Shown one piece after another: positions 1 through 49,886 of a DNA stretch of 49,886 nucleotides (its first letter is position 1; every line of letters begins with the position of its first letter). The DNA is from a virus. Lineage: Duplodnaviria; Caudoviricetes. The position numbers and the translations under genes are program-made. The notes beneath the pieces were generated by a model that saw only the letters and a list, made by a program, of their open reading frames with translations, searched no databases and was not told the DNA's origin. The DNA is taken from IMG/VR virus record IMGVR_UViG_3300020016_000008, positions 1-49,886 of that record. One strand, given 5' to 3'.

Positions 1-47
1 GTTATACCTCGGCGGGATTTTTATTTTTGACCACCCCCCCCTGGAGG

Positions 48-380
48 TCACGACTTCAGCCGTCGAGCTCGAGCGGCCGCGCTCTTGCGCTCGTGATGCG
101 CGAAGCAAAGGCATTGCCCATTGTTGAGGTCGAGCAATGAACCACCTTCACGAAGCTCGACTATGTGGTCGGCGAACATGCGGTGCTCGGGCTGTGCCTT
201 GCTGCACCTGTGCCCGTTGTCGAGGGCCTCGCACCGACCATTGGCACGGGCCAGTACCTGGGCCCGCCAGGCTCGGTGCTCAGGCGTCAGGTAGTGCGGG
301 TCGGCATGCTTGGGTGGCAGCCTGGTAGTGCTGCTATCGATGGTGCTCACCAGGGGCCCGAGGATCCGCAGCTTGGTCAT
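48..380 (-). CDS. HNH endonuclease (terminase-associated, HK97 gp74-like)
   Basis: C..C, ADHIVE...GG...NGQCLCFAHH motif; lies just upstream of cos/terS when the ends are joined. Confidence 0.9.
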   Translation of the reverse strand: MTKLRILGPLVSTIDSSTTRLPPKHADPHYLTPEHRAWRAQVLARANGRCEALDNGHRCSKAQPEHRMFADHIVELREGGSLLDLNNGQCLCFAHHERKSAAARARRLKS

Positions 381-557
381 CGGATAGCATGCCCTTTGCG
401 CCCGCTAGGAGGCAGGTACATTCGCTAAAACGGGGACGGGGTAGGGGTGGGATAGGGCAGGCCGCGAACCGCACCAGCGGCCTCGCCAGAGGCCGTGTCG
501 GTCTTCTCCACCATGTCGGGAAATCGGGCAAATCTGGTACCATACGTTTTATAATTG

Positions 558-1043
558 TCAAGTCACGGGCTGACTTTGCCGATTGAGTTCGAGCGCGATG
601 ATGTGGGCGCCGGCGGTGGCGTAGCGGTAGAAGGTTGACCGCGACCATCGGCGTTCCAATAGCAGCCGGCGCAAAGACCGTTGATAGGCGACAGCCGTTG
701 CCCACTGCATCAGGCATAGCCTTTCCTCTGGATACGGGGCGAGAATGACTCGCAGCCAATCGTGCGCTGCGTCCATCCGTGAAATATCCTCCGCAGACGC
801 GGCAATGTTCGACTGTTCCCAGGATTGCCAGACCTGCTCGCGAGCGGAATCGGCACGCCCGACCAGATCGACAAATTCAACGACCATTCCTGGCCATGCA
901 CTAGCGATGCTTCGCCGACGTGAACGCGGCAGCCGCCGTTCCACCGAATAGGCTTCGATCAGCCGCCGCTGGACCCAGGCGCCGGACCATTGGGGCGGCG
1001 CCGCGCCTCGGCTATCGATGGCGATTGTGCTTAGGCGCGGCAT
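558..1043 (-). CDS. putative late transcriptional regulator (DUF6362-like, C-terminal HTH)
   Basis: W...V..RL.EA....RRLP N-terminus and C-terminal SRSTFYR helix; Q-like position at the end of the early operon. Confidence 0.55.
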   Translation of the reverse strand: MPRLSTIAIDSRGAAPPQWSGAWVQRRLIEAYSVERRLPRSRRRSIASAWPGMVVEFVDLVGRADSAREQVWQSWEQSNIAASAEDISRMDAAHDWLRVILAPYPEERLCLMQWATAVAYQRSLRRLLLERRWSRSTFYRYATAGAHIIALELNRQSQPVT

Positions 1044-1059
1044 TGCGTTTGCTCGACTA

Positions 1060-1323
1060 TCATGGATCGCACTCCAGCACTTTGCGGATGTCGACGGCGA
1101 TGGTTGTCTTGGCGCGCTGGCTCTTTGGCGCCGGATATTTCATCGCGAGATAGTCGAGCGGCTGTGCGACGTCGTGCGCTGGCACCGTGACGATGGCCAG
1201 GACGCGCCCGCTCGTTTCCGACCAATAGTCCGACCCGACTGCTTGCGGCCGCTCGGACCAGCGCTGCAGCTCGGGCCCTTTCGTGCCCTGCACCCAGACG
1301 ACGAAGCCGGCGGGTGCGGTCAC
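1060..1323 (-). CDS. hypothetical protein
   Basis: GTG start abutting the upstream stop; compact operon packing. Confidence 0.5.
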   Translation of the reverse strand: MTAPAGFVVWVQGTKGPELQRWSERPQAVGSDYWSETSGRVLAIVTVPAHDVAQPLDYLAMKYPAPKSQRAKTTIAVDIRKVLECDP

Positions 1324-1472
1324 TACCGCACCTCGTGCTTGCATACATTGGCGAGCGTGATCTTGCTGGCCTTCTTTGCCGACCGCGTTGCAGCCGACCG
1401 AATGTCTCGCTTGAGCAGCGCTAGCCGCGTCCATTTCGGACGCGCTCGCTTTGGCTTGTTGAAAGGTTTCAT
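1323..1472 (-). CDS. small basic hypothetical protein
   Basis: ATG overlapping the upstream stop codon. Confidence 0.45.
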   Translation of the reverse strand: MKPFNKPKRARPKWTRLALLKRDIRSAATRSAKKASKITLANVCKHEVR

Positions 1473-1669
1473 GCTTCGACCTCCCAGTTTAGGTCGTGTC
1501 GGATGACGAACTGGCAGCCCTGCTTGAGGCGAACGCGCAGCGCGCAAACGCCGTCGACGTTGATACGCGCGATGCGATCGGCCCCGAGCACGATCTCAAG
1601 CTGACGCGTCGCGATCACGCAGGTGTCCGAAAACTGATCGAGGTTGAGATCGTGATCGCTACCGACCAT
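1469..1669 (-). CDS. hypothetical protein
   Basis: GGAGG RBS upstream of ATG; coupled to the next gene. Confidence 0.5.
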   Translation of the reverse strand: MVGSDHDLNLDQFSDTCVIATRQLEIVLGADRIARINVDGVCALRVRLKQGCQFVIRHDLNWEVEA

Positions 1670-1692
1670 TGCAGCCTCCCGAGGCCAGCAGG

Positions 1693-1782
1693 TCATGGCC
1701 ACACCATGACCATGACGACAACGGCGCCGGCCGCGATGACCAGCGCCCAGATCACCAGGACCATGCGCGCATGAGTTTCCAT
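1693..1782 (-). CDS. 29-aa single-TM peptide
   Basis: METHARMVLVIWALVIAAGAVVVMVMVWP; similar to the peptide at 46096-46173. Confidence 0.45.
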   Translation of the reverse strand: METHARMVLVIWALVIAAGAVVVMVMVWP

Positions 1783-1906
1783 TTATGTCTTATCTTCCTT
1801 CGTTATGAGCGCGTGTTTGGAGACCAGAGGACACCCGACCCCCAGAAGGGAGGGGTGTGTATACACCCCCGACCTCTTCTTCTGGGGTCGGGGTAGGGGT
1901 CTGGGG

Positions 1907-2191
1907 ATGTGTAGAGTAGGACTGGCGCACCCTGGAACCGATGTGGAGTAGGGTGTGGCGCACCCCCCCAAACGTAGGTTTTATGCGGGTTTCTGCGATT
2001 TTCGATGTGGAGTAGGGTGTGGCGCAGTAGGATGTGGCGCACCCACGCAAGCCATTGAATACAAAGCACTCTGTTGATGTGGAGTAGGGTGTGGCGCACC
2101 CCCCTTTTTTCGCCACATGGCATGTGGAGTAGGGTGTGAGCGCACCCTGGAACCGATGTGGAGTAGGGTGTGGAGTAGTATGTGGCGCACC
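1907..2191. repeat. iteron-like direct repeats (ATGTGGAGTAGGGTGTGGCGCA), putative replication origin
   Basis: Near-identical copies start at 1941, 2005, 2077, 2122 and 2156, plus partial copies, immediately downstream of the AAA helicase gene. Confidence 0.75.
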
Positions 2192-2194
2192 CCC

Positions 2195-3616
2195 TCACAG
2201 CAGCGATCCCCCGGCATAGAGGCATGGACTCTGCCTCGACGGTGCCAAACTTTTCGGTCCCTTGCCCACGTAGATTCTGTCCCTTTCGAGCAGCTCATCC
2301 ATTGCAACGCGCAACAGCCGCTTGCGCGTACTGGGGCGCCCGAGCACCTTGGCCTCGGGCATATCGGCGAAGATCGCAGGCGCGAAATTGCGTGCGGTAT
2401 GTGTGGCGGCGACGGTCAAGTCCTGTCTGTTGTAGCGACCCAGCAGCGCCAGAAAAATCGACTGCGCTTCGGCTCCCAGCGACATGCGTTGCATCGGTGT
2501 CGGCGTTGCCTCGTTGAGCAGCAGGCCGTTCTTCCAGGTCAGCCGCACCGGCTCGGCGATTGCGGAATAGTTGGCCTTCATGGTTTCGAGGATGCGCACC
2601 GGGGACTCGTCGTCGTCCTCATCCTCGGCATCTTTTTTCTTTGGCGACTTGAGGTAGAGGCGCGAGCGCACGCTGTTATTCCATGCGGTCGACCCTGACA
2701 GTCCACTGCCCGAGTGAATGCCGGCCAGACTTGGATGCGACAGCAAGATCACCGCGGCGTCGACCAAGAGCGCGAGGCCGCGCAACAGCGAGATGCACTG
2801 GCGCACCTCGGTGCGGCTGCGCTCGTCGACGATGAAGACGTCGGCCGCGGTGTCGATGCCGATCCAACGTGGCCGCATCTCCAGCGCGCTGCGCTCGAGC
2901 TGCTTGAACAGCTCGGTAGGCTGCACGATGCCCTTGTGGTTGACCGCCGCCATGACGGCATCGCCGCCGGCGAGCGACTTGAGGTGCAGGCCCGATAGCT
3001 CGTTGAAGTCAACGCCATAGTGCTGCGCGATCTTGTGATAGCGAAAGTGGAGCTCGTCCTCGTCGTCCTCGGCGGTGACGAAAATGACCGGGCCAGGATC
3101 CGGCATCGAGCCTATCCAATCGCGCCCGATGACGGTGGCGACCGAGAGCTGCTGCATGAGCAGGGTTTTGCCGACGCCGCCTTCACCGGTCAGCAGCGTG
3201 ACGTTGCGCGCTGGGATGCGGTCGGGCACGACCCACATCCGCGGCCGCGGCTCGACACCACTCCAGCGAACGATGTTGATGAATGTCAGCGGCTGAGGCG
3301 CCGGCCGTTTGTCGTGACCGTTGGTCGCCGGCCTGTCGTCATCGAGGGGTGTGCGCTCGGCCGGCACATCGCGGAACGCGTCGGCGATGATCTGTTGCAC
3401 GGCATCGACGTTGGTGAGGCCGTGCGCGGTGGCGATGTCCTGCAGCTGGTCGACGGCCTCGACGCGGTCGAGCCCCTTGGGCACATAGCGCGCGATCTCG
3501 AAAGCAGCATCCTCGAACACGCGCCAGCGGCCTTGTTCGTCGGGCATCGCCGCCATCAGCTTTCGCCATGACGCAACGCCTTGCGCGAATTGGCCGAGGC
3601 TGTCCGTCATAGCCAC
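2195..3616 (-). CDS. RecA-family AAA ATPase / RepA-type replicative helicase
   Basis: Walker A GEGGVGKT, VTAEDD, Walker B IGIDT, and the LLSHPS..SGSTAWNNSVRSR motif. Confidence 0.9.
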   Translation of the reverse strand: MAMTDSLGQFAQGVASWRKLMAAMPDEQGRWRVFEDAAFEIARYVPKGLDRVEAVDQLQDIATAHGLTNVDAVQQIIADAFRDVPAERTPLDDDRPATNGHDKRPAPQPLTFINIVRWSGVEPRPRMWVVPDRIPARNVTLLTGEGGVGKTLLMQQLSVATVIGRDWIGSMPDPGPVIFVTAEDDEDELHFRYHKIAQHYGVDFNELSGLHLKSLAGGDAVMAAVNHKGIVQPTELFKQLERSALEMRPRWIGIDTAADVFIVDERSRTEVRQCISLLRGLALLVDAAVILLSHPSLAGIHSGSGLSGSTAWNNSVRSRLYLKSPKKKDAEDEDDDESPVRILETMKANYSAIAEPVRLTWKNGLLLNEATPTPMQRMSLGAEAQSIFLALLGRYNRQDLTVAATHTARNFAPAIFADMPEAKVLGRPSTRKRLLRVAMDELLERDRIYVGKGPKSLAPSRQSPCLYAGGSLL

Positions 3617-4260
3617 GACTCCTGCACCGGCGGCGCTGGACGCGCGATGAAGAGATCGGGCTGGCGGCTGCCCTCCTCGATGCGGCGGCAGGCAATGTCG
3701 AAATATTTTGGCTCGATCTCGATCCCGATGAACTTACGCCCAAGCTTCACCGCTGCAACGCCTGTCGTGCCAGAGCCCATGAATGGGTCGAGGATCGTGC
3801 GGGCGTCAGGCAGAAGCGCGAGGCACCATTTCATTAAGTCCAAAGGCTTTTGTGTCGGGTGTTCCCGAACGTATGATCCGCCTGTTGGCGCCTCGAAACG
3901 TCGAGCGGGCGCGTCAAGATTTGTCCACGCCAATTCCATGTCGGCCTGCGTGGGTACTGAATTGGTTTTTGCCCAAGCCAACCAACAGCGGCTAGGTGGC
4001 AGCGGAAAGTAATTTCCTCCCCACAATATAACCAGACGGCCCGCTTTTATGACGCCCTCTAAGTCCGGAGCGGTCATGTCCCAGGCATTGCCGCCAGCAA
4101 GATGATTCCAATGGCCCGTATTTGCGCCGCCCTTCATTAAGGCGCCAATACCATAAGGCGGATCAGTCACCACAGCATCGACCTTGCCCAACGTCGGCAA
4201 GATGTCCCGGCAATCGCCCAGGTACAGGGTCGCGGGCCCGATCGTCTCGATGCGGCTCAT
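3607..4260 (-). CDS. DNA methyltransferase (beta class, N6A/N4C)
   Basis: VVTDPPY, HPTQKP and LDPFMGSGTTG motifs. Confidence 0.92.
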   Translation of the reverse strand: MSRIETIGPATLYLGDCRDILPTLGKVDAVVTDPPYGIGALMKGGANTGHWNHLAGGNAWDMTAPDLEGVIKAGRLVILWGGNYFPLPPSRCWLAWAKTNSVPTQADMELAWTNLDAPARRFEAPTGGSYVREHPTQKPLDLMKWCLALLPDARTILDPFMGSGTTGVAAVKLGRKFIGIEIEPKYFDIACRRIEEGSRQPDLFIARPAPPVQESWL

Positions 4261-4463
4261 AGCTCGGCCACTCCAGCGAACGCCTGCTTGATGATGCCGA
4301 AGGCGCCGTCGGCGCCGACCTTATCGATGACGCCGCTGTCGAGCGCGTATTGCAGCAACGGCTGGATGGCCTGCTCGAGGTCGAACTCGCATGTTGCATA
4401 GAGCAGTGCTCGCGCCTCGGCGCGGGCCTGCAGGACTAGCAACGGGGCCACGTCGTCGATCAT
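4257..4463 (-). CDS. hypothetical protein
   Basis: ATGA-coupled to both neighbours. Confidence 0.65.
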   Translation of the reverse strand: MIDDVAPLLVLQARAEARALLYATCEFDLEQAIQPLLQYALDSGVIDKVGADGAFGIIKQAFAGVAEL

Positions 4464-4729
4464 GGCCGCTGCTCCTGCTGCGTTCGCCTCGGCGAGAACT
4501 CGCCCCGCAAGCGCTCGACCGCTGCCCGCATTTGCGGGTTCTGCTTAGCGACGAGCACGAGGCGATAGACCTCATCAAGGCTTTCGCCCAAACCAGAAAC
4601 GAGATAGCCGTCCCACGCGAAACTGGGGCTTATGTGGATCGTGCGCAGGCGCTCGATCTCGGCGGCGGCCTCTACATTGAGCTTGCTCCCCTCACGCCGA
4701 AGCCGGCCGATAATATCATTGTCGATCAT
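4460..4729 (-). CDS. hypothetical protein
   Basis: ATGA coupling; typical phage 'DII.RLR...EAAAEIERLR' segment. Confidence 0.6.
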   Translation of the reverse strand: MIDNDIIGRLRREGSKLNVEAAAEIERLRTIHISPSFAWDGYLVSGLGESLDEVYRLVLVAKQNPQMRAAVERLRGEFSPRRTQQEQRP

Positions 4730-4911
4730 GGCCGCAGCTCCCGCGGCTCGACCGGCTTGCACTCGCACAGCCAGGCACCCAAAAAACACCACACACCATG
4801 CGGCGTCTGCTCGAACGCGTCGGCGATGCACCATCCGAGGCGGCAATAGTCTTCCGCGCACTCGTGCGGTACATAGCGCGCGCATTGCGTGACGTGGCGC
4901 CAGGAGATCAT
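4726..4911 (-). CDS. hypothetical protein
   Basis: ATGA coupling at both ends. Confidence 0.6.
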   Translation of the reverse strand: MISWRHVTQCARYVPHECAEDYCRLGWCIADAFEQTPHGVWCFLGAWLCECKPVEPRELRP

Positions 4912-4921
4912 TCGGCGGCCT
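4883..4921. repeat. 39-bp direct repeat, copy 1
   Basis: CATTGCGTGACGTGGCGCCAGGAGATCATTCGGCGGCCT is identical at 6096-6134. Confidence 0.95.
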
Positions 4922-6098
4922 CGCGGTGGATGTCTGCGAACATGCCGGCGTCGGCGCCGATGCGCCGCTCGATCATCGCGGCATAGGTCGGGTTGAGTTC
5001 GATCAGGATGGCGTCGCGGCCCAACCGGTCGGCGACGAGGCCGGTGGTGCCGGCGCCGGCGAATGGGTCGAGGACGGTGCAGGGGACGGCAGCAGCGTTG
5101 CAGGAGCAGGATGGCGACCAGCCGGTTGTCTTGCGCGGCGCCACCAAAACAAGATGGTCAGCATCCCATTGTCCATTCCCACCGCGATCCATTGGTCCAG
5201 CAGCCTTGCCTTCTTTGAGGCATCCGGTAGCGCCGCCAATTCGTATCGGTTCGCCCTTTGCACTCACCCGCACCCACGGCGCCCCGCACTTGGCGCAGCA
5301 TCCCTTCTCGCTGGTGCCGGCCTTGATGCACGGCTCGATCAGCGCCGACGGGAAGGTCGCGAAGTGGGCCTCGCTGTAGGGCTGGGTGGCCACTTCCCAA
5401 ACGCTGCGCTTGTTGCGCGTCTGGCCAGTCACGCCAATCTTTGAAAGGCCAGCCTTCATATGCTGATCATTCACGGCATCTGGATTGCATCTGTGACCAC
5501 CACCACGATCTTGCCCGGCGCTGATTGCGGACTCCGCAATCGCATCCGCGTCGTAGTAGTACCGCTCGCTCTTGCTCAGCAGGAACAGGTACTCGTGCGC
5601 CTTGGTGCAGCGGTCGCGCACGCTCTCGGGCATCGGGTTCGATTTCGACCAGATGATGTCCTGGCGCAGGTACCAGCCGTCGGCCTGCAGCGCGAAGGCG
5701 ACGCGCCAGGGAATGCCGATGAGGTCTTTGGGCTTGAGGCCAATTCGACTTGTGCGCCCGCGGACTTTATCAGTTTCATAGCTTTCCCGCCCATCGGTAC
5801 GGCCATTATCAAATACCGATCCGCCGGCCGCACCGCTATGTACATAGCTGTCGCCAAGATTGAGCCAAAGCGTTCCGTCCTTGCGCAGGACGCGGCGGAG
5901 CTCTCGGAAGATCGCGACGGCGTTCTCGACATAGAGCTGATAGGTGGGCTCAAGGCCGAAGGCATCCTTCCCGATGGCGTAGTCTCTCAAGCCCCAATAT
6001 GGCGGCGAGGTCACGACGCAATGCACCGACTCGCTCGGCAGCGTGCGCAGTACCTCGCGGCAGTCGCCTTTGTGGACCGTAATCATTGACGCGTCCAT
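4908..6098 (-). CDS. DNA methyltransferase (beta class, SPPY, likely N4-cytosine) with a Cys-rich insert
   Basis: VTSPPYWGLRDY, HFATFP and VLDPFAGAGTTG; CAKC...CSC insert before motif I. Confidence 0.93.
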   Translation of the reverse strand: MDASMITVHKGDCREVLRTLPSESVHCVVTSPPYWGLRDYAIGKDAFGLEPTYQLYVENAVAIFRELRRVLRKDGTLWLNLGDSYVHSGAAGGSVFDNGRTDGRESYETDKVRGRTSRIGLKPKDLIGIPWRVAFALQADGWYLRQDIIWSKSNPMPESVRDRCTKAHEYLFLLSKSERYYYDADAIAESAISAGQDRGGGHRCNPDAVNDQHMKAGLSKIGVTGQTRNKRSVWEVATQPYSEAHFATFPSALIEPCIKAGTSEKGCCAKCGAPWVRVSAKGEPIRIGGATGCLKEGKAAGPMDRGGNGQWDADHLVLVAPRKTTGWSPSCSCNAAAVPCTVLDPFAGAGTTGLVADRLGRDAILIELNPTYAAMIERRIGADAGMFADIHREAAE

Positions 6099-6134
6099 TG
6101 CGTGACGTGGCGCCAGGAGATCATTCGGCGGCCT
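6090..6134. repeat. direct repeat, copy 2
   Basis: Shares 39 bp with 4883-4921 and 34 bp with 6571-6604. Confidence 0.95.
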
Positions 6135-6318
6135 GATGCTTCCGTGCCTGCAGCCAGTGCTCGGCTTCCTCGATCTTGGTAATCGCCAGCGAACAGGCCC
6201 GGTGTCGACCTAGCTCCTCGATCTCAAGGCGCATCCGGGTTAAACTGATCGTCAGATTGTCGATCTTGTCGTCCTGCTCCGGCGTTAGTCCGTTGGAGAA
6301 GGTTACTGGGTTGCTCAT
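6121..6318 (-). CDS. Tad1/Acb2-like helical hairpin protein (candidate anti-defence sponge)
   Basis: R..SLAITKIEEAEHWL motif resembles the C-terminal helix of the Tad1/Acb2-like family; start could extend to 6360. Confidence 0.55.
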   Translation of the reverse strand: MSNPVTFSNGLTPEQDDKIDNLTISLTRMRLEIEELGRHRACSLAITKIEEAEHWLQARKHQAAE

Positions 6319-6538
6319 GGTTTTCTCGCTCCGTTTCTGCGCCATGGACAAGTCCTTCAAAGTAGGCCGATGCGATCACCTGCCAGAGTTCCAGCCGCAG
6401 CATGTTCCGCGCTGCCGATGGGCCACAGAGCCACCATAGGTTGGCAAACTGTTCGCGCGTCATTGGCATGCTTGAAAAATCGTCAAACGGCACGATCGGA
6501 ACCGACGGCCCGAATGCCACAAAGTGAGGCCTCTTCAC
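6224..6538 (-). CDS. hypothetical protein
   Basis: ORF fills the space between repeat copy 3 and the next gene; its 3' end overlaps that gene. Confidence 0.45.
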   Translation of the reverse strand: MKRPHFVAFGPSVPIVPFDDFSSMPMTREQFANLWWLCGPSAARNMLRLELWQVIASAYFEGLVHGAETERENHEQPSNLLQRTNAGAGRQDRQSDDQFNPDAP

Positions 6539-6570
6539 TTTAAAGCCATCCTTTCATCATGCTCGCCGAG

Positions 6571-6604
6571 CGCGTCCATTGCGTGACGTGGCGCCAGGAG
6601 ATCA
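6571..6604. repeat. direct repeat, copy 3
   Basis: CGCGTCCATTGCGTGACGTGGCGCCAGGAGATCA is identical to 6090-6123. Confidence 0.95.
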
Positions 6605-6784
6605 CTGCGGCAACTCCGCTCTCCACCGATGGCCGCAATGCGGGCATTCATAGGTAACGATGTCGCCACCCGGCCAACCGTCGCGCTGATCACCGACCTC
6701 ATGAGCATCAGCATGAACAACTGGCGTGCCCATTGACGGTACCCACGGCGTATTTTTTGAGCAGACGAATGGCATCTTGGTCAT
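6602..6784 (-). CDS. small zinc-ribbon-like protein
   Basis: C-terminal YECPHCGHRW. Confidence 0.6.
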   Translation of the reverse strand: MTKMPFVCSKNTPWVPSMGTPVVHADAHEVGDQRDGWPGGDIVTYECPHCGHRWRAELPQ

Positions 6785-6948
6785 TGCGACGGCGCCTTCT
6801 CTTCTGCCGCGGCTATCAGTTCACAAACCTTGTCGACCAGAAGATCCTTGCACTCTCGGAGTCTGCCCTCTTCCTTGCTGAGAACGGCGAGGCAAAGGTT
6901 TGTCATGTGCAGCCGCAGTTCGAGTTCAACGATTGCCCAGGAGGTCAT
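6781..6948 (-). CDS. hypothetical protein
   Basis: ATGA coupling at both ends. Confidence 0.5.
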   Translation of the reverse strand: MTSWAIVELELRLHMTNLCLAVLSKEEGRLRECKDLLVDKVCELIAAAEEKAPSQ

Positions 6949-7562
6949 GCGATTGCCCTCACGCGATGAAACAGCGGCGAGATGCGGATGGCCTGCTCGG
7001 GGTCTATGAGACCGCATGCATACGACCAGCAAGCGCACGCGTCCGCTGCATCGTCGTCGGCGGGTCCCTCTGGGACCCAGCCGAGCGATTTACACTTTCG
7101 CTGCACCATCATTTTCTGCTCGCCCCTGGCACACGTTTTCAGATCGATGAAGTGATTGCGGATGGACTGCACTTGATATTTGTAGACCTTGAACACGCCG
7201 CGCATGAAGCAGACGCCCATGATGATGCCGTGCAGGTGCGCGAGCAGATCGTGGTCGACGTTAGACTTGCCGCGGGTGACGTGCGGCGGCAGCAGGTCCT
7301 CGATCGCCACGACGTCGGGCAGCGGCGGCTTGATGGTGTCGATTGCCCACTCCATCGCGCGCCCACAGATGGCGAGCTGTGAGGCACCCGGCTTACCGAA
7401 CCGCACTGAGCCGCACTGCGGGCCGTCGGGCCCTACCGGGCCGCGGGCCCAGCCGCACACCGATGCAATGTCGAGGGCGAGCAGGTCGGTCACGAGACCG
7501 CCTCCTCGATCGCGCTTTCCTTTCACGCGAGCGGTGTAGCTATCGCTGATTGGTCCCGGCAT
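6945..7562 (-). CDS. RuvC-like Holliday junction resolvase
   Basis: LLALD..GWA, VAIED and DDAADA acidic motifs; start uncertain (7493 GTG or 7562 ATG). Confidence 0.8.
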   Translation of the reverse strand: MPGPISDSYTARVKGKRDRGGGLVTDLLALDIASVCGWARGPVGPDGPQCGSVRFGKPGASQLAICGRAMEWAIDTIKPPLPDVVAIEDLLPPHVTRGKSNVDHDLLAHLHGIIMGVCFMRGVFKVYKYQVQSIRNHFIDLKTCARGEQKMMVQRKCKSLGWVPEGPADDDAADACACWSYACGLIDPEQAIRISPLFHRVRAIA

Positions 7563-7564
7563 GG

Positions 7565-7696
7565 TCAGGCCCCCTTGCGGAATTCTATGACGACCCCGAC
7601 GCACGGTAGCGGCAGGACATAGAGCTTGCGCGCCTTGCGGTCCCAAAAGACCCCGATCCACAGGTCGTACCAAGCGAAGAGGGGTTTTACGGTCAT
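7565..7696 (-). CDS. small phage protein (43 aa), missed by the ORF track
   Basis: MTVKPLFAWYDLWIGVFWDRKARKLYVLPLPCVGVVIEFRKGA; purine-rich GGGAGGG upstream. Confidence 0.65.
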   Translation of the reverse strand: MTVKPLFAWYDLWIGVFWDRKARKLYVLPLPCVGVVIEFRKGA

Positions 7697-7767
7697 GGCT
7701 CAGCGCCCTCCCTCGAATGGGGCCATCTCGCCCGGCTTCCGCCCATCAGACGGCTCTTGGCCCTGGC

Positions 7768-7998
7768 TCAATCCAGCCGAAAGAGCAGCGGCTGCTCCGA
7801 AGTGAATTGCAGTTCGGCCGCGGCGATTTCGCTGCGCAGCGCCGCAAACATCTTATCGATCTGCTCGGGCTCATAGTCGTAACTTCCCCGGCGCGAGAGC
7901 TTGCCAATGCGTCGAATGGTTTTCATAGCCAGCGTTACTCGTTTTTCCGCCAAGGACCGAAACTTCAAAGCTTTGCCGTTTGTGGTATGGGCATCCAT
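7768..7998 (-). CDS. conserved hypothetical protein
   Basis: F..LAEKRV......IR.IG.LS...Y.Y..EQI..MF.AL pattern; AGGAGG RBS. Confidence 0.7.
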   Translation of the reverse strand: MDAHTTNGKALKFRSLAEKRVTLAMKTIRRIGKLSRRGSYDYEPEQIDKMFAALRSEIAAAELQFTSEQPLLFRLD

Positions 7999-8024
7999 TG
8001 AACGTGTCCTCCTCCTTCGAGTGC

Positions 8025-8306
8025 TCATGCCGCTGTGCTCCGTCGCCGCCGCCGCAGGAACCACCGCCTTCGATCCGATGCGATGACCCAGTCGGTCGAG
8101 GTCAGCATCTCGATGTGCGCCTTGAGCGTGGTCATGCTGATCGGCTTGCGATCGAAATACAGCTCGCGCACCAAGCTCTCCGATGATCTGCCGAGGTCGC
8201 CCGACCACTTGATACGGTCAACGATTGCCGCCTTCAGCGGCGTCAGGGTGACGCCCAGGCGCTCATGCACGATCGGCTGGTGGCAGTGGGGGTAGACCGC
8301 CGTCAT
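8025..8306 (-). CDS. putative winged-helix-like protein
   Basis: LTP....IVD.I ... TTLKAHI pattern; possibly degenerate. Confidence 0.45.
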   Translation of the reverse strand: MTAVYPHCHQPIVHERLGVTLTPLKAAIVDRIKWSGDLGRSSESLVRELYFDRKPISMTTLKAHIEMLTSTDWVIASDRRRWFLRRRRRSTAA

Positions 8307-8338
8307 GGCGGGCCCTCCGGGGCATTTGAGGAAAAAGG

Positions 8339-8434
8339 GCGCGCGGCACCTCGCGATTGGGCATCAAAGCGCCTGTGGCCGGGCGCGCGCAGTCGCATAG
8401 CTTCTCTGGGCATCACGACACCCTTGGCGACCGC
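8339..8434 (-). ncRNA. TIGR-like satellite array (2 stem-loop units)
   Basis: Minus strand reads GCGGTCG-CCA-AGGGTGTCG-TGATGCCCA-GAGAAGCTA-TG-CGACTGC then GCGCCCGG-CCA-CAGGCGCTT-TGATGCCCA-ATCGCGAGG-TG-CCGCGCGC. Confidence 0.9.
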
Positions 8435-8446
8435 GATTGGCATTGG

Positions 8447-8833
8447 TCACGAATGCAGCAATTCGAGCTTGTCGCTGCCGCCTTTGGGCTTGGCCTTGCG
8501 CAGCGCGGCCTTGCCGAGATTGGTGTCGCCGAACGCGCCCAGCGCTTCGAGCATCGCCTCGTAATCGGCCGCGTCATCCGCTTCCAGCTCGGAGATGCGC
8601 TGTTCGATCTTGCGCTCGCTGCGATGCTTGGCAATGACCGTGCGCAGCGCTTCCATATTCACGCCGCTCTCGCGCGCTTCCTTCATGATGTTGCGGATCT
8701 GCCCGCGCGGACCTTTGCACGCGTCCATGTGCTCGACCTTGAGCTTGATCAGCCGGTCATCGGCTTTGTCAATTGCTTTCAGATACTTCTCAAGCTGCTC
8801 AAAACCGTTCGATCCTTCACGCTCTGGCGCCAT
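8447..8833 (-). CDS. GapR-like (DUF2312/UPF0335) nucleoid-associated protein
   Basis: L..Y...I......I..IMKEARESGVNMEALR.VI..R...Y..ML.ALG pattern. Confidence 0.7.
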   Translation of the reverse strand: MAPEREGSNGFEQLEKYLKAIDKADDRLIKLKVEHMDACKGPRGQIRNIMKEARESGVNMEALRTVIAKHRSERKIEQRISELEADDAADYEAMLEALGAFGDTNLGKAALRKAKPKGGSDKLELLHS

Positions 8834-9092
8834 GTTGCTTTCTCCCGTTCCTGTTGCGCCACCGCTTGGTCGCGGGGTGCGACGGCGGCGGGTAGAGATC
8901 GGGCCTGATTTTGTGCCGGGGAATCTCAAGGAGCTGCTCGACCTGGAGAACGTGGTGGGCTGGCACTTGCTGCCATTGCCAAATGCCGCCAGGAAGGATG
9001 CCGAGAGCTTGTGCAAGGCGAGGCGCGGTGCCGCGCACGGTTCGCACCATGTGCAGCACAGGATCGATCTGCTGCTCGCGAGGCTTGCTCAT
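8817..9092 (-). CDS. Cro/YdaS-like transcriptional regulator
   Basis: LAQALGI...IWQWQQVP...VE...IPRH.IRPDLY; first gene of the leftward operon. Confidence 0.85.
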   Translation of the reverse strand: MSKPREQQIDPVLHMVRTVRGTAPRLAQALGILPGGIWQWQQVPAHHVLQVEQLLEIPRHKIRPDLYPPPSHPATKRWRNRNGRKQHGARA

Positions 9093-9526
9093 CTGAAAAA
9101 TTCCCCGGTTTGTCAGGCTGGTGCCAAGAGCATTGAGCGCACATCCGCGCAGGATCAATAGCGAAGTCAAAAGGCCAACGGATATTTTGCAGTTCGCCGT
9201 TAGCGCTGCTGACGGTCAGAAAAAAAAGTTTACCCGGTTGCGGAATACCAAAAAAGTTTACGCCGGTGTTCGTATCGATACCGTATCGCTTCGCAATACA
9301 AGTATGGCGTTGTGCGCCGAGCAGCACCAAAAGTGTGGCGCGACTTGACAGCGCAATTGTTTTGTCAGTTTAACTAGCGATGAAATTGCCGAGGCGTCTA
9401 GACGCACCCTTATAATCTATAAGCACTCGGCAAACTCGACCACCACACGACCAATCCCGCCGAGGCTTATCGTCAACATGGGACCAATCCTCATGGTGGC
9501 TATTGCGACCGCATGCGACCGCCTGC
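9093..9526. promoter_or_regulatory. divergent control region
   Basis: AT-rich; TTGACA at 9345 inside the TGACA-N12-TGTCA inverted repeat; TATAAT at 9411; duplicated AAAAAAGTTTAC at about 9222 and 9250. Confidence 0.5.
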
Positions 9527-9574
9527 GCGCCCGGCCACTCCTTCGGTGATGCCCAGCCGGCAACTGCCGGGCGC
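9527..9574 (+). ncRNA. TIGR-like single unit in the operon leader
   Basis: GCGCCCGG-CCA-CTCCTTCGG-TGATGCCCA-GCCGGCAAC-TG-CCGGGCGC, preceded by two orphan TGCGACCGC half-stems. Confidence 0.9.
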
Positions 9575-9601
9575 CCCCTCTCTCTTTGATCGGATAACCA
9601 G

Positions 9602-10228
9602 ATGACACAAACCAGAACCACGCTGCACGATCTTGCGAAATTCGCCGCCGAAGTTTTGCAGCAAAATGGCAATGACCCCGAAAAAGCATTGCCAAAATTC
9701 GATGCCGCTTTGAAGAAACGCGACGATCTGCGCCATGCCGTGCTCTTCGATTATCTCCAGCGCTTACAGCCGGCGAAGCCGCGCACCCCTCGCGTGAAAA
9801 GCGTGCATGTCGACGAGCACCGTCGGCGCCGCCCCCGCAGCGACGAGGAACGCAAAGGGGAACTCATGTCGGCTGCACACCACGGCGAAGTGCTACGCTC
9901 TGTTTTTGAACATGAGGTCAATAATCGGCCGGTCGGGAAATTCCGTTGGGGCGAGCTGACTTTGGCGGTGCGGGAGAACGCGTACAACGCCGCGAGCTAT
10001 TTGCGCCTCGGCACCGAAGCTACTGCCAACGCGCTACTACTCGACAAGATTCATGGTCACGCCTCGGTCGACGATCACGAAAAGCTCGTTAACCAAGTAC
10101 TCAGCCCGAAACAATTGCAAGCATATCTCGACGAGGCGCGCCGCGAGGCGCCGTTGCGAATTGAAGAGGGAATGCACCGCTATGCCGCCAGCCTCGAAGT
10201 TAGCCAGCCGCAGGAGTTGATCCAATGA
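9602..10228 (+). CDS. hypothetical protein, translationally coupled to the Tas-like gene
   Basis: 208-aa helical ORF; ATGA overlap with 10225. Confidence 0.8.
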   Translation: MTQTRTTLHDLAKFAAEVLQQNGNDPEKALPKFDAALKKRDDLRHAVLFDYLQRLQPAKPRTPRVKSVHVDEHRRRRPRSDEERKGELMSAAHHGEVLRSVFEHEVNNRPVGKFRWGELTLAVRENAYNAASYLRLGTEATANALLLDKIHGHASVDDHEKLVNQVLSPKQLQAYLDEARREAPLRIEEGMHRYAASLEVSQPQELIQ

Positions 10229-11100
10229 GAGCGCCGGACTTAACCAGGATCGAAGTCGTTAATTTCATTCGCGCCGAGCACCGCCGGCGGCGCTTCGCAA
10301 TGAAGGTGCAACAGAAACTCGACCGTGCGCTTGAATCATTCGTGCGCCGCAACTGCACCGATTGGACTTTCGACGCTGATGAGAAACAGCGCAAGGCGTT
10401 CAATGAACAGACCGCGGCGATCATCAAAGCGGCGAGAGCTGGCGAAGGCGATCCGGTCATTGTCGAATTGATCCAAGCGACCGAGCGCGGCCGCGCGCCG
10501 TTTGATGCGATGCGCAAGGCGGCCGAGAAGAAAATGGCGGAACTCGCGGAGACATTGCCGGTCGCGGAATGGATACGGGACAAGGTACATGGCGCCGGAA
10601 TGCTCGGCATGGCGACGATCGTGGCAGAAGCCGGCGATCTGTCGAACTATTCAAATCCCGCGAAGCTATGGAGCCGATTGGGATACGCCCCGTTCGACGG
10701 GCACGCGGGATCGACGTGGAAGCGGGCCACATGGCGGTCGCGCGCGCTCACTGCGGAAGAATGGGTCGAGCACCCCTTCGCAGGGGAGCGTTACGCCCTC
10801 ATGTTCTCGATCGCCGATTCACTTTGGCGAGCGCAGTGGGTCTCTGCCAAGAAAGCCGGCGCCGAGGAAGGCCACGCGGATGGCGCGTATGGTGAAGTTT
10901 ACGCCGCCCGCCGTGCGCACACGTTCACCACCCATCCAGACTGGTCAAAAATGCACCGGCGGATGGACGCGTTGCGGGTCATGATGAAACAGTTTCTCGT
11001 CGATCTCTGGCAGCAGTGGCACCGCGAGCCTTCATCGGCGCCGGTGCCCAAACTCACGCCGAAACCTCGGCAGGGTCGAACTCGGAAACCCAAGACATGA
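10225..11100 (+). CDS. tasA: Nop-domain RNA-guided protein, TasA-like (no RuvC/HNH)
   Basis: Coiled coil followed by the IS110/Nop signature VHGAG..GMATIVAEAGDLSNY.NPAKLWSRLGYAP and C-terminal H...ALRVMMKQFLVDLW..W; no DEDD RuvC domain; directly followed by a dual-spacer array. Confidence 0.85.
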   Translation: MRAPDLTRIEVVNFIRAEHRRRRFAMKVQQKLDRALESFVRRNCTDWTFDADEKQRKAFNEQTAAIIKAARAGEGDPVIVELIQATERGRAPFDAMRKAAEKKMAELAETLPVAEWIRDKVHGAGMLGMATIVAEAGDLSNYSNPAKLWSRLGYAPFDGHAGSTWKRATWRSRALTAEEWVEHPFAGERYALMFSIADSLWRAQWVSAKKAGAEEGHADGAYGEVYAARRAHTFTTHPDWSKMHRRMDALRVMMKQFLVDLWQQWHREPSSAPVPKLTPKPRQGRTRKPKT

Positions 11101-11108
11101 ATCTAATT

Positions 11109-11641
11109 GCGGTCGCCAGTCGGCGCGTGAAGCCCAGGACAGCATTGCGACCGCCGAGCCCGGCCAGTTCAACACTGATGCCCATCGGTCGCGTGCCGGG
11201 CTCCCCTCTTCGAACTGCGGTCGCCACCGGCGCATTGATGCCCATCGAACCTGTGCGACCGCCCGCGCCCGGCCAAGCGGCACGTGATGCCCCTTCACGA
11301 GATGCCGGGCGCCCTCTTTCACGAACTGCGGTCGCCAGCGCAAATCTGATGCCCACTGTACTGGTGCGACCGCCGAGCCCGGCCACTTGTAGATTGATGC
11401 CCAGGGAGAGCGTGCCGGGCTCACCTATCCGAACTGCGGTCACCAGCACGTCAGTGATGCCCAGGGCCAAGCTGCGACCGCCTGCGCCCGGCCAGGTCAG
11501 GTTTGATGCCCACTCCACGGATGCCGGGCGCCCCTATCCGAACTGCGGTCGCCACTTGACCATTGATGCCCAACGATCAGATGCGACCGCCCTGCGCCCG
11601 GCCACTCCTTCGGTGATGCCCACTCCACGGATGCCGGGCGC
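11109..11641 (+). ncRNA. TIGR-like stem-loop array, 10 units with paired 9-nt spacers
   Basis: Units start at 11109, 11156, 11217, 11265, 11328, 11375, 11436, 11484, 11545 and 11594; each is stem-CCA-N9-TGATGCCCA-N9-TG-stem; stems alternate GCGGTCG/CGACCGC and G(A or C)GCCCGG/CCGGGC(T or G)C. Confidence 0.93.
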
Positions 11642-11668
11642 CCCTCTTGCATGGCCGGAATCTGACGC

Positions 11669-12451
11669 ATGCTAACCTTCACTCAAATCGAGGCACGCAA
11701 AGGCCGGCTCACCGGCTCGCGCATCGCGTGCCTCATGACGGCCGATGCGCCGGCAATCCTGCGTCTTTACCGCGAAATGATCGGCGAGGAGCAAGAGGAG
11801 GATCTGTCAAGGATCTGGCCGGTGCAGCTCGGATCGGCAACCGAGCAGCTCAATCTCGACTGGTACGAAATGAAAGGGAATCCATTGTCGCGGCGCGGCG
11901 AGGTCGTCATACATCCGCGTCATGATTGGGCAGCGGCAACGCTCGACGCCTGGGACGACACGCTTGCCTGCCCAGTCGAAGCGAAACATTGCGGCGGCCG
12001 TGAGCCGTTCGAGGTCGTCGTCGACCGATACCAGCCGCAGCTACAGTGGGAATGTGAGGTTACAGGCGCAACGCAATGCGTTTTCTCCGTCATCATGGGC
12101 GCAAACGAGCCGGTCGTCGAATACATCGACCGTCACCCCGGATATGCCGGCGAGATGGTCAGGCGCGGCCAGCAGTTCATGCATTGCGTTGCAGCTCGGA
12201 CACCGCCGGTGGTGCTCCCTGCCGTCCCGCCGCCGGTCGATGCTTCCAAGATTTACGATTTCACTGGGGACAACCGATGGGCCAATTCCGCGGCGACCTG
12301 GCTTGCGACGAAAGCTTACGCTCACGAGTGCATCGAGGCTGAAAAATATCTCAAATCTATCGTGCCCGAGGACGCCAAGAAAGTCACCGGTTACGGCGTT
12401 CAGATAACCCGCGATCGCGCCCGTCGCTTATCACTGAGGGAGATGACATGA
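11669..12451 (+). CDS. YqaJ/lambda-exonuclease-like protein
   Basis: R...LTGS, G...E, ATLDAW..VEAK and Y.PQLQW motifs. Confidence 0.88.
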   Translation: MLTFTQIEARKGRLTGSRIACLMTADAPAILRLYREMIGEEQEEDLSRIWPVQLGSATEQLNLDWYEMKGNPLSRRGEVVIHPRHDWAAATLDAWDDTLACPVEAKHCGGREPFEVVVDRYQPQLQWECEVTGATQCVFSVIMGANEPVVEYIDRHPGYAGEMVRRGQQFMHCVAARTPPVVLPAVPPPVDASKIYDFTGDNRWANSAATWLATKAYAHECIEAEKYLKSIVPEDAKKVTGYGVQITRDRARRLSLREMT

Positions 12452-13194
12452 CCGTCCCTGCCAAAGCCGACATCATGAACAGCGTGATTACCAAGGGCGA
12501 TCTATCGGAACTGACTCCCGAGGAGCGGGTGCGTTATTACGGAGAAGTTTGCGACAGCGTCGGCCTCAATCCGCTGACCAAGCCGTTCGAATACATCACG
12601 TTGAACAATAAGCTGACATTGTATGCGTTGCGCAATTGCACTGATCAACTACGCACCCTTCACGGCGTGTCGGTCGTGGAGCTCGCCGAAAGCGAGCGAG
12701 AGGGAATCTTCATTGTCACCGCCAAGGTGACCAATCGGCAAGGCCGAACCGACATGGCAAAGGGCGCCGTGGCTATTGCGAATCTCAAGGGTGATGTGCT
12801 CGCCAACGCGCTTATGAAATGCGAGACGAAAGCCAAGCGCCGCGCCACACTATCGATTTGCGGACTAGGTTTCGTGCTCGATGAGACCGAGATCGCCGAT
12901 ATTCCGATCACGCATCGGACCCCTCCGCCCCCCGCGCCAAACGTGATGCTGTCCGCGCACGACCCCGAAACCGGCGAAGTTTTGCCGCATGCGCCGAACG
13001 CTGCGGCGGAACAGGTCGCCCCGCCCGACAATCAGAGACCCACGGGCGGGGCGAGTCTGTCTTTCGAGGACATGGCGCGCGAGGCGGCTATGCGTGGCGA
13101 AGCTGCATTCAAGGCATTTTACAAAAGCCGCAGCGCGAAGGAACGGGAAGCGCTCAATGCGATGGGTGATGAGCTGCGAGGCCTGATGACATGA
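12448..13194 (+). CDS. single-strand annealing recombinase (RecT/Bet-like)
   Basis: GLNPL..., MKCETKAKRRA motif; coupled to the exonuclease gene. Confidence 0.75.
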   Translation: MTVPAKADIMNSVITKGDLSELTPEERVRYYGEVCDSVGLNPLTKPFEYITLNNKLTLYALRNCTDQLRTLHGVSVVELAESEREGIFIVTAKVTNRQGRTDMAKGAVAIANLKGDVLANALMKCETKAKRRATLSICGLGFVLDETEIADIPITHRTPPPPAPNVMLSAHDPETGEVLPHAPNAAAEQVAPPDNQRPTGGASLSFEDMAREAAMRGEAAFKAFYKSRSAKEREALNAMGDELRGLMT

Positions 13195-13238
13195 GAGCGG
13201 CCAGAGAGCTGCACGAGAGAGTTGAGCCCATGAGTTTG

Positions 13239-13334
13239 GCGGTCGCCAGCATGTCGATGATGCCCAGGGGACTGATGCGACCGCCTGCGCCCGGCCGCTT
13301 GTTGGCTGATGCCTAGTGCGCGTGTGCCGGGCGC
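13239..13334 (+). ncRNA. TIGR-like satellite array (2 units)
   Basis: GCGGTCG-CCA-GCATGTCGA-TGATGCCCA-GGGGACTGA-TG-CGACCGC then GCGCCCGG-CCG-CTTGTTGGC-TGATGCCTA-GTGCGCGTG-TG-CCGGGCGC. Confidence 0.9.
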
Positions 13335-13384
13335 TCTTCTTCTCTGCCTGCGATGCGATCCGAACCGAACATGAAGATTGACCC

Positions 13385-13972
13385 ATGGCACTGAAAGAAT
13401 TCGAAAACGCAGATGAACTTATGGCGTTTTACCGTGACCTACGCGCGCGCACGCGGTCCTGGGCACCGAGGCCAGCGCCGCCGCCAGCACCCGAGCCCGA
13501 GCCTGATGAGCCAGAACCGGAACCACTATCACCGCCGCCGCTGCTGCCGTTGACGCCACTCCGACGGATCGTCCTAGCGGTCGCGCACGAGTTCGGCATG
13601 CCGGTGGGAGTGATCTGTTCGCGCTCCTGCGTTCAGTCGGTCGTTGTGCCCAGGCACGTCGTTGTCTTGTTGGCCAAGGAGTTAACCAACTCAACACATT
13701 CTCAGATTGGCAATGCCATTGGTCATCGCGACCACAGTTGTGTTGGCAATTCGGTCGCCTCCTTGAAAGGCAAGATGATCAACAACCCCGCTCTTGCGCT
13801 GAGAGTGGAGCGCTTGCGGCACAGGCTTCTGGAACTGGGACAACTGGAGGAACGTGACAATGGATGCGACCAAGATTCTGAGCGAGCGCGAGATCATGCA
13901 GCGTGTGGACAGGACGCTGCTGCATCTGGACCGGTTGTTGAATGCCAAGGAGATGGACCGAGAGTCGTATGA
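13385..13972 (+). CDS. DnaA C-terminal (domain IV) HTH-like protein
   Basis: VVVPRHV...LAKELT..T..QIG..IGHRDHS.V motif. Confidence 0.8.
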   Translation: MALKEFENADELMAFYRDLRARTRSWAPRPAPPPAPEPEPDEPEPEPLSPPPLLPLTPLRRIVLAVAHEFGMPVGVICSRSCVQSVVVPRHVVVLLAKELTNSTHSQIGNAIGHRDHSCVGNSVASLKGKMINNPALALRVERLRHRLLELGQLEERDNGCDQDSERARDHAACGQDAAASGPVVECQGDGPRVV

Positions 13973-14048
13973 TGACGCCGTGCGTCATCTCGCGTTGTGG
14001 GAAGAGAGCGCCATGCTGGCCGCTCGCGCCGCAGGGGTGCAGCCATGA
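13854..14048 (+). CDS. hypothetical protein
   Basis: GGAGG RBS; ATGA-coupled to the next gene. Confidence 0.55.
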   Translation: MTMDATKILSEREIMQRVDRTLLHLDRLLNAKEMDRESYDDAVRHLALWEESAMLAARAAGVQP

Positions 14049-14581
14049 TCGATCCAACCATCCCCGACGACGCCTTGTTGAAGCAATGGCTGCTTCCGCT
14101 GGTCGGGCATGCCGTTGAATTCGAGCGCACTGGCCGGCACGTCGTGGCCGCTGCGGCGCTGGTGACGGTCAGAGGGCGATATGCGGCGCTGAACTCCACC
14201 GACCTCGCCGCCGACGAACAAAGCTGGTCCGCCTTTGCGGGCAAGCATATCCCGCTGTCACCCGAGCGGATCGACGAACTGATCGGCGGCATGGTCCACC
14301 GCGGCGGCCTGCTGCGCTGCACGAAATGCGGTACCCCAGCACTCTGTCCATGTGGATGCGGCGTGCCCTATGCCGTCGAGCACCGCGCCTGGGCCGAGCC
14401 GATCGCCAAGGTCGCGACTGCGCTCGAGCGCGCCGCCGCCGCCGTCACCGCGAATCCCGCGCGATCCAACCGCGCCATCGCCAAGGAAATTGGTGTGAGC
14501 GATCAGACCGTTAGACGCGCTCGCCGGCAGTTCGAGGATTACGGGAGCGATGTCGCACTCGATCACGCACCCCCGAAGTAG
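14045..14581 (+). CDS. Cys-motif plus C-terminal HTH protein
   Basis: CTKC..CPCGC and SNRAIAKEIGVSDQTVRRAR. Confidence 0.7.
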   Translation: MIDPTIPDDALLKQWLLPLVGHAVEFERTGRHVVAAAALVTVRGRYAALNSTDLAADEQSWSAFAGKHIPLSPERIDELIGGMVHRGGLLRCTKCGTPALCPCGCGVPYAVEHRAWAEPIAKVATALERAAAAVTANPARSNRAIAKEIGVSDQTVRRARRQFEDYGSDVALDHAPPK

Positions 14582-14593
14582 GAGTGGGCGTAG

Positions 14594-14827
14594 ATGCCAC
14601 GCCGCATCAATTCCTCGCACAACATCACGCTGGAATGCTTTACCCGCGAGGAGTTCTGCGCGGCCCACCGCATTGGGCGGACCATGTACCACGAGCTGCG
14701 AAAGTCGGGGAAGGGCCCGGTCGAGATGCGCATCGGCGCCAAGATTTTGATTTCCCGGGAAAGCGCCGCTGCCTGGCGTGCTGCGCGCGATGCCGAAGCC
14801 AATGAGTTCGCGAACTCCTCCGGATGA
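14594..14827 (+). CDS. AlpA/excisionase-like DNA-binding protein
   Basis: FT.EEFC..H.IGRTMY..L...G.GP...RIG...LIS.E....W. Confidence 0.75.
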   Translation: MPRRINSSHNITLECFTREEFCAAHRIGRTMYHELRKSGKGPVEMRIGAKILISRESAAAWRAARDAEANEFANSSG

Positions 14828-14988
14828 GAACCCGGCGCGCAAGGAGCGAGCGAGGGAGACCAGCCCGTTGACCGGACGGCGCGCCGGTAGGGCTGGTCTC
14901 CCGCCCGGTCCAGAAATTTGAGATGGGACACGCCGCCCGGGCGCCTTCCATTTTATGCAATCGCTAGGTAATATGACGGAGTTGCGTT

Positions 14989-15336
14989 GTGTCGGATGAC
15001 CCCCTGCTGACGCCGAAGGAAACCGCCGCGGTCTTGCGGGTCTCGCTCGACACGCTCGACGGCATCGTCGCCGACGGCGATCTGGTTTTCGTCAATGTCG
15101 GCCGCGGCGTCCGCAAACCTCGTCGGATGTTCGCGCGCTCGGACATCGATGGCTTTATCAACCGGCGCAAACGGAGACGGCAGCCGTGTATCTCTACAAA
15201 AGGGACCGCTCGAAAGTCTGGCAGGCTGAAATCTGGATCGAGGGCCAGCAATATCGTCGATCTACCGGGCACACAGATAAAAGACTGGCGGCAGCGACTG
15301 CGCGCAGCCAGGAAGCCGACATCAGAACGCAACTGA
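14989..15336 (+). CDS. excisionase-like HTH protein
   Basis: LLTPKETAAVLRVS..TL...V..G.L; overlaps the integrase 5' end. Confidence 0.75.
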   Translation: MSDDPLLTPKETAAVLRVSLDTLDGIVADGDLVFVNVGRGVRKPRRMFARSDIDGFINRRKRRRQPCISTKGTARKSGRLKSGSRASNIVDLPGTQIKDWRQRLRAARKPTSERN

Positions 15337-16403
15337 GCGCGCAGGCCGCGGCCGGCTCATCGTTGGCGCTCGAGGCGGTTCAGCTTCGCTACATGGCCGC
15401 GATCGAGCAGGGTGATGCCGCGGCCGACAACACCGCCCGGCTGCTGGCGCTCATTCTCACGCATCCCGCCTTCCCGCCGACCAAGCTGATCACCGAGATC
15501 ACCCATGACGATGCGGTGGGCCTGCGCAACTGGCGGCGCGGCCACAAGGTCGGCAAGGGCAGGAGCGCGCGGCCGATCTCGGCCTACACCGTCAATGACA
15601 CCATTGAGCAGCTCAAGAAGCTGTTCACCTTCCTCAAGGCGCAGAAGGTCGTGTGCCCGCACGAGCCGGTCTGGAAGGAGCTGTGGCTATCCGAGCCGCG
15701 CGAGCATGTGCGCGAGCTCGGTGCCGACGAGGAGGAGGTGCTCGACGACATCCGTGCCGACTATCTGCCGCTGGTTCAGTTTTCGCTGATGACGGGCAAG
15801 CGCAAGACGAGCTGCTTCACGCTCACCTGGGATCAGGTGAAGTGGGACCGCGGCGTCATCCACATGACCGGCAAGGGGACTGGCGGCGGCAAGCCGGTGA
15901 CGGTGGCGATCACCGCCTCGATCCGCGCGGTGTTGTGGCCGCTCTACGTTGGCCGCGCCGACAATGCGGGCGCACCGGAGGCGGCCAAGCGCGTGTTCAC
16001 GTTCGTTGCCGAGCGCACGCTCGACAAGGTGATCAAGGGCCGCCGGCACAGCTTCGTGACGGGGCGGCGCTATCCGATCACCCGGGATGGGCTGCGGCGG
16101 GCCTGGAACACATGGCGTGACCGGCACGGGCTGCGCCATGGCAACAACCGGCTGCGCTGGCACGATCTGCGGCACGACTTTGCCAGCAAGCTGTTGCGGT
16201 CGATCGACAGCGCCGATGGCGTCAAGGTGGTGCAAGCGGCGCTTGATCATGCCGACATCTCGACCACGCTCAACACCTATTCGCACTTGCTAGAGGGGCG
16301 GGTGGCGGAGGCGGTGGAGGCGTTGGCAGCCGCACGCGCGGCGCCAAAACCCCGCACACTTGCCCCGCACACCGCCACCCTGAAGGTCGTGAAAGGCCGA
16401 TGA
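15186..16403 (+). CDS. int: tyrosine integrase
   Basis: TGKRK (R), RWHDLRH (HxxR) and LDHADISTTLNTYSH (H, Y); adjacent att site. Confidence 0.95.
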   Translation: MYLYKRDRSKVWQAEIWIEGQQYRRSTGHTDKRLAAATARSQEADIRTQLSAQAAAGSSLALEAVQLRYMAAIEQGDAAADNTARLLALILTHPAFPPTKLITEITHDDAVGLRNWRRGHKVGKGRSARPISAYTVNDTIEQLKKLFTFLKAQKVVCPHEPVWKELWLSEPREHVRELGADEEEVLDDIRADYLPLVQFSLMTGKRKTSCFTLTWDQVKWDRGVIHMTGKGTGGGKPVTVAITASIRAVLWPLYVGRADNAGAPEAAKRVFTFVAERTLDKVIKGRRHSFVTGRRYPITRDGLRRAWNTWRDRHGLRHGNNRLRWHDLRHDFASKLLRSIDSADGVKVVQAALDHADISTTLNTYSHLLEGRVAEAVEALAAARAAPKPRTLAPHTATLKVVKGR

Positions 16404-16433
16404 AATAAGTGGAAGTCGCATCGCGCCCCCCAA

Positions 16434-16479
16434 TCTGGGGGACTGGGGGTCCCGAGTTCAAATCTCGGCGCTCCGACCA
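16434..16479 (+). other. attP core = 3' half of tRNA-Pro(GGG)
   Basis: TCTGGGGGACTGGGGGTCCCGAGTTCAAATCTCGGCGCTCCGACCA covers the anticodon loop, T-arm and CCA with no 5' half; directly downstream of int. Confidence 0.88.
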
Positions 16480-16716
16480 ATAAAGCCCCTGATAAAACAG
16501 CGACTTAGGCAGCGTGCGGAGGTTCTCAGAAATAGGGGAAAAACCCGAACGAAACCGGACTGTGCGGGGCGAATCCGGGGGATCCCCCGCACACTCGCCC
16601 CGCACACTCACCCAAAGTCGGCCGCCGTGCGGGTCGAGGACACCTTCCATTTCTTGCAATCGCTAGGTACGCTTACGGTGCCGCGGCCTGCTGCAGGCGC
16701 CGGCCGAGAAGGTTGA

Positions 16717-17034
16717 CTAGCGGCTATTGGTGATCTTCGCGAGCTTGCGGAGCATCTTGACCGCGTCGAACCCGATCGCTGTGGCAAGGGCGAGGAACTC
16801 GATCACATGAATTGGCCGTTGCCCGGTTTCCAATTTGGTGACCCATGACTGAGATCGCCGCAGACACTTGGCGACATCGGCCTGATTCAACCCCTTGGCC
16901 TCACGCTCTGCCCGGAGCCACTTGGCCAGACACTTGTGTCGTTTGGTTGCTATCGTCTTCACCCTGAGAATATGAAACTCAGCGCAACGATATTCCAAAA
17001 CGGAATAATTTGCATATTCCAATTCCACATACAA
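16717..17034 (-). CDS. XRE-family HTH regulator
   Basis: LR..R...GLNQADVA..L.RSQSWVTKLETGQR; start probably GTG near 16962. Confidence 0.85.
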   Translation of the reverse strand: MYVELEYANYSVLEYRCAEFHILRVKTIATKRHKCLAKWLRAEREAKGLNQADVAKCLRRSQSWVTKLETGQRPIHVIEFLALATAIGFDAVKMLRKLAKITNSR

Positions 17035-17235
17035 TTATGCGAATAGATGGAAACCCTGAGCTTGTTCGTCAGGTGTAATACCGATTGCCATGAACTTGTC
17101 GGTCAGGGGCGATACCGATGCATTACCGTTGCATTAACTTCGCGCTTGACAAACGATTGTCACGCAATCGTTATACAGCCTGACGGTTTGTCCAAAAAAT
17201 AGCTCGCACCTAGGGCTTGACGGAAGCACCCGCAA

Positions 17236-17622
17236 ATGCCGTTCACCCGGCAGATCGGCCAGCTCGTCGGCATGACACGGCGTGGCAAGGGGGTCACGCA
17301 GGCGCGCCTCGGTGAGCGGCTCGGCCTCACGCAGCAGCAAATTCATCGGTACGAAAAGGGCGACGACCATATCTCGGCCAGCCGGCTGCATGAGATCGCG
17401 CTGGCGTTAGAGGTCGATACTGGTAGGTTTTTCCCGCCCCGCCCCGGCGCCGGTGCAGAGACCACCAGCACCGACAACAACAGCCTGGAGGACAGACTTC
17501 TGCTCGCATTCGCGAGCATTCGCGGCAAGGATCGTCGTGTGCAAGTGGTCGATATGATCGAGACCTACGCCAGGAAACAAATGAGCGATGCCAGCCGGTA
17601 CAAACAACTATTTTGTTGGTGA
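17236..17622 (+). CDS. XRE-family HTH regulator
   Basis: TQARLGERLGLTQQQIHRYEKG...ISASRL..IA.AL. Confidence 0.88.
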   Translation: MPFTRQIGQLVGMTRRGKGVTQARLGERLGLTQQQIHRYEKGDDHISASRLHEIALALEVDTGRFFPPRPGAGAETTSTDNNSLEDRLLLAFASIRGKDRRVQVVDMIETYARKQMSDASRYKQLFCW

Positions 17623-17669
17623 TCGAAACGATGACCGACCACAATGCCGCGACCTTGATGAGGTAAGCC

Positions 17670-17918
17670 ATGAAAATCTGGGCAAAGACGAAAGAGTTCT
17701 TTGAAGGTAAGTTTTTGGTGGTTGTGCCGCATTGGCCTCAGATCGACCGCAAGCTCGATGTGCTGATCGAGCGGGTCGACACTTTGACCGGGCGCGTATT
17801 GGCATTGGAAAACATGGTCGGTTTCTTGGTGTCGCAGAGCGCGATTGGACGCATGGACAAGATCGAGCAGAGGTTGGAACGAATCGAACGGCGACCGACC
17901 ACAATGCCGCGACCTTGA
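17670..17918 (+). CDS. coiled-coil hypothetical protein flanked by 26-bp direct repeats
   Basis: GAGG RBS; repeats at 17633-17658 and 17893-17918. Confidence 0.6.
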   Translation: MKIWAKTKEFFEGKFLVVVPHWPQIDRKLDVLIERVDTLTGRVLALENMVGFLVSQSAIGRMDKIEQRLERIERRPTTMPRP

Positions 17919-17920
17919 CC

Positions 17921-18580
17921 ATGGTGCTTGCTGACAGCCATCCCCGCAAGTGCGGCGGCTGCACGCTGTGCTGCAAGCTGCTGCCAATGTCGCCCGATCT
18001 TTATCCGCCCGAGCGCGTGGCCGAGGTGGTCGACGACATGATCGAGGCCGGGTGGGCGAGGCCATCTGACTTTGCCGGCATGGTGAACGAGTGGGCGAAG
18101 CCGGCCGGCGAGCCGTGCAAGCACCAGCGACATCACAAAGGGTGCGCCATCTATTCGCAGCGACCGTTCTGCTGCCGGAACTGGTCGTGCCGCTGGCTCA
18201 CCGGCGACGACACCGCCGACCTGCGCCGCCCCGATCGCTCGCGCTACGTCATCGATCTCGTTCCCGACTTCGTCACCCTGAGGCCAAATGACGGCGGCGA
18301 GCCAACTAACATTCAGGTCGTGCAAATCTGGGTCGACAGCAAAACGCCCGATGCTTGGCGCGAGCCGGCGTTGCTGCGTTACATCGAGCGGCGCGCCGCT
18401 GAGGGCAAGGCCGCCATCATCCGCTTCGACAACAAGGCCGCCATTGCCGTGTTCGCCCCGGCGATCTCGGAGGACGGCCAATGGCACGAGGTGCACCGCG
18501 GCGAGCTGCGGCCGCAGCATGTCGGCGCCGAGCTGATTGCTGGGCTGACGTCGGCGCGCACCGGGGTCAAGGTGGGGTGA
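17921..18580 (+). CDS. YkgJ-like CxxCxxCC cysteine-cluster protein
   Basis: CGGCTLCC ... C.H ... GCAIY..RP..CR.W.C.WL. Confidence 0.75.
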   Translation: MVLADSHPRKCGGCTLCCKLLPMSPDLYPPERVAEVVDDMIEAGWARPSDFAGMVNEWAKPAGEPCKHQRHHKGCAIYSQRPFCCRNWSCRWLTGDDTADLRRPDRSRYVIDLVPDFVTLRPNDGGEPTNIQVVQIWVDSKTPDAWREPALLRYIERRAAEGKAAIIRFDNKAAIAVFAPAISEDGQWHEVHRGELRPQHVGAELIAGLTSARTGVKVG

Positions 18581-18584
18581 GCAC

Positions 18585-18785
18585 ATGGCGCACTTGCGGT
18601 TAAAGCCTGGGATTGCAGCCAAGCTTACATGGAGTCGACCCGACTCTCGCATCGCACCGTTCTGCTCGCACTGCTTCCGGCATATCCCCGACGACAGTAT
18701 CCCGCTGATGGTGTGGGACCACAAAGGCGCGTGCGTGCAGTTCTGCGATGACTGCGTGGAAAAATGCTTCGAGGAGGATCGATGA
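18585..18785 (+). CDS. small zinc-finger-like protein
   Basis: CSHC ... CDDC. Confidence 0.6.
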   Translation: MAHLRLKPGIAAKLTWSRPDSRIAPFCSHCFRHIPDDSIPLMVWDHKGACVQFCDDCVEKCFEEDR

Positions 18786-18807
18786 ATCGAAACGCTGGAG
18801 GGTGAAC

Positions 18808-19092
18808 ATGCGATCGAGCGACGCAAAGTTGTCTGCTGCGCTTCGCGAGGCCGGCCTGACCGAGTTGGCTGCGCGCGCCCACGCGGGCGAGTTCAACGAA
18901 TTCTTCGGCGAGTACGCCGCCCCCATGTTGTTGCTCGCCGACTTGCTGCACAAGGTCGGCACACCAGCCGCATTGGCCGTGCGCGCACGCTTGATCAACG
19001 GCGAGTTTGACGCCGGCAAAGACGAAAGCGAGGAATGGGCGCAAAGCGAGGAAGGCCAGGACGCGATGCGGCGGCTGGTGGACAGGAAGTAG
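18808..19092 (+). CDS. hypothetical protein
   Basis: GGAGG RBS; GC3-biased codons. Confidence 0.65.
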   Translation: MRSSDAKLSAALREAGLTELAARAHAGEFNEFFGEYAAPMLLLADLLHKVGTPAALAVRARLINGEFDAGKDESEEWAQSEEGQDAMRRLVDRK

Positions 19093-19176
19093 GTCTGCGA
19101 CATCTGCGGCTTGAGCATCATAGTCACGACAGCAGGCCGCGCTCGGTCAAGCTGCGGTGCAAAGGACACTGAGCAC

Positions 19177-19210
19177 AAAAAAAGAAGGGCCGCTTGCGCG
19201 GCCCCAGTTT
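19177..19210 (-). terminator. intrinsic terminator between convergent operons
   Basis: GGGCCGC-TTGC-GCGGCCC hairpin with an A-tract on the left (U-tract on the minus strand). Confidence 0.65.
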
Positions 19211-19302
19211 GGGGAAACGGACGGGGAGGACCGTCCGGCGTTTTATCGGGGGCTGCGGCGGTCCAGCTCAGCCTGCAGCAACATCGCGATGGCATCCTCC
19301 TT

Positions 19303-20241
19303 TCATTTGATAATGACCTTGGCGAAGTACGGCGGGAGAGTTTGGTTCTGGTCGAACTCGATCCGCACCAGCTGCTGTCGTTCGACGGGGGCCAAGGTCT
19401 TCTGAAACTCCTTCGGCAGTGCCCCGGCAATGTTGCTGATCTTTGCGATGGTGCCGGCCAGGGCCCCATTGACCACACCGCCGCCGGCATCGACCTTGAC
19501 CTTGTCGCCGACCTTGAGCTGGTAGAGCCGGTCAATCGGAAAGAAGGCGAGGACGTAGCGATGCTCGCCGACCAGTTCGATCAGCGGCTCGCCCTCGCGC
19601 ACTACCGCCCCCGGGCCGACCTTGATCACACTGACCACGCCGTCGATGGGCGAGCGCATGTTGCCGGCGTCGAATGAGTTCTGCAGGTCAAGCAGCGCCA
19701 TGTCGGTCTGTCGCGAGGCTTCAACCACCATCGTGATCTGTTCGCTAAGTGCCTGCTTCTCGGCCTGTAATGCGGCGAGGTCCTGCTTACCCCGGAACAT
19801 CTGGTCGACCGCCGTCGTGCGCGTGATGGTCGGCGTGTTGCCCTTCTCAGCCGAGGCCCCAAGCTGGGCCGCACCTTCGGTCGCGACCTTCTCGCGCAGC
19901 TCAGCCGCGGTCAGCAATGAATTTTGCATCTGAAGCCGGGTGCTGTTCTCCGCCAATTTGGCGGTCAGTGATGCGGAACTGATCGTCAGTCGCGCGCTCA
20001 CTTCTGTGATTCGGGTCGATGTGACGCGAGCAACAACGTCCCCCCGTTTGACCGACTGTCCTTCTTCCACCAGCACCTGCTTAACAGTGACGGTGTACTC
20101 GGGCGCGACCGCAGCAGGATCGCCGACCACCAGCCCCTCGCTGTGAATGTAGACCCAGCCGCCGGTTATGGAACTGCCGATCCATGTAAAGAGGCTAAGC
20201 AAGCCGCTGATGTAGAACCACCGGACGAATGTACGCTTCAT
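19303..20241 (-). CDS. HlyD-family membrane fusion protein
   Basis: N-terminal TM; lipoyl halves V.EGQ.V..GD.VA and RSPIDGVV...V..G.VV..GEPL around a coiled coil. Confidence 0.88.
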   Translation of the reverse strand: MKRTFVRWFYISGLLSLFTWIGSSITGGWVYIHSEGLVVGDPAAVAPEYTVTVKQVLVEEGQSVKRGDVVARVTSTRITEVSARLTISSASLTAKLAENSTRLQMQNSLLTAAELREKVATEGAAQLGASAEKGNTPTITRTTAVDQMFRGKQDLAALQAEKQALSEQITMVVEASRQTDMALLDLQNSFDAGNMRSPIDGVVSVIKVGPGAVVREGEPLIELVGEHRYVLAFFPIDRLYQLKVGDKVKVDAGGGVVNGALAGTIAKISNIAGALPKEFQKTLAPVERQQLVRIEFDQNQTLPPYFAKVIIK

Positions 20242-21440
20242 GTCAGCCGCCAGCGCTGGGCCTTCGGGACATAGTCGTCATGGCGCGTGATCGAGAATGC
20301 CAGCTCGGCCGCCAGCGCGAACACCCGCAGCGGGCGCAGCACGAACGTCTGCTCGATGAGGTAGAGCGGCACGTAGGGGACCAGTCGCAGCGGCAAGCCG
20401 ACCAATAGAACGATGATCCCGTCGAGAACCGCCAGACCGAGCATCACGGCGCCCAAAATCACGAAGGCCGTGGCACCGACCTTGGTCCATATCCACCACA
20501 CATAGACCGGGAATACCAACTGCAGCACGACGGAGAACACCAGCACGTCGAGGCTCGTGACGAGATTGCTACCCGTCAGGTTGCGCGCGATCGGGTTAAC
20601 CATCCCGCCGAACTTGAACAGCCAGATCGTGATGATCGAGGCGTCCCAGCGCAACCGTTGGAGCGTAAGCCCGGTGATATCCTCGGGCACGTTGGTCGAA
20701 GCGTAGGCATTGCCGGCATAGCGCAGCTTCCAACCGGCGCGCCGCAACTTCATAGCCAAGGCTGCATCTTCCGCAACCTCGACATCCAGCCCGCCGACCG
20801 CGGTGAGGGCTTCGCGTCGGAACACACCGCCGGCCCCCGACACATTTGGCAAAATGCCGAAGGCATCCGAGCACATGCGCCCAGCCGTGAACTGAACCGC
20901 ATACTCGATGGCTTGCAGCCGCGTGATGAGCGAAACATGCGCGTTGCGGACCCGCAGGTTGAGGCCGACGCCGGCCACGTCCGGGTCCAGAAAATACGGT
21001 TTCACGGTCGCGATCGCCTCGGGCGCCAGCGTGGTGTCGGCATCGCAAATCACCACCAGATCGCCGGTGCAGTGCGCCAGCGCCTTGTTCACCGAAGTCG
21101 GCTTGCCCTGACGCTCCTCGTTGCGCAGAACGATTACGCCCAGCGACGGCAGCACCAGCCTGGTGTCGTCCTCGGAACCGTCATCGACCGCAACGATCTC
21201 TTCGACCCCGGCTGCCCGCAAAGCGCCAACACAGGCAGCGACTGTCTTTTCCTCGTTGTAGCAAGAGACCACCGCGCTGACCTGGAAGCTGGTCTGCCCC
21301 TGCGGATAGCGGCCGGGCGCAATCGCGACCACAAAGGTCGACAGCAAGTAGCGCGGCACGTCCATGATGATCATGAGCCAGAACAGCAGCACCAGCTCGC
21401 CGGAGCCCAACGCTAAGAGCATATCGAGCGGGGCGCTCAT
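20238..21440 (-). CDS. processive GT2 polysaccharide synthase (PgaC/HAS/NodC-like)
   Basis: YNEE, DDGS, DADT, SGAGG.FR, AED and QRLRW (D,D,D,QxxRW) with flanking TM helices. Confidence 0.92.
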   Translation of the reverse strand: MSAPLDMLLALGSGELVLLFWLMIIMDVPRYLLSTFVVAIAPGRYPQGQTSFQVSAVVSCYNEEKTVAACVGALRAAGVEEIVAVDDGSEDDTRLVLPSLGVIVLRNEERQGKPTSVNKALAHCTGDLVVICDADTTLAPEAIATVKPYFLDPDVAGVGLNLRVRNAHVSLITRLQAIEYAVQFTAGRMCSDAFGILPNVSGAGGVFRREALTAVGGLDVEVAEDAALAMKLRRAGWKLRYAGNAYASTNVPEDITGLTLQRLRWDASIITIWLFKFGGMVNPIARNLTGSNLVTSLDVLVFSVVLQLVFPVYVWWIWTKVGATAFVILGAVMLGLAVLDGIIVLLVGLPLRLVPYVPLYLIEQTFVLRPLRVFALAAELAFSITRHDDYVPKAQRWRLT

Positions 21441-21961
21441 TCAACCACCTCGAACGGTGCCTCTGGATAAGCGTCCATGCGCGAGATCAAGTTGCACTGC
21501 GAGATCGTGTAAATCCTGAGAACATACTTACCGACGGGCAGTGGCGGGTGGTCCATGACCGACACCGTCCGAATGACATCGCTGGTGCCCTGGGTGATGA
21601 TCCCAATAAGCGAATCCCGGTAGCCGATGAACTCGGTCTCGTTGCCTTCCTTGATTGCCGAGCCTTCGACCCCGTGCCGCTCTAGCACTTCCACCGCAGC
21701 CTGCTTGTCCTTGTACACGATGAAACGTTGCACGTCGGTCCTGCACGGCTTGTTGCGCCGGAACACCGCCAGGTACTTGAGCTGCTCGCCGGGCTTGATC
21801 TTGCTTTCAAACAACTCCAACCGCATCGGCTCCACAGGCGGAATGAAGAAGTCCGAAGCCAGGTACGAAAACACGATGGTCATGGCAAAGAAGTACACCG
21901 CCAGCGAGGCCAGGAAGAACCTGGCGACCATGTGACCGATGATGCCAAGGGAAAAGTTCAT
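21437..21961 (-). CDS. membrane-anchored hypothetical protein
   Basis: N-terminal TM; ATGA coupling. Confidence 0.7.
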   Translation of the reverse strand: MNFSLGIIGHMVARFFLASLAVYFFAMTIVFSYLASDFFIPPVEPMRLELFESKIKPGEQLKYLAVFRRNKPCRTDVQRFIVYKDKQAAVEVLERHGVEGSAIKEGNETEFIGYRDSLIGIITQGTSDVIRTVSVMDHPPLPVGKYVLRIYTISQCNLISRMDAYPEAPFEVVE

Positions 21962-22212
21962 CGGAACAACTTGACCACGTTGCCACCAACGGACACCAGC
22001 CAACCGATGACGGCCCCCGCTCCCATCAGTAGGGCCATTGCCCCGATGCCCTTGTTCATCAGCGAAGAAACCTCCCCCTGTTTCTTCTCCAGTTCATCGA
22101 CCCGCTTCATGAGACCGCGCTGCCGTTCGACCAGCAGCGTGATCTCGGCTGACGCCGACGCTGAACTGCGCGGCCGACGGCGACCAGCATCATCCTCGCC
22201 ATCTTCATTCAT
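21958..22212 (-). CDS. coiled-coil plus TM holin-like protein
   Basis: Short coiled coil then a Gly-rich TM; ATGA coupling. Confidence 0.6.
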   Translation of the reverse strand: MNEDGEDDAGRRRPRSSASASAEITLLVERQRGLMKRVDELEKKQGEVSSLMNKGIGAMALLMGAGAVIGWLVSVGGNVVKLFR

Positions 22213-22502
22213 ACACCCGGGCCTGTCTTGACCTTGCCGGTGAGGCTGTCCTTGACCGGGATGTCGGCCTCTTTCGCCACATACACCGGCACGGCGGCCG
22301 TCTTCCAGCGCACGAACACCCCCCAAGCCACGCCGGCCACTGACATGGCAGCGCCGACGATCTGCTCGACCACGGCCTGGTCAATGGTGCCACCCATGCC
22401 GGCGTGCGTGGCCATCGCCGTGCCGGCACCGACCAGCCCATAGCGCACCAGCATCCAAGGATCCATGGAACGCTCGGTGTGCTTGTCGTCGTCAATGGTC
22501 AT
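22209..22502 (-). CDS. putative holin (Pam3-gp28-like)
   Basis: LVRY.L..AG......G......EQIVGA.....GVAW; two TM segments. Confidence 0.65.
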   Translation of the reverse strand: MTIDDDKHTERSMDPWMLVRYGLVGAGTAMATHAGMGGTIDQAVVEQIVGAAMSVAGVAWGVFVRWKTAAVPVYVAKEADIPVKDSLTGKVKTGPGV

Positions 22503-22544
22503 GACACGAGCTTCCCGTTCACCGTCACGGCCTTTTTTTGTAAA

Positions 22545-22760
22545 TCACGTGCAGATTATGCGAATCCTAATCAATTGCTCGGAACTCAATTTATGCCGGG
22601 CCTCGGCCGACTGCACGATGACGTAAAACAACGCGAGCAACGCTATGTTCATGACCACCAGCGCGAGCGCGAGAGGCTGGCTTTTCATGACCTCTATAAA
22701 GCCAGTGGCGACCTCGCCGCCAACGTGGTCGTGTTGATGGTGCCGGCGCAGGAAGGTCAT
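22545..22760 (-). CDS. membrane protein, paralogue of 23262-23504
   Basis: VA.GF...MKSQP..L.LVVMN motif shared by both. Confidence 0.55.
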   Translation of the reverse strand: MTFLRRHHQHDHVGGEVATGFIEVMKSQPLALALVVMNIALLALFYVIVQSAEARHKLSSEQLIRIRIICT

Positions 22761-22793
22761 GCATGATCCCAGTCATCGGCTATTTCAACTGGA

Positions 22794-23018
22794 TCAAAAC
22801 CCAGAAGGGTGTCGAGTGCTGATAAGCTCGCGAATGCGCTGCAGAATGTTGATCGCGGACGTTGGCTGTCGCTCCACGAACCCGCCCGCCGTGTCGACGA
22901 TGACAGCTAATGTGGCGCGCAAAGCCGCATTTTCCTCGTAAAGCCTAAGCGCTTCCATGCGCAGCTCGTGATCTGTCACCATGCCGATCTCACTGTTGAG
23001 CGCGGTACTCGGGTTCAT
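22794..23018 (-). CDS. hypothetical protein
   Basis: GAGG RBS; compact ORF. Confidence 0.5.
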   Translation of the reverse strand: MNPSTALNSEIGMVTDHELRMEALRLYEENAALRATLAVIVDTAGGFVERQPTSAINILQRIRELISTRHPSGF

Positions 23019-23028
23019 GATTGCCTCA

Positions 23029-23250
23029 TCACCGGTGGACGATGCGCAGAGTCGGTATGCCGAACGCGAGCGCGACCAACATGTAAAGGGCGATCAGTGC
23101 CACGATCAGCAGGTAGATGCGCTGCACGTTCCAATCGATCGGCCAATTGAACCACTTGAACAGCATCACGATGATCGCGCCGATCAGAAGCAGAAAGGCG
23201 ACGACGATGGCGATGTTGATCACTCCCAGCACGATGCCGCTCAGTGACAT
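23029..23250 (-). CDS. 2-TM membrane protein (lysis cassette)
   Basis: AGGAGG RBS; two hydrophobic helices. Confidence 0.7.
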   Translation of the reverse strand: MSLSGIVLGVINIAIVVAFLLLIGAIIVMLFKWFNWPIDWNVQRIYLLIVALIALYMLVALAFGIPTLRIVHR

Positions 23251-23261
23251 GATGGCTCCTC

Positions 23262-23504
23262 CTATCGCGGAACCGATTGGGGGACGATGCAGGTCGACAG
23301 CAGCTGCTGCACTTCCCGTTGCCCCGTGAAGATCATCTCGAACTCGGTCCGGCGCTGATCCTGCGCGAACCGGATGACGACATACAGCATCACCACCATT
23401 GCAAGGTTCATCACCACCAGCCCAAGCATGATGGGCTGGCTCTTCATTGCGTCCAGGAAGCCGCCGGCGACCTTCCCGGCTTCCTCGACCGGCCCGGGGT
23501 TCAC
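23262..23504 (-). CDS. single-TM lysis-associated protein
   Basis: GTGA-coupled to the endolysin gene; one TM. Confidence 0.7.
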   Translation of the reverse strand: MNPGPVEEAGKVAGGFLDAMKSQPIMLGLVVMNLAMVVMLYVVIRFAQDQRRTEFEMIFTGQREVQQLLSTCIVPQSVPR

Positions 23505-24541
23505 GACCTCTTCTCCCCATTCACCGTCACTGTCACGTCTACTCCAGCCGGCGCCGTGATCGCTACCGTGACCGCCTGCTCGTCCGGCTGTGGCGGGATC
23601 GGCTGCGGCACCTCGCTGCCAGGCGCGAGGATATCCGCAATGTCGGTGCAGATCGTATCGAACTTGGCATTGTAGATTCCAACATCGGCCGAGCTATCCA
23701 CGAAGCACACCTCGACGAGAATCGCTGGCATAGCCGTATTGTTCAAGAAGAACAGGTCCGTGCGTTTTTTGGGACCACGGTCTATGAGACCGCTTAACGA
23801 GATCGCCTCGGCCATGTCATCAGCCAGCACCTGCTGGGTCAGATACAGACACTCAGTGCCCACCGGCTTCGACGTCTCAGCATTCGCATTGAAGTGGATC
23901 GACACGTCGAGATCGCGCTGCTGCGCGTTGTGGTAGTTCACGATCTTGTTCAGGTTCTCGCTCGACGTCGTGGACGTCATGTCAATGAACGATTTCACAT
24001 CGATAGCGCGCGAGCGCAGCACTTCGGTCACGCGATTGACCACGCGCACGTTCTCGTCGAACTCGTCGATGATGCCGACCGCGCCGCGGCACCTCGCGCT
24101 ATGGCCGGCTGAGATAACGATGCTTCTGTAACCCACTGGTTGCTCCCCTTCGGCTGGATATTCCACCGTCACCTCGTCATCGGTCTGGATGCCAAGCGCC
24201 TCCATGAGGCCGGGCGATATATCGGCGATGCGGCCAGTGTTGGAGTTGGGTCCCCAGTCAGCAGGCGCCGCCAGGAACGTCTTGCCGGTCTTGGTTGCCG
24301 TGACCCGCGCCAGATGCTCGAGCAGTGACGGCTTGGGATATTGATCGTAGTCCCACCGGCAGGCGACGTAGTATTCGTCGGGGTCGAGCCGCCGCGCCAG
24401 CCCAGTAGTCCCAGGCGGCTGCGTCGGCAAGAATAAGTCCGGTGCGTCAGCCACGTCGTAAATGAACGCGAGGCCCTCGTCGGGCGCGACCCCGGTGTCC
24501 TGCGGACCTCCGAACCATGAGCACTTGCCGGTCAGATGCAC
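23501..24541 (-). CDS. endolysin: RlpA-like DPBB domain plus Amidase_3
   Basis: ISAGH, E, VSIHFNA and PAILVEVCFVDS amidase motifs; N-terminal G.CSWFG...DWGP...RIADISP. Confidence 0.9.
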   Translation of the reverse strand: MHLTGKCSWFGGPQDTGVAPDEGLAFIYDVADAPDLFLPTQPPGTTGLARRLDPDEYYVACRWDYDQYPKPSLLEHLARVTATKTGKTFLAAPADWGPNSNTGRIADISPGLMEALGIQTDDEVTVEYPAEGEQPVGYRSIVISAGHSARCRGAVGIIDEFDENVRVVNRVTEVLRSRAIDVKSFIDMTSTTSSENLNKIVNYHNAQQRDLDVSIHFNANAETSKPVGTECLYLTQQVLADDMAEAISLSGLIDRGPKKRTDLFFLNNTAMPAILVEVCFVDSSADVGIYNAKFDTICTDIADILAPGSEVPQPIPPQPDEQAVTVAITAPAGVDVTVTVNGEKRS

Positions 24542-24545
24542 GATG

Positions 24546-24647
24546 TCACCTTAACAATGCTGCGAACAGGATCAAGCCCACCAGAACAACAGCGCCGACG
24601 GCCAGCAGCATAAGCAGCCAGCGCGGGTTGCTATTGAAGTCGCTCAT
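24546..24647 (-). CDS. 33-aa TM peptide
   Basis: MSDFNSNPRWLLMLLAVGAVVLVGLILFAALLR fills the intergenic gap. Confidence 0.45.
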   Translation of the reverse strand: MSDFNSNPRWLLMLLAVGAVVLVGLILFAALLR

Positions 24648-24649
24648 CT

Positions 24650-25234
24650 TCAGAGGCTCGTGGAAAAGTTTACATTCAGCGTGTCGCCGTTGACGACCGC
24701 CTTATCGCCGGTCGTGAACGTCCCGGCTGACCACAGCGTCCCGCCGGTGTTGTCCTTGGTGGCGGATGCGCCCGAGCCGTAGCAGAGGAACGCACCCTTC
24801 ACGGTCCCCGTCGATGTGATCGCGAACGACAGTGCCGCCGACAGTGCCTTTGATCCCGATGCCGCGGCCGACCAGACCGCGGTCTTGCGATTACCGGAAT
24901 ACGTTGGTGCGTTCGTGCCGCCGGCCTCCAGCCATCCTGCATGCGACGCCATCGTGTCGCTGGCCGAGACTGCCGAGTAGGAAGTCGACGAGATCAGGCC
25001 CATGAACGGCCCGGTCACGGTGTAAGCCGACCCGGCAAGGAAGGTATCTAGCGCCAGGTTCTTGCCGACGGTCGCGACCACGTTCTCGATCGTGTCGCGC
25101 CATTTGAGCCTGCCGTCTGCGCCAATACATTCGACCTCGTAACGGCCGTGCGCCTCGGCATGCTCACCGATGCCACTCCCACGTATCACGGATGCGTCGT
25201 TATGCTCGCACGCCTGCGCGCTTTCCTCAGTCAT
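24650..25234 (-). CDS. virion/tail-tip structural protein
   Basis: Beta-rich; W.D...NVV.T.GKN..LD and V.NGDTL.V motifs; lies in the tail module. Confidence 0.7.
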   Translation of the reverse strand: MTEESAQACEHNDASVIRGSGIGEHAEAHGRYEVECIGADGRLKWRDTIENVVATVGKNLALDTFLAGSAYTVTGPFMGLISSTSYSAVSASDTMASHAGWLEAGGTNAPTYSGNRKTAVWSAAASGSKALSAALSFAITSTGTVKGAFLCYGSGASATKDNTGGTLWSAGTFTTGDKAVVNGDTLNVNFSTSL

Positions 25235-25262
25235 GGATTTCCCCTTAAGTTGTCGGTCGCGA

Positions 25263-26114
25263 TCATGGGGTCCAATTACCAAACCCCGATGGCGCAGCGG
25301 TGGCGTATGCGGAGGCCCCGAAATTTCCCGTCCAAGCACTGTGTATGGCGCCGGCAGTACCAAAACCCACAGCCGGATCAAAAGCCCCGGATTGGAAAGT
25401 AACCCCCCCGGCGCCGGTTGCCGGGTTGGCGGCAGGGTCGCCATTCCAATTGCCCGAGCCTTTACGGATCCAACCCAGATGGGCAGTTAAATCGACCGCA
25501 ATGCCGATAATATTGCCAGCACTGATAGTACCTATCGTCTTTCCCGAAGCAGCACCATTGCCCCAAACATTGCCCGATCCGGTATACGCCGCCAAACAAT
25601 TGCTGCCGACACCGATTAAATCCGTAAAGCTACCAGTCGACAACAAAACTCCGACGCCATTGCCAGTGCTGAAAGTTGCATCACATGTGATCTCAAAATA
25701 ATATTTCCCTGCTGACTTGGCATGCAGTACGCGCGCCCCCGAATTGGCAGTGGTATTGCTATGTGTTGCCGTCAGGTTGCTGTTCGACAGCGTTGTGTTG
25801 ACGGTCGTGCCGGGATCGAACGCAATGGCACCAGTCGCGGCATCGGAGACATCGCCCGCGGTCGCCGCTTCAACGACGTCGACCGCGTAAACGGCGGGAA
25901 TGCCGGCATCAAGGGTATCGGCCGCACTCGCCGCCTCGATCATGATCTCGCCGAGGAAGGCGTCGACAGTTTCGTTTACCGAGGCCGGGTCGTCGACCAG
26001 AGTGGCAAAGACGATATTCCCGGTCCCCAGCGTATCCACTGCCGCAGCAGCCTCGGCGAGCTCGGCCGTGATCGCCGCCCGCCGGTGCAGCAGACTGACG
26101 TTACAGACAAGCAT
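25263..26114 (-). CDS. SPRY/ConA-like domain tail protein
   Basis: LSN.NLTA, GKYYFE, IGIAVDL...W and NFG...Y.APSGF. Confidence 0.75.
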   Translation of the reverse strand: MLVCNVSLLHRRAAITAELAEAAAAVDTLGTGNIVFATLVDDPASVNETVDAFLGEIMIEAASAADTLDAGIPAVYAVDVVEAATAGDVSDAATGAIAFDPGTTVNTTLSNSNLTATHSNTTANSGARVLHAKSAGKYYFEITCDATFSTGNGVGVLLSTGSFTDLIGVGSNCLAAYTGSGNVWGNGAASGKTIGTISAGNIIGIAVDLTAHLGWIRKGSGNWNGDPAANPATGAGGVTFQSGAFDPAVGFGTAGAIHSAWTGNFGASAYATAAPSGFGNWTP

Positions 26115-26143
26115 CTTTTTTTTACCCAGTCCGCCGCATAGAA

Positions 26144-27268
26144 TTAGAGCGCTGGTGAGAAAGAGCAAGAACCGCCAGAGCTTCCAGAATTCTTATCTTC
26201 TGGTTCAGGATTTGTGTTGATAAGGCCCGATAACTGTTGCACCCAAAGTTTTCCGTCGTCATTCGAAACATAGGTAACGGGTCCAGTACGTCTATCTTCG
26301 TCCTGCCAGCCGACAGCCACGATATGTCCCCTGCCGCCACAGACGGAATACACGACTGGCATCGGTGGGTTAAGGTCCGTCGGCGGCTTGCCGTCCGTCC
26401 CACCCAATGTTGCGCCACTACCACTCGCTTTCACCGCCACATACGATTCCTTGCCTTCCGTCGTAACGTACTCCGCGTGTTGGTCTACGCTGAAGCTCAC
26501 GACAAAGAGAACACCAGGGCCGGGTTTTGTCGTCAGTGTCGTATCTGCAACGCGAAGACGGTCCCCTGGCTTGAAGTCCACCGGCGTGGTGTCGACTTCC
26601 GGCCAACGGTACCCTTCAAATGGAGCAAATAATTCACGGCGCTCTGAATAAACTTGTGAAAATTGAATGGTCCCGCTCCGGTCATTCCAGGAGCCGCTAT
26701 ACATGCGATCTTCCCAATAAATGTCAGCACCTACACTGAAAAAAACCCACGCGCCCACACAGAATGTTTGTGAAGCCGGGTGATACGCAACCGCGTTGCA
26801 GATCCCTGTAGCGACATGACCGCCAGCCCCGGTAATGGGATTTGGCGGCGTTAAAATGAATTGCTGTAGCGGAATGCCACCATCGTTCCAGCTCTGGCCG
26901 CCATCGTATGAAACACCTGCGGCCGGTTCCGTGCCATATGCCCTGGCATAACCAGGACCGGCCCAGTCTGTAACCGAGACGTCCCCTGCTGCAACAGTTG
27001 CGGATCGGTCCGAAACTCGCCCGCCAACACAGCAAAACAAGCCAAGTCCCGACTGTGACCTACCTGATTCCCATTTCTCTCCGTCTCCTGATGTGCCGCC
27101 CAACCAGGACACCTGAAGGTCATCCGGGGAACCAACATCCGGCAAGTCGGTCACTATCTGGAAGAGGATGTTCCCGGCGAAACTGAACACCCCGCCCCAC
27201 TGCACATTGTAGATGCGCGTCAGTATGTCTTGGGAATACGGCCCGGTATTTTGATTTGCCGCCATCAA
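26144..27268 (-). CDS. tail-associated protein with BNR-like motifs
   Basis: SYDGGQSW and SNDDGKLW Asp-boxes; lower GC than the flanks. Confidence 0.7.
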   Translation of the reverse strand: MMAANQNTGPYSQDILTRIYNVQWGGVFSFAGNILFQIVTDLPDVGSPDDLQVSWLGGTSGDGEKWESGRSQSGLGLFCCVGGRVSDRSATVAAGDVSVTDWAGPGYARAYGTEPAAGVSYDGGQSWNDGGIPLQQFILTPPNPITGAGGHVATGICNAVAYHPASQTFCVGAWVFFSVGADIYWEDRMYSGSWNDRSGTIQFSQVYSERRELFAPFEGYRWPEVDTTPVDFKPGDRLRVADTTLTTKPGPGVLFVVSFSVDQHAEYVTTEGKESYVAVKASGSGATLGGTDGKPPTDLNPPMPVVYSVCGGRGHIVAVGWQDEDRRTGPVTYVSNDDGKLWVQQLSGLINTNPEPEDKNSGSSGGSCSFSPAL

Positions 27269-28071
27269 ATATCAGTTCGCAGGAACGGCAGCGTTACCGA
27301 CAGATCGGCCGGCCCGGCGTTGTCGGATTGCGTTACCCGCAGCGCGTAGCGGTCACCCTCGGCAAAGTCCACGGTGGCCGGAATGCTGAAGGAGCCCGCC
27401 TGCCCGCCATCGGTATCGATGTCGCCGCCGGCGGCAAACGTCACAGTCCCGATCTCGACCCGGTTCCGCTCGATCGACAGGACGATATCGGTCGCCCCAG
27501 TCCCATCGTTGCCGGCCTCGAGATAGGCGAAGCAGTGGGCATCCCCGCTCACCAGCCGCATCGTCCGAGTGGCGATGCCTTGAAACAGCAGTTCGTCCGG
27601 CTCGCGCTGGATGCTGCCGGGCATGAAGATGATGGCATCGAAGTTGACGTCGTAGAGCGGCATCCAGAACTGGTAGAGCGGATTATTGTCGGTGCTGTCG
27701 TCGGTCGCATTCGGATCGAAGACCGCCGGCAGCGGCGGCGTCGTGTGATCGACGAGGACCTGGAACATGCCCAGGCCGCGCACCGAGATCAGTTGCCCGC
27801 GAGTATAGGGCGTGCTGTTGAGCCATTGCCCGACATAGGTCAGCGTCGCGATCGGCAGCTCGATGACCTGGGTCGTGCCATCGGTGAACAGGATCGTCAT
27901 GCTGTTCGGCGAAGAGCTGATGCTTTCGATCTGCTTGCCTTCGTCGAGTGCCGCGTTGAGCTCGACGATCCGCTGATCGACATCGTAGAAATTGCCGTCG
28001 ACCTGCGCAGCGCTGATCGGAACGCCAGTGCCGGCGCCCCAAGCGCCGGTCGTGACATAGACGATCGTCAC
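27265..28071 (-). CDS. tail protein
   Basis: GTG.P.SAAQVDGNF N-terminus; W...T.Y.RG CBM-like segment. Confidence 0.7.
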   Translation of the reverse strand: MTIVYVTTGAWGAGTGVPISAAQVDGNFYDVDQRIVELNAALDEGKQIESISSSPNSMTILFTDGTTQVIELPIATLTYVGQWLNSTPYTRGQLISVRGLGMFQVLVDHTTPPLPAVFDPNATDDSTDNNPLYQFWMPLYDVNFDAIIFMPGSIQREPDELLFQGIATRTMRLVSGDAHCFAYLEAGNDGTGATDIVLSIERNRVEIGTVTFAAGGDIDTDGGQAGSFSIPATVDFAEGDRYALRVTQSDNAGPADLSVTLPFLRTDI

Positions 28072-28094
28072 TGCATCAAATCCTTTTCCAGCGT

Positions 28095-28490
28095 CTATTT
28101 ATTTTCACGCGTCACATCCTTTTCGAGCGTCTCGACATTGTCGAGTTTCGGAGGCTCGGCGAAGTGGAGTTTTTGCGGTCCATCTTGGAATTCCAGCCTA
28201 ACCCGTGACAGCCTTTCGAGATCGACATAAGTGCTCTTGTCGACGTTGCCCTTCTCGTCCACCCGGTAAACCCGTTGCTTGTCGAACTGCCGCTTAGTTT
28301 CCGTCACTGGCGCGTTGCTCGAATAGCTGACGCTGAAGCTATACGGCAGGTCGAGGACCTGACCGCCGCCGCCGCTGATAACGGCGATGCCCTTCTCCGG
28401 ATCATCTTGCGGCGGCAAGACTCGCGTCGAGGCCGGCCGGATATTTGGTAACACCATGGGTCGAACGACGACCTCGAAACCAGCCATCAA
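28095..28490 (-). CDS. tail-module hypothetical protein
   Basis: Operon position; coupled to the upstream gene. Confidence 0.7.
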   Translation of the reverse strand: MMAGFEVVVRPMVLPNIRPASTRVLPPQDDPEKGIAVISGGGGQVLDLPYSFSVSYSSNAPVTETKRQFDKQRVYRVDEKGNVDKSTYVDLERLSRVRLEFQDGPQKLHFAEPPKLDNVETLEKDVTRENK

Positions 28491-30520
28491 ACCGCCTCCA
28501 GGTCATAGCCGATCGGGATCTTCAGGTCGGTGACCTGCACGTCGTAATCGCTGGAGAACTCGCGAGTCATGCTCTTGAGCTTGAAGGTCGCGCGGGTCTC
28601 TACTTGCTTGAGAGCATTTCTGATTGCTTCGGATCGTGCCTGCACCGCCGCCTGCAATTGCTGCTGCTCCTCGTCGGTGATGAACGGTTTGAAAATCGGT
28701 GCGGCGTTCCGGAATCCCGAATGAGTAAAGACATAATCGGCCTGCACGGACGCGGGGTTCTCGACCACCAGCGGCTGATCGATGACATCCTCGGCCCGCA
28801 ACACGGAGGTGAAGTCGAGGCCGTCATCATTCGGATTGGAACTGGGCGGCTGGTATCCAACCGAAGTATCGAGCAGGACGGTCCTTCCGGTGAATTGCTG
28901 ATAATCGGCGCCGGTATAGTCAATGCTGCAATAGGTCGGAGTCCCGTCCGCGGCTACGACCGAACCGCCGCGACCGATAGCGCAGCCAATACGGGCCTCG
29001 CATTGTAGGCGCCCATCCGATCCATTCAACGCAATCGAATAGCCGATGATCTTGCCCAGCGCCTCGCCGACGCGCGGCTCGATCAGAGACGCATTCTTGC
29101 GCAACGTGATCTCGGGCATGCGCGCGAGCTTGGGGGCGAAGGCGATCTCCACCACCCGCGCCCGCTTCAGCAAGTGCGCCCGCGCCAGCGCGATCAGATG
29201 TTCTAGGCTTCGATTACCACGCTCGGTCGCAATGTAAGAGCGCCGCCGCAGATCGCCGATCGGCACCTCGGCGCCGAGCGGTTCGCTCAGGTTGACAGAT
29301 TTGACGTCATCGATCCGCAGCGCCTCACCATCCTCTGGATCGGTCAGAACATGCTGCACGTCAGCCATCAGCGAGAACGACACGCGCTCCGTGCATGGCC
29401 GGTTGGCTGAATAGCCCGCCGTCAGGCTGACCGTCGTGAAATGCAACGGCAGCGCGGCGGCAACCGCCGTATATTGGCGGCTCAGCGATGTGCTCGAGCC
29501 TGATTCCCCCGGTATGCCGAACACCGCCTGCACCTTGCCAAGCGTCACACTGCTCCGGTCGCTGGTCACCATCCGCGGCCAGGACAGATAAGATGGCGCG
29601 ACAGTGTAACTCTCCGTCTCTGATATCGTTGTGTGCGTGCTCGACGGACCAAACCATGACGTGTCGGGAAAGATGACCGTAATGTCGGAACCCGTGGTCT
29701 TGCTCTTGACCGACAGATCATAGGGCGTCGATGCGGATGCTTCGGCGACCACCCAGCCATCGCCGATCGTGGCTCCGGCCTTTGGCCAACCGTCGGACGT
29801 CAAGCTATACGACGTGATATAGTTGCGGCCACCGTCTGGCCAATTCCGGCACAGATAGTCGCTCAGGTCGACTCGTCCCTGCGCCTGTTGCGTCCAGGCA
29901 TACTCAGCGACAATATCGACCCGCGACAGCGGCCCGCTGGTGAGTGTGAGGCTGAGGCCGTCATATAAAACCTTGCCGTCCTCGCTGACACCGTCGAACT
30001 CGACCAGCCCATCCTCGCCGTCGATCTCGTCCGAGACCGTCAGGACATGCGTCTCGCGGTCGTAGTGCCAGATCTTGCTGTAGCCTTCCAAGACCACCTC
30101 CGGATCGGTGCGCCGCGCCTTGTCGATCACCACCTCGTCGTAATAGGGCAGCACCCGCAGCGTCTGCGCCAGCGCTTCCTTCTGAGCCACCAGGTCGATC
30201 GGCCGCGCCACGAATTCCAGCGTCACCAGTTCCTCGAATATGCTGGTCGGCACCCCAACAAGCCGGCCACGAAACTTGACCAGGTCGGGCCCGCAGTCGA
30301 GCGCGAACCAGCACCAGATTTTGCGGCCGGGACCGAGCAAACCGATCGCATTGCCAGCCTCGTTGCGTGGGCGCCGAACCGCGAGGGTGAGGGAGGCAGG
30401 GTCGCCCTCGTCCTGCTTGAGCGTGAACGAAAATACGCTCTCGTCCCAACGCATATGCTCGGGCAAGAACGCCGTCTCGCCCGGATCGATCCAGGCGAAA
30501 TAGGGCATCCCCGCTGGCAT
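28487..30520 (-). CDS. tail tip/hub protein
   Basis: Large ORF two genes after the tape measure gene. Confidence 0.75.
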   Translation of the reverse strand: MPAGMPYFAWIDPGETAFLPEHMRWDESVFSFTLKQDEGDPASLTLAVRRPRNEAGNAIGLLGPGRKIWCWFALDCGPDLVKFRGRLVGVPTSIFEELVTLEFVARPIDLVAQKEALAQTLRVLPYYDEVVIDKARRTDPEVVLEGYSKIWHYDRETHVLTVSDEIDGEDGLVEFDGVSEDGKVLYDGLSLTLTSGPLSRVDIVAEYAWTQQAQGRVDLSDYLCRNWPDGGRNYITSYSLTSDGWPKAGATIGDGWVVAEASASTPYDLSVKSKTTGSDITVIFPDTSWFGPSSTHTTISETESYTVAPSYLSWPRMVTSDRSSVTLGKVQAVFGIPGESGSSTSLSRQYTAVAAALPLHFTTVSLTAGYSANRPCTERVSFSLMADVQHVLTDPEDGEALRIDDVKSVNLSEPLGAEVPIGDLRRRSYIATERGNRSLEHLIALARAHLLKRARVVEIAFAPKLARMPEITLRKNASLIEPRVGEALGKIIGYSIALNGSDGRLQCEARIGCAIGRGGSVVAADGTPTYCSIDYTGADYQQFTGRTVLLDTSVGYQPPSSNPNDDGLDFTSVLRAEDVIDQPLVVENPASVQADYVFTHSGFRNAAPIFKPFITDEEQQQLQAAVQARSEAIRNALKQVETRATFKLKSMTREFSSDYDVQVTDLKIPIGYDLEAV

Positions 30521-30909
30521 CAGACGATCTCTCGCTGCTCGGCCTCGAGCATCCACGCTATTTCTGCCGACCATTCATCGCGGGACGTATTCCAGGCCGT
30601 GACCTTCGCGAGAATGGTCAGCACATCGCCGGTCGTATTGGCGGCGCCCAGGCCGGGAATGCAAGTGATGGTGATGTCCTGCCCCGGCCACACATCCGTG
30701 AGCTCCGGCGCCTCATGGTCAGTACACGTAATCGAAACTTTGTATTGTCGAAACTGCGCCACCGAAATATCTGCGAGTTCGCCGCGGCAGTCGCGCGCCA
30801 CGTTCTTGGCCTGGTCGATCGGCGCCAGCGTCATCGTGATCCCGCGCACTGCAAATTGCGAGAAGTCAACGCCATCGATTGCGAGCAGCGTATAGGCAGG
30901 CGTTGTCAT
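30520..30909 (-). CDS. distal-tail-like protein
   Basis: First gene after the tape measure gene; 129 aa. Confidence 0.7.
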   Translation of the reverse strand: MTTPAYTLLAIDGVDFSQFAVRGITMTLAPIDQAKNVARDCRGELADISVAQFRQYKVSITCTDHEAPELTDVWPGQDITITCIPGLGAANTTGDVLTILAKVTAWNTSRDEWSAEIAWMLEAEQREIV

Positions 30910-30955
30910 TCATACGTCCTTGACAGGCCGATGGAGGCGAGCGCACGGTTCCGAT

Positions 30956-31050
30956 GCGGTCGCCAGCCTCGTGATGAAACCCACTGCACCGATGCGGCTG
31001 CAGAGCCCGGCCAGTGCATACCTGATGCCCATCACGGCGGTGCCGGGCTC
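30956..31050 (+). ncRNA. TIGR-like satellite array (2 units), antisense to the late operon
   Basis: GCGGTCG-CCA-GCCTCGTGA-TGAAACCCA-CTGCACCGA-TG-CGGCTGC then GAGCCCGG-CCA-GTGCATACC-TGATGCCCA-TCACGGCGG-TG-CCGGGCTC; TTGACA at 30920. Confidence 0.9.
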
Positions 31051-31057
31051 CCCTTCT

Positions 31058-33304
31058 TCAACTGTATCTGCTCGGCTTCCTGCCGCCGCTTCGGACCTGC
31101 GCCATCGCTGCGGCCTTGCGCAGTTCATCGACAACGGCGGACGACGCACGCAGGCCGGTTATCTCGGGCAGGCCTGGAAAGTTGATGGTGACGTTGTTCA
31201 TGGTGCCACCGCCTGCGAAGGCGGGGATCGAGAGCGTCGGCGCCACCAGGCCGCCCAAGGCAAACCCGCGCATGCCGTCGAGGATGTCGCGCAGGTTGCC
31301 GCCCGAGTGGCGCAAGGCCTCGAGGAAGGCGAGGACGCCCGGCTGGGCCACCGCCCGTGCCGGCGTGATGTACTCACCACGTGAAACCCAAGCGAGATTG
31401 CTGTCGCTCGTGCCGGTACCGCGACCGCCGAGCAATCCGCCACCCGCGAAGCTACCGCCAGTGGCGCCCGCTGGCGCCGCGGCTGCCCCGCCGCCGAAGC
31501 CCAGCTTCGCGACCATCGCGTTCCACATATCGACGATCCACTGCCAGGCACTCGCGACCGGCGTCGTCACGAACGCCGTAATGGCAGCCATGGCTTGATC
31601 GGCCGCACTCTGCAGCGATGCGACGACACTGGTGAATGTATCGACGATCCATTGCCAGGCGCTGCTGACCGGCGTGGTGACCCAGGCATCGAGCAAAGCC
31701 TTGGCCGTGCTGAAGATCGCAGAGAGGACCTCCGGCAAACGCATCCAACCTTGAACGATCTGCCCCAGCGTCGTCATGAGCTGCGAGCCGAGCATGTTGA
31801 ACGACTCGACGACCTGCGCGGCGAACTCCACGACACGCGCGGTGATGTTGTCGATCGCCGTCGTGGCGCTCGCGGCCGCGCCCGAGAAGATCGTCGATGC
31901 CCACGCCTGCTTGAGCCGCTCCCACGCGCTCGCAAGCCGCTGGCTGCTCTCGTTCATCTGCTCGAACGTCGTCGCCGTCTGCGGGCTGATCAGCACGCCG
32001 GCCGCTTTTATCTTCTCGAACAGATTGTCGATCTTCGTCACTTCAACGCCGTAACGACGCACGCGGTCGACGTCGGTCTCAGAGAAGCCAAGCGCCGCGC
32101 CGATTTTGAACGCATCCTCCTTCGGCAAGTTCGCGATGATCTTGAGCAGCGACTTGCCGACGTCGCCGCCGGCATTGGCGACATCCTGCAGGACGACCTT
32201 GATGGCGGTGAGCTTGGTCTCGGCCGTCACCAGACTGTCGAACGCAAACAGTGTTGGCGGCGATGGCGTGGCTCCCAGCGCCGCGATCTGCGACATCAGC
32301 ACCACGATGTTTGTCAGATTGTTCGCGGCAGCCTTGGCGCTGTCCTCGCGCGCCTTCGCCAATCTCTTCTCGGCGTCCGCAAGATCGTCGGTCTTTTTTG
32401 CCACTTCGAGCAGACGCTCGACCTCTTGCACGCGACGCTCGGCGTCGCCAGAGAATGCGCTCTTCGCAATCTGCACCTGGAGCAACGCTTTCTCGGCCTC
32501 GAGCAGTTCGATGGTCGCACCGCGAATCTTGTTGGCCGATGCCTCGAACGCCTCGCCGGGCTTGAAGCCCTCCAGCTCCTTGGCGATGTTGGCAATCACG
32601 CTACGGAATTTCTCCGCCGAGATGCCGATTTGTCCGAACGCCTGCTGCCCGACCTGCAGATCGGTGAACGACTGGCCGATATCGCGCGTCTTCGTCGCCA
32701 GGTGATCGAGCGTATCCGACAGCCGCGCATCGTCGAACGCGATCCGCTCGAGCGCCGCGGCAAGGATGCCGAGACCGGCGACCGCGGCGCCGATCGCGCC
32801 GACGAACACGCTGCCCAGACTGAGCGCGAACGTGCCGACAGCAGCCGCCGCTGTGACTGCCTGCACGCCCAGGGCTGCCGTTGCCGTACCGGCCGAGGCG
32901 ACGCTCGCCGCCGCCGAGCCGACCGCGGCGCCGGTGCGCACCACGTTGAGCGCAAGGTTCGCATACGAGGTTGACGACTTCTCCGCCGCGTCGCCGGTCT
33001 TGGCGATGCCCTCGGCCGCCTTGGCGCTTTCCTCCGCGGCCTTGCCGAGCCCTTCGCCGGCTGCGGTGGCGGCCTCGCCGACTTGCTCCAGCGGAGGCGC
33101 CGTCTTCGCGGATGCTTGCGTCAGATCCCCGAACGCCGCGACCAGGCCGTCGACGGCCTTCTGAGTTTGCGGATCGATCTGCGCTTTCGATGCAGCATCC
33201 TCGATCTGCGCGAATGCCGACGACGCAGCCTTGGCCAGCGCCTCGAGCTGCTTGCGGATGTCGTCGCCACCCTCGATGCTGATCCTCTGACTTATCGTCG
33301 CCAT
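31058..33304 (-). CDS. tape measure protein
   Basis: Ala-rich helical protein, WQWIVD repeats, C-terminal FA.GG..G.GTGTSDS...S.GEY. Confidence 0.92.
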   Translation of the reverse strand: MATISQRISIEGGDDIRKQLEALAKAASSAFAQIEDAASKAQIDPQTQKAVDGLVAAFGDLTQASAKTAPPLEQVGEAATAAGEGLGKAAEESAKAAEGIAKTGDAAEKSSTSYANLALNVVRTGAAVGSAAASVASAGTATAALGVQAVTAAAAVGTFALSLGSVFVGAIGAAVAGLGILAAALERIAFDDARLSDTLDHLATKTRDIGQSFTDLQVGQQAFGQIGISAEKFRSVIANIAKELEGFKPGEAFEASANKIRGATIELLEAEKALLQVQIAKSAFSGDAERRVQEVERLLEVAKKTDDLADAEKRLAKAREDSAKAAANNLTNIVVLMSQIAALGATPSPPTLFAFDSLVTAETKLTAIKVVLQDVANAGGDVGKSLLKIIANLPKEDAFKIGAALGFSETDVDRVRRYGVEVTKIDNLFEKIKAAGVLISPQTATTFEQMNESSQRLASAWERLKQAWASTIFSGAAASATTAIDNITARVVEFAAQVVESFNMLGSQLMTTLGQIVQGWMRLPEVLSAIFSTAKALLDAWVTTPVSSAWQWIVDTFTSVVASLQSAADQAMAAITAFVTTPVASAWQWIVDMWNAMVAKLGFGGGAAAAPAGATGGSFAGGGLLGGRGTGTSDSNLAWVSRGEYITPARAVAQPGVLAFLEALRHSGGNLRDILDGMRGFALGGLVAPTLSIPAFAGGGTMNNVTINFPGLPEITGLRASSAVVDELRKAAAMAQVRSGGRKPSRYS

Positions 33305-33310
33305 GAATGC

Positions 33311-33844
33311 TCAGTCCCCGATCCGTTGTTCGTAGAACTCGCCGACACGCTCGGCGGCCAGTTTGAAGATGCGAGCGATATCGAGCCGCTTGCGTAGCGT
33401 CACGGTGCGCACGCCGACGAACAACGGCCCCATCTCCCGCTTGGCAGCATCGAATAGTAGTGGAGGCTTACCGCGCACATTCACGGACACGAGCCTGCCT
33501 GGATACTGCCGCGGGGAACGAACTCCCGCCTTGTCCCCGAGCGGCAGCCACAACAGCGGCCGCCCTCGAATGGTGGCGCCGGTTTCAAATACCCCGGCAA
33601 ACGGTATGACGTCGAAGACAATCGCCGCCGGGTCGCCCGTGTCCTTGTTGGGATAGAACCTCGAGCGTACTGCCTGTTGCCATCGCGCGGGGAACCCAGC
33701 GCCAGCTACATTTGCCCGCCCCTCCTTGAGCGCCAGCGCCGCCGCATCCTTCACCGCGCCAGCCTTGGCCTCGTCGATTTGCTTTTTGAGCTCTTTGAGC
33801 CACCGCTCAAAGATCGCTTCCTCCGCCGAGAAAACGAGCCTCAT
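33311..33844 (-). CDS. tail-module protein (DUF6441-like)
   Basis: F..GATIR....LWLPL and PLFV.V..V.LRKRLD. Confidence 0.7.
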   Translation of the reverse strand: MRLVFSAEEAIFERWLKELKKQIDEAKAGAVKDAAALALKEGRANVAGAGFPARWQQAVRSRFYPNKDTGDPAAIVFDVIPFAGVFETGATIRGRPLLWLPLGDKAGVRSPRQYPGRLVSVNVRGKPPLLFDAAKREMGPLFVGVRTVTLRKRLDIARIFKLAAERVGEFYEQRIGD

Positions 33845-33973
33845 CCGCCGCCCCGATGGCACGAAAAGTCAAATATTTGGCGCAATGCAGCAAGTCCTCC
33901 GCCAAAAGATATATTGCCAGGTCATTGCGGCACCGTTAGTGTTCCTGACGGTTGTCATCGAGAAGGAAGAACT

Positions 33974-34234
33974 GTGTTTAAATTCGTCTGCTGGATATGG
34001 GGCATTGGGTTGGCGCTTGGGGCAATCGCGCTAGTGGCCATCCCGCCGGCACCACCGCCATCCATCTTGAACCCACTGCCGCCGCCGACAAGCCAAGAGC
34101 GGATCGAAACCGCAACGAGAAACCTGCGAGCGCTCGATCCAGACGCTGGATCATGCCGAAACCCGAATGACATCGATGCCCGTGGCCATCGCTGCGGTGG
34201 CCGCGCGGCCAGCGAACGCAAAGGCGGGAAGTAA
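33974..34234 (+). CDS. small exported/membrane protein (moron, opposite strand)
   Basis: N-terminal TM; C-terminal C....D.DARG.RCGGRAA..R.GG. Confidence 0.6.
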   Translation: MFKFVCWIWGIGLALGAIALVAIPPAPPPSILNPLPPPTSQERIETATRNLRALDPDAGSCRNPNDIDARGHRCGGRAASERKGGK

Positions 34235-34387
34235 CTACCCGCCCAATTCCTTAAGCGTCTTCTCGATCGCATTCTTGTCGCCCTGCGCGCCGATGGCCGT
34301 GATCGCGAGATCGTTGGCCCGCTCCATGCGGTCGAGCTGCTCGCCGAATTCGAGATAGGCAGCGATCTGGCGCGGCGTCAGCATCAT
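34235..34387 (-). CDS. tail assembly chaperone, downstream (T) segment
   Basis: MMLTPRQIAAYLEF...; -1 frame relative to the upstream chaperone. Confidence 0.65.
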   Translation of the reverse strand: MMLTPRQIAAYLEFGEQLDRMERANDLAITAIGAQGDKNAIEKTLKELGG

Positions 34388-34851
34388 TGCAGCGTCGGGC
34401 GCGAACCCTCGTCGGATGACGGCGACGACGGCGAGCGCGAATTCTTCAAGCGCACCTTGACGGTCTTCTTTGCTCCTTCGCCCGCCCCGCCGCCGATGAG
34501 GCCGGTCAATTCCTCCACGAAGGAGCCGATCCCGTTTGGGAATGTCAGCCCGAAAATCGCCTTGAGAAATTTCATCTGATGCTCTGGCAATAGCTTAGCC
34601 GCGTGCTGCTCATACTTCTCGTCGGCGATGTGTCCGCAGCCGGCCGCGATGATGGGCCCGACCGCCGCGCCGCATCCCTCGATCAGGCGCGGGACGATGT
34701 CGCCGCCGTTGATCAGTGATTTCAGCTCGGGAAACCGCGCGATGATGGACGCGATGGCGTCGACCGAGATCCCGCGCACCGTGACGCGCACGCTATCGAT
34801 CCAAACGGCCTCGCTGGCCGTCGACGGTGCGATGTCCAATAGGTCAGCCAT
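34384..34851 (-). CDS. tail assembly chaperone
   Basis: Lies between the tail tube and tape measure genes. Confidence 0.8.
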   Translation of the reverse strand: MADLLDIAPSTASEAVWIDSVRVTVRGISVDAIASIIARFPELKSLINGGDIVPRLIEGCGAAVGPIIAAGCGHIADEKYEQHAAKLLPEHQMKFLKAIFGLTFPNGIGSFVEELTGLIGGGAGEGAKKTVKVRLKNSRSPSSPSSDEGSRPTLQ

Positions 34852-34860
34852 TGCTCCTCC

Positions 34861-35388
34861 TTACGCCGTGGCGTTTTCATCGCGGACGATGAAGACGCCG
34901 AAGTTGCCGTCGTCACCCTTCTGCACCTCGGCTTCGATCTCCAAGGTCGAGAAGTCGTCTGCGTCAGTGATGAAGCTGAAGTCGCCGGTCGGATTGACCG
35001 AGGCGCGGCCTTCGTAGTCGACCTGCTGGCCGATGTCGTTGGTGCCGACAACCCTGAACACGCCGGCGATCTCAGTCTTCTTGAAGGCCGACACGGTGAC
35101 ATTGCCATCGGTGTCCGTGCCCTTCTCGCCGAGAGTGAAGATGGCCAGGTTGTCGCCGTTGATCTCATCGAGCGTGATCTTGATGGTCGCGCCGGTCTGC
35201 GTGATCGCGGTGAAGTCCTTGACCTTGACACCCTCGCGGGACGAGAAGTGTTCTTTCTTCTCGATCGTCGGCGTCCACACAAAGCTCGGCGCGTTGCCGA
35301 GATCGACGAAGTCAGCCGCGCCGTCCTCTTTGAAGGAAACGATACCTTTGCCGATGTGATAGTTTTGGATGCTGGGTGAAGCGGGCAT
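34861..35388 (-). CDS. major tail tube protein
   Basis: NY.IGKG.V.F...DLGN.P.F....E..EHFSSR.G...KD. Confidence 0.88.
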   Translation of the reverse strand: MPASPSIQNYHIGKGIVSFKEDGAADFVDLGNAPSFVWTPTIEKKEHFSSREGVKVKDFTAITQTGATIKITLDEINGDNLAIFTLGEKGTDTDGNVTVSAFKKTEIAGVFRVVGTNDIGQQVDYEGRASVNPTGDFSFITDADDFSTLEIEAEVQKGDDGNFGVFIVRDENATA

Positions 35389-35392
35389 GGCT

Positions 35393-35851
35393 TTATAGCT
35401 CCTCTATCTTGAGTGAATATTTGAACATGAACTGCGCGCGCAGCGCGCCTTGCAGCGAGCGGCCCCAACCGAGATCGGTCTGACATCCGAGATATCGGAT
35501 CGCGCCGTTGCCGAACCGCCCGGTCTTGACGATCTGCTCGTTGAGCTCGGTATCCGTCAGCACCCGCCGGATCAGCTCCCGCCGCAAGGTCGTCAGGTCC
35601 GACCCGACCGCGTCGGCCTGCTTCACGATGACGATTTCCGGCTGCATACGCACCACGGTCGGCCGGCTGGGAGGCCGCATCGACAAGTCCGAGGCGTCGT
35701 CGGTTTCCTCGTCGCCGTCGAAGACCAGCGCCGCCGGCAACTGGTCTTCCGGAATGTCGACGCCGTTGTTGCGTTGCGCCGAGCGGATATTCGGAATGCT
35801 GGCGACCACCGCGAGCAGCCGCACCAGGATGTCCTCGCGGACGTCGATCAC
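35393..35851 (-). CDS. tail terminator-like protein
   Basis: RE.IL...; LPA..V.DGDE; position in the neck/tail module. Confidence 0.7.
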   Translation of the reverse strand: MIDVREDILVRLLAVVASIPNIRSAQRNNGVDIPEDQLPAALVFDGDEETDDASDLSMRPPSRPTVVRMQPEIVIVKQADAVGSDLTTLRRELIRRVLTDTELNEQIVKTGRFGNGAIRYLGCQTDLGWGRSLQGALRAQFMFKYSLKIEEL

Positions 35852-36210
35852 GGCAGCACTGCTTCTTTCAACAAGAAACGAACCTCGCCCCAGTCCTCGC
35901 CCATCGGGCTGCCGCGAAATTCATACGAGCGCACGGTCCAGGACCGGCCGTTAAAGGCCAGCGTCGCGTCCATGTAGTCATCGCGCGGAATGCCCTTGCC
36001 TGTAAGCTCGTAGATGCAAGCAAAGGCACCCGGCCCGACGCTGCGCACTTCCGCGACTGTAGCCGCAGTCAGGATAGGCAGCACCTTCGGCCGCGTGTCG
36101 TCGATGACCGTAATCTCGACCGCAGTGCCGCCGGCAATCGTCATCGTCGCCGGCACGCCGAGCTCTGCATAGACAGGATCGTAGAGCAGCGCGCTGTAAT
36201 CGATGGCCAT
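35848..36210 (-). CDS. head-tail joining protein
   Basis: Size, position and beta-barrel-like pattern. Confidence 0.7.
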   Translation of the reverse strand: MAIDYSALLYDPVYAELGVPATMTIAGGTAVEITVIDDTRPKVLPILTAATVAEVRSVGPGAFACIYELTGKGIPRDDYMDATLAFNGRSWTVRSYEFRGSPMGEDWGEVRFLLKEAVLP

Positions 36211-36214
36211 CGCG

Positions 36215-36502
36215 CTAGATCAGCTTCTGCACCGCAGTTTCGACCGCGCCCTGCAAAGCTGCGTCTGTAACAGCGGTGCCTTCGGCTTGCACGCTGGCGT
36301 CCCAGACCACGGTCGGAATCACCTGCGCAGTGGCGCCTTCCGGATTGACCAGAGTGGTCATGCTCCACTTGTATCTTGTTGGGTGCGCCGGCACGCTCGG
36401 TGCCTCATCCGCGATATAGCTCGCAAATTTTGCGCACGCCACTGTCACTCGCCCGCGGAACGCCTGATCCCGCATCAGCTCGAACGTCTCCTCATAGGTC
36501 AT
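36215..36502 (-). CDS. hypothetical protein (fibre-associated)
   Basis: GAGG RBS; coupled to the fibre gene. Confidence 0.7.
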
Positions 36503-38394
36503 GTTGGTGTTCCTCGTTGTCTCTTTTCGAGCATTTCAATCTGGTCCAGCGCGCCAGCAAACGCAGTCGCCAGCAGCTCGACCGCGAGCCAGAGTCGATT
36601 GTGCATCTCTCCCAGCGAAAGCGTGTTGTGCCGCCACTCGTCTTTGGTCGGCATCCCCGGCAATGCTTCGTCGGCTAACATGCGCTTGATGTACGCTCGC
36701 GGATCGCGCGGGTCGAACTCCTTGACCATCGCGGCGAACTTGCGCGCCGGCTCATGCTCGCCGTTCGGGCTGAGCTTGTCCCATTCGGCGACATCGACCT
36801 TGCCGTATTTGAGATACTCGACGCCGAAGCACGTCAACACCACGCCATCGTCATAGACGGCCTGCGCGTTGATCGAGCCCGGCCCGCCATTGCCGCCAGA
36901 TGTTGGGTTGCCCCACACCAGCGAGCCGCCCGGATGGACCTGTCCACAAAACGCGCCGTTTGTCGAAAACGCAATTGGTGTAGCCGCGTCAGTCAGAAGG
37001 TTCAGGGCATTCGTGCCGCCGAACCCGCTGTAGGTCGACGACCCCATGAATATGTACGATAGGAGGGCGGCGTTGTTCTTGAAAATAACGGCAGCCGATG
37101 CGTTGCTGGCCGCGCTCTTGTTCTCGACAGTCAGCCCATGATTGCCTGCGATAGTTGCCGACGTCACAATATAGTCAGCAGCATTGATGTTGCCGCCGAC
37201 ATTGACAGCACCACCGACTCCGAGCCCACCGGCCACCGTCAGCGCGCCGGTCGTGGGGGAGGAGGAAGCGGTGGCGTCCTGAATGGTAAGCGGTGCCCCA
37301 GTCAAATAGAAACGACTGGCTGCGCTATAATACTCCAGCCATTTGTTGGCCGCGTTGCCGAAATAATAGATGCCGTTGGCAGGAGTGGATCGAATACTGG
37401 TGATCTCACCGCCGTAAATATTGCCGCCGATCCCTAGTCCGCCAGCCACCGTCAGCGCGCCAGTGGTCGGCGAGGTGGAGGCGGTGGTCGATTGCAGCAC
37501 CAGCGCGCCAGCACTACTGATGGTCAAATTGCCAGCCAACGTTCCACCGGCCAGCGGCAGATAGTTTGCAGCCTTGGTGACGACGAAGGCGGTCGTCGCT
37601 ATCGACGTGTCGTTGTCGCCAGCCGTTGGCGTTGGCGCCGTTGGATTGCCTGTCAATGCCGGCGAGGCCAGCGGCGCGTAGGCTGACAGATCAATCGACA
37701 GCGTGGTGCCGACCAACGACAACGGCGCGTTGGCAGTGACAACGCCGGCCGGGCCTTGCGGTCCCTGTGGACCGGGGACTGTCGAATCGGCGCCGGCAGG
37801 ACCAGTGGGGCCTGGGTCGCCCTGCGGGCCTTGCGGACCTTGCGATCCGCTGGCGCCCGGCATGCCTGGAAGGCCTTGCGGACCTTGAGGGCCGACTGCT
37901 CCGGGATCGCCTTGTGGCCCCTGCGGCCCCTCTGGCCCAGGTGGGCCCTCAGGTCCAGGCGGCCCTGCCGTCTCGTCACCGCCGCCGCCGCCGCCAGCGC
38001 CACCGGGAACGGCGCGGCGATCGACATATTGCTTCGTCGCCACTTCCATCGACTGTGATGGGTCTCGCGCAACTGTAAGCGTGCCGTCATCAATCAACAT
38101 ATCGCCGTGGATGAGCGGACCGACGATTTCCGGCTTGCGCTGCCTGACGAGTGGGCCTTCGCCGGTGCTGGGGCCAGTCGGCCCCTCCGGCCCAGGCGGA
38201 CCCTGCGGACCAGCCGGTCCCGGATCGCCTTGCAATCCCTGCAGGCCACGTTTGCCAGGATGGGCATTCAATGCCCTCCAAAGCACTTTGCGGCTTTGTT
38301 CAGTAATCAACTTAGGTTTCCCTTTTGAACGCAAACGTCCCGATGTCCTCGCGGCCGAGCTCGGTCTCGACCGCGCTTTCCGATACCAATTCAA
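36499..38394 (-). CDS. collagen-repeat fibre protein with a C-terminal chaperone-like coiled coil
   Basis: Gly-X-Y runs, [26 protein letters not shown], duplicated [14 protein letters not shown]; real start probably TTG near 38271. Confidence 0.85.
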
Positions 38395-38998
38395 AGCCGC
38401 AAGCCTTCATCGCAGTCACGAGCCCGTCGCTGGTAAAATACCAGTAATGCTCATTCGGCCGGAAATGCTTCGAACGCAGCGCATGCTCGGCATCGCAGAA
38501 GATCGGCAACGACAGGAACAACCACTCGCGGCAGTTGGCGAGCAGCGACTGGAAATCCGCCATGTGCTCGAGCACGTCCCAGAGCGTCATGGCGTCGAAC
38601 GGGATCAGATAGGGGTCGACCAACAACATCTGATCGTCCAGCCACAGCAGGGCGGTTGGATTGACATCGAAGCCGTAGGTCGTTCGTTGCCGCCGTCGTC
38701 GTGCCGTGATGAACGCGCCCGAGCCGATGCCGACATCGATCAGCGTCCCGCGGAAATGCCGCTCGACAAAGTCGCAACGCGCCCGCATTAGAGCGCGCCC
38801 GAGATTGGTCTGCGCATTGCGGGCGTAACGATCGAAATATTCCTTGTCGTAAGGCCCGGCAATCTGGACCGGGTAGAACCCGATGCCAAGCTGCGGCCAC
38901 CATGTCAGGCGGCCAGCCGAAAACTGCCTGACCAGCGACGGAACTGCCCGACCGGGTCCGTGATCCTCTTGTCGCAGTTGTGCAGCATATTCGTGCAT
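38312..38998 (-). CDS. class I SAM-dependent methyltransferase
   Basis: [15 protein letters not shown] and TLWDVLEH; start uncertain. Confidence 0.85.
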
Positions 38999-39804
38999 TG
39001 GCAGAAAGCCTCCGGCATTGCAAAGCCGATCTGGCTCAGGTCGAGCCGCGGGTCGGTGATCTTCGCGGGCGCGTTGTGGCCGCCGTGGCCGCCCAACACC
39101 ACAAAGATTTTCTTCCGCAGGGCCAGCCCCGCCGGCACGATCCAGCCGACACCGCCGACGACGACGTCGGCCTCGCGGACCAGCGTGAGCAACTCGCGCA
39201 CATTGAGCTCACCGAAGACGAAGTAATGGTGCGCTGGCGGCAGCTCGCCGACCGCCCATTCCTGGCCCGGCTCGAGGTCGGCAACCGCGACCACCGTATG
39301 CGTTGCCATCAACTCGGCAGCGATCGCGTTGACGTATTCCGGCCGCGGGTTGCGCGACTCGCCGCGCCATTCCATCCGCACCGTCACCGGCCGCACCACC
39401 GCGATCGGCCGCTGCCCGCGATGCGCCGGAATCGCCGGCGGCGGTCCCATGTCGGGCAGATCGAACAGCGCCGGATCGAAGGCGACCCGCAGCGCCGAAT
39501 GCCATCGACGCTCGAGCGCTGTGATGATCGAGGCTGCCGTCGTCAGGTCGCTGCCGTAGCAGACCTGGACCTCGCGCATCGGCAACGGCCGCAACCAGCG
39601 CTCCGGACGCTGCCGCGCGATGTTCTTCAACTGCGTGCGCAGCTTGCGCTTGCCAAGCACGAACTTGATGTCGAGGTCTTCATACAGTTCCGGCCACGGC
39701 GTCTCGAGATGGACCTCGTATTGTTTCGCCGCCGCCCGCACGAACGGCCGCGCGTAGCAGTTGTCGCCCAAACCCCACATCCCGCGGATCAGGACCGGCC
39801 TCAC
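38905..39804 (-). CDS. GT-B glycosyltransferase (GT9-like)
   Basis: GLGDN; L..L..LV..AD.VVG..G....AGLAL....FVV.GG. Confidence 0.75.
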   Translation of the reverse strand: MRPVLIRGMWGLGDNCYARPFVRAAAKQYEVHLETPWPELYEDLDIKFVLGKRKLRTQLKNIARQRPERWLRPLPMREVQVCYGSDLTTAASIITALERRWHSALRVAFDPALFDLPDMGPPPAIPAHRGQRPIAVVRPVTVRMEWRGESRNPRPEYVNAIAAELMATHTVVAVADLEPGQEWAVGELPPAHHYFVFGELNVRELLTLVREADVVVGGVGWIVPAGLALRKKIFVVLGGHGGHNAPAKITDPRLDLSQIGFAMPEAFCQCTNMLHNCDKRITDPVGQFRRWSGSFRLAA

Positions 39805-40370
39805 GCGACCCGCTCGAACACCAGCGACGTGCCGGTGATGTGCACGAGATTACGCCCCTCGGCATGGAGCCGATCCAGCACTGCGGTCACCTCGGCCGGC
39901 GTATTCTGGTAATCGTGCCAGATGATCATCCCGCCAGGTCCCACGACCGAGGCCGCCCAGAGGCTGTCCTGCAGTACATTGCGCGGGCCGTGGTCCCCAT
40001 CGATGAACACGACATCGGCGGATTGCGGCAGCTCTTCCTTGCCGCGCAGGATGAGTCGGAAGCGCGGATCGTCTTTCACCAGCCGGCCAGGCTCGGCCGG
40101 ACGATCGTGCTGCTGCCACGCTCCCTCGAACCGATAGTCGGCCTCCACGTCGACGCCGATGTACTTGCTGATGGATGGAACATGTTGCAGCACCGATTTT
40201 GCAGTCAGCCCGATGTTGACGCCGATCTCGCACATGACTTCCGGCGCGGGTGCAATGCTGTCGACCAACGCCAGCAATGCCTCCTGCTCGCCGGGTTCCA
40301 TGTACGGGCGTTTCACTTCTGGGCCGGTGACGCCCAAATCGGACTTGCTGATGCAAGGTAGAGGCATCAC
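39801..40370 (-). CDS. class I SAM methyltransferase (Methyltransf_24-like)
   Basis: EIGVNIG, IGVD, DVVFIDGDH and GGMIIWHDY. Confidence 0.88.
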   Translation of the reverse strand: MMPLPCISKSDLGVTGPEVKRPYMEPGEQEALLALVDSIAPAPEVMCEIGVNIGLTAKSVLQHVPSISKYIGVDVEADYRFEGAWQQHDRPAEPGRLVKDDPRFRLILRGKEELPQSADVVFIDGDHGPRNVLQDSLWAASVVGPGGMIIWHDYQNTPAEVTAVLDRLHAEGRNLVHITGTSLVFERVA

Positions 40371-41008
40371 GCAGCCTGCCGCTCGCCGAGCACGTCTTGC
40401 AGGCTGACGACCGGCCACAAATCGGCGTAGGCACTGGGGCCGGCAGCGATCAGCAGCGTGACGCTCATCATCCGCAGCGGCTCGACCATGGTGGCGATGT
40501 CGGCGCGGTGGCGGTCGTATCGCTCCGGCTTCGGCCCCCAGCGGTGCGGCTTGTGGTGCCAGACCCTGCCATCGGCCGCCGCCCGGCCGTCGGCGCCGAG
40601 CCAGACGATCGTCCCGCCGCGGCCGACCAGATGCGCCGCCAGGTTGGTCGCCGCGGTCAGCGAGGTCCATTTCTGCATCAGGCAAGTCGGGTCCTGCGAC
40701 AGTCCTGGCGGCTTGCCCTTGCGGCAGATGAGGACCTTCGGGTCGCTCACGATTTGCGACGTGGTGACGACCCGCCCGCCGAAGCTCGCGACCGCCGCCT
40801 TGTTCTCCGGCTCGTTCCACCAACGCCAGTCGCCAAAATACAGGATGTCCGCCCACGGCACCCGATGAACGCTCGAGTTGATGACGATCACCCGGCGCCC
40901 GCGCAGCTGCTCGAGGTCGTGATCGAGCACCGACGGGCCGCCGGCGACGATGAAGCAGCACTCGCCTGGCCACTCGCGCGGCACCGACCAGAATGGATTA
41001 CGCGACAT
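40367..41008 (-). CDS. DUF115/Maf-like (sialyltransferase-fold) putative glycosyltransferase
   Basis: CFIVAGGPSV, VIVIN, S...A.NLA.HL and IVWLGAD. Confidence 0.7.
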   Translation of the reverse strand: MSRNPFWSVPREWPGECCFIVAGGPSVLDHDLEQLRGRRVIVINSSVHRVPWADILYFGDWRWWNEPENKAAVASFGGRVVTTSQIVSDPKVLICRKGKPPGLSQDPTCLMQKWTSLTAATNLAAHLVGRGGTIVWLGADGRAAADGRVWHHKPHRWGPKPERYDRHRADIATMVEPLRMMSVTLLIAAGPSAYADLWPVVSLQDVLGERQAA

Positions 41009-41606
41009 GCAGCCGCCGGTACGGCCGGATGAGATCGACGACCGGCGCGGACAGGTATCCCGACGACCCGGTAGCCAGCGGCGACGTGAAATAGCTGATC
41101 CGCGTGTCGCCGTGCTGCACCTCGCGGATAGCAGGGTCACGCCCGCCGGTCGCGCGCGTCTCGCTGATCGCCTCGATGACGGCCTTGGCCAGCCTGGCCG
41201 GCGCCTCCTCCGGCAGATCATATCCGCCGGAATAGGTCACGCTGACGACGTCGGCGAAATTGCCCTGCGTCCAGATCCGGCCGCTCGCCGGATCGAAGTC
41301 ATAGCCGTCCGTCGTTCCTGCGAGTTCGATGACCTCGACCACCGGGTACAGCGTCAGCGTCAGCGCCTGCCGCGTCGGCATGACCTCGTTGGGATCAAAG
41401 CGAAACGTCTCAAGCGCCTCGGCGCGGCCGAAACGCCGGTCGCAATATTCGGCAATGATCCGTGATTGAAACGTAATTGCCGCCTGCAGCGCGTCGTCCT
41501 CGCTGCTGTCCGTGATCCCAAGCGCGAATTTCAGGTCGGCAAGACTGATCAGGTCTGGCCCGGCCGAGTCGGTCGACTCGTCGAGGATTTCAAAGACTGA
41601 ATGCAT
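40998..41606 (-). CDS. head-tail connector (gp6-like)
   Basis: LISLADLK..L, I..YCDR.F, VTYSGGY...P..L..A and L.PYRR. Confidence 0.85.
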   Translation of the reverse strand: MHSVFEILDESTDSAGPDLISLADLKFALGITDSSEDDALQAAITFQSRIIAEYCDRRFGRAEALETFRFDPNEVMPTRQALTLTLYPVVEVIELAGTTDGYDFDPASGRIWTQGNFADVVSVTYSGGYDLPEEAPARLAKAVIEAISETRATGGRDPAIREVQHGDTRISYFTSPLATGSSGYLSAPVVDLIRPYRRLHVA

Positions 41607-42359
41607 CTACTTCAACCTGACCGGCTCGAGCGCGCGCTTGTCTTCCGGCCGCCAGTCGCGGCCGTCGGCGCCGCGCTTCACGGCCAGGCGCCAGTCGTCG
41701 CTCTTGCCCGGCTTCGCGGTGGTCGCGACCTGCGCGATGAACAACGAGCCGCCATGGCTGACGGTATCGCCGGCCGCATATTCGCGCTCGGTCCACACTC
41801 CTGCATCGAGCGGGATGCCCGTTTTGATCTCGTGATCTTTGCCGCCGAGAGCCGCGTTCAGCGTCCGGCCGCCGTCCGCAGAGGTGAACGATGCCTTCGC
41901 GAAGACGTCGGCGATCTCAGCCGCGACTTGCTCAACGATGTAGCTGCGCAGCAGCGTGAGGTCGGCGGCATCGCGCCCGTCACGGCCAGCATCGCCCTTC
42001 TCGCCCGTATCGCCCGGCTGGCCTTGCGCGCCAGATGGCCCGCTTTCGCCCGCCGGGCCCTGCTGGCCGCGTTCGCCGGGGGCCCCCAGCAAACCCTGCG
42101 GTCCCGGCTCGCCGGCCGCCCCTGGGCTTCCAGGCGGCCCCGGCGGCCCTTCTGGCCCGGCCAATCCCTGCGGCCCTGGCAGCCCCTGCTGGCCTTGCGG
42201 CCCTTCGGCCCCTCCGTCACCGGCCGGCCCCGGCTCGCCCTTCTCGACCGGCCGCGCCTCGAGCACGGCCAGGCGCGCGGTGAGCATTCCCAGTTCGGCG
42301 TCGACGTATGCTTTCACCGCCTCGAAGCCGCGATCGAACGCTGTCTGCAAATCCATCAC
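41607..42359 (-). CDS. collagen-like head-associated protein
   Basis: Gly-X-Y run, GRDGRD, and GVW...Y..GD.V.HGGS..IA....KPG.SD.W.LAVKRG. Confidence 0.85.
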
Positions 42360-43705
42360 GCGGCCCTCACGAATAGGCTGGAGACCCGGTCAAAATTGAT
42401 GGACTTGGCGGCCGCTTGTTCTGGCGGCGGCGGCGGCAATGCCGGGGTCTTCGCGAACGGATCGGCCTGTGTGTCGCGCTTGGCGAGCGCGGCGAGCGAA
42501 TAATTCTGCTGCTGCAGGTACGGCGACTCGCCGCCCTTGACCGGCTTGAGGTCGAGCTTGCTGCGACCTTCATTCGGCGACATGACGCCAGCGCCGACCG
42601 CATCGCGAAGGGTCGTCACCAACGTCGTGGTATCCATGCGCAACAGCGTTTCGGTGTCGAACTCGGTCCCGAAGCTTGTCCCGTCGAGGCCGAGCCCGTA
42701 GTCGAGCAGCTCCTCGATCTCCTCGATGTGGCTTTGCAGCGCCTGCGAATAATATTCGACGTTGAGCGCCTGAACGTTGTTGTACGATGGCAATGCACCG
42801 ACACCGACCTTGTACGGCGGAACATGATAAACACTGCACACGACCTCGGCCGACCATTTCAGCGACTCGATCAACTGCCCTTCGACGTTGGTCATCGAAA
42901 CTCGTTCGTATTTCAACCCACCACCCAAGATCGCGACGCGGCCACGATTGCCGCGCATGAACCGCTGCTCCCATTCGGTCTTGAACCGATCCTGATCAAT
43001 CGCGTCGATGTTCCCAGGCGCGGTGATGATGCCGCCGGGCGTCGAGCTGTTTTCGAACAACAGTGCCGAGGCGTTCTGCGCGTTGAGGCCGAGCATCGAA
43101 GCAAGCCCGCTGGCGAAGACCGGCGGCGTGCCGACCAGCGGATGGAATAGGCAATTCATTCGGTCGTGGATGATCTCGCGCGCCGGCACGATGATATCCG
43201 TATCGATGCCGGCGAGGTTGTCGGTGCTCAGCCGGTAGAACACGCTCTCGTCGTCAGCGATGAGCGGCTGCACCCTGGTCGGATCGAGCACGTGCAGGGC
43301 AACGACGACCTGACGGTTATCGCGCTCCTTGAGGACGTAGGTATTGCCGCGGCTGAGTTTCGAGAGCAGCCAGCATTCCCAGAATTGATTGCGCGTTTGA
43401 TAGTCATTAGGGCGCCTAAGCACCGGACTAAATGCAGGGTTGGTCGTTTCGCTCCAAATATCATCGCTGTCCTTCTCGGCGAGCTTGACGCGCAGTTTTG
43501 CGATGTCGCGCGCGATCAGCGTCTTGCAGGCGAAGTCGGCGTGGAAGCTGGCCGCCGTGTCAGTGTTGATCGTGACGTTGCGTTGCCAGGCGCCGGCGTA
43601 TGGCTCGCGGATGATCGGATACCAGCCGCCGCTGTATGCCGAGACCGAGGCCAGCGCCTTCTGCTTCTCGCCGGTGAACGGGACCGGCAAGCCGAAGATG
43701 CGCAT
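42356..43705 (-). CDS. portal protein (HK97 family)
   Basis: FAC...IA.DIAKL, RPN.YQ, GN.YV, EIIH.R and NEGR...L.PV.GG. Confidence 0.95.
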
Positions 43706-44055
43706 CAGCCGCGCGCCTTCCTGATTTCGTCCTGCAGCCGGATCGTGCCCCAGCGGCCGTCGACCTCGATGCCGAGCTGCTCGGCTTCCGCGCGCAGGCT
43801 CTCATTGCGCTCGACAGAGGCAACGAGCGTCGGCTCGGGGACGGCTGCCGGCTCGGGAGGGGCCCGAACCGGCACCGGTTGCGGCGGCGGGTTCTTGGGA
43901 GGACGCGAAGTCGCCGCCGCAAAGCGGGCTTTCTTGCTGGCGAGCAGCGCGAGCGCATGCCGCGCTGGCGCCTCGTATTCGTCTCCGGCGGTCAGATGCC
44001 GTGTGCCATACCTATGAGGCTTGATGGCAATCAGCCTGCTGATCTTCTTTTGCAT
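43705..44055 (-). CDS. hypothetical protein after the capsid gene
   Basis: C-terminal LR..A..LGI.VDGRW...RL..EI (HeH-like). Confidence 0.75.
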   Translation of the reverse strand: MQKKISRLIAIKPHRYGTRHLTAGDEYEAPARHALALLASKKARFAAATSRPPKNPPPQPVPVRAPPEPAAVPEPTLVASVERNESLRAEAEQLGIEVDGRWGTIRLQDEIRKARG

Positions 44056-44103
44056 TCAAACTCTCCGGAGAACGAGGGCAAGCTTCTTGGATGGCCCGAC
44101 CCG

Positions 44104-46083
44104 TTACGCGGTGTGAACCGGGCCGCCCCAATCGGCACTCGTCAGATACGCCACCGACTGCGTCCGCCGGCGCATCCAGTTGATCGTGCGCTCCGCTCGA
44201 ATCGCAACCGTGTTGGTCTGGAACATCGAGACGAGCGTTGACGAGCCGGTCGGCGTGATCGAATCGTGTGCGGGCGCATCCGACATTTCCAGCGAGGCCT
44301 CGCGGCTCATGTCGACGGTGATGTCGCCGTCGTCCGCCAGGTAGACATCCGAAGCGTTGACCAGAGCGACGATACCGGCGGGGACATAATCGCTGGCGAT
44401 CACCGGCATGCCGTTGAGCGTTCCGCCGGTCATGTTCATCGTTGGGAATTCAAGCTGCCCCAGCGGATTGGTCATCATCGCCAGAGCAACAGCGTTGTTA
44501 GACTGCATGATCCAAACGCCGCTCGATACCGGGTTATTGGCTGCGCTAAATTTGGCATAGAGCGAACGAATATCGAGGCGGATGTCGTCGGCATCATCGC
44601 CGGATGAGACGATCGATGCGGCGCCATTGGTGATCGAGGCTGGCGACACTCCCGCCACCGCCGCCTTGGTCGGTGTGATGAAGTCGAGATCGAGTCGCTC
44701 GCGCAGCGCCTCGGCCAAACTGTCACGAATGATCATGTCAGCCTTCGGGCTGCTGTCTCTGATGCACTCGTCCGTTACGGCGCAGATGTTTGCGACCTTT
44801 AACGGCCCCAGCGTCGTGCGCGTGAACGCAAACGAGGTTAACGGCTTGGCCTTCCCCTGCCCCACCCAATAGCCAGCACCGCCACCGGTTTGAGTGATCA
44901 ACGGCGTACGGAATGGCACCATTCGCAGCGCTGGGACGCCACCATTTCCGAATCTTCCCAGGATCGTCATCGGGCGAAGGTATGCGACGAAGTCGGCCAG
45001 CGCGCTGGTCTCCGCACCGACCAGGTTGGCAGCCCAGTTACCGCTGACAGTCGCTGCCGCCGGCACGTTAGCCTTTGTCAAGGTTTCGTATACGGTTGAA
45101 TCCGGACCATACATCCGGGCCGCCATTTCAACAGGGCTGAAGAACTGGCGCGACATCGAGAGAAGCGAATTCATCTGGCATTTCCAGATGCGTGTGGCCT
45201 CGATGCCGGGCGGCAAAGCCGGCTGGGTCCGAACGACAATGCCACCACGCAGCGCAGCGCCTTCGGCCGCAGTCTCGGCCTTCGCGATTGGCTTGGCGGC
45301 AAACGCCTTGGCCTTCTCGACCGCGCGCAGCCGGACCAGATCCTTGTCGATGGCCTCGAGATCGCCTGATAGCTTGTCGAATTCGTCCTGCTCCTCCGCG
45401 TTGGTCGTACGCTCCTCATCAAGCGTCTTTTGCATGATGGCTTCCATGCGCGCAGCGCTGGCTGCTCGCTTGGCCTCAAGAGCAGTGAGCTGTTCTGTAA
45501 TTGTCTTCATCGTAGCGCCCTCCTGGGCTGACCGTTTCGATGATCCCGAGGCGCCGGGTGGGTTGAGATGAACGACACGATGCAGCGCTTTCTGGCCGGG
45601 CGCGGCCCGCTGCGCGATGTCGATCGATTTGATGGTCGCGATGGTGGCCTCGCTGTTCGCCGGGATTGTCACGGCCGAAAGCTCCAAGAAATCCCATTTG
45701 ATGAAGCGCATCCCGTTGGTCTTGTCGATGAATGCGGTCTCGATCGGCTGAAACCCGATCGAGAGGCCCTGCACCAGCTTAGCTTTGATCGACTGCCATG
45801 CTTCGTCGAGACGATCCTTGAGCCGTCCTGGCTCGGCGATGCGCGCGATGTTGGCGACAATCTCGATGCCGGCCTTGCTGACCTTTGCCTTCGTGACGTG
45901 GCCGATCGGCTGCTTGGAGTCGTGCTGCCATAGCAGCGGCAACGGCAGTTTGAACTGTGCGCCCTCGGGCTCGATCACGTCGTCGATGCGGTCCGGAGTC
46001 GGCGTCGTGGCCATGCCGGTGATGACACGCGCGTCCTCGTCGACCTGCTTTATCGAGAGCAGGCTGTAAGCACGGTTAAGCAT
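44104..46083 (-). CDS. prohead protease-major capsid protein fusion (HK97 fold)
   Basis: G.ATTP.PDR..D, LLWQHD, GLSIGF and ELSAVTIPAN, followed by a coiled coil and a capsid domain. Confidence 0.95.
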   Translation of the reverse strand: MLNRAYSLLSIKQVDEDARVITGMATTPTPDRIDDVIEPEGAQFKLPLPLLWQHDSKQPIGHVTKAKVSKAGIEIVANIARIAEPGRLKDRLDEAWQSIKAKLVQGLSIGFQPIETAFIDKTNGMRFIKWDFLELSAVTIPANSEATIATIKSIDIAQRAAPGQKALHRVVHLNPPGASGSSKRSAQEGATMKTITEQLTALEAKRAASAARMEAIMQKTLDEERTTNAEEQDEFDKLSGDLEAIDKDLVRLRAVEKAKAFAAKPIAKAETAAEGAALRGGIVVRTQPALPPGIEATRIWKCQMNSLLSMSRQFFSPVEMAARMYGPDSTVYETLTKANVPAAATVSGNWAANLVGAETSALADFVAYLRPMTILGRFGNGGVPALRMVPFRTPLITQTGGGAGYWVGQGKAKPLTSFAFTRTTLGPLKVANICAVTDECIRDSSPKADMIIRDSLAEALRERLDLDFITPTKAAVAGVSPASITNGAASIVSSGDDADDIRLDIRSLYAKFSAANNPVSSGVWIMQSNNAVALAMMTNPLGQLEFPTMNMTGGTLNGMPVIASDYVPAGIVALVNASDVYLADDGDITVDMSREASLEMSDAPAHDSITPTGSSTLVSMFQTNTVAIRAERTINWMRRRTQSVAYLTSADWGGPVHTA

Positions 46084-46095
46084 GGCGGTATTTCC

Positions 46096-46173
46096 TCAGA
46101 TCAGCAGAGCGACGACGATGGCGCCGGCGGCGATGACCACCCAGAGGATCAGGACCAAATAGTATTGCCGCAT
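46096..46173 (-). CDS. 25-aa TM peptide
   Basis: MRQYYLVLILWVVIAAGAIVVALLI. Confidence 0.4.
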   Translation of the reverse strand: MRQYYLVLILWVVIAAGAIVVALLI

Positions 46174-46270
46174 GTATTGTCCAAGAAATAACCTATAGTG
46201 TTCGCGTTTTCTACTTGCACTGTTCTATGAATACTATATTTTAACTTCATCGAAACAAAGGGACACAGAC

Positions 46271-46528
46271 ATGACCAACCTCAAGCACATCGCAGTCAAC
46301 GAAGCCGGCCTTCCCTCCTACGTAAATCTCGAAGCAATCTGGGCCGAATATGCGCCGTACCACACCATGGCAAAGTTTGACGAAGGCTTCGCCGATTACC
46401 TCGCAGGCAGGTTTGGCGACAAGGGTTACCGGAACGTCGACGCCCAAGCCTACGACCGCGGGCTGGAAGCCGGGTCGCGAGCCCTGCGCGCCGCTCACTG
46501 GATCGAGCAAAACGTCGGGGCGAACTGA
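46271..46528 (+). CDS. moron hypothetical protein
   Basis: Opposite strand; AT-rich promoter-like leader (TTGCAC at 46215), RBS, and downstream hairpin GGCGGGGG/CCCCCGCC. Confidence 0.75.
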   Translation: MTNLKHIAVNEAGLPSYVNLEAIWAEYAPYHTMAKFDEGFADYLAGRFGDKGYRNVDAQAYDRGLEAGSRALRAAHWIEQNVGAN

Positions 46529-46563
46529 ACTCAACCCGGCGGGGGCGAACAACCCCCGCCTTC

Positions 46564-48234
46564 CTACGCAAAAAACAACTGATAACGAGGCTGCGGGTTC
46601 GGATTGAGCGCGAGCAAGGCCGAGGCATTGAACAGCGCCATCAGCGGGTCAATTTTCCCATAGCCGGAATCGTCACGCGCAACCCGCATCCCCGTCGGCG
46701 TCGGCACGATGCGCGCGTTGCCGGCGCACCACGTCATCAGCGCCTGGCCGCCGTGCTTGAAGCTGCCGTCCACCAGCTTGCGCTCGACGGTCTTGATCGC
46801 ACCCATCAGCGAAATGCCCTGGCGCACGCCGACCAGCATCTTGTCCTCTTGCGTGACACCGATCTTCGCCAGCGCGTCGACGATGCCGCCGATGCCGATC
46901 GCGTCCACGCCAACCCCGCAGAGCTTCTTGCTGTCCTTCGCCTTCTCGACGATATCGGTCACGTAGCTGATGTCATCCGGCAATTCCTCGACCACGGTCA
47001 GGTCGCCGTCCGCCTGAAACTTTTCGTAAAAACCGGTATTCGCTTTGCGCCGCTCGAGCCCCTCCGGCGAGATCAGCGCGTGCGTCCAGGCGAGATGCGT
47101 CTTGCTTTCCTTCTCGCGCCCGAGCACCGCAATGCCGAGCAAATCATCAAGCCCGCCGCCGTCGATGCCAACCACGACCGCTTCCGAGCGATCGAGCACT
47201 GCATCCAAGGTCAGCCCATCCTCGACGCCACGGCCCCAATAGTTCGCGCCGGCCCAGCCATCGGCGCGCAGCGACATGCCGATCTGCACGTTGAAATGCT
47301 GGCTCGCGATCAACGCGACCGCCGCGGGCCCGTCCGCCTCGGCGCGCATCACCTCGCGCGCCAGAAAGTCCTCGTTGGTCGATCGCCCGAGATTTGGATT
47401 GATCAACGGCCAGTAGCGCCGGTCCTTCCAGCCGCCGTCCTTCGCCAGCCGATCGGGCAGCTCGTACAGCACTGGCAGCATCGGCATAGCCATCTTGCCG
47501 TCGCGCACCGCGCGCGCCAGCGCGAGCTCGGACGCAAACACGCCGCTCGGCGCCTGCTTGCTTTGCGTCGTCGTCTGGAACAAGAACCCGTCCGTTCGCT
47601 TCGTCAGCGCGCCGCGCAGCTCGACGAAGATCTCGGCAGCGTTGTTCTTCTTCGCAAAGACGTGAGTCTCGTCGATCATCGTGCCGGTTGCTTTTGAGCC
47701 GGTGATCACATCCGTGTCCGCCGCCTTGATCTGCAACGTGGCGCCTGTCTGCCGATGCGTGATCTTGCGAAGGTGATCCTGCACCTGAAAGATTTTGCTC
47801 AGCTCGCTATCGAGCCGGATCGTGCCCTTCGCTTGCTTGTAGGCGATCGCCGCAATTTCCATCGTTGGCGCAATGAACAAGAACTCGGCCTCTGGCCGGC
47901 GGTTGACGATCATCGCCGTGACCATCACAGCGCCGCCGTTGCTCGACTTGCTGTTACCTTTCGGGATGAGCTGAAAGACTTCCGAGATATGCCGGATGTT
48001 GGTCTCCGGATCGTAACTACCGAACAGCGCCGCCACGATCGGATAAAACCACGGCCCGCAGACCTCGCCCAGCTTCGGCGTGCCGATGACATCCGGCAGC
48101 CGCAGCCGCTTGAAACACCGCAGCGCCTTCGCCGCCTCGGCCTTGAACAGCGGCAGCTCCGGCACCAGTGAGCGGCCGGACAAAATCCGATCTTCCCAGT
48201 CCCGGCAGCTCGTATCCCACGCCTGCGTCAGCAT
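46564..48234 (-). CDS. terL: terminase large subunit (cos/HK97-like)
   Basis: IPKGNSKS Walker A, IDETH Walker B, GIDGGGLDDL and KIDPLMAL. Confidence 0.95.
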   Translation of the reverse strand: MLTQAWDTSCRDWEDRILSGRSLVPELPLFKAEAAKALRCFKRLRLPDVIGTPKLGEVCGPWFYPIVAALFGSYDPETNIRHISEVFQLIPKGNSKSSNGGAVMVTAMIVNRRPEAEFLFIAPTMEIAAIAYKQAKGTIRLDSELSKIFQVQDHLRKITHRQTGATLQIKAADTDVITGSKATGTMIDETHVFAKKNNAAEIFVELRGALTKRTDGFLFQTTTQSKQAPSGVFASELALARAVRDGKMAMPMLPVLYELPDRLAKDGGWKDRRYWPLINPNLGRSTNEDFLAREVMRAEADGPAAVALIASQHFNVQIGMSLRADGWAGANYWGRGVEDGLTLDAVLDRSEAVVVGIDGGGLDDLLGIAVLGREKESKTHLAWTHALISPEGLERRKANTGFYEKFQADGDLTVVEELPDDISYVTDIVEKAKDSKKLCGVGVDAIGIGGIVDALAKIGVTQEDKMLVGVRQGISLMGAIKTVERKLVDGSFKHGGQALMTWCAGNARIVPTPTGMRVARDDSGYGKIDPLMALFNASALLALNPNPQPRYQLFFA

Positions 48235-48374
48235 CTTTGGCCAGGAAAATCAAATAATTGGCGCAAAGCAGCAACTCCCTGGCCGAAAGATATATGGCCG
48301 GATCATTCCGGTTTCGTTAGTTTCCATAACGGTCTCGTTGAGGCCGCTATCACGCAACTGGAGAACTTCCGCCC

Positions 48375-48665
48375 ATGAAAACCCTTGCCTTGGCCGCAGT
48401 CGTCGTACTGTCGGCCGTATCGTCGGCAACCGCCGAAACTCCCCGCGAGAACGCCGCACAGCACGGCGACCTGTTCATCCCTTACGGCCCGCAGCCCCCA
48501 ACGGCAGTGCAACTCCGCGCAGATCCCAAGCTCCGCCGCTATCCGGGCTTGACCCCGCTGGAGCACGACACCCCGAACCAGCACCTTGGGCCTGACAAGC
48601 CCGCGCCAAAGTCGGTGTGTTATTCCCAATGGGACGGCAACACATCCCGCACGGTTTGCTACTGA
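48375..48665 (+). CDS. secreted protein (moron, opposite strand)
   Basis: Signal peptide MKTLALAAVVVLSAVSSATA; GGAG RBS. Confidence 0.65.
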   Translation: MKTLALAAVVVLSAVSSATAETPRENAAQHGDLFIPYGPQPPTAVQLRADPKLRRYPGLTPLEHDTPNQHLGPDKPAPKSVCYSQWDGNTSRTVCY

Positions 48666-48679
48666 GACCGCCGTTTTAA

Positions 48680-49081
48680 TCAATTAGCCCGGCTATCGAT
48701 CTCGAGGTCGTTCGCCCAGTCGGTATGCGCCCCGCCAGCCGTCGCCGCAGCCTGCTGCAGCTGCTCCTTGCGGCCGAGCGACGGCTCGTCCCACAGCCTC
48801 GGCTCGACCCAGCCGGCGCGGCACTTGAGCCAGAAGATGCAGGCCGTCACTGCGCCTTGCCCGTTGCCCATCGCCTTTTTGTACAGGCTTTGCGCCACCA
48901 TCGAGTTCGCCTTGATGTGCCCGGTCTGCAATTCATCCAGGTACCATTTGCGCAACGTCGGGTGCGAGATGCCGATCACGCGGGCGATCTCCAATTCGGG
49001 CACGCCATGACCCGACATCGCTTCCACCGACCGGCGATCCTTCTCGGTCGGCTCGTGCGGCTTGCGGCCCATCTTCGTCAT
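48680..49081 (-). CDS. terS: terminase small subunit
   Basis: GRKPHEPT...R..V, HTH, and L.KKA..G.VTA.IFWLKCRAGW.E...KE. Confidence 0.88.
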   Translation of the reverse strand: MTKMGRKPHEPTEKDRRSVEAMSGHGVPELEIARVIGISHPTLRKWYLDELQTGHIKANSMVAQSLYKKAMGNGQGAVTACIFWLKCRAGWVEPRLWDEPSLGRKEQLQQAAATAGGAHTDWANDLEIDSRAN

Positions 49082-49830
49082 GCTGCCTCCTGGCGCCGCT
49101 CGGCGGCTATTTCGTCAAACGCGCGCCCGTCAAGCGTCGCCCGCTCGCCGGTGAAGTTCTGCCAGCGCAGGATCGCGACATCGACGTAGGCCGGGTCGAT
49201 CTCGATCGCGTGGCAGCCATACGGCGGATCGGTCACCATCAGGTGCGGCCGCACATCGCCGAGAACCTTGGCCACGTCATTAGCGCTGGTCGCATCACCG
49301 CACACCAACCGATGCCGGCCGAGCAACCACAGATTCCCGGCCACCGACACCGGCACCGCCGGCGGCTCGGGCACCTCATCCGGATCGGTCAGCCCCGGGT
49401 TGGCCGACAGCGCGGCCAGTTGCGCCTCGTCGAACCCGATCAGCCCGATGTCGAAGTCCAGCCCCTTCAACTCGCCGATCTCAAGCCGCAACAGCTCCGG
49501 GTTCCATCCCGCGTTCAGCGTCAGCTGATTGTCGGCGAGGATGTAGGCTCGCTTCTGCGCCTCGGTCCAACCGGCTGCTATCATCACCGGCACCTCGGTC
49601 AGACCGAGCTTCTTTGCCGCCAGCACCCGGCAGTGACCGGCAAGTATCCCGCCACCCTCGTCCACCAGAACCGGGGTCGTCCACCCCCACTCCCGGATCG
49701 ACGCCGCCACCTGATCAACCTGCTCATCGCTGTGCGTTCGCGCATTGCGTGCATAGGGAACAAGCCGATCGAGCGGCCAGCGCTCGACCTTGTCGGCCGG
49801 CCAGGCAGGCGCTGCAGGCTTCCTTTTCAA
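49078..49830 (-). CDS. ParB-N domain protein fused to an internally deleted DNA methyltransferase
   Basis: L.PY.RNARTHS..Q...A.SI...GW..P, ILAGH.R and ADN; DPPYG is joined directly to CHAIEIDP with no FxGxG motif. Confidence 0.85.
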   Translation of the reverse strand: MKRKPAAPAWPADKVERWPLDRLVPYARNARTHSDEQVDQVAASIREWGWTTPVLVDEGGGILAGHCRVLAAKKLGLTEVPVMIAAGWTEAQKRAYILADNQLTLNAGWNPELLRLEIGELKGLDFDIGLIGFDEAQLAALSANPGLTDPDEVPEPPAVPVSVAGNLWLLGRHRLVCGDATSANDVAKVLGDVRPHLMVTDPPYGCHAIEIDPAYVDVAILRWQNFTGERATLDGRAFDEIAAERRQEAA

Positions 49831-49886
49831 GCTAAGTCCTTTTTTTTGCAGTAAAAAATCTGCGGGTGCCAGCGGCGGGGGGTATA

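What the first reader, a model, noticed from the sequence alone, without database searches (positions are those of the whole stretch)
30710..30727. Guide targets the related-phage version of the adjacent tail gene; own copy is synonymously recoded
Unit 30956 gives A+revcomp(B) = GCCTCGTGATCGGTGCAG. The genome here reads GCCTCATGGTCAGTACAC. All five mismatches (positions 6, 9, 12, 15, 18) are synonymous third positions of T-C-T-D-H in TCTDHEA, and the phage uses atypical TGT/ACT/CAT codons in a locally AT-shifted patch ~230 bp from the guide. This supports the opposite-strand 9+9 target geometry and implies attack on sibling phages with self-immunity by recoding, or a homing-like guide linked to a resistant allele.
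Basis: partly seen in the sequence, partly recalled or inferred. Interest (0 to 1): 0.9.

Follow-up and report, generated by a model that had tools for sequence, protein, structure and literature searches.

The report
Phage guide RNA targets sibling phages
A small guide-RNA cassette of this soil phage's TIGR-Tas system spells an 18-letter site found exactly in the neighbouring gene of many related phages, while the phage's own copy differs at five silent positions, so it likely silences competing relatives while sparing itself, which would be a rare natural target for a system whose targets are largely unknown.

Summary
Confirmed and extended. The window is a ~50-kb phage with an integrase, a nuclease-less Tas protein (10225-11100; best fold hits TasH/TasR) and 17 stem-loop TIGR units. 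A two-unit cassette sits antisense between the tape-measure gene and a 129-aa gene (30520-30909). The predicted target of its first guide (A + revcomp B) is the family consensus: 28 of 28 exact IMG/VR matches lie at the orthologous codons, and 22 of 79 homologues match exactly. The phage's own site has five synonymous mismatches; only 1 of 79 is as divergent. A 77%-identical phage keeps the cassette and 17 of 18 guide bases. Its own site carries a Thr>Ala change seen in 0 of 119 homologues. Four other sibling lineages carry VIPR-like GGY-NN guides at the same junction, aimed at the same two flanking genes, with their own sites altered at codon positions 1-2. The target is solid. Active recoding is supported but not proven (p about 0.02-0.04 for this site alone). 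The AT-rich patch lies beside the site, not on it. Expression, binding and interference are untested.

The parts
30710..30727 (.). Phage's own copy of the guide target site (codons 61-67, TCTDHEA), five synonymous mismatches to the guide
30520..30909 (-). 129-aa conserved gene right after the tape-measure gene; likely a small tail protein by position, no Pfam or PHROG hit
30730..30753 (.). AT-rich, synonymously divergent patch (codons 53-60) next to the target; not explained by any guide found
30910..31057 (+). 148-nt cassette between tape-measure stop and small-gene start, antisense to the structural operon; most siblings have 0-6 nt here
30920..30925 (+). TTGACA, putative -35 element, conserved in the L239 cassette; no consensus -10 found
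30955..31002 (+). Stem-loop tigRNA unit 1: CCA, spacer A 30966-30974, loop 30975-30983, spacer B 30984-30992, TG, closing stem
31002..31056 (+). Stem-loop tigRNA unit 2 (spacers 31014-31022 and 31032-31040), followed by CTT; target not established
31058..33304 (-). Tape-measure protein gene (upstream neighbour in the operon)
10225..11100 (+). TasA-type protein, 291 aa: coiled coil plus Nop domain, no nuclease domain
11104..11645 (+). Main stem-loop TIGR array, 10 units with alternating stem types
9602..10228 (+). 208-aa helical ORF overlapping the tas start; similar-looking ORFs precede tas in two relatives; no fold match
9523..9575 (+). Single tigRNA unit upstream of the tas operon
13236..13335 (+). 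Two-unit satellite array
8337..8437 (-). Two-unit satellite array

Best explanation
The cassette is a stand-alone stem-loop TIGR guide gene whose first guide matches the consensus of a conserved site in sibling phages' copy of the adjacent gene; it is likely loaded in trans on the phage's own nuclease-less TasA, which would bind that site in a co-infecting or resident relative and likely block transcription of its structural operon, while the five silent mismatches likely protect the phage's own copy. Shown: guide architecture, the Nop-only Tas, the orthologous exact target in siblings, the divergent own site, and the insertion at the gene junction. Inferred: transcription from the TTGACA element, processing, loading on this TasA, roadblock repression (shown by others for a different TasA), loss of binding to the own site (one mismatch falls at spacer B position 4, a seed position in TasR; four of five are true mismatches and one is a G-T wobble), and that selection against self-binding produced or kept the mismatches. 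Placing the guide about 240 bases from the site would keep guide and resistant allele together when tail modules recombine (inference).
For: 28 of 28 exact matches in viral contigs are at the orthologous codons. Of 79 homologue loci, 22 have 0, 19 have 1, 10 have 2, 25 have 3, 2 have 4 and 1 has 5 mismatches. No hit with <=2 mismatches for the three control geometries of this guide or for the other 16 guides in those loci. Own gene: 12 differences from consensus in codons 53-66 against at most 11 in 59 other genes, but 41 in the rest against a median of 40. L239, 77% identical over the gene, keeps the cassette and 17 of 18 guide bases and has lost unit 2. Its own site has 3 mismatches including Thr>Ala, found in 0 of 119 protein homologues. 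Four GGY-NN inserts at the same junction decode by the VIPR one-base-skip rule onto the same gene (3) or the tape-measure end (1). Their carriers score 16/22, 16/24, 20/30 and 16/20 at their own sites; 0 of 54, 1 of 54, 0 of 54 and 5 of 52 non-carriers score as low. Three of those four carriers match the TIGR target 18/18, and the window phage scores the top value (27/30) at the L192 site. In relatives, 3 of 319 guides have a fully synonymous own site within 1 kb in the canonical geometry, against 0 in each of three control geometries (one of the 3 is this guide). Tas: profile hit to TasR 9MTY E=1.3e-4; the top ten Foldseek hits are TasH/TasR. A contig in run X13 reads through the matching site in the same run as a contig identical to the window.
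Against: For this site alone the excess of mismatches is modest. P is 0.019-0.039 from the gene's own synonymous rate and 0.001 from column frequencies; empirically 1 of 54 non-carriers is as divergent. L049 has five mismatches too, and its complete genome has no Tas match and no cassette. By count L239 is not unusual (22 of 54 non-carriers as low), and the two TIGR carriers together give only p=0.08. The divergence extends upstream over codons 53-60, which the guide does not cover. The VIPR controls are partly confounded: L192 is divergent throughout, and the L064 site covers the gene start, where L033 and L192 also score 16/24. No credible target was found for the other 16 window guides in about 3.2 Mb of fetched, partly overlapping loci. 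Faure et al. saw no phage protection by TasR in E. coli (PMC12045711, section 7).
Confidence: 0.62

Rival explanations
1. The guide does act on siblings, but the own-site mismatches predate it. The lineage already had a divergent block (codons 53-66, perhaps from recombination), and only such a lineage could keep this guide. This is filtering, not recoding; the effect on competitors is the same.
For: Divergence covers codons 53-60 outside the target, in both the window phage (7 differences) and L239 (6). L049 reaches five mismatches without a cassette and groups weakly with the window phage (62% support). The window phage and L239 share mismatches at positions 9 and 18.
Against: L239's private Thr>Ala at a residue that is Thr in 116 of 119 homologues and the window's three further private changes look like continued selection. 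VIPR-like carriers changed codon positions 1-2, which is what their skip code needs.
Confidence: 0.2
2. Homing-like drive. TasA binding (or a nuclease borrowed in trans) at the sibling's site provokes recombination that copies the resistant allele and the linked cassette into the sibling, as free-standing homing endonucleases do in T-even phages.
For: Guide and target are 239 bases apart, and the insert sits at a gene junction that is empty in most siblings. Free-standing endonucleases cut hundreds of bases from their gene and co-convert flanks (PMC2988022, passages).
Against: The Tas model has no nuclease domain. The cassette is rare: 0 of 79 viral homologue loci and one other contig in the metagenome scan. 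The two carriers have different own alleles and are 77% identical over the gene, which does not suggest recent copying.
Confidence: 0.1
3. Self-regulation. The guide binds the phage's own mismatched site weakly and tunes expression of the structural operon, or the antisense transcript does so.
For: The guide is antisense inside the operon and near the site. Nuclease-less Tas proteins repress transcription (Xu et al. 2026 preprint, section read).
Against: The guide equals the sibling consensus, not the own sequence. Two carriers have moved away from it in different ways while the guide stayed 17 of 18 the same.
Confidence: 0.05
4. Chance resemblance of an 18-mer to a conserved site.
For: 13/18 matches are common. 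About 1-3 exact matches are expected by chance in a collection of 50-100 Gb (size assumed), and single-lineage exact hits of other guides look like such chance.
Against: 28 of 28 exact hits are at one orthologous position in the gene next door; 26 of 100,000 shuffles give a nearby synonymous match; a second phage has the same arrangement.
Confidence: 0.01

Closest known systems
Stem-loop TIGR-TasA systems (Faure et al. 2025, PMC12045711; Xu et al. 2026, bioRxiv 10.64898/2026.09.09.750476; PlTasA in bioRxiv 10.64898/2026.08.11.744272)
   Same: Nop-only Tas; two 9-nt spacers between CCA and TG motifs closed by a stem; dispersed sub-arrays; spacer A and B read opposite strands of one 18-bp site.
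   Different: In the sections read, both papers say natural targets are largely undetermined. Here one guide has an orthologous exact target in sibling phages, lies 20 kb from tas beside its target gene, and has a mismatched own site.
Virus-borne mini-CRISPR arrays of SPV1/SPV2 (Medvedeva et al. 2019, PMC6858448, passages)
   Same: Small viral guide arrays aim at a related virus, near the array's own position, and the carrier's orthologous locus has point mutations or deletions.
   Different: Those use CRISPR repeats and a host Cas system. Here the guide is a split box C/D-type RNA and the effector is phage-encoded and has no nuclease.
VIPR systems and solo vrRNAs (bioRxiv 10.64898/2026.04.26.720920, parts 1-2 of 6; 10.64898/2026.10.15.759431, passages)
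   Same: Phage-borne RNA-guided repression of competing phages; solo guides; lower self-match than match to rivals. VIPR-like guides occupy the same junction in sibling phages here.
   Different: VIPR skips every third base, so silent third-position change does not escape it. A TIGR guide reads contiguous bases, so it can. The window phage has no GGY-NN tract of 8 or more units.
Free-standing homing endonucleases of T-even phages (PMC2988022, passages)
   Same: Intergenic element aimed at a neighbouring gene of related phages at a distance.
   Different: No nuclease is linked here, and no spread was seen.

Membership tests
Stem-loop TIGR-TasA | Nop-domain Tas protein encoded next to the array | tested here: met
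   Profile of 100 homologues hits TasR 9MTY (E 1.3e-4) and TasH (E 0.033); model pLDDT 89, top ten Foldseek hits TasH/TasR, E 2e-4 to 1.6e-3; ORF ends about 15 nt before the main array
Stem-loop TIGR-TasA | No N-terminal HNH or RuvC domain (TasA type) | tested here: met
   Model is helical from residue 8, 291 aa in all
Stem-loop TIGR-TasA | Two 8-12-nt spacers flanked by box C/D motifs, closed by a palindromic stem | tested here: met
   17 units of CCA-9-TGAxxCCCA-9-TG with 6-8 of 8 stem pairs; both cassette units fold with the closing stem when folded alone, though unit 1 does not in the longer fold
Stem-loop TIGR-TasA | Target read as spacer A on one strand and spacer B on the other (A + revcomp B) | tested here: met
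   Only this geometry finds the sibling site; three control geometries find none with <=2 mismatches in 80 loci. Computational, one guide
Stem-loop TIGR-TasA | CUU motif at the stem base | tested here: inconclusive
   CTT follows unit 2 at 31053-31055 and several array pairs, but not all
Stem-loop TIGR-TasA | Absence of the C-terminal Y/H processing loop | not tested
   No alignment to dual-repeat Tas proteins was made
Stem-loop TIGR-TasA | Array expressed, processed and bound by Tas; RNA-guided DNA binding | not testable with these tools
   Needs bench work
VIPR (sibling cassettes L033, L064, L192, L028; not the window) | 9-16 GGY-NN repeats followed by a structured tail | tested here: met
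   11-15 units, each followed by an inverted repeat seen by eye
VIPR (sibling cassettes L033, L064, L192, L028; not the window) | Targets follow the one-base-skip rule, skips on wobble positions | tested here: met
   Skip 1 gives 22/22, 23/24, 27/30 and 20/20 over the first ten units of L028; skips 0 and 2 gave nothing above the cut-off; 0, 0, 0 and 4 of 1000 shuffles reach the window-region score
VIPR (sibling cassettes L033, L064, L192, L028; not the window) | Cognate Vipr protein | tested here: inconclusive
   One unverified candidate from L221 found no match in 5 partial contigs; L033's contig was not searched whole
Free-standing homing endonuclease | Linked site-specific nuclease | tested here: not met
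   The cassette is 148 nt with no room for a nuclease gene; Tas has no nuclease domain

The most novel reading that the evidence does not exclude
One gene junction in this soil phage family is a shared battleground. Unrelated RNA-guided systems (TIGR and VIPR) repeatedly place solo guides there against the two flanking essential genes of siblings, and each carrier rewrites its own copy in the way its guide's code demands: third-position changes for TIGR, first- and second-position or amino-acid changes for VIPR. Guide plus resistant allele form a linked, module-sized unit that drives codon and protein divergence between phage lineages.
Probability: 0.5. Interest if true: 0.9.

Novelty: new variant of a known kind. 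Interest (0 to 1): 0.8.

Why it matters
The papers that define TIGR-Tas list natural targets and biological role as open questions. This locus supplies a concrete guide, effector, matched target and naturally resistant allele, so the role of a nuclease-less TasA in phage-versus-phage competition can be tested directly. It also gives a search rule for more targets: look for synonymous variants of the guide in the gene next door, then check siblings. The co-occurring VIPR-like cassettes give a natural comparison of contiguous and wobble-skipping guide codes on the same gene.

Tried and rejected
Targets for the other 16 window guides: none credible. There were none with <=2 mismatches in 80 tail loci. 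Apart from L167, only isolated 2-mismatch hits appeared, at control-like rates, in 2.8 Mb and 0.35 Mb more. None with 1-2-base gaps. Unit 2: its 4-mismatch site at 29407-29424 was rejected, since 67 homologues have 7-12 mismatches there. Its single exact viral match (L167) lies in an ORF that looks like an HNH-type endonuclease by eye, Pfam gave no such hit, and one hit is chance level. L135 guide against its own exonuclease gene: no exact viral match; three siblings have 2 mismatches and the carrier 3. L133 guide: three exact matches lie in an unrelated gene that did not match tas, treated as chance. The L157 near hit was in a spurious frame and dropped with better gene calls. The tree of the small gene (61 sequences, target codons masked) does not resolve whether the window phage and L239 are sisters (support 31). 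No consensus promoter or terminator was found by scan. No Rfam family in the window. No cultured phage has the small gene. No RNA holder listed. No fold match for ORF 9602-10228. Tas presence among the 80 tail-gene contigs is uninformative: 1 of 80 matched, but only 1 contig is at least 90% complete. Literature: searches, and term searches in four supplement files of PMC12045711 and in the Xu preprint text, found no report of a natural tigRNA target with a recoded self site. bioRxiv supplements could not be seen and may list targets, and most subscription papers are not in the library.

Full report
Setting. The window is a whole virus record of 49,886 bases, 91% complete by the tool's estimate. 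It encodes terminase, capsid, portal, tail tube, tape measure, endolysin and an integrase. Runs that hold it are soil metagenomes and one pond. The one prokaryote genome bin with the small gene is an uncultured alphaproteobacterium, and the best terminase hits are Agrobacterium and Labrenzia phages at about 50%, so an alphaproteobacterial host is likely.

The system. A motif scan found 17 units of the form stem-CCA-9 nt-TGAxxCCCA-9 nt-TG-stem: ten right after ORF 10225-11100, one at 9535, and pairs at 8378/8427, 13246/13295 and 30963/31011. ORF 10225-11100 has 337 homologues. A profile of 100 of them hits the TasR structure 9MTY and TasH (9MTY identified). The model (pLDDT 89) is helical from residue 8, and its ten best fold matches are TasH and TasR. 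This is a stem-loop TIGR system with a nuclease-less TasA as described by Faure et al. (PMC12045711; I read the abstract, sections 4, 6, 7, 9, 10 and passages) and Xu et al. (bioRxiv 10.64898/2026.09.09.750476; abstract, parts 1 and 3 of Results, Discussion, passages). Both state that natural targets are largely unknown; Xu et al. show that TasA represses transcription. For PlTasA I read two Results sections of bioRxiv 10.64898/2026.08.11.744272.

The observation. Spacer A (30966-30974) joined to the reverse complement of spacer B (30984-30992) differs from 30710-30727 at five third-codon positions, all silent. The raw 13/18 match is not significant, but only 26 of 100,000 shuffled 18-mers are fully synonymous with a coding site within about 1 kb. 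CAT, GAC and ACG are ordinary codons in this phage; only TGT and ACT are rare. The AT-rich patch is the eight codons beside the site.

The target is real. The best 80 of 106 viral loci with the small gene were fetched; one (L001) has the identical protein and cassette. Of the other 79, 22 match the guide exactly, 19 have one mismatch, 10 two, 25 three, 2 four and 1 five, and none has a TIGR unit in its locus. The guide target equals the column consensus. An unbiased scan of all viral contigs for the 18-mer gave 28 matches, and all 28 lie at these codons of this gene. Control geometries and the other 16 guides gave nothing with up to two mismatches in the 80 loci. In most siblings the tape-measure stop abuts the gene; here 148 bases are inserted, antisense to the operon. 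In one run a contig reading through the matching site lies beside a contig identical to the window, so carrier and target can share a habitat.

Is the own copy recoded? For this site alone the case is suggestive. Five of six third positions differ, P = 0.019-0.039 at the gene's own rate and 0.001 from column frequencies; 1 of 54 non-carrier genes is as divergent. The divergence is local: 12 differences in codons 53-66 against at most 11 in 59 other genes, with an average rest of gene. It also extends beyond the guide's reach, and L049 has five mismatches with neither Tas nor cassette. One metagenome scan with a degenerate guide pattern gave two stretches: one matching the window itself and L239. 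L239 is 77% identical over the gene. It has the cassette at the same junction with the same TTGACA and 17 of 18 guide bases, and its second unit has collapsed. Its own site has three mismatches, two shared with the window and one a Thr>Ala change seen in 0 of 119 protein homologues, though three mismatches is a common count. In two near-identical strains, unit 2 differs at two spacer positions; across four runs no variant was listed in unit 1's spacers or in the own site. Among 319 guides from related phages, three have a fully synonymous own site within 1 kb in the canonical geometry and none in three control geometries. One of them encodes NKLGAF, which its own tas gene has where others have RALESF, but I found no sibling with the exact sequence.

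A natural control. Five of the 79 loci, and further loci from the exact-match scan, have a different insert at the same junction: 11-15 GGY-NN pentamers and a hairpin, three of the four types preceded by a TTGAC-like motif. By the one-base-skip rule of VIPR (bioRxiv 10.64898/2026.04.26.720920, parts 1-2 of 6 read; 10.64898/2026.10.15.759431, passages), three decode onto the same small gene and one onto the end of the tape-measure gene. Each carrier scores low at its own site through amino-acid changes or switches between Ser or Leu codon classes: 16/22, 16/24, 20/30 and 16/20, with 0 of 54, 1 of 54, 0 of 54 and 5 of 52 non-carriers as low. Three of the four carriers match the TIGR target exactly. 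The six self-scores combine to p = 4e-4; the two TIGR carriers alone to p = 0.08. Two VIPR rows are confounded (general divergence of L192; the start region for L064). No Vipr protein was confirmed on these partial contigs.

Mechanism. Most likely the cassette makes a tigRNA from its own promoter, TasA loads it in trans, and the complex sits on the sibling's gene in the middle of the structural operon and blocks transcription of downstream tail and lysis genes. The own site has four true mismatches and one G-T wobble; one lies at spacer B position 4, a seed position by the TasR rules (PMC12045711 section 7, my mapping). All of these steps are inferred. The main rival keeps the inter-phage role but has the mismatches predate the guide. 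Homing is less likely without a nuclease and with so few carriers. Self-regulation fits poorly with a guide that tracks the sibling consensus.

Relation to known work. It works like the viral mini-CRISPR arrays of SPV1/SPV2, whose spacers hit sites near the array and whose own loci are mutated (PMC6858448, passages; also passages of PMC11656645 and PMC7099407), and like solo vrRNAs. It is a member of the stem-loop TIGR-TasA family on every feature that could be tested. My searches found no printed natural TIGR target of this kind; preprint supplements were not visible. An unchecked note of this scan describes the same pattern in another genome; it is a lead, not support. Verdict: new variant of a known kind, interest 0.8.

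Noticed in passing
L033:3942-3996(-), L064/L067:4891-4950(-), L192:302-376(-), L169:843-917(+), L028:4883-4947(-): Solo VIPR-like GGY-NN cassettes at the same tape-measure/small-gene junction, aimed at the flanking genes, with the carriers' own sites altered.
   Followed up: yes
window 30853-30855 and about 31375-31415: The window phage has Phe at residue 19 where 105 of 119 homologues have Tyr, giving one mismatch to the L033-type guide, and scores 18/20 at the tape-measure site of the L028-type guide; possibly partial escape from rivals.
   Followed up: partly
window 30730-30753: AT-rich synonymous divergence beside the target, also seen in L239; no guide among about 320 matches it. It could mark a lost guide, a rival's target or a recombined block.
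   Followed up: partly
window 9602-10228: 208-aa ORF overlapping the tas start, 21 homologues; similar-looking ORFs precede tas in L133 and L135; helical, no fold match. A possible Tas partner.
   Followed up: partly
L133:7852 and 7973: A guide inside tas spells a silent variant of a site in the same tas gene (NKLGAF, unusual for the family): possibly a guide against siblings' tas.
   Followed up: partly
L135:11088 and 10448: A guide at the end of tas matches the next gene (YqaJ-like by similarity) with 3 silent mismatches in its own phage and 2 in three relatives.
   Followed up: partly
G007 (L089, L094, L206, L242): A related phage has nine tigRNA units near its locus homologous to the window's early region but no tas hit on its 40.6-kb contig, and has a 17-unit GGY-NN tract.
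   Followed up: partly
L221:7642-11231: Four long GGY-NN tracts (18-47 units) around a 209-aa ORF that may be a Vipr protein (my reading; Pfam and Atlas gave no name).
   Followed up: partly
window 9538-9546, 11513-11521, 11605-11613, 11623-11631: Spacer halves are reused between units: unit 11602 shares spacer A with unit 9535 and spacer B with unit 11492, suggesting half-spacer recombination.
   Followed up: no
L167:1501-1518: The only exact viral match of unit 2's target lies in an ORF resembling an HNH-type endonuclease; a single hit, not separable from chance.
   Followed up: partly
window 19303-22003: A HlyD-like protein and a family-2 glycosyltransferase gene lie after the lysis genes; the 3-kb block is 82% identical in G007.
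   Followed up: no

Follow-up and report, generated by a model that had tools for sequence, protein, structure and literature searches.

A temperate phage carries, antisense within its tail operon and some 20 kb from its only tas gene, a two-unit guide cassette of the stem-loop TIGR-TasA type whose first guide matches exactly the commonest allele of the adjoining, likely tail gene in related phages and differs at five positions from the phage's own copy. We consider it probable, at roughly 60%, that this is a stand-alone antisense cassette, likely self-transcribed, whose guides are loaded in trans on the distant TasA and silence the tail gene of kin but not that of the carrier.

The window analysed here is a whole virus record of 49,886 bases in which genes of a temperate tailed phage can be recognised (terminase, portal, major head, tail tube, tape measure, endolysin and integrase). 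No cultured relative was found for this phage; we infer an alphaproteobacterial host because the sole prokaryote-genome match of its tail gene lies in an alphaproteobacterial assembly. Elsewhere in the window, a 29-nt repeat present six times at 1940-2195, directly past a primase/helicase-like gene, is likely the replication origin, and a 45-nt repeat occurs three times (4877-4921, 6090-6134 and 6571-6615) around a methyltransferase gene (4908-6098). The late region holds two 96-nt AT-rich intergenic elements, 77% identical and 14 kb apart (33857-33952 and 48238-48333), that are perhaps promoters or a small RNA, and between the lysis genes and the integrase, HlyD-like and family-2 glycosyltransferase genes (19303-21440; common to G018 and G052) likely form a surface-conversion module.

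The cassette lies in a 148-nt segment (30910..31057, + strand) antisense to the tail operon, between the stop of the tape measure protein gene (31058..33304, - strand; PHROG tape measure, E 3e-12) and the start of the next gene, a conserved 129-aa reading frame (30520..30909, - strand). We take the segment to be an insertion, because these two genes abut with a gap of at most 1 nt in 71 of 81 related loci; the TIGR cassette itself recurs in just one of the 81, a near-identical phage in a second record, and is identical there. Two intact units follow one another on the + strand, unit 1 with an X-type stem (30955..31002; unit 30963) and unit 2 with a Y-type stem (31003..31050; unit 31011). Each comprises an 8-bp stem enclosing box C (CCA), a 9-nt spacer, a 9-nt loop repeat, a second 9-nt spacer and box D (TG). 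In unit 1 these fall at 30963-30965 (box C), 30966-30974 (spacer A), 30975-30983 (loop), 30984-30992 (spacer B) and 30993-30994 (box D), and in unit 2 the spacers are at 31014-31022 (A) and 31032-31040 (B). The stem of unit 1 fits an RNA of the + strand, because its pairing is preserved through two G-U pairs, which only that RNA could form. As read from the bases alone, a CUU lies at 31053-31055, 3 nt past the second stem, with none evident at the first. The folding energy of the module is not unusual (z -0.92). The spacers are split 9+9 rather than contiguous between CRISPR direct repeats, and the search of the window gave no Rfam match.

A scan with the unit motif found 17 units at five sites in the window genome, compared with a mean of 0.07 and a maximum of 1 per genome in 100 Markov simulations. 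Besides the remote module, these comprise a main array of ten units arranged as five X+Y pairs (11108..11641, + strand), a single Y unit upstream of the gene preceding tas (9527..9574, + strand), an X+Y module after the gene at 12448-13194 (13238..13334, + strand) and another after the gene ending at 8447 (8339..8435, - strand). Box C (CCA) and box D (UG) flank the spacers in both remote units and, with minor variants, in all 17. Across the units, 95.4% of stem cells are paired, a value set against 64% in shuffles (0 of 500 as high) and 30-47% in slid controls, in an alignment whose rows are interrelated and divide between two stem types. A covariance model trained on the same 17 units, which match it by construction, ranks them at the top of the window genome at 30.5-59.6 bits, and its scan found no eighteenth unit, the next match scoring 25.5 bits; unit 1, with its variant loop, scores lowest of the 17. 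That next match is a hairpin at 13014-13056, inside the gene at 12448-13194, and is too short for a unit. Unit 11602 joins spacer A of unit 9535 to spacer B of unit 11492, as if recombined at the loop repeat. The first-pass annotation had reported the two intact units between tail genes, their antisense orientation and a dispersed set of 17 units at five sites, all of which we find, and its distance of 20 kb from tas measures 19,866 nt. Its label of distal tail gene for the 129-aa frame is right as to position after the tape measure; the remaining basis consists of weak tail-family matches, and a search of solved structures gave no match of note, so that the product is here called a likely tail protein.

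The only tas match in the contig is a gene for a 291-aa Nop-domain protein (10225..11100, + strand), in keeping with the earlier proposal that one protein serves all five sites, by what would be loading in trans. Its predicted fold, computed from a 92-sequence alignment, is all helical with a pLDDT of 90.3, and the top Foldseek matches are TasR and TasH. Structural comparison (VIA) gave Z 14.3 for TasH (rmsd 3.5 over 199 aligned residues), Z 13.8 for TasR and Z 11.6 for an IS110 recombinase, and a profile match to TasR has an E of 1.2e-4. Residues 10-271 of the model align to residues 66-283 of TasH and 111-299 of TasR; because the match begins after the nuclease domains of those proteins, the model identifies the product as a nuclease-free TasA. 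A DEDD/RuvC recombinase domain is likewise absent from the N-terminus of the model, the alignment to ISCro4 starting at its residue 124. The Tas fold and the unit anatomy, as set out in the text available of PMC12045711, make the locus a stem-loop TIGR-TasA system. The tas gene adjoins a gene for a YqaJ/RecE exonuclease, of which a search found no relatives. A 208-aa gene of no known family (9602-10228) overlaps the start of tas and is a possible partner.

Ahead of the remote units stands a candidate promoter (30920..30949, + strand), composed of TTGACA at 30920-30925, an 18-nt gap and CACGGT at 30944-30949, that ends 5 nt before the stem and has a predicted start near it. By an ad hoc weighted score, applied post hoc, this element exceeds 99.8% of random positions, and with the same score two other remote pairs, in G050 and G051, exceed 99.4%; the comparison of remote with near sites reached P=0.053 only. 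A stock promoter and terminator scan reported no site at the module, and the -10 element is poor. Because an antisense cassette needs a promoter of its own, we think it likely, with moderate support, that the module carries one. Of the earlier suggestion to this effect, the TTGACA preceding the units thus holds up together with its high ad hoc score, and the stock scan speaks against it.

We next consider what unit 1 recognises. Following the cut geometry in PMC12045711, from which we derived the rule, a target was read by appending the reverse complement of spacer B to spacer A. Placed on the phage's own genes, the resulting 18-mer encodes residues 61-67 (TCTDHEA) of the adjoining 129-aa gene, where the own allele (30710..30727, - strand) differs from the guide at five positions, all of them synonymous third positions of codons 61-67. 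Unit 1 is the only one of the 17 guides with a placement on an own gene that changes no amino acid, and none of 60 shuffled 18-mers had one. An exact scan of 2.9 million viral contigs returned 28 records, and in all 28 the match falls at codons 61-67 of the homologous gene in related phages, with the two spacers reading opposite strands of a single 18-bp site; the swapped spacer geometry gave no such match for unit 1.

An independent set of 80 loci, collected by protein search and containing 56 distinct sequences, has a majority sequence equal to the unit 1 guide. Twenty-three loci match exactly, 19 have one mismatch, 10 have two, 25 have three, two have four and one has five, so that the own allele ties for worst against this set. 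Its mismatches lie at positions 1, 4 and 7 of spacer B and at positions 6 and 9 of spacer A, and that at position 4 falls on a seed position by our reading of the published rule. Judged by these alignments, it is clear that the guide came from a kin-type allele. Recoding of the own site for escape is only suggested: five of six synonymous positions differ inside the site as against 36 of 103 outside (P=0.022), but similarity of the own gene to its nearest kin is only about 82%, 56 of the 351 overlapping 18-nt windows of the gene differ at five or more positions, and the own allele may be simply divergent. Among 45 related records searched, one carries tas, an absence that counts weakly in records that are mostly fragments; G033 is a complete relative with an exact unit 1 site and without tas.

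For unit 2, no credible target was found. Its 18-bp form matches one viral and nine metagenome sequences, spread over five unrelated contexts (four being a single HNH gene cluster of a dissimilar phage), and we read these as chance, as we do the single match of its 17-bp overlap form, in an unrelated portal gene. In the related phage DNA examined there is no site with two or fewer mismatches to unit 2. A site in the phage itself (29407-29424, four mismatches) was set aside, relatives differing there from the guide at seven or more positions, and a likeness of spacer A to TCIP codons of the adjoining gene was also read as chance, the required peptide occurring in none of 120 homologues. The other 15 guides of the window have no target in 2.4 Mb of related phage DNA, which leaves one of 17 with a target found.

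Scans of related TasA phages for the protein and the unit motif yielded 236 distinct guides, in counts that omit two near-duplicate records (G001 and G049) and one fetched through its match to unit 2 (G045). Units in these phages are scattered between genes, with X+Y modules of about 109 nt, and 4 of the 13 tas-bearing records have sites at a distance of over 10 kb from tas. In 118 of the 236 guides, spacer A and spacer B end in bases complementary to each other, compared with 24% expected; because of this excess, the sequences suggest that some guides read 17 bp, giving a mix of 17-bp and 18-bp targets. With both geometries allowed, nine of the 236 guides have credible matches in the related phage DNA examined, and wrong-geometry controls gave two, one of them with a nearby own match inside an array. 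Five of the nine matched guides have a homologue of the target in their own genome, always 171-640 nt from the guide and with 3-12 mismatches (one was mapped just approximately); the other four have none. Their targets are the tail gene discussed above, tas itself, the genes of two exonucleases and a small gene carried by the phage of the window. The DNA searched was enriched for homologues of neighbouring genes, and two of the five adjacency cases come from the DNA so enriched.

Two of these five cases are as follows. Unit 24591 of G052 has an exact 17-bp match in the window (approximately 13872-13888), in a small gene near 13861-14048, and lies 219 nt from its own mismatched homologue of that gene. 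Unit 15344 of G047 matches tas of other TIGR phages and lies 171 nt from the same site in its own tas, which has five mismatches. Placements with no amino-acid change within 2.5 kb were found for 3 of 236 guides and 2 of 2360 controls, and no synonymous match lay next to the remote sites of G050, G051 or G058. We conclude from these comparisons that guide-target adjacency is real and is demonstrated for a minority of guides. The first-pass annotation had presented the placement of guides beside genes whose homologues they target as a general pattern; for unit 1, with its 28 of 28 exact matches, this holds, and as a rule, at one guide in 17 here and 9 of 236 in the clade, it was overstated. Two further observations were made in these genomes. 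Unit 22442 of G052, if a one-base gap is allowed, comes close to matching the flank of one of the window's TIGR units (near 9520), possibly a case of array-against-array targeting, and in another TasA phage, L159, an HNH homing-endonuclease-like gene is inserted after the exonuclease gene (12772-13293).

The junction that holds the TIGR cassette is occupied in five relatives by three different inserts of 127-148 nt (L028/L031, L064/L067 and L033), antisense, within the 130-150 nt that precede position 4001 and ending in a hairpin. These inserts are runs of 11-13 GGY/NN pentamers, the form of VIPR guides, which are pentameric with a 1-nt skip (bioRxiv 10.64898/2026.04.26.720920 and 10.64898/2026.10.15.759431). 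We decoded them with the published one-base skip, in contigs that are short fragments. In 30 of 80 loci the L033 guide then agrees with the 5' part of the same tail gene at all 22 positions, as against six mismatches to its own copy and one to that of the window; for the L064 guide, 32 loci show 1-2 mismatches over 24 positions, its own copy eight and the window's three. A skip of 1 gives 0 of 22 mismatches for L033 and 1 of 24 for L064, as against five or more for other skips and shuffles, the exception being an identical cassette in a sister record. The L028 guide, with two pentamers trimmed, is directed at the final part of the tape measure gene, with 2 mismatches over 22 positions at 39 loci and six to its own allele. 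The unit 1 site, in turn, is exact in L028, L031, L064 and L067 and has one mismatch in L033, so that on paper the targeting between the window's phage and both L033 and L064 appears reciprocal. In L033, amino-acid changes affect 3 of 11 residues inside the guide's site compared with 5 of 111 outside (P=0.024), which points to immunity by amino-acid change, as a wobble-skipping code would require; L028 shares two of these changes although its own guide points elsewhere.

In the reading we favour, the two units of the cassette would be transcribed on their own and processed into stem-loop guides, and these would be loaded in trans on the nuclease-free TasA encoded 20 kb away. TasA with unit 1 would then bind the 18-bp site in a relative's tail gene and block transcription of the tail operon in co-infecting or superinfecting phages, and the own allele would be spared through its five mismatches. 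Transcription, processing, loading in trans and repression are proposed by analogy to other stem-loop TasA proteins; TasA is reported to repress transcription (bioRxiv 10.64898/2026.09.09.750476, in the part available). Because, in a mosaic population, a guide recombined away from its immune allele would attack its new carrier genome, guides may, we propose, persist beside the gene they target. The finding is limited by its single resolved guide in seventeen, and silencing is the role to which these sequence relations point.

An alternative that we hold to be unlikely is nuclease-free RNA-guided homing, in which bound TasA would stall or bend the DNA and the phage's exonuclease and neighbouring recombination genes would copy the immune allele together with the cassette into a relative, so that the cassette would propagate much as a free-standing homing endonuclease gene does. 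The geometry resembles that of intronless homing (PMC2988022), with an insert about 250 nt from the target site at a junction that is empty in most kin, and both the exonuclease gene beside tas and the presence of four different cassettes at one junction would suit such a process. Yet this Tas is without a nuclease domain, the TIGR cassette was found in a single near-identical phage among the 81 related loci, and no conversion tract was demonstrated.

Adjacency could instead be a by-product of how guides are written, with spacers copied from nearby DNA (the own ancestral allele or that of a recombining partner), the own site then drifting or escaping and the targeting of kin being incidental. 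A guide equal to the population consensus, and so maybe to the ancestral state, would be expected under this scheme, all five mappable targets lie within 640 nt, and spacer shuffling is visible in unit 11602. We nevertheless regard it as quite unlikely: five synonymous changes exceed what escape should need, and the VIPR-type cassettes, which use a different code, show the same adjacency, which argues for a shared selective cause rather than one writing mechanism.

That the units are a silent relic, moved here once and now neither expressed nor loaded, seems decidedly unlikely. The weak -10 element would fit decay, and so would three features of unit 1, namely its variant loop, its two G-U pairs and its last place among the 17 by model score; against this, no box, stem or spacer length is disrupted, the changes in the stem preserve pairing in + strand RNA alone, the guide still equals the commonest allele exactly and the cassette is identical in the second phage record. 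Highly improbable, finally, is that each X+Y pair is one two-lobed RNA bridging two DNA sites, like an IS110 bridge RNA, rather than two guides: stem types alternate in 163 of 167 adjacent units with an X-to-Y spacing of 48-52 nt, remote sites often hold exactly one pair and the Tas fold also matches IS110 recombinases, but TasA has no recombinase domain, sites with a single X or a single Y exist, published stem-loop TasA hairpins are processed separately (PMC12045711, in the text available) and both stem types have ordinary gene targets.

Taken with the silencing reading, the inserts at this junction raise a wider and tentative possibility, that the site is a battleground at which two unrelated systems, TIGR-TasA and VIPR, independently park cassettes beside immune alleles, each directed at the copies carried by the other. 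Immunity would take a form set by the code, with silent third-position changes against a contiguous TIGR guide and amino-acid changes against a wobble-skipping VIPR guide, and the units of guide and allele would act as selfish drive elements, free of any nuclease, by which the phage population is split. Such convergence would suggest a general rule for phage guide RNAs, to adjoin an allele that is immune to you. Unit 1 supplies an exact, abundant and unambiguous natural target together with a natural non-target allele, making the question of TIGR targets directly testable, and searches may be guided by the observations that guides can sit far from tas and that the target is often a homologue of the neighbouring gene.

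The available text of two earlier reports (Faure et al. 2025, PMC12045711; Xu et al. 2026, bioRxiv 10.64898/2026.09.09.750476) describes natural TIGR targets as largely unknown and the role of nuclease-free TasA as an open question, and that of a third TIGR paper (bioRxiv 2026.08.11.744272) does not contain the term "natural target". We found no paper with a natural TIGR target beside its guide, a locus that supplementary tables might list, and none with TIGR and VIPR cassettes at one site or addressing each other's alleles. The stem-loop TIGR-TasA systems in those two reports share with ours the CCA/UG boxes, the two 9-nt spacers within a stem, the nuclease-free Nop-domain Tas, flexible sub-array positions around tas and carriage by phages. 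Unlike those described there, the present system has a cassette lying 20 kb away from tas (the tree loci of Xu et al. were taken with flanks of up to 10 kb), a strict pairing of two stem types and a natural target beside its guide.

The logic of a guide joined to an immune allele has already been published for virus-borne mini-CRISPR arrays (Medvedeva et al. 2019, PMC6858448, as far as its accessible text goes), in which one or two guides apart from the effector are aimed near the array in close relatives and the own locus is mutated against self-targeting; those arrays use host Cas and contiguous spacers, whereas here a split, PAM-free guide would be served by a nuclease-free Tas that the phage itself encodes. 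Free-standing homing endonucleases of T4, known for intronless homing and marker exclusion, are likewise inserted between conserved genes and aimed at relatives' neighbouring gene hundreds of bases away (PMC2988022, in the part seen); the present cassette differs in having no nuclease and in placing its specificity in RNA, and homing is for it a candidate reading only. VIPR and orphan vrRNAs resemble it as phage-borne, RNA-guided silencers of competitors with stand-alone guides whose self-match is lower than the match to rivals, by the sections available of the two VIPR reports cited above. They differ in protein and in code, and here VIPR-type and TIGR guides share a junction in sister phages and address each other's alleles.
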